Assembly (NCBI GenBank): GCA_963766075.1
Contig: CAVYAN010000041.1
Span: 1 to 64,000 of the forward strand
DNA: 64,000 nt
Reading direction: 5' to 3'
Origin: an uncultured cyanobacterium
Lineage (GTDB): Bacteria > Cyanobacteriota > Cyanobacteriia > Leptolyngbyales > Leptolyngbyaceae
Position 1 is the stretch's first letter; each line of letters starts with the position of its first letter. Made by a program: the position numbers and the translations under genes. Of this stretch, positions 1 to 64,000 are shown one piece after another. Below the pieces are notes generated by a model. It had not been told where the DNA came from. It ran no database searches and saw only the letters and a program-made list of their open reading frames with translations.

Positions 1-17
1 CCCCAAAAGCGAACCCC

Positions 18-1247
18 ATGCATTATGACCTGATTGTCTGTGGTGCTGGACCGGCTGGCTCGATCGCTGCTACGACAGCGGCCCGGGCCGGACTCAAGGT
101 GGCTCTGCTCGAAAAATATCCCCTACCGCGCCACAAGACCTGTGGTGGGGGCACCCCGATGACAATGCAGGGCCTCCTGTATGATCTGGTGCCAGAGGCG
201 TTTGTCGAAGCGGCTGTGACCCATATGCGACACACCTGGAACTTTACAGATCCCGTCCTGGCAGCGATTAATCCCGATCCAGACGATCGCCCGATTTCGT
301 TGTGGATGGTGCAGCGATCGGTATTTGACAACGCCCTCGCGCAGCAGGCTGTGACAGCGGGGGCGGAGTTGCGGGACAGCTTAGCCGTGAAATCTGTGGA
401 AATTACTGGCGATCGGGTCACCGTACGGGCGCGGGGATTTTCCGACACTGATAACCACACCCGCAGCTCAGAATTTATTGCCACCGCCGATCATGTGATT
501 GGAGCAGATGGGGCCAATGGGGTAACTGCCCAGGCGGCAAATTTACGAAAAGACCGGGCGATCGCCTTGGCCATGGAAATTGAATTGCCGCACCAATGGG
601 GCGTCGGTCACCCAGATGTGCGGCCTGAAGTGGCCCATTTGGAGTATGGTGCGGTGAAGCGAGGCTATGGCTGGATTTTCCCAAAGGGCGACCACCTCAA
701 TGTGGGCGCTGGCGTGTTTAGCCCCAACCGCCAAGACAGCCGCCGCGATCCGCACATCCACAGCACTCTCAAAACCACGATCTACCAGTACTTGGATGCA
801 CTCAACCTACCCTACGATCGCGATCGGCTCAAATTCCATGCGCATCCGTTGCCCATTTGGTACGGGAAGGAATTGCTGCATAGTCCGGGGGGACAGATTT
901 TGTTGGTCGGCGATGCGGCGGGATTAATCAATCCCTTTTTTGGCGATGGTATTTTGCACGCGGTGAAAAGTGGACTGATTGCGGGGGAGTGTGTGGCTAC
1001 GGGCAACGCGGCGGAGTATAGCGATCGCATCCACACCGAATTTGCGGCAAACTTTGATGCTGCCCTCAAACTGTCTCATTTTTTCTACCAGTATGCGAAT
1101 ATTTGTTATTCTATGGCCGTGAAAAACACTCGCGCTACTCGCACAGCCGCCCAACTGATCTCCGGCGATCTGCAATTTAATGAGATCGCCACACGGGTCA
1201 TGCGTCGGATTCAGGGCAGTCTTACAGGAGGTCTACTGGGTCGCTAG
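18..1247 (+). CDS. Geranylgeranyl reductase family FAD-dependent oxidoreductase
   Basis: N-terminal GAGPAG Rossmann motif, KTCGGG, GADGANG, YGWIFPK and LVGDAAG..P..GDGI motifs. Confidence 0.85.
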   Translation: MHYDLIVCGAGPAGSIAATTAARAGLKVALLEKYPLPRHKTCGGGTPMTMQGLLYDLVPEAFVEAAVTHMRHTWNFTDPVLAAINPDPDDRPISLWMVQRSVFDNALAQQAVTAGAELRDSLAVKSVEITGDRVTVRARGFSDTDNHTRSSEFIATADHVIGADGANGVTAQAANLRKDRAIALAMEIELPHQWGVGHPDVRPEVAHLEYGAVKRGYGWIFPKGDHLNVGAGVFSPNRQDSRRDPHIHSTLKTTIYQYLDALNLPYDRDRLKFHAHPLPIWYGKELLHSPGGQILLVGDAAGLINPFFGDGILHAVKSGLIAGECVATGNAAEYSDRIHTEFAANFDAALKLSHFFYQYANICYSMAVKNTRATRTAAQLISGDLQFNEIATRVMRRIQGSLTGGLLGR

Positions 1248-1400
1248 GGCCTGGGATTGGAGCGACTGAATCACGGGGAGCCTACCCACGGGTCAGCACA
1301 GACAGTTGATCAAGCTGTCATACCGCCTCAATCAGCGATGATGAAAGTTATGTCAGGATTATTTGTGTGGTTCAACTAATCGGGTGTAAGTAGGCTTGAC

Positions 1401-2612
1401 ATGGATGATCTAAAGAAGTGCTACGAATTATTCGGACTTCCCCTAGATGCGTCTCGTAAGGAGATTAAGCAAGCCTACTCAGATTTAATTCAAATTCACC
1501 ATCCTGACCGTTTTGCTCATAATCGTCCCTTGCAGAAACTAGCCGAGGAGAAGTGCAAGGCGATTAACTTATGCTACGAAAAAATAAAAGAAGCTTCGGA
1601 AAATTCGCAATCTAGTGAAGTTCCACAGAATTCTTCAGGTTCTTCAACGGCAAATACGGCGGCTCAAGCTCCCCAGCCTAGACCGCAGAAGCAATATCCC
1701 CGTGTGGAGTTGAATCAGAACTTGTTGCAATTCCAGGTCATTCAGGGTGAAAAAGCAACGCAAACCATCGTAGTGAGTAATTCCAACGACTCTACGATGA
1801 TGGAGGGCAGATGGGAAATAGTTGCCCATCACAATGATCCACCCCACACACCCTATGCTGCCCATACTTGGATTTCAGTAACGCCTAGCCGCTTTAGCCA
1901 AAATCGAGTGGAGTGTTGCGTGGAGGTCGATGCGTACAAATTGCGTCGGCTAGCGGTGTATGAACGTCAACTGATTTTGCATACCAGTACAGTCGACCTG
2001 AAGAGTCCGTCACGATCAAAGTACAAACGGGTGATCTGCTCTTTAATCGTCAGGATGTGCCCTATTTTGCGCTTGTTTTTCTAATGTTCTGGCGGGGTTG
2101 TTAGGATGGTTAGGTACCCAGGGCTACTTATCTAATTTTGCCAGCAGCAGCGAGTAAACAAAGCCGTTGCCAGCAGCGAGGTTGCATCGGAGCCGGAAGT
2201 ACAGGGGCATGGTTTCTATATTGCGATTCGGTGGTATCAATAGCGAACAACCATCGCTGGTCTGGGACTTCTATTGAGTGGGCGCAGTCAGAACATACGG
2301 AGGATTGGATTAGGCATTTCATATGATCTTATGCTTATCTTAATTGCAATTTCGCCCTTCGTAGCCGTATTTTTAAGTCTGGTGTTGAAGAAATTTAATC
2401 CTGTTGCCTCTAGTTTGTTGGTACTTCTTATTGGCGGAGCGGGCGCTAGCTTGGGTGTAGGAATTTCTCTCCATTTTTCTCCTCCAACCCTGTTAGCGCT
2501 CGCGGTAACGGGTTTTCCTTTAGCCGCATTCCTACTATTACATCCAGTCATTGAATACCGCTGGTTGCTGAAAAAATATAAAAAATCTGAAGAGCGGTTG
2601 ATTCAGCCCTAA
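1401..2612 (+). pseudogene. J-domain (DnaJ-like) protein with a membrane-spanning C-terminus, split by several frameshifts
   Basis: ORF 1401-2084 has a J-domain with HPD (IHHPDRF). Near 1990 another frame continues SRPEESVTIKVQTG.. into hydrophobic segments, and ORF 2274-2612 gives the TM-rich end. Confidence 0.6.
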
Positions 2613-2662
2613 CGTTTACTATTGCTACACTGAGACATGAACTCGTCCGAGAGGGCAACAGG

Positions 2663-2888
2663 ATGTCAGAACTACTCAAAAGAATCACCATTAACCCCAG
2701 CGCAGTGTGGTGGTCGTCCCTGTATTCGCGGTATGAGAATTCGCGTGTCGGATGTTCTCGATTTATTTGTAGCTGGGCTGAGTGCTGAAGCCATCCTGGA
2801 AGAAATGCCCGATCTGGAGGCAGATGACCTGAAAGCCGCGCTATTATATGCTTCCCGTAAACTCGATCATCCTGTGTTGGTGGCATGA
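2663..2888 (+). CDS. DUF433 family antitoxin (VapB45-like) with an apparent +1 frameshift near 2698
   Basis: ATG 2663 reads MSELLKRITINP, then a shifted frame reads AQCGGRPCIRGMRIRVSDVL..EDLKAALLYA, the DUF433 signature. Confidence 0.8.
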
Positions 2889-3226
2889 CAACGATCTGGA
2901 TTGATGCTCATTTGTCACCCGCGATCGCAACCTGGATTACCAATACATTTAGTGTAACAGCCGTAGCTTTACGGGATCTTGGGTTGAGGGATGCCGAAGA
3001 TCCGGCAATCTTTGAGGCGGCAAAAGCCCAAGGAGTCATATTCATGACCAAAGATAGCGACTTTGTTGATTTGGTTGATCGACTTGGCGCACCACCCCAA
3101 ATTATTTGGTTGACTTGCGGAAATACATCAAATGCCCGGTTACAGGAGATTTTAAGCTCGGTTTTACCGAAAGCCCTAGAGTTATTACGTTCTGGTGAAA
3201 TATTAGTGGAGATTAGCGGCGATTAA
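2885..3226 (+). CDS. DUF5615 PIN-like toxin (VapC45-like)
   Basis: WIDAHLSP..D..IF..A..TKDSDF..GN motifs; ATGA overlap with the DUF433 gene. Confidence 0.85.
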   Translation: MTTIWIDAHLSPAIATWITNTFSVTAVALRDLGLRDAEDPAIFEAAKAQGVIFMTKDSDFVDLVDRLGAPPQIIWLTCGNTSNARLQEILSSVLPKALELLRSGEILVEISGD

Positions 3227-3233
3227 TACGACG

Positions 3234-3317
3234 GCATAACCCGAGTGGAGCGGAATGGCGAAAGCTGGGGGGCGATCGGGGAAATCCAACGGCATCCGCT
3301 CACTCGGAACGATCAAC
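3234..3317 (+). other. Degenerate integron attC-like site
   Basis: R'' GCATAAC; L'' GAGTGGAG pairs with L' CTCACTC leaving one extra base; CGGA-A-TG pairs with CATCCG with a bulged A; R' degenerate (GATCAAC). Confidence 0.55.
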
Positions 3318-3465
3318 GGCCTATGCTGCATCCACCCGCCGAGAGAAAGGGTGCTGGGAGCACTATTCCGGATCACTTTCCCCCGCCAAGCCAGGTTCCT
3401 CAGAGTCAGATTCCTCTAGGCCAGGTTCCTCAGGTAAGGCGCTTTCAAGCTGCGGGACCTGGGGA

Positions 3466-6058
3466 CTAAGATCCATCAACCGGGGCGTCTCCATTCGTCG
3501 ACTCTTCGATACTGGCTTCATCCCCTGTCGAAGGCGGGACAAGAGCCACAGCAGCGATCGCATCATCTTCATCCAACCGCTGCACCCGCACACCCGTTGC
3601 CGGTCGGGACTGAGACGGAATTGCACTAACGGCTTGGCGAATAATAATGCCGCGATTGGTCACCATCATCAGCTCATCACCATCGTTAACAATGTGCAGG
3701 GCCGCGAGGCGATCGCTGGCTTTCTTGAACTTAGTGGCCACAATTCCCATCCCCGCCCGATTTTGCAATCGGAACTGCGTCACCGGCACCCGTTTGCCAT
3801 ACCCATCATTTGTGATGATCAAAATCCAAGGACCAAGGCTCTGAGAGGTATCCGTATTTTCAGTAACTTCCTCATCGGATTCTAGCGCTTGGGCCAAATC
3901 CGCCACAATTTGCCCCGGTAAATATCCAAGCCGACCAAGCTATCCCCCGATCGCAGGTTCATGGCCCGCACGCCGCGGGTCGCCCGCCCCAAGGGACGCA
4001 ATTGGTCGTGATTGGCCCGGAAATGAATGGATTTGCCCAAGCTGGACCCAATAATAATGCTGTCCTGTTCCCGAGCCCGCCGGACCCAGCGGAGGCTGTC
4101 ACCCTCTTCCAGAGAAATGGCAATCAAGCCATTGGCGCGAATATTGCTAAAGGCCGCCAACTGCGTTTTCTTAATAAACCCGCCCACCGTCAGCATCACC
4201 AGATACTCGTCTTCGCTAAACTCGGAAACCGGAATAATCGAGGTGACTTTTTCGTCCCGTGGGATTGGCAGAAGTTGAACAGCAGGAATGCCCCGAGCAG
4301 TGCGTGACGAGGTGGGAATTTGATACGCTTTCAGGGCATACACCACACCACGCTGGGTGAAGAACAAAATGCTGTCATGATCATGACAGGTGAGAAAATG
4401 CTCAACCCCGTCTTCCTCCTTAATTCGGGCTCCAGCTTTGCCTTTAGTCGCCCGATTTTGGACTTCAAACGTGTTAACAGGCATCCGTTTGATGTAACCC
4501 TGCTCCGTTAATAAAATCATTGCCTTTTCATTGGCGATGAGGTCGATATCACCCAATTCGTCTTCGGATTGTTCGATAACCGTGCGGCGTGGCGTGGCGT
4601 GTTTCGTCCGCAGGGTAGTCACTTCCTCCGTGATGATGTCGAGAATGCGTTCTCGCCGCGCCAGAATATCACGCAAATCGGTGATTTGACGCTGTAATTC
4701 CTCATGTTCATTTTGAATCTTTTCTGCTTCCAACGCCGTAAGTCGTCGCAGTTGCATCTGTAGAATTGCGTCTGCTTGAGGCTCTGACAGGCCATAGGTA
4801 GACATTAGCTCTTGCTTGGCCGTAGGCGTATCAGCGGCATGGCGAATCAAGGCAATAATGGCATCTAGGTTTGCTAAGGCCGTCAGCAAGCCCAGGAGCA
4901 AATGATCGCGATCCTCTGCTTTCCGCAGGAAGTATTGGGTGCGACGGGTGATCGCTTCCACCCGGAACTCCAGAAAAACCACCAGAAACTGCTTAATACT
5001 CAGCAACTGTGGTTCGCCGTTAACTAACGCCAGCATGTTCGCGCCGAAGTTGGCTTGCAGTGGCGTTTGCTTGTATAGATTGTTCAACACAACGCGGGGA
5101 TAGGCATCTCGCTTCAGTTCGATCACCATCCGCATGCCGTCGCGATCGCTTTCATCCCGAATATCAGAAATGCCATCAATCTTTTTGTCATTCACCAACT
5201 CGGCAATCTTTTCCACCAAGGCGGCCTTGTTGGTTTGGTAGGGCAATTCGGTGATGATAATCGCTTCGCGATCGGGGCGACCCCGGTGCTCAATCGTTTC
5301 AATACTCGCGACTCCCCGCATGATGATCGAACCGCGTCCAGTGGCGTAGGCTTCGCGAATCCCCGATCGCCCCAAAATCTGTGCCCCCGTCGGAAAGTCG
5401 GGACCGGGAATGTACTCCATCAGGTCCATATCAGTCAGATCGGGATTGCGGATCAGCGCAATCAATCCATCAATAATTTCTCCCAAGTTGTGGGGTGGAA
5501 TATTGGTGGCCATGCCCACAGCAATTCCCGACGAACCATTCAGCAACAACTGCGGCACGCGCGCGGGCATGACGGTGGGTTCTTGCTGCGATCCATCGTA
5601 GTTGGGGATAAAGTCAACGGTTTCCGCTTCGATGTCTTGCAGTAAGCCTTCTGCGGTGATCGCGCGCAACCGACATTCGGTATACCGCATCGCGGCGGGA
5701 GGATCATTGTCCACAGAGCCGAAGTTGCCGTGGCCATCGACCAAGGGCGATCGCATCGAGAAATCCTGGGCCATCCGCACCAAGGCTTCATACACCGAGG
5801 AGTCGCCATGGGGATGGTATTTACCAATCACATCCCCGACAACGCGGGCGCATTTACGAAAGGGGCGATCGGGGGATAAACCCAATTCATGCATGGCGTA
5901 CAAAATACGGCGATGCACTGGCTTCAACCCATCGCGGGCATCGGGAAGGGCTCGACCCACAATTACGCTCATGGCGTATTCCAGGTAGGATCGAGACATC
6001 TCATTCCGAAGATCGGTCGGAATAATCCGATCCTGGGGGGATCCTGGGAGAAAGTCAT
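3466..6058 (-). CDS. gyrA: DNA gyrase subunit A, with apparent indels near 6035 and 3921 (possibly also near 3470, extending to 3363)
   Basis: [36 protein letters not shown], catalytic AAMRYTE, GyrA-box-like QNRATKG and beta-pinwheel repeats that continue in ORF 3466-3906. Likely true start is ATG 6058 (MTFSQD..). Confidence 0.93.
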
Positions 6059-6458
6059 AAGGTGAGAAACTCCACGAGTGCGAACAGGGTGTAGCCACTG
6101 CGCCCTGAGCCAAGCCAACGCCTAGCTAAGGGGCTGTATGAGCCGATGTTATGGTAACCGATAAGTCCTAGTGTGAAAGTCTAATTTGCCGCCCGCAGTT
6201 GGCAGCAAGCAGAATATTTTCAAAGGAGCAATCGCTCTATAGATTGTATCACTCACTGATACTTTGCTGCATGGGGCTGGCCGCCGCTAAACGCACAAAT
6301 CCCGCCTTGGGTGGAGCGGGATCGCAGGCAAAATTCGCAAAATTCACAAATTTCAAGCGCCCGTGCCCGTTTCTGGAGAGACGTACTAATTTAGAGGGGT
6401 GCTCATGTGGATAGACTGGCTTGAAAACGGACTGGCTTGAAATGGTGAATTTGAGGGC

Positions 6459-7379
6459 GTGATGTTTCCCATAATTTATTCCGACGATTTTTTGCGGCAT
6501 GACACAGGGGCGTTCCATCCGGAGAAGCCTGGGCGATTGACGGCGATTAAAGGGGCGTTGGAGTCTACCCCTTGGGCCAAGCAATTGCGTTGGCGATCGC
6601 CAACGCCGATTACCCAGCGTCCGGTGCTGAATGCGGTGCAGCGGGTGCATACAGCGCGCTACATCGAAGAGGTGCAGCAATTGGCCAATCGTGGCGGCGG
6701 CTATATTGATGGTGATACGCCGATTTCCGCCCAGAGCTACGCGGTGGCGTTGCTGGCGGTGAGTGCATGGCTGGATGGTGTCGATGCTGTTTTGTCAGGG
6801 GGAGAACCGGTGTTTGTGCTGGCGCGCCCACCGGGACACCATGCCTTGAGTGGGATGGGCATGGGCTTTTGTGTTTTTAACAATGCCGCGATCGCTGCCT
6901 ATTACGCTTTAGAACTCCCCAGTGTGAATCGGGTGGCAATCCTGGATTGGGATGTTCATCATGGCAACGGCACCCAGGCACTGGTTGAAACCCATCCGCG
7001 CCTTGCCTACTGTTCGCTGCATGAGTCTCCGCAGTATCCTGGGACGGGTGATGCTACAGAGCGTGGGTTCCACAATAATGTGTTGAATATTCCCATGCCA
7101 CGGGGCAGTGCGATCGCGGAATATCAGCCGGCCTTTGCCCATCAGGTGATGCCATTTCTCCAGGATTTTCAGCCAGACTTACTCATCGTCAGTGCTGGGT
7201 ATGATGCGGCGGCGGATGATCCTTTGGGAGGACTGGCTCTGCACCCTGCGGACTATGGCATCTTGACGCAATACTGCCTAGATCTAACGCGACGAATTGT
7301 TTTTGGCCTGGAGGGAGGTTATGATTTTGCCGCGATCTCGCAATCTGTTCTGCAAACGATTATGCCTTGCTTAAAATGA
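6459..7379 (+). CDS. Histone deacetylase family (class II-like) protein
   Basis: HPEKPGRL, RPPGHHA, GFCVFNN, DWDVHHGNGTQ, SAGYDA, LEGGY motifs. Confidence 0.92.
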   Translation: MMFPIIYSDDFLRHDTGAFHPEKPGRLTAIKGALESTPWAKQLRWRSPTPITQRPVLNAVQRVHTARYIEEVQQLANRGGGYIDGDTPISAQSYAVALLAVSAWLDGVDAVLSGGEPVFVLARPPGHHALSGMGMGFCVFNNAAIAAYYALELPSVNRVAILDWDVHHGNGTQALVETHPRLAYCSLHESPQYPGTGDATERGFHNNVLNIPMPRGSAIAEYQPAFAHQVMPFLQDFQPDLLIVSAGYDAAADDPLGGLALHPADYGILTQYCLDLTRRIVFGLEGGYDFAAISQSVLQTIMPCLK

Positions 7380-7748
7380 TAAATTATCAGGATCTAGGAG
7401 AGTGTTAGGCGTAAATTTAGCGGTCTGTTATGTGCTTTAAGGACATTGTTTTAGGGACTGTTTTAGGGCATTGTTCCGTCCCGAAATTTCCCTTCTACAG
7501 GTGGGCAGACTGAGGCGCGAGATGGTTAGACTGAACCGCGATCGGGGGATTGCTAAGTTTTTCTTTAGCTTTAGCCGAAATCGCTCTGATCAGTGGCATG
7601 ATTAGCCGTAATCTGTGTCCGGTTTATTGCTACATACTTGATTTGAGGCGGCTACAGGGCCGTGTTGCTGCATCCCGCAATTGAGTACAGTACTCAATGC
7701 GATTGCCCATTTTTCAGGTTTACCTCAGGCCAAATTACAGGATTCGTT

Positions 7749-8558
7749 ATGGAAACTTTTGCATTTATCCAGACGGCTGTTGCGTATGAAGCTCCCAATT
7801 CAGAACTCCGTGCTCTGGATGAGTTTACTATTCCCAGTTCTGCTCGAGTTGGACTGGCTGGAATAGCCCTGGCTGCTGCGATCATGACCCACAGCTCCAA
7901 TGCGGAAGCCGCTGTCCGCCGGGGCGACAGTGGGGCTTCTGTGCGCGCGATACAGCAGGCATTGGTCAACTTAGGTTACCTAAAAGGCTCTGTCGATGGC
8001 GTATTTGGCCCCGAAACTGAAGATGCCGTAACTCGCATGCAAGCCCGGACTAAGATGCCCGTAGATGGCATTGTAGGACCGCGTACCGCGTCAGCTTTAG
8101 GGTTGGGGAATCCGGACAGCTATGGGAGCGGTGGCGGGGGGGGTGGCGCTCCTAGCGGCACCCCTGCTCGGAGCACTGTCACCGTGACGGCGGGTTCGGG
8201 ACTGCTCATTCGCTCCGGCCCCGGCACAGGCTATGGGGTCGTAGGCGGCCTGGATTACGGTAACACCGTAAGTGTAGTGGGCCGTGCCAATGGCTGGTAT
8301 CAACTGAGTCGTGGTGGCTGGATTGCGGGTAGCTATACCACCAGCGGTGAAGGTGGCGGGGGTGGCGGGGGCGCTCCTACCTCAAAGACGGTGACCGTTT
8401 TAGCAGGGCGCGGAGTGAATGTGCGATCCGGGCCGGGGACTGAGTACCGCGTCATTGATGGTTTGGGGTATGGGGCGCGGGTTAAGGTGGCGCGCATGTC
8501 CGGTAACTGGTATCAACTCAGCGATGGTGGCTGGATTTCCGCTGACTATGCGCGGTAA
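7749..8558 (+). CDS. Peptidoglycan-binding domain plus two bacterial SH3 domains
   Basis: GDSGASVRAIQQAL..VDGVFGPETEDAV PG-binding motif; two (L/V)xxRSGPGT.Y..WYQLS.GGWI SH3b repeats joined by Gly-rich linkers. Confidence 0.85.
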   Translation: METFAFIQTAVAYEAPNSELRALDEFTIPSSARVGLAGIALAAAIMTHSSNAEAAVRRGDSGASVRAIQQALVNLGYLKGSVDGVFGPETEDAVTRMQARTKMPVDGIVGPRTASALGLGNPDSYGSGGGGGGAPSGTPARSTVTVTAGSGLLIRSGPGTGYGVVGGLDYGNTVSVVGRANGWYQLSRGGWIAGSYTTSGEGGGGGGGAPTSKTVTVLAGRGVNVRSGPGTEYRVIDGLGYGARVKVARMSGNWYQLSDGGWISADYAR

Positions 8559-8594
8559 TGCGCGCACCTGGCCCTCGCCTGTATGGGGACGGCC

Positions 8595-9488
8595 TTAAAA
8601 TTTCAGGGGTGGTTTATTGGCCCAATCGGGTATCTGTGGGCCGAGTGATTGCGGTTTCAATACGGCAATTGCTTGGTCACGCGTCATGCCGGATTTAACC
8701 GTGGGCTGATACAGCATCCGAATTAAGGCTTTATCCATTGCACTGTACTGGGTTGTCGCTGTCCAGTCCTGATAGAACAGACTATCGGGATAGTGCCAAG
8801 AGTCTTGCATGAGTCCTAGGGATTGGGTCAATTCTTCACGAATTAGGTGCGATCGCTCCTGTGCTGTGATGAAGCGATCGGTGGCGATCAATATATTGGC
8901 TCGGGTGATGACCTGGTTGTTCCACCAAGTCCAGAAAAATCCATAGTTAGTGGGTCGGTAGTTAGGTTCGTAATCACTAAACTGAGACTCCGGTGCAAAT
9001 CGAATCGTGATGTTAGGGGTTTCATTGACGATACTTAAATGGATTTCTCCCTGGGTTAATTGATTTACCTCCGCAATTACAGTAGAGAGTGTTTTTAGAT
9101 CTTCCTCTGTGGGATGACCCAAATGCTGAATCCGGACATGGCCACTCCATTTATGAATTCTGGCAGGTGTCGAAGAAAACTCTGAACCCAGGGCAATCTC
9201 CAGAAAGTACTTGAGTTGGGCGGCGGTGAAGTTCTGGTCCCTGGGGGCCATAGGTCCCGCGTCGGGATCGTTGGCAATCGCTGGCTTTGATGCCTTAGAG
9301 GGCAAGACGGAGGATGCGGATGAATTAATTGGACCGGGGCGATCGGGTGTGGATGGGGCGGCGGGCGCTGCAAGGCCGTGTCCTAGAGTTATTGCGATCG
9401 CTAGTGCAGCGGTACTGACCTGCGATCGCCCATTCAATAGCCCTGTGGTACTATTAATTCCGAAAGTGAAGGGGGAAGGGGACATCAC
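8595..9488 (-). CDS. DUF2927 family exported protein (zincin-like)
   Basis: Signal-like N-terminus; YFLEIALGSEF..KW and RSHLIREELTQSLGL..DS..YPDSLFYQ. Confidence 0.7.
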   Translation of the reverse strand: MMSPSPFTFGINSTTGLLNGRSQVSTAALAIAITLGHGLAAPAAPSTPDRPGPINSSASSVLPSKASKPAIANDPDAGPMAPRDQNFTAAQLKYFLEIALGSEFSSTPARIHKWSGHVRIQHLGHPTEEDLKTLSTVIAEVNQLTQGEIHLSIVNETPNITIRFAPESQFSDYEPNYRPTNYGFFWTWWNNQVITRANILIATDRFITAQERSHLIREELTQSLGLMQDSWHYPDSLFYQDWTATTQYSAMDKALIRMLYQPTVKSGMTRDQAIAVLKPQSLGPQIPDWANKPPLKF

Positions 9489-9747
9489 GTTTTGGATTTT
9501 GGATTGGCGATGGTGTAAGCATTCGGTCTCAGGTGACCTAGGTGGACTAGGTCCCTAACACCATATACTTTTTGGTACTTATGTACCATGGCGCGTGGGC
9601 TAAAAGCGTATCATACCCGCGTAACTTATTGCTTTTCGCACGTCCTGTGCTGCCGTCAGGATAGTCTTATCAAAAATCTTGTGCGGATAATTGCTGTGCT
9701 TTTCTAACAATTCAGGCAATATCTACGGTGTCAAGGGGTTAAGCTGT

Positions 9748-10245
9748 GAGAGGATATTTTAGAATGGTTGAATGTATAAAAAGGCTCACCAGTATTGAGC
9801 TGTAATTGAGCATTCAGCCCTGGTGAGCCATGAGTAAAGCATATCCCAGCAATCTGATTCGTGACCAGCATGAAGCTCTCCAAGACTTGCTACCGGAAGC
9901 AAAGTCAGGTAGCCGACCGCGCCCACTGGGCCTGTGGGAGGTGCTCAACTCCATTTTCTGTCCTGCTTTGTCACGGGACGAGTCCATGACTTTCGCTTGT
10001 TTGAGCGGTATTGGATCCCAATGTTTGCCAGTGCAATTGTGCCTAGCCGACAAAGGCTATCAAGGCATTGCCAAATTGCACGCCAGCAATTGTACTCCGA
10101 CCAAGAAGCGTCGCCAGCAGAAGTTGGATAAGTTCAAGCGCCAGCATAACCGCCTGTTATCCCGACTGCGGATGGTCGTATCAACTACCAATTGAGAATC
10201 TCTCGCATTTTGACTGAACGCTATCGCAACCGACGCAATCTGATT
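9748..10245 (+). mobile_element. Degraded IS5-family remnants: IS1031-like N-terminus fused to an IS702/ISL2-like C-terminal fragment
   Basis: MSKAYPSNL..EAKSGSRPR..EVLNSIF followed by HDFRLF, ADKGYQGI..PTKK..NRLLSRLR and ERYRNRR in shifting frames. Confidence 0.7.
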
Positions 10246-10259
10246 GCAACTACCCTTAA

Positions 10260-10423
10260 GGGACTTCCAAGAAAATAAACATCCCACGTAACGACTCAGC
10301 GATCGCACTGGGCGGTCTGAAATAGCAAAGTCTGACCCACCCCGCCCTACGAGCGCCCCTCCTCGGAGGGAAATTGGGTTGGTCAAACTCTGCATCGGCA
10401 CTATTTATTTCTTGGAAGTCCTT
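10260..10423. mobile_element. MITE-like element with 19 bp perfect terminal inverted repeats and TAA flanks
   Basis: GGACTTCCAAGAAAATAAA (10261-10279) and its reverse complement (10404-10422); TAA on both sides; internal CCCTCCTCGGAGGG hairpin. Confidence 0.75.
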
Positions 10424-10524
10424 AACTCTGAATGGGTAACGCTCTAATGATTCACGCAAGAGAGATAATGAGATCCAATTGAACCCCATCCCATCGAACC
10501 CCATCCCAAAGTTGGCTGGCAGTT

Positions 10525-10920
10525 CTAGGAAGCGACGGTCACTTTACCAACCATGCCAGCGCCCCGGTGAGGCAAGCAGAAGTAGGTATATGTCCCAGCA
10601 GGGATGTCGCTAGGAATAATTACCTCAAAGCTACCCGAATTGGCTAGGGCTTTGTGAGATAACTTGGCATCTAATGCTTTATCTTTGGTGTCAAATACAA
10701 CGTTGTGGGGGGGGAGGTTGCCCACTACCCACTTAATGGTGTCACCGGGTTTAACTGTGACGTTAGCCGGGTCAAAAACCAACCCTTTAGCGCTACCCAT
10801 TTTGACGGTGACGGTAGCTGCAGTAGCAGAATCAAGAGCAACGAGGCTGCTGCCCACAACTAGTAGGGCGGCACAAATCGCTAAGAAAAGTCGGCGAGCC
10901 ATTGAATTTAAGGATCTCAT
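10525..10920 (-). CDS. petE: Plastocyanin precursor
   Basis: Signal peptide; PHNVVF and [15 protein letters not shown] copper ligands (H, C, H, M). Confidence 0.95.
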
Positions 10921-11559
10921 AGTTTTACCTGTGGAGTTCTAAAACTGTTCTTCCTCCGTTATCTTACAACCAGTCGTACTTTAGTTTTACAGCCAGTCAA
11001 ACTTTGTTGCTCAAAATCGGTTATGACCTCAACCTGGTGCCTTTTCCGCCGCCAACAGCAGAAAGCTAGCAGAGCAGAAAGCTGGCAGCTTTTCCACTTC
11101 TGGTTGCACCAACCTCTCTTTCGATACCTGACGACAAGATTAAGGACTCTTCGCCTACCGTCATAGGTGACCGGATAGCGTACATGGGCCACTAAACGGT
11201 TGATCATGGCGTGCGGTGGGATTGTTGCCTTAAGGGCGGTCAAGGATAGGGAAGCTACCATCACAGTGCTTCAGCGCCATTTCGGCTTGAAAGCTGCGGC
11301 GAGACACGAGATCTATTTTGGATGCCGCAAGATGCAGATCTTTGATCGGGCAAGGGGGCAGTGACGGGAGGGCTGAATACCCTATGTTTGTGCCCATCGA
11401 CCTATTGAAACGCGAGAGCTATTCTACTCAACTCGGGTTTTCTGGGAATCGTCTTACCAGGCCACCAGCAGCGGAGCGTCGTGTACTCTATAAGACGATT
11501 CAGAGTTTTTCTGAATCAAGGATTAGAATTGATACTACAGGATAAGAAATCTTAAAACT

Positions 11560-12696
11560 ATGAATAAGTAAGGGTTAGCCAAAGCACCTTTACGCCCTGG
11601 ATATTTCACGGGGATTCGCGGCATTATCAGTTGTGCTTTGGCATTGGCAACATTTTGCGAACAAAGGGAATTTTCTGCCCCAGAACTTTGCCCGAGAAAG
11701 TCAGCCACTGTATAAAATATTGCGATTATTTTATGAAAAAGGGGAAGCGGGAGTTGAGTATTTCTTTCTACTTTCAGGTTTTATTTTTTTCTGGCGCTAT
11801 AAAGAATCCATTCAGACCAAGGCCACGAGTGCTTGGACATTTAGTGTGCAACGATTCTCAAGACTTTACCCATTACATTTGGTTACGTTGGTAGTGGTTG
11901 GTGTATTGCAAGAACTTTATACGTATCGTGAGGGGGTTTCATTCGTATATCCCTACAACGATGCATACCATTTCTTTCACAATTTATGTTTCGCGTCCAG
12001 TTGGGGTCTAGAGAAAGGTGGCTCATTTAATGCGCCCATATGGTCAGTATCTATAGAGGTACTGCTATATGCTATTTTTCCTTAACCTCTATGTTTCGCC
12101 AAGAAAAATATGGTTTTGCTTATCTATTTCGCTAGTATCAGTTATTTTTTAATATGGAACTTCCTATGACTTATTCGATGGACTGGCCTGCTTCTTTCTG
12201 GGTGGAATAGTATTCCAATTAATACGTAATAATATCAATCCAAGGCCAGTTATTGAAAATACCAATTTATTTCATTGCTGTTTTAGCTTAGTCTTGTGTC
12301 ATTATTAATTACTATTTCTTTGGCTTCAATATTTTCGTTTTAGGACTTGGGAAAATCGGAAAAACTTTCTTCGATGCATTATTAAGCTATATTCTCTTTC
12401 CTTTTACGGTGTGTAGTCTTGCACTTATTGAAATTGATAAAGGAGCATTTGTGCGGTCCATTTCCTGGGTGGGATATATTACTTACTCGTCATATTTGAT
12501 CCATTTTCCATTGCAATTATTAGTTGACCTAGCTGTCAGCTACGGTCTACTGAATTCTGATTTTTGTATGAATTTATTCTGTTTTCCCATCTACTTTTTG
12601 GTCTTGATTCTCTTGTCCTACATGGTATTTGTCAAGTTTGAACGCCCTATACAAAAAATGATTAGGAGTCGGCTTCTACAGCCAAATAAGGTATAG
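11560..12696 (+). pseudogene. Acyltransferase-3 (OafA/YrhL-like) membrane O-acyltransferase, multiply disrupted and AT-rich
   Basis: LDISRGFAALSVVLWH, GVEYFFLLSGF, RFSRLYPLH, WSVSIEVLLY and G.ITYSSYLIHFP..FERP motifs across several frames with stops. Confidence 0.8.
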
Positions 12697-12742
12697 TTAC
12701 TGATGCGGTAGAAGTGTAGAAATTATCTAATCGATACTATTG

Positions 12743-12790
12743 ATGATCCATCTATTTATTGCAATCAATTGCAATAAATAGATGGATCAT
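12743..12790. repeat. Perfect 23 bp inverted repeat with a 2 nt spacer between convergent genes
   Basis: ATGATCCATCTATTTATTGCAAT-CA-ATTGCAATAAATAGATGGATCAT. Confidence 0.9.
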
Positions 12791-12825
12791 GGTGAGGTAA
12801 GATTGCCTGCCAAAGTCCAAATGGC

Positions 12826-13416
12826 CTAGGCGATGATTTCAACCGCGCCGTGATCAAGGTTGTATTGTGCTCCGACCACGTTGAGCCTGTCGTCCTGTAC
12901 GAATTCGGCAACGGGCATGGATGATTTTAATTGTTCTACCACCAGCCTTATATTGGCCCGCACGGCATTATCGAGGAGGTCGCCCGATTCATTTTTGGCT
13001 CTGTCTACAGCGGGTTGGATGGCACTGAGTAGCGTGCTGATATGTCCCGGTACTTCCGCATGTTTGACCGTTGCGGCAACCGCGCCACAGCGTTCATGCC
13101 CCAGTACCAGAACCAACGATGTCCCCAGTTCTTCGACGGCATACTCAATGCTGCCCAAGATGGCATCGTCGAGAATATTTCCCGCGACCCGAATGACAAA
13201 GAGATCGCCGAGGCCCTGATCAAAGATGATCTCCGGTGGTACCCGTGAATCGGCACAGCCCAGGATCACGGCAAAGGGGTGTTGTCCGGCGGCCAGGGCT
13301 CGCATACGACTTCCTGACTGGTGATGGTGCACCAGTTGATCGGTGACATAGCGCTGGTTGCCAGCAATGAGCTTTTCGAGAGCGTGATGGGCATTCATGG
13401 AGGATGGGTTGACCAT
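12826..13416 (-). CDS. Beta-class carbonic anhydrase
   Basis: GCADSRV, GDLFVIRVAGN and GHERCGAV zinc-ligand motifs. Confidence 0.93.
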   Translation of the reverse strand: MVNPSSMNAHHALEKLIAGNQRYVTDQLVHHHQSGSRMRALAAGQHPFAVILGCADSRVPPEIIFDQGLGDLFVIRVAGNILDDAILGSIEYAVEELGTSLVLVLGHERCGAVAATVKHAEVPGHISTLLSAIQPAVDRAKNESGDLLDNAVRANIRLVVEQLKSSMPVAEFVQDDRLNVVGAQYNLDHGAVEIIA

Positions 13417-13597
13417 AGAGGCTTTTTCGTTGCTAGCTTATCACCCTGTCTTCTGGTAAATAGAGTGCTAGCCAACACTTTGTGTCCAATTCTTTTTGAG
13501 TCCAATACTGTGCGGGCGATCGCCAATCTTGTCGGGAAACAACGTCCGGTTGCCCGATGAGAGGTTCCCAGTAAGAACGATGGATTCCGGAGAGAGA

Positions 13598-14449
13598 CTA
13601 TAGCTTATGTTCCGTCACTAACGTCAAGCTGATCCATTCGCCCTGGGCGTTGTAGCTCCGAATCAACCGTTGCCGGAGCGTCGGCTGTAACAACCAGCCC
13701 ACTTCTAGGAAAAAGGGCTGCCTCACCTGAATTTGGGTGGGACAATTCACCGAAGCCCCATCTGGCAGCAGTAATACTTGAATTGGCTGCGCTCCTTGCT
13801 GAAATTGCAAACAATCATCCCCGATCATTGCGGTAGAGGTTACGGTGTGCGGTGCGTCTTCCCGCCCAAACGTGAGGCTTTGGTTGAGGGAAGGTCCGTC
13901 CCGTCTAACCGTCAGAGTAGTGGGATACCGCTCTGGATTGCGCCAATCGGGGTATAGCGTCACGGCAGTTCCTTGCCAGGTGCCCACCAGATTATCCACC
14001 TGCAACTTGGGCCGTTCCGGGGCGTTTGTGCTCGCCCGCTGCTCTCGAATCAGGGTAATTTGCCGCAGGTGACTGTCAGGGGCAAACAATAGCACGAGGC
14101 GCAGGCGGCGATTGCCTGCAGAGAATCGCCCTTCAGTTCCGTCAGCGATCGCATCAATCAATCCAAATTCTGCACCAAACTCTGCCGTGCGGGCAAATTG
14201 CAGAGATCCTTGGGAAAAGGCTCCCTGCTCGAAAAAGAGAATGCTGCGGTTCAGGGTGCTGTAATTCAAGACTAAATCCGAGGACCCTGTGCGTTTTAAC
14301 GTGAGGCAAGCCTGCTGCGGATCGCGATCGCCCGTTAAGGTGAGCACACTGGCTCGATCATCCACGACAACGCCATTAGGCGTGAGCTGCGTAAATGACC
14401 CGTGCCATTCACCCGCATTCTGTAAATGGCAGTCCCATTGCGATTTCAT
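13598..14449 (-). CDS. DUF3598 family protein
   Basis: QW...LQNAGEWHGSFT start, FFEQGAFSQG, GTWQG and LLPDGAS..P..FFLEVGW typical of this cyanobacterial family. Confidence 0.7.
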   Translation of the reverse strand: MKSQWDCHLQNAGEWHGSFTQLTPNGVVVDDRASVLTLTGDRDPQQACLTLKRTGSSDLVLNYSTLNRSILFFEQGAFSQGSLQFARTAEFGAEFGLIDAIADGTEGRFSAGNRRLRLVLLFAPDSHLRQITLIREQRASTNAPERPKLQVDNLVGTWQGTAVTLYPDWRNPERYPTTLTVRRDGPSLNQSLTFGREDAPHTVTSTAMIGDDCLQFQQGAQPIQVLLLPDGASVNCPTQIQVRQPFFLEVGWLLQPTLRQRLIRSYNAQGEWISLTLVTEHKL

Positions 14450-14459
14450 AGCGGGAATT

Positions 14460-15215
14460 TCATAGCAGGCCGTCCCGCTCTAGCTCTTCAATGACCTGCA
14501 ATGCCCGTGGATCGCCCAACTTCAACAATGCCGATCGCGCATCTTCTCGCACGCCCAATTCTTCGTCTTCGACCAGCGTCTCAATCAGCGCATCCACCGC
14601 CGTGGCATAGATCACATTGGAGGGCAATTCGCGACAAAGCTGGCCAATGGACCATGCACAGTTGCTGCGAACGGCGGCGATCGCGTCTTTCCGCATCGCT
14701 TCAATTAAACGCGGAATTGTTGTAATGACAGCCTCGTAGCCCACAGTGGCCATTTGCGCTAAGGCACTGGCCGCCCACAGGCGCACCGCCGAAATGTCTG
14801 TTTTCAGGGCATCAATCAACGGGTCCAGGGCACGGCGATCGCGGCAGTTGCCCAAGGCCCAAACCACTCCTTTCCTCACGTAGCCATTGAAATCCTGATT
14901 AAAGCGCTCAATCAGCGGTTCCACCGCGCTACTGCTTGGATTTCGGCCCAACGCATAGGCCGCACTCACCCGCACCAGCGGACAGGCATCCACTAATAAA
15001 TGAATCAACTTGGGAATGGCGCGTGGTTCCTCCAATTCACAAAAGGCGCGCGCAGCCCGCATCCGCTGAGTCGCATCTGGCGAGTCCAGCAATAGCAACA
15101 TTTCCTCTGGATCCGGCTTGGGCAAATCTGTCAGGTCATCGACAGGCTCCATGTGGTCTAGAGGACTTTCCAGCTCCATGTCTGCATCAAGCAGCCTAAA
15201 GTCGTCGTCATACAT
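14460..15215 (-). CDS. HEAT repeat (PBS lyase-like) protein
   Basis: Repeated VR..AA.ALG / VRKGVVWALG HEAT motifs. Confidence 0.85.
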   Translation of the reverse strand: MYDDDFRLLDADMELESPLDHMEPVDDLTDLPKPDPEEMLLLLDSPDATQRMRAARAFCELEEPRAIPKLIHLLVDACPLVRVSAAYALGRNPSSSAVEPLIERFNQDFNGYVRKGVVWALGNCRDRRALDPLIDALKTDISAVRLWAASALAQMATVGYEAVITTIPRLIEAMRKDAIAAVRSNCAWSIGQLCRELPSNVIYATAVDALIETLVEDEELGVREDARSALLKLGDPRALQVIEELERDGLL

Positions 15216-15321
15216 ATAGCTAACTTTACCGCACCACGCACCCCATCCCGTCTGCTATGCCAACTTCAGTATCAGGATATTCAGGAATATCCTAGGATTT
15301 GTTGCAATATGTATAAATTCT

Positions 15322-15349
15322 GTTATATTTGTTTACATAAGGTTACATT
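15322..15349 (+). promoter_or_regulatory. HLR1 (RpaB/SrrA-binding) direct repeat upstream of the hli gene
   Basis: TTTACATA-AG-GTTACATT (15332-15349) matches (G/T)TTACA(T/A)(T/A)-N2 repeat; a third half-site GTTATATT lies 10 nt upstream. Confidence 0.8.
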
Positions 15350-15373
15350 TCAGCCAAGCCAGGAGCAGGGACT

Positions 15374-15583
15374 ATGAGAAGCGGGTTAGTGAATGAAGAG
15401 CAAGGAAGAACTAACATTTTCGCGGTTGAGCCGAAAATGTACGTCACTGAGGAGCCTCAGTTTGGCTTCAATGTTAAGGCAGAACTGCTCAATGGCCGTC
15501 TGGCTATGATTGGCTTCGTTTCCCTGCTGGTGCTAGAAGTGGTCACAGGAAGTGGCCTGATTGGATTCCTGTCTAATCTTTAA
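15374..15583 (+). CDS. hli: High light inducible protein (HLIP/SCP)
   Basis: N.FAVEPKMY..GF...AELLNGRLAMIGF chlorophyll-binding helix; AGGAG RBS. Confidence 0.93.
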   Translation: MRSGLVNEEQGRTNIFAVEPKMYVTEEPQFGFNVKAELLNGRLAMIGFVSLLVLEVVTGSGLIGFLSNL

Positions 15584-15669
15584 GGTTTAAGGTGAATTCT
15601 AAGTTTTTGGGGTGTTGTCCCTTTACGGGGTGACTGCAAAATTGAAAAGTGTGGCTCTAGACAATGTAT

Positions 15670-15701
15670 AAAGCCCCAGCGCATGGCTGGGGCTTTTTTT
15701 T
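15670..15701 (+). terminator. Rho-independent terminator
   Basis: AAAGCCCCAGC-GCATG-GCTGGGGC followed by a T run. Confidence 0.85.
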
Positions 15702-15734
15702 GATTAGGGATAGAAGAACTTCCTGATGGGGAAA

Positions 15735-16466
15735 CTATTGCGGCGATCGCTGACTTTTCTGGACATCTGATTTAAGGCGTTCTAAGTCACAGTAGCGATC
15801 GGCAACCGCGATCAAGTGCTCATTAGTCATAGAACGAAGTCCCACCACTTCTACCTGCACGCCCCGATAAGTGACATGATTGACAGCATAGGCGAGATCT
15901 CCGTCACCACTGAGTAAAACCATGGTGTCGCAGTGGTGAGACAGCGTCATCATATCCACAGCAATTTCCACATCCAGATCCGCTTTTTTGGAGCCATCGG
16001 GCAACTGCATGAGATCTTTGGTTACCACTCGGTAGCCATTGCGCCGCATCCAGAGCAGGAAGCCTTGTTGTTTCTCATTCTGGGGGTCAACCCCGGTGTA
16101 GAAATAGGCACGCACCAGTCGTCGTCCCTGGGTCAGATGACAAAGCAGCTTCGCGTAGTCTACTTCAATGCCAAGCTTCAGCGCCGAATAGAAAAGGTTG
16201 GCCCCGTCGATGAAAATCACCACTCGTTCGGTGAGAGCAGCCTCCGCCCAGTGGACGTGGGGCAGAACAACGGTGTCATTGGTGGAATCAATGAGCCGCA
16301 GGCTGGGAGCAGGCGGATCGTTCGGCGAATCGGGTAGGGAATCTGGCACGGGCGATCGCCCCAAGGGGTTCTGTAAAAAATAAAGATCCCGCGACGGCTT
16401 AGGCAAAGGCTGAATCATCATTATCTCCGTAGGCAGTGATGGGCAGGGTGCGTGGTCCGAGCACAA
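15735..16466 (-). CDS. NYN domain (LabA/DUF88) protein; start uncertain
   Basis: IFIDGANLFY, RAYFYTG, KKADLDVEIAVDM and LLSGDGDL motifs. Confidence 0.88.
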   Translation of the reverse strand: MCSDHAPCPSLPTEIMMIQPLPKPSRDLYFLQNPLGRSPVPDSLPDSPNDPPAPSLRLIDSTNDTVVLPHVHWAEAALTERVVIFIDGANLFYSALKLGIEVDYAKLLCHLTQGRRLVRAYFYTGVDPQNEKQQGFLLWMRRNGYRVVTKDLMQLPDGSKKADLDVEIAVDMMTLSHHCDTMVLLSGDGDLAYAVNHVTYRGVQVEVVGLRSMTNEHLIAVADRYCDLERLKSDVQKSQRSPQ

Positions 16467-16762
16467 GAGATGTGGTCCGAGCGGTGGTGAACTGGATCAC
16501 GAATAAACCTGCGGCCATGGCACCAGGATGACTCTGTGATAAAAAATCTGGACTTGAAAATCTGGATTTTCTTTAGATTTGCCCCTTAGAATGCTAACGC
16601 TTTGTTACAGTCGTGGGTATTTCCTGTAATAGTTCTCAATATAGATGGTTTGCATAGCCACTCCATGACACATCAGGCGCTCCTCATGCCAAGGAGCACC
16701 AGCTAGTTTAGATAGAGCCGGCAGGCTACAGTCGAGTTAGCAGACTCAGGATCCTCCCTGTT

Positions 16763-18130
16763 CTATCCCTCGCTGCGCCCGGTTACCGACAAACCTTCCA
16801 CAATCAGCGATGGCGTATACATCGAGCCATTCCAGTCGGCATCGTTGCCCAGTTCGGCGACATGCTTCAGCGCAGTATACACATTGCCCGACACCATGGT
16901 GTCCTTCACCCGCCCCATCACCTGCCCATTTTTGACCCAGTAGCCCAAGTCTACATTGATGGAAAAATCGCCGGAAATCCCGGCGCTGCCCCCGAGCATC
17001 TGGTCAATGATCAAGCCATTGTCGAGGCTGGCGATCAGTTCCAGAAACGACTTGCGGGCTGTGGTCCCCCGTCCGGGGGTAATGATGCAGTTGAATAGAC
17101 CGGGGGTGGGATAGCTGCCCAGGCCAGGGCGAAAGCCGTTGCCCGTGCTGCCACTGCCGATCGCCCGTCCCGTGGTTAAATCGGCATAAAATAACCGCAG
17201 ATAGCCATCCTCGATAAAGGTAATGGGCCGAGTGGGAGTGCCCTCGTCGTCAAAGGGACAGCTATAGGGGCCCAGGTCGGGCTGCTGGCCCAGGCTGAGG
17301 GCGGGGGAAAGGACCTGTTGGTTTAGGCGATCGCTCCAGGGTGATGCGCCCTCGATCACTTGTTTACCACTCAATGCGGCCTGCACCGTGCCCCACAGCA
17401 TGTCGGCAGCTTTGGAGGTGAACAGCACCGGCACCTTGCCGACGGGAGGTGCAACATTTTCTCTCGCCCACTCTAAACGCTGCAAAATTTGCTGGGCGAT
17501 CGCTAGGGGATCCAAACTGCCCCGCTGGGTTTGCCCATCCGCCACGCTGAGAAAGTCATCCCCCCGTACCCATTCGGCGGACAGGTAGCCGCTCAGAGTC
17601 GTGTCCGTATAGCCGCAGTCTAAGCCTTGGGAATTCATCAAGCGGACAGTTTCCGCCTCGCATTCCCATTCGGCGGTGCAGAGAATTTCGGGAGAGGCGG
17701 TGCGGACATGGGCGATCGCCTGTTTTCCCCAGTCCACCAACTGCTCCACCGCCACGCTGGTCCCCACGTCGGTATAGATTTGCCGGGAAGCCGCAGCCAG
17801 TTCAATCGGCTCCGGCTCATTTAATTGGCTAATGGCTAGCGCCCGGTCTACTAAAGTCTGGGCTTCCACTGCGCCATAGGCCACGGCTAACCCTGGTCGT
17901 CCCTGTCGCCACAGGCGCAAGGCCATGCCCTCTGCCTGTGCGCTTTCCAACTGCTTCAGCCGATTGGCTTCAAAAAAAACCGGACGGGAGAGCGACTGGG
18001 TGTAATAAACCTCGGCGGCTTCCGCTCCGGCTTTGGCAGCCAGATCCAAGAGTTGTTCAGCCAACTGTTCGGCCAGTTGTTCGGCCAAGGGCTCGGTAGG
18101 CGTAGGCGAATTTGGGATATCGGCGGGCAT
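16763..18130 (-). CDS. TldD/PmbA family protein (PmbA/TldE-like)
   Basis: AEAAEVY..FEANRLK, PFDDEGTP, STGNGFR and SGDFS..G.V.GRVKDTMVSGN. Confidence 0.88.
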   Translation of the reverse strand: MPADIPNSPTPTEPLAEQLAEQLAEQLLDLAAKAGAEAAEVYYTQSLSRPVFFEANRLKQLESAQAEGMALRLWRQGRPGLAVAYGAVEAQTLVDRALAISQLNEPEPIELAAASRQIYTDVGTSVAVEQLVDWGKQAIAHVRTASPEILCTAEWECEAETVRLMNSQGLDCGYTDTTLSGYLSAEWVRGDDFLSVADGQTQRGSLDPLAIAQQILQRLEWARENVAPPVGKVPVLFTSKAADMLWGTVQAALSGKQVIEGASPWSDRLNQQVLSPALSLGQQPDLGPYSCPFDDEGTPTRPITFIEDGYLRLFYADLTTGRAIGSGSTGNGFRPGLGSYPTPGLFNCIITPGRGTTARKSFLELIASLDNGLIIDQMLGGSAGISGDFSINVDLGYWVKNGQVMGRVKDTMVSGNVYTALKHVAELGNDADWNGSMYTPSLIVEGLSVTGRSEG

Positions 18131-18161
18131 GGGGCACGGCAGCAGAGGGACAATAGCCAGA

Positions 18162-19022
18162 TTACGCTAAGTTGATCCCTTGTAATAGCCAAAATCCGGC
18201 AAAGGCTTCCGTGTTCGGGTCGGTTTGAACAGCAAGGAAGTGGACTCCAGCCGCCCGTTGTTTCGCGGCTTCAAACTGCTGTGCTTCGGTTTGCAGGGTG
18301 GGGCTAGTCAGGGCTGCGAGGATCCAGCGATCGGCGATGCCGGTTTCTAGATGTAGTTGAGGGGCTACTTCCGTATCGAATTTCACCTCCGCCAGGTCTA
18401 ACCCGGACATCCAGGCGGCGAGGGGGGTTGCGCGGCTGGAGTAGATGATCAGTCCAGGAATCAAGGTTTCGGGAGCCACACCGCTCAGACCAAGGGGAAA
18501 GGTTTCGCCAAAGCCGATCGCCCATTCCGCCAGGTCATCGAATGCGTGGGCCGCCAGGGTAACGAACTGCCATTTTTCACCCCGCAGGGCATCAGGTAGG
18601 GCTTGGGGCTTGGTTTTAGCAAAGTTGACGCTAGCATTGCTACCCGGTTGAAAGCCTGCCTGGTTGGGATAAACTTCGGCAAGACGCTGGGGTAGCCATT
18701 GGTTTAGGGCTAGGGTGCGGCGACTGAGTTGGGCCGGAATCCCTGCTTCATCACAGGCTTTGACGATCATATTGTTCATGGCTTGGCGAAAGAAGCGAAT
18801 CCGATCCGGTGGCGCAGGAGCCTGGGCGATCGCCTCTTCCAGGGCTGCCTTGAGCCAAATGGAGTTCACCTCTGAATTCGAGCAAAATTTAGCGTAGCGA
18901 AAGGTCTTGTCGGGCTCATAGCGTGTCCCCACGGGACTTTCGCAAATCAGCACTTCCCAGACCTTTTTCTTGTTTTCATCCAAGATCGGTCGGGAATAAA
19001 AATCGAGTTCCCAAATCACCAT
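18162..19022 (-). CDS. Tab2/Atab2 family RNA-binding protein (DUF1092)
   Basis: IWELDFYSRPILDENKKKVWEVLIC..RFFR..LPDALRGEKW..AGFWLL. Confidence 0.9.
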   Translation of the reverse strand: MVIWELDFYSRPILDENKKKVWEVLICESPVGTRYEPDKTFRYAKFCSNSEVNSIWLKAALEEAIAQAPAPPDRIRFFRQAMNNMIVKACDEAGIPAQLSRRTLALNQWLPQRLAEVYPNQAGFQPGSNASVNFAKTKPQALPDALRGEKWQFVTLAAHAFDDLAEWAIGFGETFPLGLSGVAPETLIPGLIIYSSRATPLAAWMSGLDLAEVKFDTEVAPQLHLETGIADRWILAALTSPTLQTEAQQFEAAKQRAAGVHFLAVQTDPNTEAFAGFWLLQGINLA

Positions 19023-19035
19023 GACACCGAATGCC

Positions 19036-19947
19036 TCACTCTCCCAACAGGACTTTCCGCGCGCGTTCGTAGCGGTCTTCGGCTTCCGCTTGTACGTCGG
19101 CGGTTTTCTCAATCATTTCGCCGGGAAAGTTTTCCAGGGGCTTGGTGGTCAGGGAAATTTTGCCCTGGCCTGCGTCTAGATTGGCAATCAACGCTTTAAT
19201 CGGTTGGCCGATTTGGAACAGCTTGCCCAGGGATTCAACGTAGTTTTTGCTGATTTGGTTGATGTGCAGCAGGGCAGTGGCCCCACCGGCCAGATCAACA
19301 AACACACCAAAGGGTTTGAGGCTGGTGACTTTCCCTTCCACCAATTGGCCGAGTTCTAACTGACTAAAGGCTACCGATCGCGTTGCCAAACGATTCGAGA
19401 GTACCAGCTTTTTCGCCGCTGGATTACATTCCAAAATACTGGCGCTGAGGGTGGTCCCCACCAAGGAGTCAAGGTCTTCCCGCTCAACCAAATGCGATCG
19501 CGGGATGAAACCCCTTAATCCCTTAGCATTCACCGTGACCCCGCCCTTGTTCACCCCAGTCACGCGCACCTGCAAGCTTTGGGTTTCTGGCAGCTCAGCC
19601 AACTGGTCCCACACTTTCTTGATTTCCAAGGCCCGCAGGGAAAGGGTCAATTGCCCATCCGCATCTTGATCCCGAATAATCAGAAAATCCCGTTCTTCAT
19701 CCAGCGGCACCACTGCCGACACGTCCTTGATGGCCTGGACACTCGCTTCTACCGCAGGCAAAAAAGCAGGGGACTTTGCGCCAATATCCACCAGTGCGCC
19801 ATCGCTTTCATAGCCACACACCTTGCCCTTCACCACTTGGCCCTTTTGAAACGCGTAGTTGAACTGTTCCAGCGCCTTTGCAAAGTCATCCATGGAAAAA
19901 GATGCTTCGGTAGACACTGCAGTGACGGGAGAGGACTTGGAGTTCAT
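19036..19947 (-). CDS. S1 RNA-binding domain protein (ribosomal protein S1 homolog)
   Basis: Three S1 repeats (VDIGAKSPAFLP, GLRGFIPRSHL, FGVFVDL..ALLHI). Confidence 0.88.
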   Translation of the reverse strand: MNSKSSPVTAVSTEASFSMDDFAKALEQFNYAFQKGQVVKGKVCGYESDGALVDIGAKSPAFLPAVEASVQAIKDVSAVVPLDEERDFLIIRDQDADGQLTLSLRALEIKKVWDQLAELPETQSLQVRVTGVNKGGVTVNAKGLRGFIPRSHLVEREDLDSLVGTTLSASILECNPAAKKLVLSNRLATRSVAFSQLELGQLVEGKVTSLKPFGVFVDLAGGATALLHINQISKNYVESLGKLFQIGQPIKALIANLDAGQGKISLTTKPLENFPGEMIEKTADVQAEAEDRYERARKVLLGE

Positions 19948-20166
19948 GGGAACATGCTGCTTAATTGGCTTTCCTACTATACAACGGGAATCGGGGCCAA
20001 CGACGATGGGAGCAAAGGGTCGCGATTATCGGAGTCGTGATGTGTCCACATATTTTTAATTTTGCATTTTTAATGCAACCTCCCTACATTCAGCCTGCCT
20101 GTATTAGGATTGGGCATTAATATCTGGGTTGTTTAAAGGTCTGGGTTGTCTAAAGGTGGAAACATC

Positions 20167-20589
20167 ATGAATCCGTGGTGGCATTTCAAACAGTTGCCCT
20201 GGCGATCACTGATCCCAGTGGCGCTTTTGACAGTACTCAGCGTGGTGGTGCTGGAAGTTTTGCTGGCGCTAGGGGCACAGAGTATTCCTGGGATTGCGTC
20301 ATTATTCAACCTGCTGCTTGCCGATGGGCTGGGTCACCTGACCCTACTGGCTGTGGCTGTAGCTGTGGGTGCCTTGGCTGTCGTGTGGTTCGAGTATATG
20401 GACCGAAACCGGATTACGACTCGTAGTTTGTGGGGATTGGTCCTGTGTTTGGCGATCGCCTTTGTCTTGCGCCAACTCCTCCCGATTTCCCCCTGGCTAT
20501 TCCAGATTGACTATGCCCCCCTGATGGGAATGATCGTCGGCGTGTTTTGGAAAGGCGGGAAATATTGGCGATCGTACCAGCGCTGGTAA
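20167..20589 (+). CDS. Conserved hypothetical membrane protein
   Basis: Several hydrophobic helices; P..FKQLPW start and GVFWKG..YW end. Confidence 0.65.
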   Translation: MNPWWHFKQLPWRSLIPVALLTVLSVVVLEVLLALGAQSIPGIASLFNLLLADGLGHLTLLAVAVAVGALAVVWFEYMDRNRITTRSLWGLVLCLAIAFVLRQLLPISPWLFQIDYAPLMGMIVGVFWKGGKYWRSYQRW

Positions 20590-20633
20590 TTCTCCCTTAA
20601 CTTTGGGTATCCAAACTTGCGCTACAAACCACT

Positions 20634-20773
20634 AAGGTGATTTCCCACAGATAATACATCTGCTGGCTACGGCTCCATTCCGCCAAAGAGAAATTGCTCC
20701 CTGAGCGAAGTCGAAGGGAGCAAAGTCGAAAAGAAAAATTTCGGTCGATATAATTTTTCCTGATAAATCTCCT
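20634..20773. repeat. REP-like hairpin (TGAGCGAAGTCGAAG type) inside degenerate MITE-like ends
   Basis: TTGCTCCCT-GAGCGAAGTCGA-AGGGAGCAA near 20695-20723; flanks loosely resemble the GGGACTTCCA..AATAA ends. Confidence 0.5.
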
Positions 20774-20805
20774 ACCTTGCGCCGCAGACGTAATCGTTTC
20801 CCCGT

Positions 20806-21552
20806 CTAAAGACTTGCATCCAGAATGCTCAGATCATGGATGGGTTGGTGGGTAATGCAGCGCCAATGGCAGGCAAATAGGTTCGGGTTTTGAACCCCGA
20901 TGCTCGCAATCGCCCGTTCATCCGGGAAGGGTAGCACCCGATCAAAGACAATATCTTGCCCTTGTAGGCCAAACTGCACCAGGTAAACCCCAGGTGGAGC
21001 CTCTAGCGATCGCAACAGCCGATGACTCAGGCCATAGAGCGGCTGACGTAGCGCATCTTCCAAATGAACAGGTTGCCTAAACTCTGTTTCCATGGCTACT
21101 GTCCCTCTGGGCCGCCCGCCCAGCGTTTTCGGACCGAGCACCTCCGCATAGAGCGGACCCTTGGTCGTCAGGACAATCGGTAGACACAAATCACCTTCTC
21201 CCGTGAAATACCCCCACTGTGCCACCTGATCCCGCAAACCAACACCTGCGCGACAGGCCGCATAGACCGCCTGCCCAGGGAATTCCAGCGTCGATGGTAC
21301 GCTCAAGGTTAAGGGAACAATCCAGTCTTCAGCCCTTGGCCGATCGTCCTGTGCTGCCGCCCGATCCCCACCATCCCACAGGATGACCGAAGAGGGAAAT
21401 GCGCGATCGCCCGTAACAGTCATTCCCCTCTCACCCCCTAAGCAAACGGCCTGCTGGAATGCTTCTAGGATTTTCGCCGTAGCGGGTGCCGTCACATTAT
21501 CAACCCACAGCACAACCCTAGGCATTGCCAAAGCTGGGCAGCGCAGGCGCAC
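20806..21552 (-). CDS. Hypothetical protein; true start probably ATG 21525 (MPRVVL)
   Basis: Long ORF coupled to the upstream coiled-coil gene; no family recognised with confidence. Confidence 0.6.
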   Translation of the reverse strand: MRLRCPALAMPRVVLWVDNVTAPATAKILEAFQQAVCLGGERGMTVTGDRAFPSSVILWDGGDRAAAQDDRPRAEDWIVPLTLSVPSTLEFPGQAVYAACRAGVGLRDQVAQWGYFTGEGDLCLPIVLTTKGPLYAEVLGPKTLGGRPRGTVAMETEFRQPVHLEDALRQPLYGLSHRLLRSLEAPPGVYLVQFGLQGQDIVFDRVLPFPDERAIASIGVQNPNLFACHWRCITHQPIHDLSILDASL

Positions 21553-22063
21553 TGACGCGAGAGAAACTGGGCAAATCTAAGTCTGTTGCCCGTCGGCTCC
21601 GCACCGCCAAGCGATAGCTCACACTTTGCAGTTCAGCGTTGAGTTGGCGATTTTCCTTTTGCAGAGCCATCATTTTTTCCTTAATGGGCTGCAAACGCTC
21701 TTCAAATTTCTGCCGATAAACGTTGGGAATCTCTTGCACCACCTGCTCCAACATGCGAGAGCGATCGCCCAAATCAGTCACCGTTTGGCGCAACTGGGAA
21801 ATTTCCGCATCGCGATCATCAATTTGCTCTTGGTAAAACATCACTTGTTGCTCCACCCCCAGCAACTGCTCCCGCAGCGCCCGCACCTCTACCAAGTGGC
21901 GTTCATTCACCTGGGGCGTCGGCAAATAGTTTGCGTTCCCTTTGACCAAACGAAAAAGCTCTTGGGATAACTGCTGCACCAAGTTATCCCGCATTTGCAA
22001 CTCTTCAGTCAGCCGCACTACCTCGGCATTCGTATTTTGGGTCAGGCTTTCAGCATAGATCAC
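21518..22063 (-). CDS. Conserved cyanobacterial coiled-coil protein (Npun_F5560-like)
   Basis: ELQMRDNLVQQLSQELFRLVKGN..ENRQLNAELQSVSYRLA heptad pattern. Confidence 0.7.
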   Translation of the reverse strand: MIYAESLTQNTNAEVVRLTEELQMRDNLVQQLSQELFRLVKGNANYLPTPQVNERHLVEVRALREQLLGVEQQVMFYQEQIDDRDAEISQLRQTVTDLGDRSRMLEQVVQEIPNVYRQKFEERLQPIKEKMMALQKENRQLNAELQSVSYRLAVRSRRATDLDLPSFSRVSAPALPSFGNA

Positions 22064-22485
22064 GGCACTACCACTCCAATTCTTGACGGCTCAGGATAAT
22101 TAAACGGCAAAATCTAAAATTCGCAACCGCAGGTGCCAATTTTAATCGTTAACTTTGATTTCGGCACAACTTTGTAGGCTGCATGCAGATTGGCCATATA
22201 GGCTCCATGCAGATCGGCCATGCCATAATGACGAATTACGTGTATTTACTGAATATTAAATTCAAAATTGAACATAATAGCTGAAAATACTGATTGGATA
22301 TTTCTGGGGCTAATCCTGGGCTTACAAATTCCTGGACGAGATAAAGACTCTGTATGCAAAGGATTGTGGCGCTTGGCTCCTGCTGGGCATCCTTGCAAAA
22401 TAGAGCTAGATGAACTCAGTACTCCTTTTGAAAAGGTAGTATTTAGCACCCTATCCTTTCTCCTTCTCCTTCTGGCTCACTGATC

Positions 22486-24345
22486 ATGGCAACCTTCAAC
22501 TTTACGTTTGATCCGGGTACTACTATTCAGCAAATGGTGGGTTTCGAGATGGCTGGACGGGTTTGGGCTACCTACCTTTCCGACGCTGTTACCATCAATC
22601 TTCATGTCGGGATCAGCAGTAGCTTGCCCACCAATGTAATTGGCGGTGCTCTTCCTGGCTTCCAGGCCAATCGTACCTATACCACCGTTCGCGATCGCCT
22701 TTATGCCGATGCCACCTCCGCCGACGATATCGCCGCGACAAACGGCATCCGCAGCTACAACAAGTACAGCGATTTTGCCAACGTCAATGGGGTAGACCCA
22801 ACCACGCGACTGCACGCGACCTATGATTTCTTTTTGAATAAAGATGCCACTTGGTATGACGGAACGGCAGGGACAACCTGGAACCAATGGTATAGCTCTG
22901 CTGACCGGATTACCCAAAATGGGCAAACCTATATTGATGTCAAAGAAAACTTTGGCGGTACCACCATGGCCCTGACCCGAGCAAACGCCAAGGCATTGGG
23001 AGTTAGCCTCGATCAATCTACCACTGCCCTGGATGGCTACATTTTGATGAGCAACCTCTCTAATACCAGCAATGTGGTTTGGAACTACGACTACACTCGC
23101 AGTAACGCCGCAGGCAGCAATTCCCTAGATTTCTTCAGTGTGGTCCTCCACGAAATTGGCCATACTTTAGGCTTTGTCAGTTCTGTAGATCGCACCCAGT
23201 GGGTGAGTCCCTTCTTTACAAGCACAAACGCTGCTAGTGTTGTCTCGTCAATTGACTTTGCCAACTACAGAAGCAACGCCAACAGCCGCAGCGACTTAGC
23301 CACGCCCCTTGATTTGTTCCGCTATACCCAGACCAATGCTAACTGGGCCGGCTGGCGCGATTTTTCCGTGGGTGGGGCCACGATGTTTTCCTTCGACGGG
23401 ACTACGGCCATTGCCAACTTTGCTACCGGTATGGATACCTCCCTAGGTGGCAGTGGTCTACAGGCCAGTCATTGGCAGGGCAGCGGCACCTCTTCCGGCA
23501 TCATGAATCCGACCCTAGGGCTGGGCATTCGTCGGAACGTCTCGGCTCTAGACCTGCGGGCTTTTGATGCGATTGGCTGGAACCTGAGCAACGGCAATAC
23601 CGTGTCTAACCTTGACCTCTCCGCTCTGCGGACCCAGGCCATTCACACGGTCGCGTCCCGAGCCGGACGCGGCAGCAGCGGTACCACGACGGCCACCGCC
23701 ACCACCTGGTACAACACCAACCTGACAGCCTCCTCCACCCAAACCAGCCTCGTCAGCGCGCGCGACCAAGAAGTTTACAACATGATGGTGAATAGCCAAA
23801 TCTATGACATGACGCGGGTTGCATCCACCAGTACGGCCACGACCGTTACCCGAATGACCTTTGCCCAAGCCTTTGCCCAGGAACAAGGATTTCGCTCGGA
23901 GCTCGTTTTGCCGTCCCTTGAACCCGAAATCAGTCAATCTGAAATTGCTGGGGCTGACGTTAATCGGTCTATTATGGGCTCTGCTTTGCCAGCGTTCCTA
24001 GAGGTTCAATATGCTTCTTTAACAATGGCATGGGGCACTGCCGTGCCGATGGTCAACTTAATGACTATTGTTGCCTACTGCGATCAGGATATGCTGACCC
24101 TACTGCCTTCCTCAGATGCAGACGGAAGTAATCAGACTGTGCCTACAGCAACCCAGCCTGCGGATTTGGCAGTGGCGATCGCGTCCCCCAACGTCCCCCA
24201 ATTTGGCCCAGTTCTCCCCACCCGCGCCTACGACAGTAGCCTGCCGTATAGCCAGAGTGACCTTAGCCTCGATAAGGAACGGGAACCCCGCGATCTCTCT
24301 GACTTCATTTCAGACCCGTTAGCGATCAATCTGTTCACCCTCTAA
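22486..24345 (+). CDS. Zinc metalloprotease (NF038122-like), Thr/Ser/Asn-rich
   Basis: FNFTF..GFEMAGRVW..YLSD, LTRANAKALG, VVLHEIGHTLGF, TPLDLFRY, ASHW, GIMNP, DLRAFDAIGW. Confidence 0.8.
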   Translation: MATFNFTFDPGTTIQQMVGFEMAGRVWATYLSDAVTINLHVGISSSLPTNVIGGALPGFQANRTYTTVRDRLYADATSADDIAATNGIRSYNKYSDFANVNGVDPTTRLHATYDFFLNKDATWYDGTAGTTWNQWYSSADRITQNGQTYIDVKENFGGTTMALTRANAKALGVSLDQSTTALDGYILMSNLSNTSNVVWNYDYTRSNAAGSNSLDFFSVVLHEIGHTLGFVSSVDRTQWVSPFFTSTNAASVVSSIDFANYRSNANSRSDLATPLDLFRYTQTNANWAGWRDFSVGGATMFSFDGTTAIANFATGMDTSLGGSGLQASHWQGSGTSSGIMNPTLGLGIRRNVSALDLRAFDAIGWNLSNGNTVSNLDLSALRTQAIHTVASRAGRGSSGTTTATATTWYNTNLTASSTQTSLVSARDQEVYNMMVNSQIYDMTRVASTSTATTVTRMTFAQAFAQEQGFRSELVLPSLEPEISQSEIAGADVNRSIMGSALPAFLEVQYASLTMAWGTAVPMVNLMTIVAYCDQDMLTLLPSSDADGSNQTVPTATQPADLAVAIASPNVPQFGPVLPTRAYDSSLPYSQSDLSLDKEREPRDLSDFISDPLAINLFTL

Positions 24346-24515
24346 GCGATTTATCCCCTAATCCGTTGCAGGACCTCAAAATCAACCTCGAGCTACGGTT
24401 CCGCAGGCCCCAACGGGAACTGTAACGATAAAAAATACGTGAACTTGGGTGTGCATTCACTGGGGACAGTGGGAATTCTGAGATCAACCTACTGCCCTAT
24501 GGCTCCCTTCTGCAT

Positions 24516-27446
24516 ATGATGGCTGCCCAACCTTGCGCGTTCCGCCTAGCCTATCAAACGGTGCTTTTGCCCCTAGCCCTTTGGCTAGGACTGGGTACGA
24601 GTGGGCAAGCCTCGGCCCAAATCCTCCCAGATGGCACCCTCCCCACCAACTCGATTGTGACTTCGGGAGGGGCACTCACAACGATTACGGGCGGGACAAT
24701 CCAGGGTTCCAATTTATTCCATAGTTTTCAGCAGTTTTCTTTGCCCAGTGGCACAGCCTTCTTCGATAATGCCGCCACAATTCAAAACATCATTGCCCGT
24801 GTGACTGGCGGCCTCCCGTCAAACATTGACGGCATTCTGAAAGCCAACGGCTCGGCCAATCTGTTTTTAATCAACCCCAATGGCATTCAGTTTGGTGCCA
24901 ACGCGCGTCTTAACCTCGGCGGTTCTTTTATTGCGAGTACTGCCCAGAGTATGCAATTTGCCGATGGCACACAGTTCAGTGCAGTGGCTCCGCAAAATCC
25001 TTTATTAACCATTAGCGTGCCCATTGGGTTGCAGTACGGTGCTAATCCCGCACCAATTACAGTTCAGGGCAACGGCAATAATGCGATCCTAGATTTTTCC
25101 ACTTTTGAAATTCTGCCCAATATAAATCCGGGTCTGCAAGTAGCCAACGGCCAAACGCTCGCTTTGGTGGGAGGGGATTTGCTGTTGGATGGGGGCAATC
25201 TTTTGGCCCCAGAAGGAAATATCGAACTGGGCAGTGTCCGCAGCGGTGGCTTGGTCAGTCTGGTGCCGACCCCGGCAGGTTGGAGCTTGGGCTATGGGGG
25301 GATTAGTAGTTTTGGGGATATTCGTCTGGAGAATCGAGCCTCAGCAGATACGAGTGGCAATGGCGGGGGCCGGATACAGGTGCAAACGGGCACGCTGTCC
25401 GTGCTGGGCGGGTCTACAGTTCTGGCCTTGACACAAGGGAATGCCCCAGGAGAAGGCATTACAATTCGGGCGACCGATCGCATTGAAGTCTCATCTGCAG
25501 GCGTTACGGCAGATGATATCTCCAATGGCGTGTCTTATCTGAGTGCGATCGCCACTGATACTGGATCCGCTTCAACAGCCAGAGGCGGTAACCTCACCAT
25601 TGCCACCCATGCGCTGCACGTCAGCGACGGGGCCCAACTTTCTGCCGCCGTTACAGGTTCTGGCAGGGGCGGGGATTTCATTCTCAATGCTCAAGATGTT
25701 GATATTAGCGGTGGTATTACCGGTCTAACCACTAGTGCGCTCTCCACCGCCGTCAACTTTGGGACAGGGCAAGGGGGCAATTTGCTACTGAACGTGGGCA
25801 ACCTCCATGTGCTAAAGGGGGCGCAGTTGAATTCAGGTACCTTTGATGCAGGCAACGCGGGCACAATGAAAATCAACGCCCAATCCGTTCTAGTGGATGG
25901 CATTGGTGACCTTGGTACTAGTGATATTGTCTCCACTACAAATTTTGGCCCCGGCAATAGCGGCAGGATCGAAATTAATGCCGATCGCGTCCAAGTGACG
26001 AATGGTGGCCGGATTGCTACCAGCACCTTTACCACCGGAGACGGGGGGGCACTGGTGATTAACGCGAGAGACCTTGAAGTGACGGGAGAAAGTGGTAGAG
26101 GTCCTAGCCGCATTGCCACAGACACCGAAACTTCGGCAACAGGTAATGGCGGGCAACTCACCATTAATAGCGATCGCCTTCGGATTAGTGATGGCGGCAG
26201 AGTCTCCAGCGACACCTTTGGCGCAGGCCATGGAGGCGATATCTTTGTAAATGCTCAAGATATGCAAGTTTCAGGCACCACCACCTCGGGAAATCCTAGC
26301 CTCCTGCTCGCCTTGGCGCAGCGCAAATCAACCGGCAACGCCGGCAACCTTAGCATTACGACTAACCAACTACAAGTGACGGGTGGAGCCCAAATCGTTG
26401 CCGCCACCAGTAGCAGTGGCAACGCCGGTACCCTCACTGTCAATGCCGCCAGCATCGATCTAATCGGGGTTGGACCCAAGACCCGCAGCGGCTTGTTTGG
26501 CAATGCCCTAGAGTCTACTGGAGCCGGGGGGGATGTCCAAGTCACGGCCAATCGTTTGACCCTGCGCGATGGTGCAACAATCAATGTCGGCAACTTCCCG
26601 AGCAACAATCCAGCCATTGCCCCCGGCCAGGGTGCCGTTGGCAACGCTCAGATTAATGCCGCCCAGATTCAACTGGATAACGGTAGCATTACCGCCGATA
26701 GTGCAGGCGGCAGCGGGGGCAATCTCTTCTTGACCTCAGAGGCCCTAGTGCTCCGGCGAGGAAGCACAATCAGCACGAATGCTCAGGGGGCTGCGACGGG
26801 TGGAAATATCACCATCAATACCGATTTTCTAGTCGCTGTTCAAGCCGAAAACAGCGATATCACAGCGAATGCCGCTAATAACTTTGGTGGCCGAGTCATT
26901 ATTGATGCTTTAACGATTTTGGGCACCGAATATCGCCCACAGCTCACTTCATTGAGCGATATTACGGCCACTTCAGCGCTAGGCCCTTTGTTTAATGGAG
27001 TGGTGGAGATCCGGACACCGGATGTTGATCCCAGCCAAGGGCTGACCCCGCTTCCTAGTGGACTGGTTGATGCCAGTAGCCAAATAGTGGCGGCCTGTGA
27101 GCGATCGCCCGGTAGCCAATTCCTGATTTCTGGACGCGGTGGCTTGCCTCAAGATGCCAGCCAACCCCTACGTAGCGCTAATGTATGGCAGGATCTGCGC
27201 CTTAACGCTACTCCGAGCCGTGTTACCACCCCGCAGTCGGCCTCTGCTATACCGGCCCCTCCTATCCGTATCCGTTCGGTCATACCGCGTACTGCTTTAG
27301 TAGAGGCGCACGGCTGGGGCATCACTGCCGATGGCAAAGTTGCTCTTGTCGCCCACGCGAGTCCCCAAGCAAGCAGCCCTCAGAAAATGTGGGCAATTCA
27401 GTGTCCGCGACAGCAGACCTTTTCGGCTGATCGGGTTCTTCCCTAG
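24516..27446 (+). CDS. Filamentous haemagglutinin-like exoprotein (TPS/haemagglutination domain plus beta-helix repeats)
   Basis: Signal peptide ending A-QILPD; NLFHSFQQF, RVTGG..SNIDG, NLFLINPNGI; GxGGxxxI repeats; C-terminal C..FLISGRGGLP..EA.GW. Confidence 0.92.
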   Translation: MMAAQPCAFRLAYQTVLLPLALWLGLGTSGQASAQILPDGTLPTNSIVTSGGALTTITGGTIQGSNLFHSFQQFSLPSGTAFFDNAATIQNIIARVTGGLPSNIDGILKANGSANLFLINPNGIQFGANARLNLGGSFIASTAQSMQFADGTQFSAVAPQNPLLTISVPIGLQYGANPAPITVQGNGNNAILDFSTFEILPNINPGLQVANGQTLALVGGDLLLDGGNLLAPEGNIELGSVRSGGLVSLVPTPAGWSLGYGGISSFGDIRLENRASADTSGNGGGRIQVQTGTLSVLGGSTVLALTQGNAPGEGITIRATDRIEVSSAGVTADDISNGVSYLSAIATDTGSASTARGGNLTIATHALHVSDGAQLSAAVTGSGRGGDFILNAQDVDISGGITGLTTSALSTAVNFGTGQGGNLLLNVGNLHVLKGAQLNSGTFDAGNAGTMKINAQSVLVDGIGDLGTSDIVSTTNFGPGNSGRIEINADRVQVTNGGRIATSTFTTGDGGALVINARDLEVTGESGRGPSRIATDTETSATGNGGQLTINSDRLRISDGGRVSSDTFGAGHGGDIFVNAQDMQVSGTTTSGNPSLLLALAQRKSTGNAGNLSITTNQLQVTGGAQIVAATSSSGNAGTLTVNAASIDLIGVGPKTRSGLFGNALESTGAGGDVQVTANRLTLRDGATINVGNFPSNNPAIAPGQGAVGNAQINAAQIQLDNGSITADSAGGSGGNLFLTSEALVLRRGSTISTNAQGAATGGNITINTDFLVAVQAENSDITANAANNFGGRVIIDALTILGTEYRPQLTSLSDITATSALGPLFNGVVEIRTPDVDPSQGLTPLPSGLVDASSQIVAACERSPGSQFLISGRGGLPQDASQPLRSANVWQDLRLNATPSRVTTPQSASAIPAPPIRIRSVIPRTALVEAHGWGITADGKVALVAHASPQASSPQKMWAIQCPRQQTFSADRVLP

Positions 27447-27461
27447 GTAACGCACGACCTC

Positions 27462-27497
27462 TTAGTTAACGCATTAGTTAACGCATTAGTTAACGCA
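27462..27497. repeat. Three tandem copies of TTAGTTAACGCA
   Basis: Exact 12 bp x 3 between the FHA and CHAT genes. Confidence 0.9.
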
Positions 27498-27551
27498 CTC
27501 CTGCTCTGACCGATTGAATACATTCACATAGACCCCCTCAAGAGAACCCGT

Positions 27552-30158
27552 ATGAAGAGACTGAAGCCCCTAAAATCTCCCTGGAAGACGATTTATATCA
27601 GTCTCTGGCTCATGGTTTTGAGTTGTTGTCTGGTGCTTATTACTCACTCCGCGATCGCCGTTAGCCCGCCAAACTCTGCTTCGGCCCCTCTGATGGCCGC
27701 CCCGTTACCCACGCATAGTGCCGAGTCCCAACTCGATGCTGGGCGACAACACTACAGCGCCGGACGATTCATGGAGGCGGTTCAGGCATGGCAACAGGCC
27801 CTACACACCTATCAAGCTCAGGGCGATCGTCTTAATCAGGCCCTGAGTTTAAGTTACCTCTCCCTGGCCTACCAAGGCTTAGGGAATTGGCAGCAAGCCG
27901 AGCAGAGCATTCAATCGAGTCTTGATTTACTCCAGACAGCTCAGGGCGATCGCGCCGCCACCACGATTCTGGCTTTAGCCCTCAACACCCAGGGCCAACT
28001 CCAGCTCGCACAAGGCCAAACCGAAGCCGCTTTAGCCACCTGGGAAACTGCTGAGAAAACCTACAGCCAAGCCCAAGACTTTCCGGGCATTTTAGGCAGC
28101 CAAATCAATCAGGCGCAGGCATTGCAAAATCTGGGTCTCTATCGTCGCGCCCAATCCCTACTGGAGCGATCGCGCCAGCAGCTACAGCAGCAACCGCCCT
28201 CCGCCCTCAAAGTTTCCGGCTTGCAAAATCTGGGCAACGTATTGCAAATTGTCGGGGATCTGACTAATGCCAAAGGTGTCCTCGAAGAAAGCTTGAAAAT
28301 TGCCCAACAACTAGACCTATCTACGGATGTCAGTGCCAGTCTGCTCAGCTTAGGTAATACTCTACGCGCCGAGCAGGATATTCCAGCAGCCCTCCAGTCT
28401 TATCAGCAAGCGGCCACCACAGCACCTACTTCTACTGCACGCATGGAAGCCCAAGTGAATCAACTGAGTCTCTTAATCGACACCCACAAAGTGACAGAAG
28501 CAGAGGCGCTACAGCAACAGATTGCTGATCAATTATCGACCCTGCCCCCGAGTCGCACTGGGATCTATATCCAAGTTAATTGGGCTGCCAGTGTGTTGCG
28601 CGGCCAGCAGCACGGTTTAATGTCGAACCAGCCCTCGCTAAAAGCGATCGCCGATCAACTAACTACAGCGGTACAGCAGGCCAGACAATTGCAAGATGCG
28701 AGGGCAGAATCCTTTGCTCTCGGTCATTTGGGTAGTCTTTATCTACGAACTGGGCAATGGCCAGAAGCGGAAAAATTGACCCAACAAGCCTTGCGAACTG
28801 CCCAGAACATTAACGCTGCTGACATCGCTTATCGCTGGCAATGGCAACTGGGGCAGATTTTTAAGCAGCAAGGCGATCGGGTCACGGCAATCATGGCCTA
28901 TAACGAATCTGTAAACCTGCTCAAGTCTTTACGTCGTGATTTGATTGCCATGAGTCCCGACGTCCAGTTCTCCTTTCGAGAGTCCGTTGAGCCTGTCTAT
29001 CGGGAACTGGTTACGCTCTTAGTCCAATCCACAACACCTACGCAGCAGGAACTTCAGCAGGCTCGCGACGTCATCGAAGGACTGCAACAGGCGGAATTAG
29101 AGAACTTTTTGCGATCGGCTTGCCTGGACATTCGCCTTAGCGATGTAGATAAGGCGGATCCAACCGCCGCTATCATCTACCCCATTATTTTGGAAGACCG
29201 TCTGACTGTTATCACCGCATTGCCGGGGCAACCACTGCAAGTTCACAACACACTACTGCCCAAGGCAAAAATTGAAACAACAATCGAGAAAACGCTAGAG
29301 TCACTTAACCCCTTGTTCTCTGATGAAGAACGCCTTCAGCTATCCGGCCAACTTTATGATTGGCTGATTCGCCCCGTGGCCGCAGACCTGGCCAAGAGTC
29401 CGGTAAAAACCCTGGTTTTTGTCTTGGATGGAGCACTGCGTAATCTCCCCATGGCGGCGCTCTATGATGGCCAGCGGTATTTAATTGAGAGCTATGGGGT
29501 TGCAATTACACCAGGCTTACAACTACTGGGTCCGCAAGAGTCTCTGGCCAAGGGCAAATTTCAGGCGCTTATTGGGGCGTTAACTGAGGCGCGTCAAGGC
29601 TTTGCGGCATTGCCCGGTGTGGCGGAGGAGTCCGAAAAGATTTCGGCCAAGCTTGCTTCTAATGTACTGCTCAACCGCAGCTTCACCCAGAAGGAGTTAC
29701 AGGAAAAAATTCAGACTTCGGCATCGCCGATTGTTCACCTAGCAACCCACGGACAATTCAGTTCGGATCTTGAGAAGACTTTTATTCTGACCTGGGATAA
29801 TCGACTCACAATTGAGGGGGTAAAAACTAGCTTGAAATCGCGTGCAGAAACCAATCAAAGCCCGATTGAGTTATTGGTATTAAGTGCCTGTGAAACCGCA
29901 GAAGGAGATAAACGAGCTGCCCTAGGATTGGCAGGATTGGCTGTGCGATCGGGTGCCCGCAGTACATTGGCCAGTCTCTGGGCTGTGAATGATGCGTCCA
30001 CAACTGAACTTATGGTCCGATTCTATCAATCTCTGACCCGACAAGGACTCAACAAAGCCGAATCCCTCCGCCAAGGCCAACTCGACTTGCTAAAAACGGC
30101 GCAATATAGTCATCCCTTCTACTGGGCTCCATTTATCCTTGTGGGGAACTGGTTGTAG
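27552..30158 (+). CDS. Secreted TPR plus CHAT (caspase-like) domain protein
   Basis: Hydrophobic N-terminus; TPR helices; VHLATHGQF and LLVLSACETA catalytic His/Cys; HPFYWAPFILVGNWL end. Confidence 0.92.
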   Translation: MKRLKPLKSPWKTIYISLWLMVLSCCLVLITHSAIAVSPPNSASAPLMAAPLPTHSAESQLDAGRQHYSAGRFMEAVQAWQQALHTYQAQGDRLNQALSLSYLSLAYQGLGNWQQAEQSIQSSLDLLQTAQGDRAATTILALALNTQGQLQLAQGQTEAALATWETAEKTYSQAQDFPGILGSQINQAQALQNLGLYRRAQSLLERSRQQLQQQPPSALKVSGLQNLGNVLQIVGDLTNAKGVLEESLKIAQQLDLSTDVSASLLSLGNTLRAEQDIPAALQSYQQAATTAPTSTARMEAQVNQLSLLIDTHKVTEAEALQQQIADQLSTLPPSRTGIYIQVNWAASVLRGQQHGLMSNQPSLKAIADQLTTAVQQARQLQDARAESFALGHLGSLYLRTGQWPEAEKLTQQALRTAQNINAADIAYRWQWQLGQIFKQQGDRVTAIMAYNESVNLLKSLRRDLIAMSPDVQFSFRESVEPVYRELVTLLVQSTTPTQQELQQARDVIEGLQQAELENFLRSACLDIRLSDVDKADPTAAIIYPIILEDRLTVITALPGQPLQVHNTLLPKAKIETTIEKTLESLNPLFSDEERLQLSGQLYDWLIRPVAADLAKSPVKTLVFVLDGALRNLPMAALYDGQRYLIESYGVAITPGLQLLGPQESLAKGKFQALIGALTEARQGFAALPGVAEESEKISAKLASNVLLNRSFTQKELQEKIQTSASPIVHLATHGQFSSDLEKTFILTWDNRLTIEGVKTSLKSRAETNQSPIELLVLSACETAEGDKRAALGLAGLAVRSGARSTLASLWAVNDASTTELMVRFYQSLTRQGLNKAESLRQGQLDLLKTAQYSHPFYWAPFILVGNWL

Positions 30159-30754
30159 TCTCGTTAATTCCAATATTTCTGATTGAAATTTTTGGGGTGC
30201 AAACAGTTGGGATAATGATCGCTGAGATGAAAACTGTCAGCGCGCGAAATAAGATGTGGTCGGAAATAAAAAACCACGCTATGGGTAGTATCTAAATCAG
30301 CAATTTTCTGTGCTTAGTACGCTTTCCATAGCATGTGCCGCTTATTAGCGATAAGGTCTATAGAATATTCTGAGGAATTGCAAGGCATCCTTTGTTTGAT
30401 TCTATATGCAAATCCTAAGTATTTTCACGCATATTAAATGGTTTCCAGCGTAATTCATCTTGCAAAATTCATCAAATATTCAATGTGTGCCATAGAAAAT
30501 CCACCAAAGTAACTGGGAATAGCCATAAAATGGGAGAATCACAGATAGGTGATATTTGATACATGCCTGCAAGGATGGGTGGTGATGTCTTTTTCCACTC
30601 AGGATTTCATCTATTCGTGTAGGCGCTTGATCGACTCTCAGGCAGTGGGTCACTGTGGATGTCTCAGTGGATGTCTCAGTGTGACTCGGCATGCCTGAGT
30701 TTGTAGGTTAGCCAATTGATCGCCATTTAAGCCGTCCTCTAAGAGGGCTACACC

Positions 30755-31483
30755 ATGCCAAAATATCCAATGATCAAACATCGTCACACTCTCTCTGCAA
30801 TTCTTCTCACGGCGACACTTTACTGGGGAGGAGAAATTCTATCGATTGCTAATGCTGGGGCAAGTATACCGTTTAATCCTCCAACGGGTGGTGCGCCCAG
30901 TGGTAGAAGTGGTGCCTCCCGTGGTGATACAGCCTGCTCCGCGAATCCGGCAGAATTTACACACCGATTCATGCCACTCACACCGGCCAATTCCAACTAT
31001 GGGCTGACTGTTGTGCCACGCCCAACATTGTTTGCCTATATTCCACCCTCTTCAGCCCCAAATGCCTTCTTTAGCCTGAAGGATGATACAGGTCACGTTC
31101 ATTATCAGACAACCTTGCCTATCACTAAAGCTGGCATTCTGCGCATTGAACTGCCGGAGTCTGTCCCGCCGTTAGTGGTTGGTAAGCGCTATCGCTGGGG
31201 GATCGCCGTTTTGTGTGCTGGCAAACTTAAGCCAGATAGTCCGTTTATTAGCAGTTGGATTCAGCGGGTTGAGCCGTCTCCACAGCTTGTGGGTCAGATC
31301 AACCAATCGGCCTCAATTGAGAAGGCTACCCTGTATGGGACTAATGGTATTTGGTACGATACGCTCTCGACCCTGGCAGTGCTAAGGCAGCAACAACCGG
31401 GAAATTCCAAGTTGCAGTCGGCATGGAGTGAGTTGTTGAGTACAGTGGGGTTAAGTACCGTTGCCTCAGAACCAATAAATTAG
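30755..31483 (+). CDS. DUF928 domain protein
   Basis: Signal-like N-terminus; FNPP.GGAP..GASRG..C, GLT..RPTLFAYIP, Y.W..V.C, GIWYDTL..W.ELL.TVGL. Confidence 0.88.
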   Translation: MPKYPMIKHRHTLSAILLTATLYWGGEILSIANAGASIPFNPPTGGAPSGRSGASRGDTACSANPAEFTHRFMPLTPANSNYGLTVVPRPTLFAYIPPSSAPNAFFSLKDDTGHVHYQTTLPITKAGILRIELPESVPPLVVGKRYRWGIAVLCAGKLKPDSPFISSWIQRVEPSPQLVGQINQSASIEKATLYGTNGIWYDTLSTLAVLRQQQPGNSKLQSAWSELLSTVGLSTVASEPIN

Positions 31484-31699
31484 CACTGATTCAGCACAAC
31501 CATAAACCATAAATCACCCACCTCAAGAGAGGTTTGATATACAGTCTCGCTTGCGATTGACATCATGAGTCGATCTTTCATTAGGTCTACTGATGGTGTC
31601 AATTGTGCTGAAAGGGGTAAAGGTTAATCTTTGATTAGATTTCTAATGTAATGGAGATGATTTGGGCACTTTAAAAATGGAGTTATCTATCAACGTGGA

Positions 31700-33472
31700 A
31701 TGAGAATCAGCTTGGGGCGCAGAGGGTTTCGGGGCAAACGATTTCGAGGGCATTGGCTTCAGGAATGGCAGTTGTTAGTGATTGCTCCTAGCGCCACGGC
31801 TTTTGTATTAATGGTTGCTGGATTGGGTCTGTTACAACCATTAGAGTTAGCGGCAGTTGATTTGTTTTTTCGCGCTCGTCCGCTGGAACCCCCTGATGCT
31901 CGGATTGTCGTTGTGACGATTGATGAGGAAGATATTCGCAAGGCGGGACAGTGGCCCATTCCCGATCAACTTTTAGCAAAGGCATTGTCCAATTTGAGGG
32001 CGCAGCAACCGCGCGTGATCGGGCTGGATATGTATCGCGACTTACCCGTAGAGCCGGGGCATCAGGATCTGGTGAATCTGTTTAAATCAACGCCCAATCT
32101 GATTGGCATCCAGCATCAGTTTGGAGGTAAGGGTGTGGCCTCGCCTTCTGTACTGGCGCAGTTAAATCAAATAGCAGAGGCGCATATTCCAGAAGATACC
32201 GATAAGCGGGTGCGTCGGGTCCTGCTAACAGCAAGTCAGGACGGTAGGGTGCACATGGGGCTAGGATTAGCGATTGCCTTAAAATATTTGGAACAAGATG
32301 AAATTACACCTGTTAGCGTTTCCGGCTTACCGGATGCTTATCAACTGGGTCGCGCGCACATTGAACTCCTGCGCCAGGATGATGGTGGTTATGTGCACCT
32401 GGATACGCGGGGCTACCAACTGCTGTTGAACTTTCGAGGATCGGGAGCGACTTTTCGGACTCTTTCGTTCACCGATGTACTGAATAATCGTGTGCCGGAA
32501 GATTGGGTTCGCGATCGCGTGGTTTTAGTGGGGACGACGGCGGAAAGCATCAAGGATTTTTTTCTCACTCCGTATAGTGATAGCCGGAATGGACAAACCG
32601 GTTGGACGGCGGGCGTGCTGATTCATGCCCATGCCATTAGTCAAATTCTGAGTGCGGCGATTGATGGTCGGCCCTTGCTAATTGGTTCTCCGGGTTCTCT
32701 GCGATGGCTCTGGACATTGGCCGGAGCGGTAATAGGCGTGTTGGTGAGCTGGAACATTCTGCATGCAAATTGGTTGTTCAAACAATTTACTTCGACTGGG
32801 GCGATATTGGGTACGGGGTTGGGCAGTAGCGGGATCCTGATCATTGGCTATCTGCTCTTTCTAAAAGGCTGGTGGATGCCTGTCGTGATGCCTATTTTTG
32901 CCTTAAACTTAGCGGCGATCGCCTGTTTTGCTTTGCATAGTTATAAGCTTCAGCGCCTTGCTTACTTTGATGGACTGACTCAAGTTGCCAATCGGCGCTA
33001 TTTTGATTTGTATCTAGCGGGTCAGGTTCAGAAAAAGGGCTATTTATCGCTAGTGCTGTGTGATGTTGATTGCTTCAAGTTGTATAACGATACCTATGGA
33101 CACCAAGCTGGGGATTTATGCTTGCAGCAGGTGGCCATGGCAACTCAGCGTGCGGTACGGGGCAGTGGTTTTGTGGCCCGTTATGGGGGCGAGGAGTTTG
33201 TTGTGGTCTTACCTCGTGCCGATGGGGCTGATGCGGCCCTAGTGGCTGAGCGAATTGTTATGCAAGTTAGAGGACTCCAACTTGCCCATAAAACTTCGAC
33301 AGCAGCCAGCTATGTGACACTCAGTTGTGGTGTGGCGACGGTAGACGTTGATGATAAGAAGTTAGGCAGCGCGGATTGGTCGGGTAGCAATTTAGTGGCA
33401 GCAGCGGATCAAGCGCTCTATAACTCGAAACATAATGGTAGAGATCGCTTTACGCTCATCGATTATCCATAA
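31700..33472 (+). CDS. CHASE2 sensor diguanylate cyclase
   Basis: RIVVVTIDEEDI..WPIPD..VIGLDMYRD CHASE2, three TM helices, DGLTQVANRR, DVDCFK.YND.YGH..GD and GGEEF. Confidence 0.92.
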   Translation: MRISLGRRGFRGKRFRGHWLQEWQLLVIAPSATAFVLMVAGLGLLQPLELAAVDLFFRARPLEPPDARIVVVTIDEEDIRKAGQWPIPDQLLAKALSNLRAQQPRVIGLDMYRDLPVEPGHQDLVNLFKSTPNLIGIQHQFGGKGVASPSVLAQLNQIAEAHIPEDTDKRVRRVLLTASQDGRVHMGLGLAIALKYLEQDEITPVSVSGLPDAYQLGRAHIELLRQDDGGYVHLDTRGYQLLLNFRGSGATFRTLSFTDVLNNRVPEDWVRDRVVLVGTTAESIKDFFLTPYSDSRNGQTGWTAGVLIHAHAISQILSAAIDGRPLLIGSPGSLRWLWTLAGAVIGVLVSWNILHANWLFKQFTSTGAILGTGLGSSGILIIGYLLFLKGWWMPVVMPIFALNLAAIACFALHSYKLQRLAYFDGLTQVANRRYFDLYLAGQVQKKGYLSLVLCDVDCFKLYNDTYGHQAGDLCLQQVAMATQRAVRGSGFVARYGGEEFVVVLPRADGADAALVAERIVMQVRGLQLAHKTSTAASYVTLSCGVATVDVDDKKLGSADWSGSNLVAAADQALYNSKHNGRDRFTLIDYP

Positions 33473-33655
33473 ATTAAGATTGGATAAGAATTAGATAAGC
33501 AATACATGCAGCCCAGTTTGAGTGCTTCCTAAGATCTGCCTGGGCACTTACACGGGCACTTACATAGTTGTGCGGAAACAAGCGTTCTGTACGGCTTCAA
33601 AGTTGCTTGGGGAGCAAGCCAGGGATGCTCACTAAAGCAAGCGCTTCAACCAGGC

Positions 33656-33692
33656 AAAAATAAAACCGACAGTGTTGTAAAACCCTGTCGGT
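33656..33692 (-). terminator. Rho-independent terminator on the minus strand
   Basis: ACCGACAG/CTGTCGGT stem (33665-33692) followed on the minus strand by TTTATTTTT. Confidence 0.7.
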
Positions 33693-33905
33693 CAGTCGTG
33701 TGTTCCCTGTTGATGACTCGGCTAAAGTTGAGTCTCCTTTATTATGTCTTGGGGGTTCGAGGGAAGAAGCGATCTCAATCAATCTGCCTTGTGATTCTGG
33801 TCACAGGTTAACCAGTATGTCAGGTATGCCAGGCGCTCGTCTGTCAGCGGGTTGGAAAAGTACGGGTAGACGGAGAGGGGCGTGGGTGGCCTGAACAGGG
33901 GGGGA

Positions 33906-34982
33906 TTATCGAACGAGCAGTTGGCTGAACCAGTGCTCGAGGCGATCTCCCATGGCTGCTAAGGAATACTCGGCTTCGGCTTGCTGCCGACAAACGGCGC
34001 GATCAATAGAGTGAATATTAGCGATCGCGGCTACTAGCTCTGACACATTGTCCGGTGCCACCAGCCAACCCGTTTTGCCATCTTGCACAATTTCGGCGGG
34101 TCCTCCCCGTCGATAGGCAATGACGGGAACGCCACAGGCCAGAGCTTCAATGGCAACGTTCCCAAACGCTTCAATCCAATGGGGTGTCATCAGCAACGCG
34201 CGACAGGTGCCTAGGGCCTGCTGCAAGTCGGTGGTTTCTAAAAAACCGGCATAGTGAATGGGAGCGGTGGGATAGGTGCGACAAATGTGATCCCAGTACG
34301 CTGAATCTTGCATGACGCCCCAAATTTTGAGGGGGATATTGGTAATCTGGGCAGCGGCGACAGCATCTTCCAAGCCTTTTTCGGGGGAAATGCGCCCGAC
34401 CCAGCCAAGGTGGTCTGCGGGGGTCGGATTGAATTGGTATTGGGATAGATCGAATCCATTGCCCATTACTCGGCAGCGATCGCCGAAGCCAAAGGTATCT
34501 GCCTGGGCACGGCTGTGGACCGCCACCGTGTGTGGAAAGGCATCGGCAACCTGCGCGATCGCTGCATCCATGGCATCGCTGAGGGATCCCATGCTAACCA
34601 AATGGGCAATGGGGCGTTGCAAAAAGGGCGTGAGGTAGAACGGCAGCCAGTCATAGGCAAAGTTCAGAAACAGGTCATAGGTGCTTTGCACTTGGCGTGC
34701 ATAGTCCCACATATTGGCGAGGACCGAGTTACCAGGTAAGGTGATTGCTGCTGTCCGACCGGCTGTTTGGGCAGTGGTTTGCAGGACTCCGGGAATTTCT
34801 ACTAAAGGAAAGACTGATTCTGATCCTGCGGGGGCGACGATCGTCATGTGATGATTTTTGAGAGTCAATGCCTTAGCCAGGTTGACTACGGTTAACTCCA
34901 CGCCACCCCCTAAGCCGGAACCCAGCGGCCCAACGGAAGTGGACAGAAACAGGATTTTAAGGGGCGATCGCAGAGTGGTCAT
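33906..34982 (-). CDS. Glycosyltransferase family 4
   Basis: GGGVE, WVGRISPEKG and EAFGNVAIEALACGVPV motifs. Confidence 0.9.
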   Translation of the reverse strand: MTTLRSPLKILFLSTSVGPLGSGLGGGVELTVVNLAKALTLKNHHMTIVAPAGSESVFPLVEIPGVLQTTAQTAGRTAAITLPGNSVLANMWDYARQVQSTYDLFLNFAYDWLPFYLTPFLQRPIAHLVSMGSLSDAMDAAIAQVADAFPHTVAVHSRAQADTFGFGDRCRVMGNGFDLSQYQFNPTPADHLGWVGRISPEKGLEDAVAAAQITNIPLKIWGVMQDSAYWDHICRTYPTAPIHYAGFLETTDLQQALGTCRALLMTPHWIEAFGNVAIEALACGVPVIAYRRGGPAEIVQDGKTGWLVAPDNVSELVAAIANIHSIDRAVCRQQAEAEYSLAAMGDRLEHWFSQLLVR

Positions 34983-35025
34983 AGCATAGGTTTATCATCG
35001 CGTATCCAAGATAACGGATCTGATA

Positions 35026-36099
35026 TTACTCCAGTTCTGTCAATGAGGCTGGGACTGGGTCTAAATCCACTGCCTCCGATGCCACGACTGCCGTGGTTAC
35101 TGCTGTGTCTAACGTAGGAATTGTTTGGGGTTTACTGAACTTTTGGGCTAACACATCCCGTTGATTGATCAAATAAATGCTCACTAGGGTTAACATGACC
35201 CCCAGCCATTGAATTGAACTCAGCATTTCTGCCAAAAACAAATTGCCAAAAAATAGAGCAAATACAGGCGTCAAAAATGTTAGGGAGCTGAGGCTAGTTA
35301 AACTACCGCTGGAGGCAAAGTAGAAAAATAGGCCATAGGCGATCGCACTGCCAAACACCGTGGAGTAGCTGAGCGCGATCAGATCGGCAGTTTGTAGATG
35401 GTTCCATTGCCCTGTTTCGCCTAACGCTGACAGCCCAAACAGCGGTAGTCCACCCAAAATCATATGCCACCCGGTCGCGGCGATCGGATCGGCGTGCCGA
35501 CTGACATAGCGCATTAAAATAGTTCCTACAGCCATAGACAACGAAGCTAACAACATTAACCATTGGCCATTCTGGAACAGGGCTGTGAGCCAATCAAAAC
35601 TCGGATCAAATCCGTTTGCCAAGGTTCGACCTTGCCAAATGGCCACAATCCACTCATCGGGTAGCCCTAGCAAGCTAATCCCCACTACGCCAACTGCCAA
35701 GCCCATCCAGCCCCATAGGCCAATTTTTTCGCCAAATAGCCATGCCGCCATCAATGCCACGGCGATAGGCTGGGAGTCAATCATGACTGAGCCCAAGCCT
35801 GCGCCAGTGCGGACCAGGCCCTCTGCCAGAAAGCCCTGAAATAATGTGCCGTCCACCATGCCAAACAGCACAATCCACAACCATGCCTGGAGACCCTGGG
35901 GTTGGGGTTTACCGAGGGCGATCGCTGTCCCCAGGACCAACAGTCCCGCTGGCAAAAGTCGCACCCCTGCCATAAACAGAGGCGTAGAATTGGGAATCAC
36001 GCCCTTCATGGCGACCATCGCTGTACCCCAAAAGAAAAATGGCGCAATCAATAGCAGCAGGGCCAAGGGAGAGTTCGATCGAGTAAGCTGAGAGTCCAT
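35026..36099 (-). CDS. DMT/EamA family transporter
   Basis: Two EamA repeats with about 10 TM helices (FFWGTA, LFGEKIG, FLTPVFA). Confidence 0.9.
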   Translation of the reverse strand: MDSQLTRSNSPLALLLLIAPFFFWGTAMVAMKGVIPNSTPLFMAGVRLLPAGLLVLGTAIALGKPQPQGLQAWLWIVLFGMVDGTLFQGFLAEGLVRTGAGLGSVMIDSQPIAVALMAAWLFGEKIGLWGWMGLAVGVVGISLLGLPDEWIVAIWQGRTLANGFDPSFDWLTALFQNGQWLMLLASLSMAVGTILMRYVSRHADPIAATGWHMILGGLPLFGLSALGETGQWNHLQTADLIALSYSTVFGSAIAYGLFFYFASSGSLTSLSSLTFLTPVFALFFGNLFLAEMLSSIQWLGVMLTLVSIYLINQRDVLAQKFSKPQTIPTLDTAVTTAVVASEAVDLDPVPASLTELE

Positions 36100-36191
36100 G
36101 AATGAGGAAGGGGAGAAGGAGAGGCAATGTCATCCTATCAATCTTATACTTATGTTAAGTAGCCTACAAAACTATTCCGGTTAGAATTCCT

Positions 36192-37032
36192 ATGATTTGG
36201 CCTTTTAAGCCCCGATTTCGGAAACAAATTGCCCGCATCGAGATATTCGGGGGCGATCGCGGGTGCCGCCCGTAAACATGTTCTAGAAGCACTCAAGACT
36301 GTGGAGGAGCGCAAGTTCCCGGCTTTACTGCTGCGCATTGATAGCCCAGGTGGGACGGTCGGGGACTCTCAGGAAATCTACGCAGCCCTCAAGCGCCTAC
36401 AGTCCAAGGTGAAAATTGTTGCAAGTTTTGGTAATATTTCTGCCTCTGGTGGTGTCTATATTGGCATGGGGGCCCAACATATCGTCAGCAATCCCGGCAC
36501 GATTACCGGCAGCATTGGCGTCATTCTGCGCGGTAATAATATTGAGCGTTTGCTGGATCGAGTTGGGGTCTCCTTTAAAGTTGTTAAATCGGGTCCTTAT
36601 AAAGATATTCTGGCGTTCGATCGCGAAATGACTGAAGCAGAACGTCACATTTTGCAGGACTTAATTGACACTAGCTATGGGCAATTCGTCCAAACCGTTG
36701 CTGATGCGCGCAACCTCCCAATTGAAACTGTCAAAACCTTTGCTGACGGGCGGGTCTTTACCGGACAGCAAGCGTTGTCTTTGGGAGTAGTGGATCGCTT
36801 GGGTACCGAAGAAGATGCCCGACGGTGGGCCTGCGAGTTGGTCGATTTAGATCCCGAGAAAACCCGCTGCTTTACCCTAGAAGAGCGTAAACCCTTGCTG
36901 AGTCGATTAACTGCTCGCCAGCAATCTGCTATCGGTCCGCTGCTTTCCTTGCGGGGATTGCAGGCTGGAAGCACTTGGTTAGAATTTGAACTCGAAACAG
37001 CAGGCGTGCCACTGTGGTTGTATCGGCCTTAG
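36192..37032 (+). CDS. sppA: Signal peptide peptidase SppA (S49, short type) with an apparent frameshift near 36245
   Basis: ATG 36192 reads MIWPFKPRFRKQIARIEI, then a shifted frame reads SGAIAG..RIDSPGG..ASGGVY..TGSIGV..KSGPYKD. Confidence 0.88.
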
Positions 37033-37356
37033 CCATCGGTTTCACCAGAGGATTTGACCTGGAAGGGGGATAAGCAGTAGCCAATTGCCTGCGTAGTGGC
37101 GCAGAATTGCGCCATCCATCCGGGAATCGGGGCAAGATTTTTTGTCTTCATAGGGTACCCTCAGCTATCAGAGCGTTTCGGCTCATATGTCCTCTGTATT
37201 AAGAACGTAATTAAACTTTAGGTAGATTCCACGCTTAGCTGCTGACGCAACGACAAATATCAGGCATCATGGGATCTGGGAGTTCCTGGGATGGTGGAAG
37301 CTACCCAGCTAATGTTTCGATGTTTAAAGTTATGTTAAACGCACGGAGGTAGCAGC

Positions 37357-37785
37357 GTGGGTTGGCGAGTCAGAGCAGTTCGTGGGGCGACCACAGTATC
37401 CGAAAACACCGTCACCGCTATGCGGGAATCCGTGCATGAGCTTCTGGATGAATTAGAAGCCTACAATCGCCTTGATATGGAGGAGGTTGTCAGTGTGACG
37501 TTCTCTGTTACTCGCGATTTAGATGCGGCGTTCCCCGCGGCGATCGCTCGCGAGCGTCCCAACTGGTCCAATGTGCCTCTGTTTGATGTTCAACAGATGC
37601 ATGTCGCGGGCAGTCTGCAACGCTGTGTCCGGTTTCTCATTCATTTCAATACCCCTGACCCAAACATCAAAATTTACCATCCGTACCTGCGTGGGGCCAG
37701 AAATCTACGGCCTGACTGGAGTATTACGCCGGCGGTAGCGCGCTCTACCAGCGTTCTGAAACAGCACCACTCCGTGGGGCATTAA
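37357..37785 (+). CDS. aroH: Chorismate mutase, AroH class
   Basis: VRAVRGATT, FSVTRDLDAAFPA..AR, RCVR..H and YLRGARNLRPD. Confidence 0.92.
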   Translation: MGWRVRAVRGATTVSENTVTAMRESVHELLDELEAYNRLDMEEVVSVTFSVTRDLDAAFPAAIARERPNWSNVPLFDVQQMHVAGSLQRCVRFLIHFNTPDPNIKIYHPYLRGARNLRPDWSITPAVARSTSVLKQHHSVGH

Positions 37786-37852
37786 TTCGCACACTGTGCC
37801 CGGGTTTACAGCACCCAAGTTTTAGGTTGTTTGCAACAGACCGAACCTGCAA

Positions 37853-39595
37853 CTAGCGGGTCGTTTGCGTCGCAATCAAAGTGGTTGCACTCGTCGCGTC
37901 AATGGGGCAAGAGAACAAAAATCCTTGCCCGTAGTCACAGTCAAGTCCGCGCAAAATATCAACATGAGCGGGTTGTTCCAAACCTTCTGCTACTACTTTT
38001 AGTCCTAATCGTTTAGCCAGTTCAATAATTGTTGAAGTGATTTCTAAATTGGTTTGGTTGGTATCAATATCTTGAATAAACGAGCGATCAATCTTTAAGG
38101 CAGTCAGGGGTAATGATTGGAGATAGGAAAGCGATGAATAACCTGTGCCAAAGTCATCGATTGATAAACCAATGCAACGCTCTCGAAGGTGTTCTAGAAT
38201 ATCAACGGCATCTTTAATATTTTCCATTAATACTGTTTCCGTAATTTCCAAGATCAAATTCTCTCCACTTAAACCGGAGTGATTGAGATTCTGATCAATG
38301 TGTTGGAGTAAAGTTGGACTCACGAGTTGCAGCCCTGATAGATTAACGCTAATTCGGGCAGGGGAAGCCTCGGCAAATTGGGCTTTCCAATACCCAAGCT
38401 GCTGACAGGCTTCTGCGAGTACCCAGTTGCCTAGCAGTACAATTAGCCCCGTTTCCTCTGCTAGTGGAATGAATTCTAGGGGCGAGATCCACCCTTGAGT
38501 GGGATGTTGCCATCGGACCAAAGCTTCAAAGCCAATCAACCGCCCTGTGGCTAACAAGAAAATGGGCTGGTAGTGCACCTGCAATTGTTGCGACATAATG
38601 GCTTCTTGCAAATTCACTTCCAAATTTAACCGCTCCATGGCGGTCTGTTGCATGCTGGCATTAAAGAAAATCGTGCGATCGCCGCTGCCCCGTCTGGCAT
38701 AGTTAATAGCGGTGTCAGCGGCTCGGAGAAAGTCTTCAGGTTGCTCGTAGGAAAGATCGCTCAATACCAGTCCGACATGAATGAGTGACGATACAGCGAT
38801 TCCATCCAGTTGGATTGGAGCCTCAAATAGCTGGTGTAGTTGTCTAACAGCGGCTTCAAGATGGGCTAGGGTTTCAACGGGCTGTAACAAAATTGCAAAT
38901 TCATTCGTTTCTAGGCGGGCAACCGTTTTAGCGGGAACGCCCCACTGTGCCAACCGATGGGCAACTTCAATCAGCAGGCGATCGCTGAGACCATGCCCAA
39001 ACCCAGATTTGATAATCGAATACCGTTCAATATCAAGGAGCAACACGGCAAAGGCAGTGCCCTGGGATTGGTGGAGGGTGATGCTCTGGGTGACTTCTTT
39101 GAGTAATCCATTCCGGTTGGGCAGGCCCGTGAGTTGGTCATAAAAGACCAAGTTGTGCAAGCGATCGAGGGCTTCCTGAAGTTGCTGCTGCTGTTCTTGC
39201 AAATGATGAACACAGGCCAGAGTTTTGTTAATGGTGATTTCTAGATCTTCAAAATCAATCGGCTTTGTTAAAAAGTCAAAGGCTCCGCGATTCATGGCGG
39301 TCCGAATATTCTTCATATCCCCATAGGCGGAAACGACAACGGCCTTGAGGGGGCGATCGAACTCGGCTAAGTTGGACAGTAGGGTTAAGCCATCCATCTC
39401 TGGCATCCGGATATCGGTCAGAATCATATCAATCGAATGAGATTCTCGCAGAATTTGGAGTGCTTCTACACCATTTTGGGCGAACTGAAAACTGAACTCT
39501 CCGGTTTGAATCTTTTTTCGAAACCGTTGCTGCATGAGACGTTGTATTTCCAGCTCATCATCAACCACTAAAATCAGATTCGATTTATTCTTCAT
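37853..39595 (-). CDS. Response regulator with a degenerate GGDEF domain and an EAL c-di-GMP phosphodiesterase
   Basis: REC (VDDE, TDIRMP, KP); GGDEF site reads LETNEF; EAL, ELEITET-like, DDFGTGYSS and AEG motifs intact. Confidence 0.9.
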   Translation of the reverse strand: MKNKSNLILVVDDELEIQRLMQQRFRKKIQTGEFSFQFAQNGVEALQILRESHSIDMILTDIRMPEMDGLTLLSNLAEFDRPLKAVVVSAYGDMKNIRTAMNRGAFDFLTKPIDFEDLEITINKTLACVHHLQEQQQQLQEALDRLHNLVFYDQLTGLPNRNGLLKEVTQSITLHQSQGTAFAVLLLDIERYSIIKSGFGHGLSDRLLIEVAHRLAQWGVPAKTVARLETNEFAILLQPVETLAHLEAAVRQLHQLFEAPIQLDGIAVSSLIHVGLVLSDLSYEQPEDFLRAADTAINYARRGSGDRTIFFNASMQQTAMERLNLEVNLQEAIMSQQLQVHYQPIFLLATGRLIGFEALVRWQHPTQGWISPLEFIPLAEETGLIVLLGNWVLAEACQQLGYWKAQFAEASPARISVNLSGLQLVSPTLLQHIDQNLNHSGLSGENLILEITETVLMENIKDAVDILEHLRERCIGLSIDDFGTGYSSLSYLQSLPLTALKIDRSFIQDIDTNQTNLEITSTIIELAKRLGLKVVAEGLEQPAHVDILRGLDCDYGQGFLFSCPIDATSATTLIATQTTR

Positions 39596-39642
39596 AACTC
39601 TAATAAAGACTCGTTCCCAGCGCCCTCCATGGTCACTATATA

Positions 39643-42600
39643 TCAAATAGCAATAGGATTATGTATTTTTGTTGTGGTTAACACGACGATAACCTCAGTG
39701 AATTCACTGAAATTACTGTGGATCGCCAAAGTTCCTTGGTGTTGTTGAACAATGATGTCGTGGGTGATAGACAGTCCCAATCCAGTGCCTGCGCCCGGGG
39801 GTTTGGTCGTGAAGAAGGGATCAAAGATCTTCGCTTGGATAAGGGGGGGAATCCCACAGCCATTATCGTGAATGCGAATTTCTACCTGTTCTCCTGCCTG
39901 TTGGGTCGAGATCACTAGGGTGGGGGTATAGTCTGCTGTGGTTTGAGCGGTCGCTGTTGCCAATTGGTGTTGTTTCATTCGCATAGCATCGCAGGCATTG
40001 TCAATCAAGTTAATGAAGGCCCGTGTCAGCGCACTGGGAATGACATTCACTACGGTTACCGCTGCGTCGTAATGGGTGTAGATGGTTAAGTGAAAGGTGT
40101 CGTCCTGTGCTCGTTTACTCCGGTATGACAATTGTGCGGCTTGATTGAGCAAGTCATGCAGTAGGATGGGTTGGGGGTTTGTCCGTCCATCATCCGTCCG
40201 GGCATGTTGCATCATGCTGGCAATGATGTGGGAGGCGCGCTGACTATGATGGCAAATAGTCGCGGCATTTTCCTGTAGATCGCTAATCAGGATGGCAATT
40301 AAGGCCGCGGTTTCCGGATCTTGAGCTGGCGTGATGGGCTGTAACGCATCCAACAGGTCTTGCGTAAGTTCGATGGAACCTTCGGCATAATTTTTGACAA
40401 AGTTAAGGGGATTGCGCAGTTCATGGGCGATCCCGGCGGTGAGCGTGCCTAAGGATGCCAGTTTTTCCTGGGCGATGATCCGCTCTTGGGCGGTTTTGAG
40501 CTCGACGGTGCGTTCTTCCACCCGATGTTCTAGGGTTTGAGAATAGTTTGCCAGTTGTTGGTTGGCGACTTCTAGCTGGTGGGCCTGCTGTTGGAGTTGG
40601 ACTTCGGCGGCTTTGCGATCGCTGATATCCCGCACAATACCTTGCAGTCCGATCGCATTACCTTCGGCATCTTTAATGGGGGTCATGTTCACTGTTACCC
40701 ATAGATAGCTACCGTCTCGACATAAGTGCCGAAACTCTACGTTTTGCTGCTTCTCTCCTCGCTCCAGCGACACTCTAGCGGGTGCAATAGCTCTGTCTAA
40801 GTCATCGGGATGAATCAATTTTGCAAAGGATTGTCCAATCCATTCAGATGGAGACAGTCCAAACATGGTCTGAAATTGAGGAGAGAGATAAGTCAACGTG
40901 CTGTCTGCTTGTGCCGCCCAGATCATATCGTTGGCTCCTTCCACGAGTCTTCTGAATTTGTTCTCACTCTCAGTTAGGGCGGCTTCGGCGGCTTTGCGAT
41001 CGGTAATATCCGTGACCGTGCCGACATAACCGATGATGGTTCCCTCTGGGTCGTGTTCGGCGATCGCTTGGGCTAAGACCCAGGCTATTTGACCCGTAAC
41101 GGCGTGCTGAAACCGGCACTCCGTCTGAAATCGACGATTAGACTGTGCTGCTTGGTACCATTCTGCAAACACACGTTCTCGATCATCCGGGTGAATCGCA
41201 CTGCTCCAGCCCTGTCCCAGAGCGGCTTTCATGGTGAATCCAGCAATTTGGCACCAGCGTTCGTTGGCATAGATGCAATCCCCTTGCAGATTCGTGCGAA
41301 AGATGCCGACTGGGGCGATTTGAGCCAACATATGATATTGGCTTTCGCTGAAGCGTAAGGCTTGCTCTGCCTGATCCCGTTCTGCTTCGCTGCGTTTGCG
41401 ATCGGTGATATCTTGAACTACCCCAATGAAATACTCTGGTTCCCCAGAAACATCGCGTACAAGAGAAGCAAACAGATTCACCCAAACGATGGACCCATTG
41501 GCATGGATGTAGCGCTTTTCCATCGCGAAGGAGGAGGTTTCTCCGGCGAGCAACCGGATAACATGGGCTTTGTTGTTTGCCAGATCATCGGGATGGGTAA
41601 TACCGCTAATATGCTTGAAGCTCAGTGCCGCTTCGGAATAACCCACAATGTCGCAAAATTTCTGGTTCATGCGGACAATATTCCCATGGGTATCCATTTC
41701 GAGAATGCCGACAGCCGCTTGCTCAAAAGTGGCACGGAAGCGTTCTTCGCTGTCGCGGAGGGCAAACTCGGCTTGCTTGCGATCGCTAATCTCCATCAGA
41801 ACGCCATCCCATATGACCCATCCATTCGCTTGCCGCTTCGGTTGGGAGGCAACCTGCACCCATTTCACTTTCCCACTGAGTGTCATAATGCGAAACTCTT
41901 GTCGAAAGGGGACGAGGTTCTCAGCCGATTGCCGGATTGCCTGAGCGATCCGAGACCGATCGTCGGGATGTTCAAAATCGCGTAGGCAGTATTGCCCTAA
42001 GATGATCGCTTCGGCGGTGACTTCATAGAGGTCGTGGCACCCTGAGCTGATATAGGATGTGAAAGAGGAGCCATCGTCAGGATTGATGCAAATTTGGACA
42101 ATCACGCCTGGAAGATTATCCGATATGGTTTGGAAGCGCACCTCGCTAGAACGTAGGGCCTCCAGGGACTGTTGGGATTGTTGATAGAGTTGGGCGTTTT
42201 CCAGAGAAATCGCGGCTTGGGTACAAAGGAGGGTGAGGATTTCGATGCGATCGCGGGTAAACGCTCCCGCCGTCAGTTGGTTCTCCAAGTACAAAATGCC
42301 AATCAATCGACCCTGCTTGAGCAGTGGCATACACAACGCTGCTCGGATCGGATGATGTTGCCAATAGGGATCGACCACAAAGGGGCCGGTTGCCTGCGGA
42401 TCATCCAGAATCAATGGCTCGCGATGATGACGCACCGCGTTCACAATTGTCAGAGGCAACTCCTGGCTCAGCTCCATCGGCAAAAATGGTAGCAGCACGG
42501 CCTGATCGGAATCATGGGCGATCATGGCCACAAGGCTCATCTGGTTATTGTTTGGTAAAAGTAGGATGCCTTTGGTGGCTCCGGCAGTCGCCAGAATCAC

Positions 42601-45600
42601 CTGCATCAATTTGGTGAGCAGGTTTTCTAAGACAATTTCTTCTGAGATCGCTTGAGCCGCCCTAAATACTGAGGTGATGTCTAGGGATTGATTCAGTAAC
42701 ATCGTGCTGTTGCCTGAGGCGGCTATATAGGGCCTATTTTGCAGGATAGATATCAGTAAGTGAGGATAGCGTTGTTCTAAATCATTGGTTTTGGCTTTGG
42801 CGTCCCAGCGGGCATAACCGTAGTGGGCTTCTTGCATATAGCCTGCCGCGATTTTTTCCTTTCCCCATCCCAAATAGAACTTGGCCGCGAGCTCGTTAGC
42901 TAAAGCCTCTTCCTGAACATAACCGTTTTCTTTGGCTCCCGAAATGGCGCGATCGTACCAATCTCCAGCTTCATAATTCTTTCCTAAAACCCGGAGTTTT
43001 TCTGCCTCTACTAAATCAAATTTATGTTGATAATTCATCGGAGCGTGATGTCCCCAATGCTGTAACCTTGTTTGGTTTTCTGCAACTCGCTCTAACACCT
43101 CTAATGCCCGATCTGACTGTTGATTCAATTGTGCTAGAGCGATCAAAGAATCATACAAATAAAATGCTGGCTCACCAATTGTTCCCATGCCCCCCATAAA
43201 ATAGTTTCTGCACTCAAGTGCATAGCTATTAGCCGATTCAATTTCTCCAAACAAAAAGCAAAGAGTCAACTTATATGAATAGAAAACATATAATCCATAT
43301 AAATCATTAGTAGATTGCAACAGAGGAAGAAATTCTGTCTCTTGGAAAGCCAAGCCAGTCAGAATGGTCGGATCTTGTTCAAGATCTAATAAATTTAAAG
43401 TCACTTGCCAATGGATCAGACAGTAATTAGCTGTTCCCAATTGATTCAATTGGACTAAAGCATTATAGTAAGTGCGCGTATCTTGCTCCAAGTTACCAAG
43501 GGGCTGACCACACCAAAAAGAATTCCGACAGAAATTCTGGCCATTATATCCGGCGAACTCTGGGTTTCCAACTTCTAGCCCAAGTGTATACCCCTCTCTC
43601 AAGAGGGGTAATGTTTCTTTGATGTGAGATTTGCGATGGAGAATAAAACAACTCACGAGGAAAAATACTTCAGGCTTAACGGCTTTATCATCAAATTTTG
43701 AAGCCAAATTCCACGCCAACCGCCCAAACTGTTCAGCCAAATCAATATTTTGCGATATATTACAGAGAATTAGACTATAGCAAGCGTAGTTACCAGCGGA
43801 AATAGATATATTGCCGTGCTTTAGAGATAATTTGACTAATAAGCTAGCTAGTAATGGATACAAAAGAGAGCCACTCGTGAAAGCGGCTGACAGGATGCTG
43901 CTGGCAATCTGAACAATGGCAATTTTGCTTGCTTCTGTCATGACAGGAAGGGAGATATAATCTTCAATCTTTCTGTCGCCGATTAGTTCGCTAATATCTT
44001 GAATGGACTGTTGGATATCTTCTAGCGTGGGTAATTCGGGTATTGTTACATCTAGCTTTTGTAGTATCTGCTTACCGAGTGTAATCACTTCAGTGAGTTT
44101 GCGCTGGGAGGTCTTTGCTTGGATTCTAAAGCGGTAAACATTGATCTGTTCCAGCAAGGAATGTGCCTGTTCAATGACAATGTCAATAAACCGCTCCATT
44201 GCCTCAAAATTACCGTTTAGCATAGATACTTCCGCCGCTAATTCATGGAAGACAAGGCTGATTGCATACTGCCGTTGCCAAGTATTTTCTCCCAGCAGTA
44301 ATAATCCCGCTGAGGCATATTCACATGCTGCTTGATAGGCCGTAGCAGTTCTGGCTTTGCGACAGGCGAGGAGGTTAAGCTGTGCAAGTTCATCTCGTTC
44401 AGATTGTTGGGGAATTAGCGCCGTCCCATAATTTAATTGATTCACTAGTAGAAAAATTTTCTCTTCCCTGGCGGCTGGGGAAATTTGTTGCAGGAGCAGT
44501 TGTCCGATTTGGTAATGAGTCGTGTATTTTTTATCCTCAGGAATCAGAGAATCGGCGGCTTGCTGGACGCGATCGTGCAAGAAACGATACGCACAGGAAC
44601 CAGAATTCACCCTCCAGAATTCAGACAAATTGTCACTTCCGTCTCCTGTCTCCCGTCTCCCGTCTCCCGTCCCCCGTCTCCCATCTCTTGGCCCCTCCTG
44701 AAAAAACTTATAGATTTGATTCAAGGGAATGATTAGCCCTTCTTGCAACGCCCGCCATAATGCCGTTGCCGTAGCGATCTCCGACTGCTCTGAGACGATC
44801 GCCAAAGTCTTCAAATCAAATTGGTTACCCATACACGCCGCCAACTTCAACACCTCCTGCGTCTCGATTGGCAATTTCTGCAACTGGAGCGCCATGAACT
44901 CTACAACATCATCGGTCAAGGTCAACTGCCGCACTGATGTCAGGTCACATTGCCAGTAGCCCAAATCCGGTTGGAACTGAATCCAACCATCCCCATGGAG
45001 GGCCTTGAGCAACTGAGTGGTGAAAAAGGGATTTCCTTGGGTCTTCTGATAGACCAATTCGGTCAAGGGTTGAGCCAGTGGGTGAGTGCAACTCAGGGTA
45101 TCTGCCACTAAGTGATTCACCGTCGGTTCTGCTAAGGGGGCAAGGGTAATGGTCTGAACGGTTGCTTTGGCTTTCTGAATCTGTTCCAGCGTCAGCATCA
45201 AGGGATGAGCGGGAAACACTTCATTGTCTCGATAGGCCCCTAGAATCAGTAAATAGCCTGAACTGGCCTGACTCATCAATACATTGAGTAAGTTCAGAGA
45301 GGCCGAATCCGCCCATTGCAAATCATCCAGAAACATAACTAGGGGATGCTCCGGAGTGGTGAAGACCTGGATAAATTTTTGGAACAGTAAATTGAAGCGA
45401 TTTTGAGATGCATTTCCAGACAGTTCTGGCACAGTTGGCTGTCGCTCAATAATCAGTTCTAGTTCCGGAATCACCGCCACGATCACTTGTCCGGTTTCAC
45501 CCAGAGCGGCAAGAATCTTAGCCTTCCAGGCGGCCAGTTGGGCATCGCTCTCACTGAGCAGTTGTCCCATTAAATCGCGGAAGGCTTGCACAAAAGCGGA

Positions 45601-46710
45601 AAAGGGAAGATCGCGATTGAATTGGTCAAACTTGCCTTTGATAAAATAACCCCGTTGCCGAACGATAGGTTTATGGACTTCGTTGATCACGGCTGTTTTG
45701 CCAATCCCAGAAAATCCGGCCACGAGTAACAATTCATTGACACCTGCACTCACCCGGTTAAAGGCACTCAGCAGCTCCATGACTTCCGGTTCTCGCCCAT
45801 AGAGTCGTTCGGGAATCAGGAAGCGATCGCTGACATCCTGCTGCCCTAAAGCAAACCAAATCGGTTGACCTGTGGCCTGGAGTTGTTCCAGGCATATGGC
45901 TAAATCATGTTGCAGGCCCAAGGGACTCTGGTAGCGGTCTTCGGCATTTTTAGCCATCAGTTTCGCTACGATTTCGGAGAGGATAGGCGGCACCGCTGGA
46001 TTCAGACTGTGCACCGCTGGCGGTTGCCGGGTCAAGTGGCAGTGGAGCAGTTCCATGGGGTCATCGGCTTGGAAGGGCAGTTGTCCGGTCAATAGTTCAA
46101 ATAGCGTGACGCCCAAAGCATAAAAATCACCGCGGTAGTCAATTCCCCGATTCATTCGCCCGGTTTGTTCTGGGGCCATGTAGGCCAGCGAGCCTTCTAA
46201 GACATCGGGGTTTTGAATTTCCTGGGTTTCTCGGGGGAGCAGTGAGGACATGGAAAAGTCAATGAGCTTCACCTGTTTCGTTTCCGGATGAATCAGGATA
46301 TTGGCTGGTTTAATGTCTTTGTGGATGACGCGGTTTTTGGATAGGCCATGCAGGATGGTGGTGAGTTGCAGGGCGATCGCCAATACTTCCCGCACGCTCA
46401 AGGACTGATCAGCCTGGTAATCGGCGAGGGAACGACTGCCGTCATCTGGCATTACCAAGGCAAACCCGTGTCCAGCGGGAACTAGGTCGAGGGGCTGCAC
46501 CACATTGGCCAAAGGCAGGTTTTTGGCGATCGTGTAATGGTTTCGCAGCCGCAGCAAATCATGCAAAGTCGGGAAATTGTCTTTTAACAACTTCAACACC
46601 ACAGGATGCGCATCGGCCAGACGCGTGCCCCGATAGACCAAGGTTCTGGCACCGCGATACAGCAGTTGACTGGGACGATAACCTTCGATAGCGGGAAAAT
46701 CGGTGTCCAT
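39643..46710 (-). CDS. Hybrid Ser/Thr kinase - AAA ATPase - GAF - 4xPAS - histidine kinase
   Basis: [11 protein letters not shown], Walker [19 protein letters not shown] (LYLEN..F), four PAS/PAC units, AHELRNP and DNGCG..FFTTK..GTGLGL. Confidence 0.93.
44639..44687. repeat. Heptamer tandem repeat (CCGTCTC x7, STRR-like) inside the kinase gene
   Basis: ccgtctc ctgtctc ccgtctc ccgtctc ccgtccc ccgtctc ccatctc, translated as [17 protein letters not shown]. Confidence 0.85.
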
Positions 46711-47075
46711 AATTCCTGACTCTGTGCTGTCCTTCTATACTGCCATTCCATGGGGCCTGAGCTGTTCTGATTCAGCTTTTCGGCTTAGGCCCAGAGCGGC
46801 CCAATTGGGACCAAAATACTGGAGTCTCGGTTGAGACTGTACCCCATCGCTGATTTTTCAGCTTCCAAATGCGTTGCCCAGCTTCTCAACTCGGTCCGGT
46901 GGAACGCGCCGCACGGGGTTCCGGGTGTTGCCTGAATCCTTCGCTCGGATTACCAGCCAATGCGGCATAATGAGAAAGTTTTCTAGTGGCTCAGGCCGCA
47001 TTCCCATGGGGGGCAACTCCCCTGTGATCGCCAGACACATTCTTTTCTTCGTTCCTTTCAGCCAGTCCAGAACCT

Positions 47076-48864
47076 ATGCGCACCCACTACTGCGGCGATG
47101 TCCGAGCCGAACATATTGGTAAATCCGTCACCCTATTTGGCTGGGTCGATCGCCGCCGGGATCATGGGGGAGTCGTGTTTGTGGACCTGCGCGATCGCAC
47201 GGGCATCGTCCAAATTGTCAGCGATCCCGAACGCACCCCCACCTCCTATGCCCAGGCGGAAAGCTTGCGCAATGAGTATGTGGTTAAAATCTCTGGACGG
47301 GTTACCCAGCGGCCCGACGACTCGTTGAACCCTCGGTTGGGGACGGGCGAAATCGAGATCTACGCCGATCGCGATCGAAATTCTCAGTGCGGTGCGCAAG
47401 CAACTGCCCTTTCAGGTGTCCACTGCTGACACGGAAACCGTGCGAGAAGAACTGCGCCTCAAGTATCGCTACCTGGATCTGCGGCGGGAACGCATGGCCA
47501 AAAATTTGCAATTGCGCCACGCCCTCATGAAGACCATTCGCCGCTATCTGGAAGACCAGGAAGGCTTTATGGAAGTGGAAACCCCCATTCTGACTAAGTC
47601 TACCCCAGAGGGAGCGCGGGATTACTTGGTGCCGTCCCGCGTTAACCCTGGCGAATGGTACGCCCTGCCCCAGTCGCCGCAGTTGTTTAAGCAATTGCTA
47701 ATGGTGGCGGGGTGCGATCGCTACTATCAAATTGCCCGTTGTTTCCGGGATGAAGACCTGCGGGCCGAACGTCAGCCGGAATTTACCCAACTGGACATGG
47801 AAATGAGCTTCATGACCCAGGACGAAATTCTGGATTTGAACGAGGGCCTGATCTGCCATATTCTGAAAACTTTTAAAGGCGTGGATTTGCCCCGGCCTTT
47901 CCCGCGCCTCACCTACGCCGAGGCCATGGATAGGTACGGCTGTGACAAACCCGATACCCGCTTTGGTTTGGAGTTGGTTGATGTGTCCGATGTGCTGAAG
48001 GACTCCGGGTTTAAGGTGTTTGCGGACACCGTGGCCAAGGGTGGAATTATTAAAATTTTGCCGATTCCCGGTGGTAATGAGGCCATTTCCAATGTGCGGA
48101 TTAAACCAGGTGGCGATTTATTTAAGGAAGCTGCCGAGGCCGGAGCCAAAGGACTGGCTTACATTCGGGTGCGGGAAAATGGCGAAATTGACACCATTGG
48201 GGCCATCAAAGACAATCTCACCGCCGAGCAAAAACAGGAACTCCTGACCCGCACGGGTGCCGAAGCGGGCCACCTGCTTTTGTTTGCTGCTGCGGACGCC
48301 AATACCGTCAACAAAACCCTCGATCGCCTGCGCCAATGCCTGGGCAAAGAGCTGGGTCTGATCGATCCGGAGCAACTCAACCTGCTCTGGGTGACAGATT
48401 TTCCAATGTTTGAGTGGAATACCGACGAAAAACGCTGGGAAGCCCTTCACCACCCGTTTACGGCCCCCAATCCTGAAGATATAGCGGATCTGACTACGGC
48501 TCGGGCCTTGGCCTACGATATCGTCTATAACGGCTACGAAGCGGGCGGCGGCAGTGTGCGGATTTTCCAGCCTGATCTGCAAGCCCAAGTGTTTGCCACG
48601 ATTGGCCTTTCGGATGAAGAAGCGCAAGAAAAATTTGGCTTCTTCCTGGAAGCCTTTGAATACGGAGCCCCGCCCCATGGTGGGATTGCCTATGGGATTG
48701 ATCGTTGGGTGATGCTGCTGACGGGCGAAGAGTCCATCCGGGATGCAATCGCCTTCCCCAAAACCCAACAAGCCCGCTGTCCGCTAACCAATGCCCCTGC
48801 CGGTGTGGATGTGAAACAGTTAAAGGAATTGCATGTAGCCTCCACGGCCAAACCCAAGCCCTAG
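47076..48864 (+). CDS. aspS: Aspartate--tRNA ligase with an apparent +1 frameshift near 47370
   Basis: MRTHYCG..RRDHGG..DLRDR in one frame; [40 protein letters not shown] and [12 protein letters not shown] in the next. Confidence 0.95.
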
Positions 48865-49016
48865 CGCCCGTTGGCAGTCAGCAATCAATCGGCAAAAAGA
48901 AGACAGTGAAGAGCGGGGGTAAGGTCTGCGCGATCGCAGTCAGCTATAGGTCAGTCAGCGGTATGGCGGCTCAGTTACAATGGCGGCATACTAGCGAAAT
49001 CGCATTGCCACATCCT

Positions 49017-49577
49017 ATGGTTCAAGCCCAGCCGCGATTTTTGAGCTTTGAAGAGTATTTGGCCTACGATGACGGGTCAGATGTCTTGTATGAGCTGTTC
49101 AATGGAGAACTGATCCCCATGCCGCCTGAGTCCGGTGAAAATGCCGAAATTGCTAGCCTGCTCTTTTTGGCGTTTGTGGCAGTAGTTGGGTCGAAGCGGG
49201 TCCGGGGGCATGGGCTAGAACTAGAAGTGCGGGGAGAGCCCAAGAATCGCTACCCGGATTTGACGATTTTACGCGAGGAGCATGTGGCCTTATTGAAGCC
49301 ACGGAATACCATTCGGCTGATGATGCCGCCGCCGTTGCTGGTGGTGGAGGTGGTCAGTCCCGGCAAAATTCAGCGGGAGCGGGATTATACGCGATCGCAG
49401 TATCAGGATCTAGGCATTGGGGAGTATTGGTTGGTAGACCCACAGACTCAGGAGATTACGGTTTTAGCAATAGCCGCAACGGGATATCGCGACGTGGGCG
49501 TGTTTGCCGGGGATTGCTTGATCCTCTCCCCCAGCTTTCCCCGACTGGAGCTCATAGCCGGTCAGGTTTTTGCCTAG
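49017..49577 (+). CDS. Uma2 family putative endonuclease
   Basis: SFEEYL..YELFNGEL..MPP, RYPDL, LVVEVVSP and EYWLVDP. Confidence 0.88.
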   Translation: MVQAQPRFLSFEEYLAYDDGSDVLYELFNGELIPMPPESGENAEIASLLFLAFVAVVGSKRVRGHGLELEVRGEPKNRYPDLTILREEHVALLKPRNTIRLMMPPPLLVVEVVSPGKIQRERDYTRSQYQDLGIGEYWLVDPQTQEITVLAIAATGYRDVGVFAGDCLILSPSFPRLELIAGQVFA

Positions 49578-49837
49578 GTAGCCCGACGGGGCATGCCTTT
49601 AATTTTCCCTATAACTCCGAAAATCAGAGCCAACTGCCAAAACTTGTATTACAATATTACTTCTGTAGTACTTGAACTCTGGAAGATGGCGACGGCGATT
49701 TCTTCTATAGAGAGCTTTTATCCCCGTGATGTGGCCCAGGCAGTGCCACAGGCTAGAACGATGGTCTGATAGGGTCCGATATTAAGGGTCCAATATTACA
49801 GCGTGTTTCGGAATGGTCACGAACTCAGGGAGTCTTT

Positions 49838-51652
49838 ATGGCGAAGTTTACTGACATTCTCCGCTACTACCGACACTATCTGCCCATTACGGTATTTAGT
49901 GTGGCAGCGATGAGTGCGTTTGAAATTATTGATTTATTTGGTCCCTATGCGATCGGACAGATTTTGAATGTATTGTCGGGGCAGGCGATCGATGCCCCTT
50001 TGCAAGCCCTAACCCAAACGTTGGCAAACCTAACGGGGCAGACTGTCAGTGCCAATTTTTCGCTGATTGTGCTGCTCGTGCTCGTGTGTCTTGTCTCTGT
50101 GGGGCGCGCGCCGATTCAGCCCTGGTTAGGTCCATGGTTTAACTGGGATGCAGCCTTTCGGGCACGGCGAGAGCATGCCCAAAAAGCGTTGGAAAAAGTG
50201 TTGACTCTGCCGCTGGAGTTTTATGACGAGAATAATCCCGGACGGATTGCGGCGCGGGTGGCTAAGGGATTGTCGAATCACACCTGGACCTATCCAGAGG
50301 TGACGGGACAGTTGTTTCCCAAATTCTTTCGAGTGGTTGGTATTTTTGTGGTGATTTGGCTGATTGATTGGCGCATTGCTATTTTATTGCTGGTGTCGTT
50401 TATCGGCATTCTGTGGATGGATCTGGCGGGTCTGAAGGCGATCGCCCAGCGGGAAGAACGCCTGGATAAATACATGGAGGACACTGAAAGTCGCAATTCT
50501 GAAATCATCACCAACATCAAAACCGTCAAAGCATTTGCCACAGAGGCGGAAGAGTTAAAGCGCCAAACCACGCGGCTGGAGCGGGAGTTCAAGGTGCTGG
50601 ACTATCGTATCCATATGGATTACGTCAAGTTGGGGACCTATGAACGGACCATTGTCCAAACCTGCACATTTTTGGTGCTGGCTTTAACCCTGTGGGCGAC
50701 GGCAGCGGGCCGGATTTCCCTGGGACATTTTGTCACCACGCTGACGATTTCCAGCATGGCCTATGCCGAGGTGGAGCCGATTTGCAACATTGCTGAACAC
50801 TTTGCCAAACGCTATGCCTCGATGATTCGGTTTCACCAGTTTATGCAATTGCCCGTCGGGCAGGATGCGGGCAGTTTGGTGGTGGATGCCAAGGCACCCG
50901 CCTACGAATTCACCGGCAAGGTGCATTTTGACCATGTGCGGTTTAGCTACAATCCGGGTCGGCCTGTGTTGCAGGACATTAATCTGCTGATTGAACCTCG
51001 GCAAACGGTAGCCCTAGTGGGGCGATCGGGTTCGGGGAAATCAACCTTGGTGAAGTTGCTGTTCCGCTATTTTGAAGCGGAGTCAGGCAGTATTCTGATC
51101 GATGGTCAAGATATTCGCCGTTTGGATGTGACGGGCTATCGCAAACGATTGGCGATCGTGCACCAGGAGGTGGATGTGTTCAACGGTACCTTGATGGATA
51201 ACCTGCTCTATGGCAATCCCCAGGCCACTTTGGAGCAGGTGAAGGAAGCCTGCCAGATTGCGCAAGCGGATGAATTTATTCAGCACTTACCCGATGGCTA
51301 CGGGACGATTGTTGGTGAGCGTGGGGTACGGCTATCGGGTGGCCAACGGCAGCGTTTGGGGATTGCCAGGGCGCTGATTATGAATCCTGATGTCCTGATC
51401 TTTGATGAGGCGACATCGAGTTTGGACTATGAATCGGAACGGGCGATTCAGTTGGCCATGCGATCGCTGCTGGGTACCCGCACCCTGATCATCATTGCCC
51501 ACCGTTTGAGTACTGTGCGCGAAGCTGACCAAATTGTGGTTCTTGATCAAGGTCGCATCCTAGAGGTGGGCAATCACGAGCAACTGCTAACCCAGGGAGG
51601 GATTTATCAACGCTTGCACTCCCTGCAAGAAACGGGTGAACTACTAGCCTAA
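49838..51652 (+). CDS. ABC exporter (fused permease and ATPase)
   Basis: TM domain, GRSGSGKS, LSGGQRQR, FDEATS, IAHRLST. Confidence 0.93.
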   Translation: MAKFTDILRYYRHYLPITVFSVAAMSAFEIIDLFGPYAIGQILNVLSGQAIDAPLQALTQTLANLTGQTVSANFSLIVLLVLVCLVSVGRAPIQPWLGPWFNWDAAFRARREHAQKALEKVLTLPLEFYDENNPGRIAARVAKGLSNHTWTYPEVTGQLFPKFFRVVGIFVVIWLIDWRIAILLLVSFIGILWMDLAGLKAIAQREERLDKYMEDTESRNSEIITNIKTVKAFATEAEELKRQTTRLEREFKVLDYRIHMDYVKLGTYERTIVQTCTFLVLALTLWATAAGRISLGHFVTTLTISSMAYAEVEPICNIAEHFAKRYASMIRFHQFMQLPVGQDAGSLVVDAKAPAYEFTGKVHFDHVRFSYNPGRPVLQDINLLIEPRQTVALVGRSGSGKSTLVKLLFRYFEAESGSILIDGQDIRRLDVTGYRKRLAIVHQEVDVFNGTLMDNLLYGNPQATLEQVKEACQIAQADEFIQHLPDGYGTIVGERGVRLSGGQRQRLGIARALIMNPDVLIFDEATSSLDYESERAIQLAMRSLLGTRTLIIIAHRLSTVREADQIVVLDQGRILEVGNHEQLLTQGGIYQRLHSLQETGELLA

Positions 51653-51682
51653 ACTTAAGCTAATCCCCGTGGAGTGGGTGAA

Positions 51683-51724
51683 TAAACCGAGTTCCTCGGG
51701 CCTTGGCTTGAGGAACTCGGTTTA
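51683..51724. terminator. Strong hairpin after the ABC gene (terminator or REP)
   Basis: TAAACCGAGTTCCTC and GAGGAACTCGGTTTA form a 15 bp inverted repeat. Confidence 0.65.
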
Positions 51725-51852
51725 AAAGGGCTTTGTTGCATAAGTCAAAAAGAGACGCGTTGCGGATGTGGTATTGAGCTTTCATAGCAGGTTTTTGTAT
51801 GGTAACTGAAATTTACCATGCCTCTCCCGCACCCAATCCTTCTTTCATACAA

Positions 51853-51963
51853 CAACGCCTGTTACAAGTGAAGGTAGCGAATCCAGTGCAATGGCTTTTG
51901 GAGGTGATGACTGATGCAAACCCATCAGTTGAGTCCGGCGCAATTGCGGCAGATCGGTATTGA
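51853..51963 (+). pseudogene. 3' remnant of a PIN-type toxin gene
   Basis: Reads QRLLQVKVANPVQWLLEV, resembling the C-terminus of PIN proteins that precede this antitoxin type; no start or 5' part. Confidence 0.4.
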
Positions 51964-52117
51964 GGCTTTGGTGCAGGCGTTGGGTGCGGTGGGGATGGCG
52001 CGGTTTTTGCAGCAGTTTGAGCGGGGCAGCGGGGACTACACCCGCGATCGCCATACGGTTTTAGCTGACATTAACTTGGAAGCGGCGATCACTCAAATTA
52101 AGCAATCCCGAGAGTGA
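51914..52117 (+). CDS. Small putative antitoxin
   Basis: IGIEALVQALGAVGMARFLQQFERGSGDYTRDRH motif; GGAGG RBS. Confidence 0.65.
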   Translation: MQTHQLSPAQLRQIGIEALVQALGAVGMARFLQQFERGSGDYTRDRHTVLADINLEAAITQIKQSRE

Positions 52118-52127
52118 ACAGGTAAAC

Positions 52128-52215
52128 GTAAAAAGACGTGCTGGGAGTTGGGATGAAGGTCAGTCAGGAGATTGACTAGGCGAGGAGAGAGATTATGGTC
52201 AAACAGAAGTTTCCT
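52128..52215 (-). pseudogene. 5' remnant of a DUF5615 toxin
   Basis: Minus strand reads (AGG)KLLFDHNLSPRLVNLLTDLHPNSQHVF; start codon lost and truncated. Confidence 0.65.
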
Positions 52216-52259
52216 GCCGCGCTTGTCAAGGTCTTTTGTTCGTGATGACCTCTGGTCGG

Positions 52260-52460
52260 TCATTGACCATCGGCGGCATAGGCGAGGCAGGCGAGAATAT
52301 CGGTGGGGGTGAGGTAGGGAAAATCGGCCAGGATTGCCTGGGGGTTCATGCCGGAGGCAAGGTAGGAGAGGACATCATAGACGGTGATGCGCATGGGGCG
52401 GGTGCAGGGTTTGCCGCTACGTTTGTCCGGTTCGAGGGTGATGATGTCTTGGTCGTTCAT
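52260..52460 (-). CDS. DUF433 antitoxin, slightly degenerate
   Basis: IITLEP.KRSGKPC.R.MRITVYDVL.YLASGM..ILADFPYLT..DI.ACL.YAAD. Confidence 0.8.
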   Translation of the reverse strand: MNDQDIITLEPDKRSGKPCTRPMRITVYDVLSYLASGMNPQAILADFPYLTPTDILACLAYAADGQ

Positions 52461-52576
52461 GGGGGGGAAGTGCGATCGCTTCTCATTTTAGTAAGGTGAT
52501 TCTCCGGTGGAGAGGCTGCGCCAACACTCCCAAAACCACGAGGCTTTTCGTGTCAGGTTGCCTATCTCTCAAGATA

Positions 52577-52649
52577 CAAGGGTTGGCACCGCCCACAATC
52601 AGTGAACCGTATCATGTTGGTAGCTTTGGTGGGCAATGCCCGCCCTGCA
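52577..52649. repeat. Inverted pair of degenerate GTAGGGTGGGCA..GCCCAC-type REP units
   Basis: CAAGGGTTGGCACCGCCCAC and GGTGGGCAATGCCCGCCCTGCA. Confidence 0.5.
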
Positions 52650-52783
52650 GAATTTCTACTCGCTGGACATCTTGTAACAGCGGAGTAATATAGCCGCAAC
52701 GCCAAATTCAAAAATTTAAACGGGGTCGAAGGCTTCCGCCATTGACCGAAATGGGAGCAGGGTGTTTCCTGTAGTTTGAGCTT

Positions 52784-53019
52784 TTGTCTAAACGCTGCTC
52801 ACGTACAGAAGCGCTGCTTTCCATGTTGGAGACCCATGAAGATTGCCTTGCTTGTTTGGAACAATTGCGCTGGCGGGGTACACCCACTTGTCCATACTGC
52901 GGAGAAATTAAAGCAACTTCGTATAAAAAAGAACATCGATACAGATGCAATGGCTGCTTTACTTCGTATAGTGTGACAGTCGGAACATTATTCCATAAAA
53001 CCCATGTGGACTTACATAC
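52784..53019 (+). pseudogene. IS1595-family zinc-ribbon transposase N-terminal fragment, cut by IS630
   Basis: CL..LEQLRW...TCPYCG..RYRCNGC...SVTVGTLFHKTH. Confidence 0.75.
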
Positions 53020-54131
53020 TACCCAGAGCGCCAAATAGTTAACATGGTAATGTAGCTATTCCAGGAAGAAGCCATGCAACTGAAAGATGCTCGACACCTA
53101 TCTCCAGATGCGCAAGAAGCCCTGCGTTATCGGGTGGTCAGTGCAATTGAGAATGGCATGAGCAAGTCAGAAGCGGCTAGGGTCTTCAGTGTTTCAAGAA
53201 CGGCTGTGCATCATTGGACGAAAGCCGTCAACGAACAAGGCCGTCGGGCATTGAAGGCGAAAAAGCGAGGGCGATGCAGCTCATCTCGGTTAGCCCCTCA
53301 CCAAGCGGCAACAACGGTTCGCCTCATTACCCAGAAGTGTCCAGAACAATTAGACTTGCCGTTTGCGTTGTGGACGCGCGAGGGAGTGCGCCAATTGATC
53401 GAGCAGCGCTATGGCATCTCGGTTTCGGTCTGGACGATTGGCCGGTATTTGAAACGATGGGGGCTGCCCCCTCAGAAACCGTTGCGACGAGCTTATGAGC
53501 AAGACCCCAAAGCGGTTAAACAGTGGTTAGAGGTGGATTACCCCGCGATTGTCAAGCTCGCAAAACAGGCGGGTGCCGAGATACACTGGGGTGATGAAAT
53601 GGGACTGCGCTCAGACGACCAAACCGGACGCTCCTATGGCAAGCGAGGGCAGACTCCGGTGATTCCTGGCACCGGACAACGATTTCGTTGCAATGTGATC
53701 TCAACGCTGAACAATCACGGCGCCCTGTACTTCAAGTTGTTCACACAAAACTTCAATGGCGACGTGATGCTGGACTTTTTGCGTCGCTTGATTGGGCAGA
53801 TTCCCCAAAAGGTATTTTTGATTGTGGACAAGCACCCGGTGCATCTTTCGGCGAAAGTCCATCGTTGGTTGGAGAAACATGCTGAGCGGATTCGGATGTT
53901 TTTGTTACCCTCCTATAGTCCAGAACTCAATCCTGACGAGTTGCTCAACCACGATGTCAAAGCGAATGCTGTGGGGCGAAAACGAGCGAAAACCAAGCGT
54001 GAGATGATGGAGAATATTCGTCATCATTTACGTCGTCGGCAACGACAACCAGAAATTGTAAGACGCTTCTTTCATGAAGAACATGTGACTTATGCGGCCT
54101 AAAAAGTGTTCACTATATCCTGCTCAGGTTA
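53020..54131 (+). mobile_element. IS630-family insertion sequence
   Basis: Imperfect 25 bp TIRs TACCCAGAGCGCCAAATAGTTAACA (53020-53044) and TGTTCACTATATCCTGCTCAGGTTA (54107-54131) match at 18/25; TA ends. Confidence 0.85.
53074..54102 (+). CDS. IS630 transposase
   Basis: HTH plus winged helix (LWT..V..LI), WGDEMG, IVDKHPVH, LPSYSPELNPDE. Confidence 0.93.
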   Translation: MQLKDARHLSPDAQEALRYRVVSAIENGMSKSEAARVFSVSRTAVHHWTKAVNEQGRRALKAKKRGRCSSSRLAPHQAATTVRLITQKCPEQLDLPFALWTREGVRQLIEQRYGISVSVWTIGRYLKRWGLPPQKPLRRAYEQDPKAVKQWLEVDYPAIVKLAKQAGAEIHWGDEMGLRSDDQTGRSYGKRGQTPVIPGTGQRFRCNVISTLNNHGALYFKLFTQNFNGDVMLDFLRRLIGQIPQKVFLIVDKHPVHLSAKVHRWLEKHAERIRMFLLPSYSPELNPDELLNHDVKANAVGRKRAKTKREMMENIRHHLRRRQRQPEIVRRFFHEEHVTYAA

Positions 54132-54295
54132 TGCGTGAAGAGAACACATCGGAATCGTTGCCCGTTATCACAGTTAGCAATGCTGATCGGCTTCTGAACG
54201 ATTCTGAATATCGAGGGCGATGTGTTGAAAGTTTGACTAAAATCGTACTTGATATTGATACTTATCGGGGTGCAAGACGGATCTTCATTCCATAG
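54132..54295 (+). pseudogene. 3' half of a DUF5615-related PIN-like gene
   Basis: MREEN..SLPVITV.N.DRLL...YR.RCV..L..IVLDID.YRGARRIFIP; the 5' half is replaced by IS630. Confidence 0.55.
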
Positions 54296-54337
54296 TATCA
54301 AACATTGTCAATCTCGTTCACATTGTTGAAAAACACG

Positions 54338-54424
54338 GCATAACAATCCCGTTGCACGCCGACCGTATTAAGTTGGCCGTTAAGACCGCAAGGCTTCTGC
54401 GGCGGGTGAACGGGGCCGTTATGT
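54338..54424 (+). other. Integron attC-like recombination site, 87 bp
   Basis: R'' GCATAAC, 5 nt, L'' CGTTGCAC ... L' GTGAACG, 5 nt, R' GTTATGT; extra base in L'' and a bulged A in CCG-A-CCG/CGGCGG. Confidence 0.75.
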
Positions 54425-54488
54425 GGCTAAGAGGGTGTTTTAAAAGTGAGTGAGAGCGTAGAAAAGCTTATCAGTATTAAGCATTAAG

Positions 54489-54679
54489 CCTGATTGACTG
54501 ACAAATCTCTTGAGCACCTTGCCCAGAAAGGGCTTCAGTCTTTCCGGCGGCTATGCCTTGAAAGCTACTGCTGGAAGAGATTTTAGGAATCTACCAAGAA
54601 ACCCGAAATCGACCAAACCTGACCAAAACCTGAAACCTTTACACAATGGGTTTTCCAGGACTTTTGTCAGTCAACCAGG
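54489..54679. mobile_element. MITE-like element with 17 bp terminal inverted repeats
   Basis: CCTGATTGACTGACAAA and TTTGTCAGTCAACCAGG (1 mismatch); no transposase between them. Confidence 0.7.
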
Positions 54680-54723
54680 GTTGTGGCAGCAAGTTAAGAA
54701 TTGTCGGTTTTCGTAAATACGTA

Positions 54724-54753
54724 TTGACACTGTACATACGCCTTGTCTAGAAT
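54724..54753 (+). promoter_or_regulatory. Sigma70-type promoter of the brnT-antitoxin pair
   Basis: TTGACA (54724-54729), 18 nt, TAGAAT (54748-54753). Confidence 0.65.
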
Positions 54754-54754
54754 A

Positions 54755-55058
54755 ATGGGTATAGACGCTTACTTTGTGCTGAGTTGGCATTACCTTTATC
54801 TGGAATGCAGAAAAGGCGCGGATTAATCTCAATAAGCACGATGGGGTTAGCTTTCAGCAAGCGGCTGAGGCATTTTTTGATCCATTCCTCATTCTGATTA
54901 ATGCCAGTCGCAACGATGAAGCAAGAGATGCCGTGATTGGCCTGGATACTCGCTATAACTTGCTCTATGTCGTGCATATTGAGCAAGAGGGGGATTGTAT
55001 TCGGATTATTTCTGCGCGTAAAGCAACCCGACAAGAGAGGATGAACTATGAAAGTTGA
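54755..55058 (+). pseudogene. BrnT family toxin with a +1 frameshift near 54785
   Basis: DAYFVLS, then shifted GITFIWNAEKARINLNKHDGVSF..F.DP..R..IG..VVH..IRIISARKAT..ER..YES. Confidence 0.8.
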
Positions 55059-55341
55059 AGCCTTGAAGAAAAGACTGGATAAGAATCGGCCGATGTCCAG
55101 TGTGACGATTCGGATGCCGGAAGATGTTGTGGAAGACTTGAAGCGAGTTGCACCACTGTTAGGTTTCTCTGGGTACCAGCCATTGATTCGCGCTTACATT
55201 GGGCAGGGATTACGCGCCGACTTAGAGCGATTTGAAGGTGAGACGGTGAGTGCATTGATTGCTAGCTTGAAGCGGCGGGGTGTGAGCGATGCCGTGATTG
55301 ATGAAGCGCTGAGCGAGGTTGTGCAAGCGGCAGCCAGCTAA
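55048..55341 (+). CDS. Antitoxin (BrnA/CopG-like ribbon-helix-helix)
   Basis: SVTIRMPEDVVEDLKRVA...GYQPLIRAYI; overlaps the brnT 3' end. Confidence 0.75.
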   Translation: MKVEALKKRLDKNRPMSSVTIRMPEDVVEDLKRVAPLLGFSGYQPLIRAYIGQGLRADLERFEGETVSALIASLKRRGVSDAVIDEALSEVVQAAAS

Positions 55342-55461
55342 TCCGTGAATAGAACATTATCAAGCAGAAGCTATCCAACAGGAGACTGCGGCCAGTTATC
55401 AGGCCAGAGTCTGAAACAGGGCCAGGTTTGTTAGTAATGCATCTGAAATGCATCTGAGTTT

Positions 55462-56637
55462 CTAGCCTGAAGCTCCTAGTCCAGCCAAATGGCAATGGCA
55501 GTCGGGCCGGGTGAGAAGAGATTCCGCCAGCGTATTGAGCACCGTAGCCGCGAGCATCCCGCCACCCACCGTACCCTCCAGGGTGATGTAGGGAATCGGG
55601 CTGTGGATCAGTTGCCGTTTCGCAGCGGGAGCGTGGCTGAAGCCGATGGGCAGGCCAATTACTAGAGCCGGAGCAATTTGTTGTTGGGCGATCGCCCGGT
55701 TGATCGCCAGCAATACCGAGGGCGCATAGCCCACAATCACAATGCTGCCCGCCGGAATTTTGGCAACGGCCCCCGGCCCCTGCTGCCAAAAGCATTGTTC
55801 AGCCGCCGGGGCATTATGCACATGGGGATCCTCAATCAGCACCGTAATGGCACAGCCCAGATTAGCCAGCCGGGTTTGATCCAGCGCCGAGGCCACGGCG
55901 GAAATGTCCACAATCACCTGACAGCCTGAACTGAGGGCCTGCTGTCCAGCGGCGATCGCATCAGCACTGCGGCGCACAAACGGGGCGATGCTCACATCCC
56001 CACAGGCCAACACCAAGTTGGACAAGAGATCGCGATCAATTTCAGAGAATTGAGACAAATCCGGCAGCAACCGCTCCAGGGATTCTTGAAAGGTCTCCGG
56101 ATGCTGATGCACGGGCGCATCCAGATCGTGCCAAAGCTGGGTTAATTCGCCCAGGTTAGCTTGGCTGTCGGCATCCAGTTGCTTAATCTGAGCCAGCACT
56201 TCCGCTTGCACGTCCTGGCAGTAATGATCTCGGCCCAACAGCCCTTCCAAGGCCAAGGCAGTGTGTCGCAACTGGGTCATTTGCCGCAGCACGGTTTGAT
56301 ACTGTCGCTGAAGCTGCTGGATCAAGGTAGGGGTTTGGTCCGCGTGGGGCACGCCTTCCAGCAATTGCTGAATATGGGAAAGCTGGAATCCCTGCTGCTT
56401 CAGGGCGACAATCCGCTTGAGCCGCTGGACATCCGGCTCGGTGTAAAGCCGATAGTTACTGGGCGATCGCGCCGGGGGTGGCAGCAATCCCAGTTGATGG
56501 TAATGCCGCACCATCCGGGGGGTCAGCCCACCCCCCACCGCATCGGTTAATTCTTTAATCGTCAGAGCCTCTTGAGTCCTCAGCGGCTCTTTAATCGTTA
56601 GCGGCATTACCATTTCCCGATCCTCTCCTTGAGCCAT
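55462..56637 (-). CDS. coaR: MerR-family regulator fused to a precorrin-8X methylmutase-like domain (CoaR/CorR); start uncertain
   Basis: LTIKELT..TPRMVRHYHQLGLL..NYRLY MerR HTH; CobH-like GLPIGF..AKRQL..GG; C-terminal CHC. Confidence 0.85.
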   Translation of the reverse strand: MAQGEDREMVMPLTIKEPLRTQEALTIKELTDAVGGGLTPRMVRHYHQLGLLPPPARSPSNYRLYTEPDVQRLKRIVALKQQGFQLSHIQQLLEGVPHADQTPTLIQQLQRQYQTVLRQMTQLRHTALALEGLLGRDHYCQDVQAEVLAQIKQLDADSQANLGELTQLWHDLDAPVHQHPETFQESLERLLPDLSQFSEIDRDLLSNLVLACGDVSIAPFVRRSADAIAAGQQALSSGCQVIVDISAVASALDQTRLANLGCAITVLIEDPHVHNAPAAEQCFWQQGPGAVAKIPAGSIVIVGYAPSVLLAINRAIAQQQIAPALVIGLPIGFSHAPAAKRQLIHSPIPYITLEGTVGGGMLAATVLNTLAESLLTRPDCHCHLAGLGASG

Positions 56638-56664
56638 TATGTCCCGATTCTAGCGCCTGGGGGC

Positions 56665-56696
56665 TTGACCTTAACATTAATGTCAAGGTTTACCCT
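56665..56696 (+). promoter_or_regulatory. MerR-type promoter/operator for coaT
   Basis: TTGACC, 20 nt spacer, TACCCT; dyad ACCTTAACATT/AATGTCAAGGT (56668-56689, 1 mismatch). Confidence 0.85.
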
Positions 56697-56723
56697 GGGA
56701 GGGTTATCTACTGGAGTAAACCC

Positions 56724-58782
56724 ATGGTGGCTCGCTTTCGACCGCAGGTAGGGCTGGATCCCGAGGGTGTTGCCGCCCTACTCTGCGGCCTGTGCGTGAT
56801 CGGGGGCTGGCTAGCGCTGCATTTTGCCTGGGTGGGCCTCGCCCTGCTGCTGTTACCGTTGGCCTACGGCATCGGGGGCTATGGCGGTGCGCGATCGGGA
56901 TTGACGACGCTGCTGCAGGAGCAGGAATTGGATGTTGATTTGCTGATGATTGTGGCGGCCTTGGGCGCAGCCGGACTGGGACTCTGGCAGCGGGACTATT
57001 TTTTGATTGTGGATGGAGCCGTCTTAATTCTGATTTTTGCCATCAGTGGCGCGCTGGAAAGCTATGCCATGGGTCAGACGGCGCGCAGCATTCAGAGTTT
57101 GATGAAGCTGACTCCCGACATCGCCCGCGTGTTGGCAGACGACGATCAGGAATCTCCACGGGCGATCGCCCAGTTGCGTGTGGGCGATCGCCTGCGGGTC
57201 AAACCGGGCGAACTCATTCCTGTGGACAGCCAAATTGTGGCGGGCACATCCACGCTCAATGAAGCCGCAATCACAGGCGAATCGATGCCCGTCACCAAAA
57301 CCGTCGGCGATGGCGTATTTGCAGGCACGCTTAATGGACAAGGTTCCCTTACTCTATTAGTGAATCAACCGCCGGAAAGTAGCCTGATTCAGCGGGTGAT
57401 TCGGTTAGTGGAAACCGCGCAACAGTCCGCCCCGCCCTCGCAGCAATGGTTGGAACAGGTGGAGCGGGGCTATGCCAAAGTCATCGTGCTCGTCGGTCTG
57501 GCGTTAGCGGTGCTGCCTCCCTTCCTCTGGCAGTGGGACTGGAAAACGACTATCTATCGCGCGTTGATTTTTCTGGTGGTGGCTTCCCCCTGTGCCCTGA
57601 TGGCGGCCATTATGCCAACGCTCCTGTCCGCCATGGCCAATGGGGCCAGACAGGGAATTTTATTCAAAAATGGGGCGCAGTTGGAGCGCCTGGGTCAGGT
57701 GCGGGCGATCGCCTTCGACAAAACCGGCACCCTCACAACCGGATCGCCCCAAGTGGTGCAGGTGATTGCGGCCTCTGGGTGGCAGCCCGCCGATGTTCTG
57801 CATCTGGCCGCTGCCCTCGAAAGCCACTCCGAACATCCCCTGGGACAAGCCATCTGCCGTGCCGCCTCGGCAAATTCGCTGCCCCGAAGCCCCATCACCG
57901 ATCCGATCACCGCTGTCCAGGCGATCCCTGGTCAGGGCATTCAGGGCTGGCTGGGGGCGGAGGCGGTGCGGGTCGGCACTGCCGCTTTTGTCACGACTGC
58001 AGATGCTGCGCCCCTGCCATTAGGAGCGGGAGCAGTGGCGGAATCGATGGCAAAATCGGTGACGAAATTAGCAGAGCGCGCAACTAAGACTGGATCTGAG
58101 GCCACAGATCGCCCCCGATCTAGTGGCTCAAGGCCAGGGCTTAGCCGCAGCGGGGCACACCGTTGTTTGGGTGGCGCGAGCTCAAGCTATTGTCGGCATC
58201 ATGGCGATCGCCGATACGCTCCGCCCCACCGCCGCCGCCACCATTGCCCACTTGCGGCACCTCGGCATTGAGCAGATAATTTTATTGACGGGGGATAATC
58301 CGGAAACCGCCCAGGCGATCGCTCAAGCCGTGGGCATCGATCAGGTCTATGCCGAACTCTTACCAGAGGACAAACTGCACCACATCAAACAGCTCCAACG
58401 CCGCTACAAAACCGTCGCCATGGTGGGCGATGGCATCAATGATGCTCCGGCCTTGGCGCAGGCATCCGTGGGTATCGCCATGGGCGGCAGCGGCAGCGAT
58501 GTGGCCTTGGAAACAGCCGATGTGGTATTGATGGGCGATCGCTTAGAAAAACTAATTGGGGCGATTCGGTTCGGGCGGCGATCGCAAACCGTCATCAAAC
58601 AAAATGTGGGGTTTGCGTTGCTTTGTATTGGTGGGCTGCTTATCACCAACTTCGCAGGCGATCTGACCCTACCCTTCAGTGTGCTTGGGCACGAAGGTTC
58701 TACGGTTTTAGTCACCCTCAGTGGGCTTCGGCTCCTCGGAACTCCCTGGACAATTTCCAAAAATAATATGCCCGCTGGCTAA
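56724..58782 (+). CDS. coaT: P1B-4 heavy-metal (Co/Zn) P-type ATPase with an apparent frameshift near 58100
   Basis: TGES, SPC, DKTGT and SEHP in ORF 56724-58271; TGDN, GDGINDAP and HEGST in ORF 58123-58782. Confidence 0.85.
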
Positions 58783-58897
58783 GGGACTTCCATGAAAATA
58801 ACCTGCCCGTGAACCAGGTTTCGACTGCGCTCAACCTTCAGCCATCGCGGGTTGAGCGCAGTCGCAGCTTCTATAATATTGGTCGGAAATCGTCTTA
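58783..58897. mobile_element. MITE-like remnant carrying a REP doublet
   Basis: Left end TAA-GGGACTTCCATGAAAATAA as at 10260; internal 15 bp IR CGACTGCGCTCAACC/GGTTGAGCGCAGTCG (58822-58864); right end degenerate. Confidence 0.6.
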
Positions 58898-60064
58898 CGA
58901 CACCACCGGATGAAAATAGAAGGCTAAACCTAAAACCACGTAGGCTGCCAATAGCAGCGTGCCTTCTAGCCAATTCGATCGCCCATCCGAGCTAATGGAA
59001 TTGGCAATCAGCACCGCCACCGCCACCGCCACCAGCTCAAACGGATTGAAATCCAAATCCATCGGTTGTCCCACTAACCAACCCACGATTACCAGCACCG
59101 GGGCCACAAACAGCGCAATCTGCAAGCTCGATCCCAGGGCCACCGATACCGACAAATCCATTTTGTCCTTCATCGCCACCGTGACTGCCGTCGCATGTTC
59201 CGCCGCATTGCCCACGATCGGCAGCAAAATCACCCCCGTAAACAAGGTTGTCAGCCCCAGCTTGTCGGTGGCGACCTCTAGCGAGCCCACCAGCAACTCC
59301 GACTCAATCGCCACAAACACCGTTGCCGCTAACAAAACCCCAATCCACAGCCCCAGATTTACCCGGTGTGGTGCAGCATCCCCCATTTCATTCGATTCCG
59401 TCTCGTTCAATCCCGGAACATTGCGTCCTGTCAAGTTCGATTCCGCTAGATTCGATTCCGCTAGCTCTTCAACGTCGTGCTGGGCGATCCCCGCGTCATA
59501 AAGGTAAGCGTGGGTTTTCATGGAAAACAGCAGCGTCAGTACATACACCCCAATCAGAACAATCGCCACCGCCACCGATAGGGTTTGCATCGTGGCGTCA
59601 TCCATCCCCTGGGAGGTGTACTGCATCGCCGTCGGCAATAGCATAGCAATGACCGCCAAATTCATCGATGACGCATTTACCCGCGCCACAATCGGCTGAA
59701 ACTCCTGTTCCTTATAGCGCAACCCTCCCAGCAACATCGATAAACCCATCACCAGCAGCAAGTTTCCAATGATCGATCCCGTGATACTGGCCTTTACCAC
59801 ATCGACCAATCCCGCATTCAGCGCCACGATCGCAATAATCAACTCCGTCGCATTGCCAAAGGTGGCATTCAGCAAGCCCCCCAGGGATGGGCCTGCCACC
59901 ACCGCAATTTCTTCCGTGGCGGTTCCCATCCACGCCGCCAAGGGCACAATCGCGGCAGCGGCAGTGAGAAATATCACCAGCGATCCCCAGTGGCAATATT
60001 CTGCGGCGATGGAGATAGGAATGAAAGCCAGGAGAACGATAAAGCAGAGGGTTTTAAGGGACAT
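58895..60064 (-). CDS. cax: Ca2+/H+ antiporter
   Basis: GLLNATFGNATELI, GSIIGNLLL, GNAAEH and GSSLQIALFV alpha-repeats. Confidence 0.92.
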   Translation of the reverse strand: MSLKTLCFIVLLAFIPISIAAEYCHWGSLVIFLTAAAAIVPLAAWMGTATEEIAVVAGPSLGGLLNATFGNATELIIAIVALNAGLVDVVKASITGSIIGNLLLVMGLSMLLGGLRYKEQEFQPIVARVNASSMNLAVIAMLLPTAMQYTSQGMDDATMQTLSVAVAIVLIGVYVLTLLFSMKTHAYLYDAGIAQHDVEELAESNLAESNLTGRNVPGLNETESNEMGDAAPHRVNLGLWIGVLLAATVFVAIESELLVGSLEVATDKLGLTTLFTGVILLPIVGNAAEHATAVTVAMKDKMDLSVSVALGSSLQIALFVAPVLVIVGWLVGQPMDLDFNPFELVAVAVAVLIANSISSDGRSNWLEGTLLLAAYVVLGLAFYFHPVVS

Positions 60065-60458
60065 ATCTAGGGAATTAACGAAAAAATCATAGCCCTGTAG
60101 TTTTGGCTTTTGGCAGTGTACCCTGCTCCTTCAGCGTTGTAACGATTCATTTCAGATTGGACCCAGAATGCAAAGTCTTATTGTGATCCCCTGAATTCGT
60201 TCTCAATTTCCTGCGACTTTACGTTTGAATGCGAAGACACGACGCGTGCAGTCGGGCGGAAATTCAAACTTCAAAACGCCAAACCCGGAAAGCTTTCATT
60301 TACCGCAACGCGGCATTAAAAACGCTAAATGCCAAATCAGCTATTCCTGTAATTTTGCATTTGTAATTTCTTCTAGTTAATTTCTCTAGCTTGTTTTTCT
60401 AGCTGCACTTCCATTTTCCGGTTTTTACTCACGCTCTTTACTCACTCATTGCTACTCT

Positions 60459-63152
60459 ATGCCCATCTCCCGCGATCGCTCCCCTGCCGCTTCCACCGTG
60501 CGTGGAGAACGTTCTACCTCTCTGCCCTCCTCCCAAACGCCAACGCCACAGGCCACTAAGGCATCGCCTGCGGCACTCACTACGGCCCAAGGCGTATACA
60601 TCACCATTCATGGGCACTTCTATCAGCCTCCGCGCGAAAATCCCTACTTGGATGCGATCGAACGTCAGCCCAGCGCCGCCCCTGCCCACAACTGGAATGA
60701 GCGGATTTACCACGAGTGCTATCGCCCCAATGCCTTTGCCCGGATTGTGAATGATCACGGCGAAGTCATCCGGATTGTGAATAATTTTGAGTACTTCAGC
60801 TTCAATATTGGACCCACGCTAATGAGTTGGCTGGAGCGCCATGATGTGCAAACCTATCAGCGCATTTTGGAAGCCGATCGCAAAAGCTGCCAGCGCCTGA
60901 ATGGCCATGGCAATGCGATCGCCCAAGCCTATAACCACATGATTCTGCCCCTGGCCAACACCCAGGACAAACGCACCCAAATCCGCTGGGGTAAAGCCGA
61001 CTTCCGTAGCCGCTTTGGGCGGGATTCCGAAGGCATGTGGCTGGCTGAAACAGCGGTGGACTACCCCACCCTAGCGGCCTTGGTCGCCGAAGGTATTCGC
61101 TTCATCATCCTGGCTCCCTCCCAGGCCCAACGCTGCCGCCCCCAACCCACCCCGGAGCAGCCGGATCCCCGTTGGCAGGAAGTGGGTGGCAGTCAAATTG
61201 ATACCACGCGCCCCTATCGCTGCTATCTTCCAAATCCGGAGAATACACCTGAAAGCATCTCCGGGAATGGCCCTGAGAATCCATCCTTCATCGACATCTT
61301 TTTCTACGATGGTCCCATTTCCCGAGACATGGGCTTTGACGATGGCGCACTCAGCAGTTCCCACCAATTTGCCAATCGTCTGGGTCAAGCTGTGCGTGGG
61401 GATCATCGCCCTGCCCAAGTGATTGGTGTCGCCACGGACGGCGAAACCTTTGGCCATCACAAGGGGGGCACCGAAAAATGCTTGGCCTATGCGTTTACCC
61501 ATGAGTTTCCCCAGCGGGGCTGGACCGTCACCAACTTTGCCCATTACCTCTCCTTGGCAGAGCCAACTTGGACCGTGGAACTGAAACCCGTGACGGCTTG
61601 GAGCTGTGCCCACGGGTCAGATCGCTGGCAGGATGCCTGTGGCTGTGGCGCAGCCCCCGGCTGGCATTTGCACTGGCGCAGACCACTCCGCGATGCCCTT
61701 GATTGGCTGCGGGATCAGTTGATTGATGTGTTTTCATCGGCGGGCGCGCTGCTGTTTAAGGATCCCTGGCAGGCGCGAGATGCCTATATTCAAGTGATTT
61801 TGGACCGCAGTGCCGGGGCGATCGCCCAGTTCCTGAGCCAGCACCAAGCCCATAAGCTCTCCGCTGCTGAGCGGGTAGATGCCCTACGGCTCCTGGAAAT
61901 GCAGCGGCATGCGCTGTTGATGTACACCAGTTGCGGTTGGTTTTTTGAAGAGCTGTCTCGCCCGGAAGGCGTCCAAATTCTCCGCTATGCGGCCCGTGCC
62001 CTGGAACTGGCCCGAGACGTGATGGGTATTCAGCTTGAGGCGGGTTTTATCAAGCGGTTGGCCCAAGCGCCCACCAACATCGCCGCGTTTAAGACCGGAG
62101 CCGATGTGTATGACCAACTGGTCAAATCCGCGCAGGTAAGCTTAGAACAGGTGGGAGCCCACTACGCGATTAATTCACTCTTCACAACCTATACCAAACG
62201 CGAACCGTTCTACTGCTATGGGGTCCATCAGTTGGATTATTACCTCCAGCGCCTCGGCAATCTCACCTTGGCAGTAGGCCATGTCGAACTGACTTCGGAG
62301 ATTACCCAGGAGGCGCGCGCACTAGTATTTGCCGTGCTGCATTTGGGGGGCTGGGATTTTCACTGCTGCGTTCAGCCGTTTATGGGACGGCGGGGCTATA
62401 CCCACCTGAAGGAACGCCTCTGCTCGGCATTGGCCCAGGCGAGTGCTGCCCCGGTGATTCTGGAAATGAGTCAATTATTTGAGCCCCCGTTCCACAGTCT
62501 GCAAAGCTTGTTTCCAGAGGAGCGGCAGCGGATTATGCAATTGCTGAGCCAGGAAACCCTAACGCGGCTGGATCAGCTTTATACCCAGGTGTATCGCGAT
62601 AATTACGGCGTGTTGATGGCCTTCCATCGGGATGGGGTGACGGTGCCTCAAGAGTTGCAGGTTGCTGCCCAAATTGCCCTCGGACAGCGGGTGCTGGGCC
62701 TGTTGCGATCGCTAGAACAGGATCTCGCTGATCTCGCTGGTCCAGGAGCCCGCCTTGGCGTGGGCGGGAGCCAGTTGGCGGAGTTACAGGCGATCGCCAC
62801 CGAGGCGGATCAGTTCCACTGCCATTTCCAGTTGCCGGAAGCGACTGCGATTGTCGAACGGTTGCTGCTGCAATCGCTGTGGCATCTAGTCCAAGAAAGC
62901 CATGCCAGTAGCCTGAAGGCTGATCTCCAGCGGGTAGAACACTTGATTCAAGTTGGACAACGCCTGGGATTGGGAATTTCCCTCGCCGCCGCCCAGGAAC
63001 TCTATATCCAGCAAATGGCCGCTGAAGTGGCGGTGTCCGTTCCGGCGCAGACTGGACGTGGCCGGGAACCCGTCGCTGCGGCTCTCCTGTCTAACCCCGT
63101 GCTTCTGCGACAATTGGGCAGTGTCCTAGGCGTAGGGATTTGTACGGCCTAG
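60459..63152 (+). CDS. Glycoside hydrolase family 57 / DUF3536 protein
   Basis: HGHFYQPPRENP, SFNIGPTL, GMWLAET, ATDGETFGHH, WSCAHG..RW and MYTSCGWFF. Confidence 0.88.
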   Translation: MPISRDRSPAASTVRGERSTSLPSSQTPTPQATKASPAALTTAQGVYITIHGHFYQPPRENPYLDAIERQPSAAPAHNWNERIYHECYRPNAFARIVNDHGEVIRIVNNFEYFSFNIGPTLMSWLERHDVQTYQRILEADRKSCQRLNGHGNAIAQAYNHMILPLANTQDKRTQIRWGKADFRSRFGRDSEGMWLAETAVDYPTLAALVAEGIRFIILAPSQAQRCRPQPTPEQPDPRWQEVGGSQIDTTRPYRCYLPNPENTPESISGNGPENPSFIDIFFYDGPISRDMGFDDGALSSSHQFANRLGQAVRGDHRPAQVIGVATDGETFGHHKGGTEKCLAYAFTHEFPQRGWTVTNFAHYLSLAEPTWTVELKPVTAWSCAHGSDRWQDACGCGAAPGWHLHWRRPLRDALDWLRDQLIDVFSSAGALLFKDPWQARDAYIQVILDRSAGAIAQFLSQHQAHKLSAAERVDALRLLEMQRHALLMYTSCGWFFEELSRPEGVQILRYAARALELARDVMGIQLEAGFIKRLAQAPTNIAAFKTGADVYDQLVKSAQVSLEQVGAHYAINSLFTTYTKREPFYCYGVHQLDYYLQRLGNLTLAVGHVELTSEITQEARALVFAVLHLGGWDFHCCVQPFMGRRGYTHLKERLCSALAQASAAPVILEMSQLFEPPFHSLQSLFPEERQRIMQLLSQETLTRLDQLYTQVYRDNYGVLMAFHRDGVTVPQELQVAAQIALGQRVLGLLRSLEQDLADLAGPGARLGVGGSQLAELQAIATEADQFHCHFQLPEATAIVERLLLQSLWHLVQESHASSLKADLQRVEHLIQVGQRLGLGISLAAAQELYIQQMAAEVAVSVPAQTGRGREPVAAALLSNPVLLRQLGSVLGVGICTA

Positions 63153-63212
63153 ACCTAGCCTAGGCGTGGGCACGGCCTAGAATGGGCATAGCCTAGAGAT
63201 GGGCTGGCCTAG

Positions 63213-64000
63213 ATGATGGAGAGATGGGGAATGGTCAAACAGTGGGTAAAGCGGTACTTTTGGTTACCCGTGCCAATTTTGGGGATGCTGTCGGTGTGGG
63301 GCATGATTTTAGCCAAGCAGCCTGCACCCCCTACCTCTATCTCTAATCGCCCCAGCCCCTTGCCCACCCTGACACCCCTGCCCGCCATCACCACAGCGCT
63401 AAGCAGTCCGTCTGCCCAGCCCAAGTCGGTTCCTAAAGTGACGACAAAACCCAGTCCCACGGCAGTGAAGCCGACGACCTATACGGGGCAGGAAGCCGCC
63501 ATTAACCAAACGGCTAAGGCCAAGTTGCTGGATGCCTCGGTGGACTCCTTGATTGAAATGCGCGTGGCGATCGCCCAAGGCCCCAACGTTACCATCGGCT
63601 CCTCCGACGGAGCCACAATCTTAGATAAAGATGGCAAGCCTCTGCGCCAGCTCCAGCCCGGACAAGGCTATACCGCGGGCAGTGATGGTGAAATTACGTG
63701 GGTGCAGCCCGTGGGTACGGGCGTCTTAGGCATTGGCAGCCGTCCCTATCGGGGCCGATTTTTACTCGTCACGAACGGGGGCAATACCCTGGTGGTGAAC
63801 TATGTTAATTTGCGGAAATACCTCTACGGCGTCGTACCCAGCGAAGTCTCTCCCAGTTGGAATATGCAGGCGTTAAAAGCCCAGGCGATCGCGGCCCGCT
63901 CCTACGCCCTCACCTACTACTTCAAACCCGCAAATTCTCTCTATCACATGGGATCGGACGAATATTATCAGGTGTACAGCGGCATGGAAAAAGAAGACCC
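63213..64000 (+). CDS. SpoIID/LytB domain protein, runs off the window end
   Basis: Open frame from ATG 63213 with a TM segment, Pro-rich linker and YRGRF..VVNYV..YLYGVVPSEV..W...ALKAQAIAARSYAL..YQVY. Confidence 0.85.
   Translation, partial: MMERWGMVKQWVKRYFWLPVPILGMLSVWGMILAKQPAPPTSISNRPSPLPTLTPLPAITTALSSPSAQPKSVPKVTTKPSPTAVKPTTYTGQEAAINQTAKAKLLDASVDSLIEMRVAIAQGPNVTIGSSDGATILDKDGKPLRQLQPGQGYTAGSDGEITWVQPVGTGVLGIGSRPYRGRFLLVTNGGNTLVVNYVNLRKYLYGVVPSEVSPSWNMQALKAQAIAARSYALTYYFKPANSLYHMGSDEYYQVYSGMEKED

Follow-up and report, generated by a model that had tools for sequence, protein, structure and literature searches.

The window analysed here (the whole 64,000-nt stretch, C41:1-64000, from a cyanobacterial contig, C41, with a total length of 97,211 bp) contains at positions 54338-54424 of the plus strand an 87-nt element that, judging from its sequence, its predicted folds and covariance models, is almost certainly a genuine integron attC site. 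A short run of toxin-antitoxin-type cassettes has probably decayed here, with this site as the last one still recognisable. If an integrase acts on the site at all, it would do so in trans, from an integron integrase gene (intI) 41 kb away on the same contig.

Sites of the attC type are roughly 57-141 nt long, have the core consensus RYYYAAC in the R'' box and GTTRRRY in the R' box, carry an extra base in the left inner box and are recombined as a folded bottom strand. All the parts named in the original prediction, namely the four boxes, the 5-nt spacers, the extra L'' base and the bulged A, can be read in the plus strand of this element: R'' (GCATAAC, 54338-54344), a 5-nt spacer (AATCC, 54345-54349), L'' (CGTT-G-CAC, 54350-54357, with the extra G at 54354), a variable loop (about 54366-54399), L' (GTGAACG, 54406-54412), a second 5-nt spacer (GGGCC, 54413-54417) and R' (GTTATGT, 54418-54424). 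Besides the extra G54354 there are two further single-base bulges, G54358 and A54362, and all three are on the 5' arm only. R'' and R' each match the consensus at 6 of 7 positions, with one departure each, and pair fully with one another (CATAAC/GTTATG). The covariance-model envelope of the site is 54334-54428. As predicted, the site starts 43 nt past a stop codon, the TAG (ending at 54295) of the ORF at 54092-54295. From the known attC mechanism, which we take to apply here, the crossover is predicted between G54418 and T54419; we infer that IntI would bind the site and cut at this position (in top-strand notation) and that the site could recombine with attI or with another attC.

Folding predicts a bulged hairpin on both strands, in which a small internal loop of 2-3 nt parts the R helix from the L helix. 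The bottom-strand hairpin expected for an attC site thus forms in prediction, but its stability is not significant: the exact bottom strand folds at -17.9 kcal/mol (z -1.73), and 13 of 200 shuffled sequences fold equally well or better. With flanks included, the z-scores are -1.06 and -1.21, and up to 33 of 200 shuffles are as stable. Hairpin stability by itself does not set the site apart from shuffled sequence. An Rfam scan of positions 52000-57000 at E-values up to 10 returned two weak, irrelevant matches and nothing relevant. That the site is more than a chance hairpin follows from its relatives (BLAST copies, covariation and model scores), not from its folding energy.

A BLAST search of the site against its own genome identified three further copies, on contigs C10, C31 and C37, with 73-76% identity and E-values from 2.6e-10 to 1.3e-4. 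A home-made scanner for R''/R' boxes plus a hairpin yielded 9,588 candidates, 185 of them with at least 20 anchored pairs; these were treated as leads only, many of them likely false, and covariance models took over. Eight oriented copies were aligned on a 22-pair structure comprising the R helix and the L stem. In this alignment, 88.6% of cells are paired (75.8% after shuffling) and two-sided changes occur in 11 of the 22 pairs (shuffled mean, 4.3), values that none of 500 shuffles matched. Sliding the partner by 1-3 columns reduces pairing to 35-48%. The compensatory changes include the sets CCCGTT/AACGGG, CCTGCT/AGCAGG and CAAT/ATTG, as well as a swap of CAC/GTG for GAG/CTC among copies, and the bulged G after the GTT of L'' (TG at the bulge) is invariant across all eight.

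Three covariance models were built. Model R1, with eight seeds that include the window site, finds 25 sites in the genome at E-values up to 3.5e-4 and scores the window site at 89.5 bits on the plus strand versus 22.3 bits on the minus strand. Model R2, built from 27 sites of this genome only, finds 31 sites on 20 contigs at E-values up to 9.2e-6, the window site scoring 83.5 bits; the expectation that a covariance model would pick out the site and further copies across the genome was thereby borne out with our own models. Model R3 was built from 24 sites with the window site left out, and it still assigns that site 79.6 bits (E about 1e-18), with 22 of 22 modelled pairs standard, although this leave-one-out is not perfectly clean, as the R3 alignment was made with R1, among whose seeds is the window site. 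On the opposite (minus) strand R3 gives 21.1 bits, an asymmetry of 58 bits.

Several observations identify this family as integron attC. Its members follow genes: 23 of 29 sites lie no more than 100 nt past the stop of a same-strand ORF of at least 50 aa (median distance, 23 nt), compared with 29% of 2,963 random positions (median, 205 nt); the count covers 29 of the 31 sites, the other two being at contig ends without an upstream ORF. The predicted association of copies with the 3' ends of ORFs therefore holds genome-wide. Pfam matches were obtained for 14 of the 21 scanned ORFs upstream of family sites (seven had none), and the families represented are GNAT, PAP2, HNH, AHSA1, NOV_C, AAA_18, DUF6399, ParE-like and PIN, together with DUF5615 (two ORFs, duplicates of each other) and DUF4926 (three). 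The family also forms arrays next to intI both in its own genome and in the related genome G017.

As a cross-check, we applied R2, with filters off, to 12,954 bp of NZ_CP066111.1, a plasmid that carries a class 1 integron. The model matches two of the three cassette attC positions, both on the cassette strand: the site after blaVIM-1 (L059:4908-4996; 37.1 bits, E 5e-8) and the site after aac(6')-Ib4 (22.6 bits, E 4e-4). The short aadA1 attC was missed, and no other R2 match below E 0.1 was found in these 12,954 bp. As judged by R2 score, the blaVIM-1 attC is close to the cyanobacterial family, well above the adjoining aac(6')-Ib4 site. Together with the covariation and the 79.6-bit R3 score, this cross-recognition of class 1 sites supports the identification as an integron attC in the predicted orientation.

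The site stands alone. With filters off, R2 finds only three attC matches on the whole 97-kb contig, at 3227-3321, 54334-54428 and 97129-97211, and between 44000 and 64000 at E-values up to 10 it finds the window site plus four matches below 12 bits. Since no other attC lies within 42 kb, the window site is solitary. A CALIN comprises at least two attC sites within about 4 kb, and this locus has one; it is not a complete integron either, the intI gene being 40.8 kb off with its array in the other direction. A single attC with an ORF and with no other att site or intI nearby is what defines a SALIN, and this is what is found here. Of the two alternatives offered by the original prediction, solitary or CALIN-type, the first therefore stands, with three matches on a 97-kb contig, and the second does not.

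The second attC in the window (3227-3321, plus strand) belongs to the same family and is weaker, with 40.9 bits by R2 and 41.5 bits by R3. It follows immediately on the stop codon of an intact DUF433/DUF5615 gene pair (2637-2888 and 2885-3226; 77 and 84 bits with the respective Pfam models) and reads GAT, not GTT, at the aligned R' position. This site lies next to gyrA, and some 10 nt past the GAT there is a TATGC able to pair with R''. Either a secondary-site (GWT) junction or degradation of the site could account for these features.

The original prediction described the site as lacking an integrase, and this is true of the 64-kb window: no intI or other tyrosine recombinase is found there, and the TIGR02249 and PF00589 models match C41 only at about 95.2-96.1 kb. 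It does not hold for the genome. A complete integron integrase gene is present on the same contig (C41:95200-96165, minus strand), 40.8 kb from the window site. Its product scores 464.6 bits with TIGR02249 (curated cut-off, 265), and all 14 control genomes stay below that cut-off. It is 51.9% identical to IntI1 and aligns over residues 4-312 with IntI4 (PDB 2A3V; E 5e-86), the alignment including a stretch that falls on the IntI-specific region. A family attC (C41:97129-97211, plus strand), cut by the contig end, lies beyond the 5' end of intI; the window site is on its 3' side, and the array of this intI runs the opposite way, to higher coordinates. Between intI and the first cassette genes there is also a near-perfect 112-nt hairpin (C41:96300-96411; L024:12300-12411) of -32.4 kcal/mol as DNA, with no spacer, no bulges and no R2 match, whose ends GCATAAC...GTTATGT are the same as R'' and R' of the window site. 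This hairpin may belong to attI or be an unusual attC.

Tails of intI, 45-78 codons long and four or five in number, occur elsewhere in the genome (on C17, two on C31, and on C65 and C8). Three of them (C17, C31 at 99.5 kb, and C65) have the same deletion junction, in which C41 position 95317 is joined to 96166, so that intI is lost from its start codon down to its last 38 codons, and the upstream region and cassettes are kept (C17:164431-164677, C31:99195-99845 and C65:48805-49365, each compared with C41:95000-96450). Either a platform already lacking intI seems to have been copied, or the same deletion breakpoints are used repeatedly. Contigs C41 and C17 are 95% identical over their final 1,049 bp (C41:96166-97211 and C17:164677-165723), a stretch with a 119-aa ORF, an 87-aa DUF4926 ORF and an attC truncated at the contig end; thus, the same first cassette follows the intact and the deleted intI.

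The gene upstream of the window site has been cut short. It is the 3' stump, the last 55 codons (54132-54295, plus strand), of a DUF5615/PIN-like toxin gene, recognised by homology to a 131-aa protein of the relative G012: 49 of 56 stump residues (88%) are identical to residues 76-131 of that protein, which scores 25.3 bits with DUF5615 (cut-off 23.8) and is encoded downstream of a DUF433 gene. By itself, the stump matches no Pfam family at E-values up to 0.1. The stump is the cassette gene belonging to the window attC. The earlier description of a PIN-like gene is therefore right as to kind, but what remains is a 55-codon stump cut by an insertion sequence, not a working toxin-antitoxin module.

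The insertion sequence is of the IS630 family (53019-54129, plus strand), with a transposase ORF at 53074-54102 (Pfam DDE_3, 117 bits, plus HTH_33 and HTH_Tnp_IS630), and it is flanked by TA at 53017-53018 and 54130-54131. Its ends were set by comparing the flanks of its two copies in the genome, the second of which (C8:96072-97187) matches the first over 1116 bp with 99.55% identity. What flanks the C8 copy is unrelated to the island around the window site and gives no sign of reciprocal exchange. The element sits at the junction of two different truncated genes. On its right, the toxin stump begins exactly at the IS630 end, the stump ATG overlapping the TA target copy. On its left is the 5' fragment (52784-53018, plus strand, 78 codons) of a small gene of the Zn_ribbon_IS1595 type (PF12760, 40.8 bits), whose 124-aa homologues extend past the IS630 break. 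The ORFs on the two sides join in frame, and they were considered as one split gene; this reading was rejected because the left homologues continue differently, to 124 aa, and the right part is a different, DUF5615-type C-terminus. In the relative G015, the homologue of the Zn-ribbon gene lies between two attC matches (46.2 and 54.4 bits) and is therefore a cassette gene there.

The island is bounded on the left by an ABC transporter gene, which ends at 51652, and on the right by a MerR-CbiC gene (55462-56637, minus strand). From left to right, it holds a small ORF (51914-52117) behind a 107-nt element, a DUF433/truncated DUF5615 pair on the minus strand, the Zn-ribbon fragment, IS630, the toxin stump, the attC, a repeat resembling a miniature transposable element (MITE) and a BrnT/BrnA pair. 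The 107-nt element (51753-51859) is conserved, with one copy on C5 (88% identity) and with the relatives G001, G002, G007, G011 and G020 among the matches listed (79-84%). The minus-strand pair (52093-52460) comprises a DUF433 antitoxin-like gene (52260-52460, 76.8 bits) and a truncated DUF5615 gene of 56 aa (52093-52263), which scores 24.6 bits and covers profile positions 2-28 of 110 only; it is a decayed toxin-antitoxin pair in the same island, on the opposite strand to the attC.

Downstream of the window site, the MITE-like repeat (54486-54695) has 27-nt terminal inverted repeats that are 81% complementary, and copies of it (79-87% identical) occur at C95:36572-36762, C95:38668-38874 and C47:1837-2026. 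It separates the attC from brnT (54789-55058, plus strand; BrnT_toxin, 82 bits), which is followed by a CopG/BrnA-like antitoxin gene (55048-55341, plus strand) with weak RHH, CopG and BrnA matches. The BrnT frame matches Pfam from its first residues, yet it has no ATG, GTG or TTG near its 5' end; the only listed start in this frame gives a 41-aa ORF (54933-55058). The BrnT/BrnA pair is possibly the next former cassette, and no attC was found after brnA by R2 with filters off. At 55372-55401, after brnA, an R''-like TATCCAAC and an R'-like GTTATCA are only 15 nt apart; the pair may be the scar of a collapsed attC, or chance. No second attC, attI-like platform or intI tail was detected in the island, nor was any similarity found between the island and the intI/attI platform of C41. 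The case for an array-remnant origin of the site is accordingly an indirect one.

How did a solitary attC come to be here? If the site is an attC, we consider an origin as the remnant of an array to be somewhat better than an even bet and direct insertion at a secondary site to be the less likely route; between the two, the remnant is probably to be favoured. The reason lies first in the DNA beyond the crossover. The 8 nt after GTT at the window site (ATGTGGCT) score 7.15 bits on a matrix derived from 21 other family sites, and only 0.03% of 142,107 genomic GTT contexts score as high; DNA that fits the family consensus at this position speaks for an array remnant and against a recent insertion at a secondary site. 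An attC x attC-type junction inside an array is likewise in keeping with the neighbouring genes, which are of cassette type to either side. The scenario would run as follows. A small row of toxin-antitoxin-type cassettes would originally have occupied the island; an IS630-associated deletion likely removed the 3' end of the Zn-ribbon cassette with its attC and, in the same event, the antitoxin gene and the 5' part of the toxin gene. The window attC would then have been left as the last recognisable site, and the intI 41 kb away would act on it in trans, if at all. As it stands, the cassette cannot move as a unit, because its gene is a 55-codon stump and no partner attC lies within 42 kb.

The main competitor of the array remnant is a SALIN formed directly. 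In the sections of the SALIN preprint drawn on here (10.1101/2022.09.11.507474), the term is defined as a solitary attC with an ORF and no other att site or intI nearby; as the route, the integrase inserts a cassette into attG, a genomic site that is not an att site and has the target GWT. Applied to the window, a circular DUF433/PIN-like cassette would have been inserted by IntI into an attG (5'-GWT-3'), and IS630 and the MITE would have eroded the locus later. We regard this as unlikely, though a real contender. On the one hand, the locus resembles the SALINs of that source: the window site is a lone attC accompanied by an ORF, neither intI nor a further att site is near it, it lacks a partner for at least 42 kb, and an intact IntI is encoded elsewhere in the genome. 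Singletons are common in G017 (14 of 89 sites at a 10-kb threshold), and the attC at 3227, after its intact DUF433/DUF5615 pair, reads GAT and so has the possible look of an attG junction. On the other hand, the attG route as set out there predicts chromosomal DNA 3' of the G of R', whereas the 8 nt downstream of the window site fit the attC family; cassette-type genes lie on both sides (the Zn-ribbon gene, a cassette in G015, and BrnT/BrnA downstream), so that the neighbours look like former cassettes; and the cassette gene is a stump cut by IS630. The left junction, which would decide, was lost to the IS630-associated deletion. We also looked in 30 relatives for an empty site between the ABC transporter and MerR-CbiC genes; none was definable, as synteny is not conserved, and the listed relatives with both genes have them on different contigs. 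As to the predicted cassette traffic into scattered chromosomal sites, attCs are indeed scattered in this genome (20 contigs), but the window junction does not look like a fresh insertion at a random chromosomal site.

That the window site is simply part of the main array of the intI at 95 kb, whether through great length or rearrangement of that array or through an error of assembly, is very improbable. The site does share its contig with a complete intI, its R''/R' ends (GCATAAC/GTTATGT) are identical to those of the 112-nt hairpin at C41:96300-96411, and many attC sites fall at contig ends in what is a fragmented assembly. However, the site is on the wrong side, 40.8 kb beyond the 3' end of the minus-strand intI, whose array attC is at 97129 on the plus strand; no attC match occurs between 54428 and 97129 even with filters off; and the immediate bounds, the ABC transporter and MerR-CbiC genes, are ordinary chromosomal genes. 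Least credible of all is a non-integron element that resembles attC, either a transcription terminator or a REP- or MITE-like palindromic repeat of cyanobacteria: small repeats are abundant in cyanobacterial genomes, the folding energy is statistically no better than that of shuffles and there is no Rfam match, but known class 1 attC sites are picked up by the family model, co-oriented arrays of family members lie right beside intI genes, the restriction of bulges to the 5' arm gives a 58-bit strand asymmetry, and no T-run directly follows the hairpin.

Among known systems, sedentary chromosomal integrons (e.g., the repeats of Vibrio cholerae) have one attC family per genome and small-gene or toxin-antitoxin cassettes. 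The genome studied here likewise has many attCs of one family, with small genes and toxin-antitoxin modules as cassettes; unlike V. cholerae, it has several platforms with deleted intI plus many solitary sites, not one large array. With the blaVIM-1 attC of NZ_CP066111.1, the window site shares the order of boxes, the 5' arm TAACAA...GTTG(G/C)AG...CGG, the extra L'' base and the position just past the cassette gene, whereas the blaVIM-1 site belongs to a working resistance cassette in a mobile, plasmid-borne class 1 integron beside IntI1.

Integrons have been reported in Cyanobacteria (PMC2426708 and PMC4889954, as far as the parts of these sources used here go). In the relevant portion of Cury et al. 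2016 (PMC4889954), a CALIN is defined as at least two attC sites within 4 kb and no intI nearby, half of the CALINs are found in genomes encoding IntI, IS-mediated erosion is among the origins proposed for them, the erosion or splitting of arrays is a route to solitary sites, and single attC sites are discarded as possible false positives. The window site resembles the CALINs described there in having no integrase nearby and cassette-type genes of unknown or toxin-antitoxin function; it differs in that one attC is detectable, with filters off, and in that the family validates the single site. A dedicated cyanobacterial attC covariance model has been described by Ghaly et al. 2021 (PMC8352920), according to whom, in the passages used, attCs within Cyanobacteria share sequence and structure. 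R2 behaves alike, with matches in all 31 genomes searched, but was built from this genome's own sites only.

Among these 31 related genomes, the number of R2 matches ranges from 1 to 98 each at E-values up to 0.001, and an integron integrase above the cut-off is encoded in 17, the present genome included. In G017, which is assembled as a single contig, there are 89 matches, some in co-oriented arrays that abut intI genes, whole or fragmentary, at 318-319 kb, 2606 kb, 2641 kb and 3560 kb; at a 4-kb threshold, 22 of the 89 are singletons. The closest BLAST relative of the window site, at G012:C93:4701-4795 (83% identity), has an intI tail about 3 kb away, and the two are arranged divergently, as is usual.

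Taken alone, the window locus is of little consequence: a toxin gene that is no longer functional precedes an attC that is well formed but stranded, and published work already covers both attC models for Cyanobacteria and solitary attC sites (SALIN). It is nonetheless a validated example of the isolated attC, the kind set aside by Cury et al. 2016 (PMC4889954) in the portion used here, and it illustrates one possible origin of such sites, IS erosion of a small cassette row, not fresh insertion. The genome-wide picture adds to the case that integrons are routine and dispersed in this cyanobacterial group. More speculatively, and we hold this to be doubtful, the chromosome as a whole may be a distributed integron, in which one intact IntI would serve, in trans, several intI-deleted platforms and dozens of solitary, recombination-competent attC sites, which, far from any attI, would function as landing pads and as the points of breakage in cassette exchange and in large chromosomal rearrangements.
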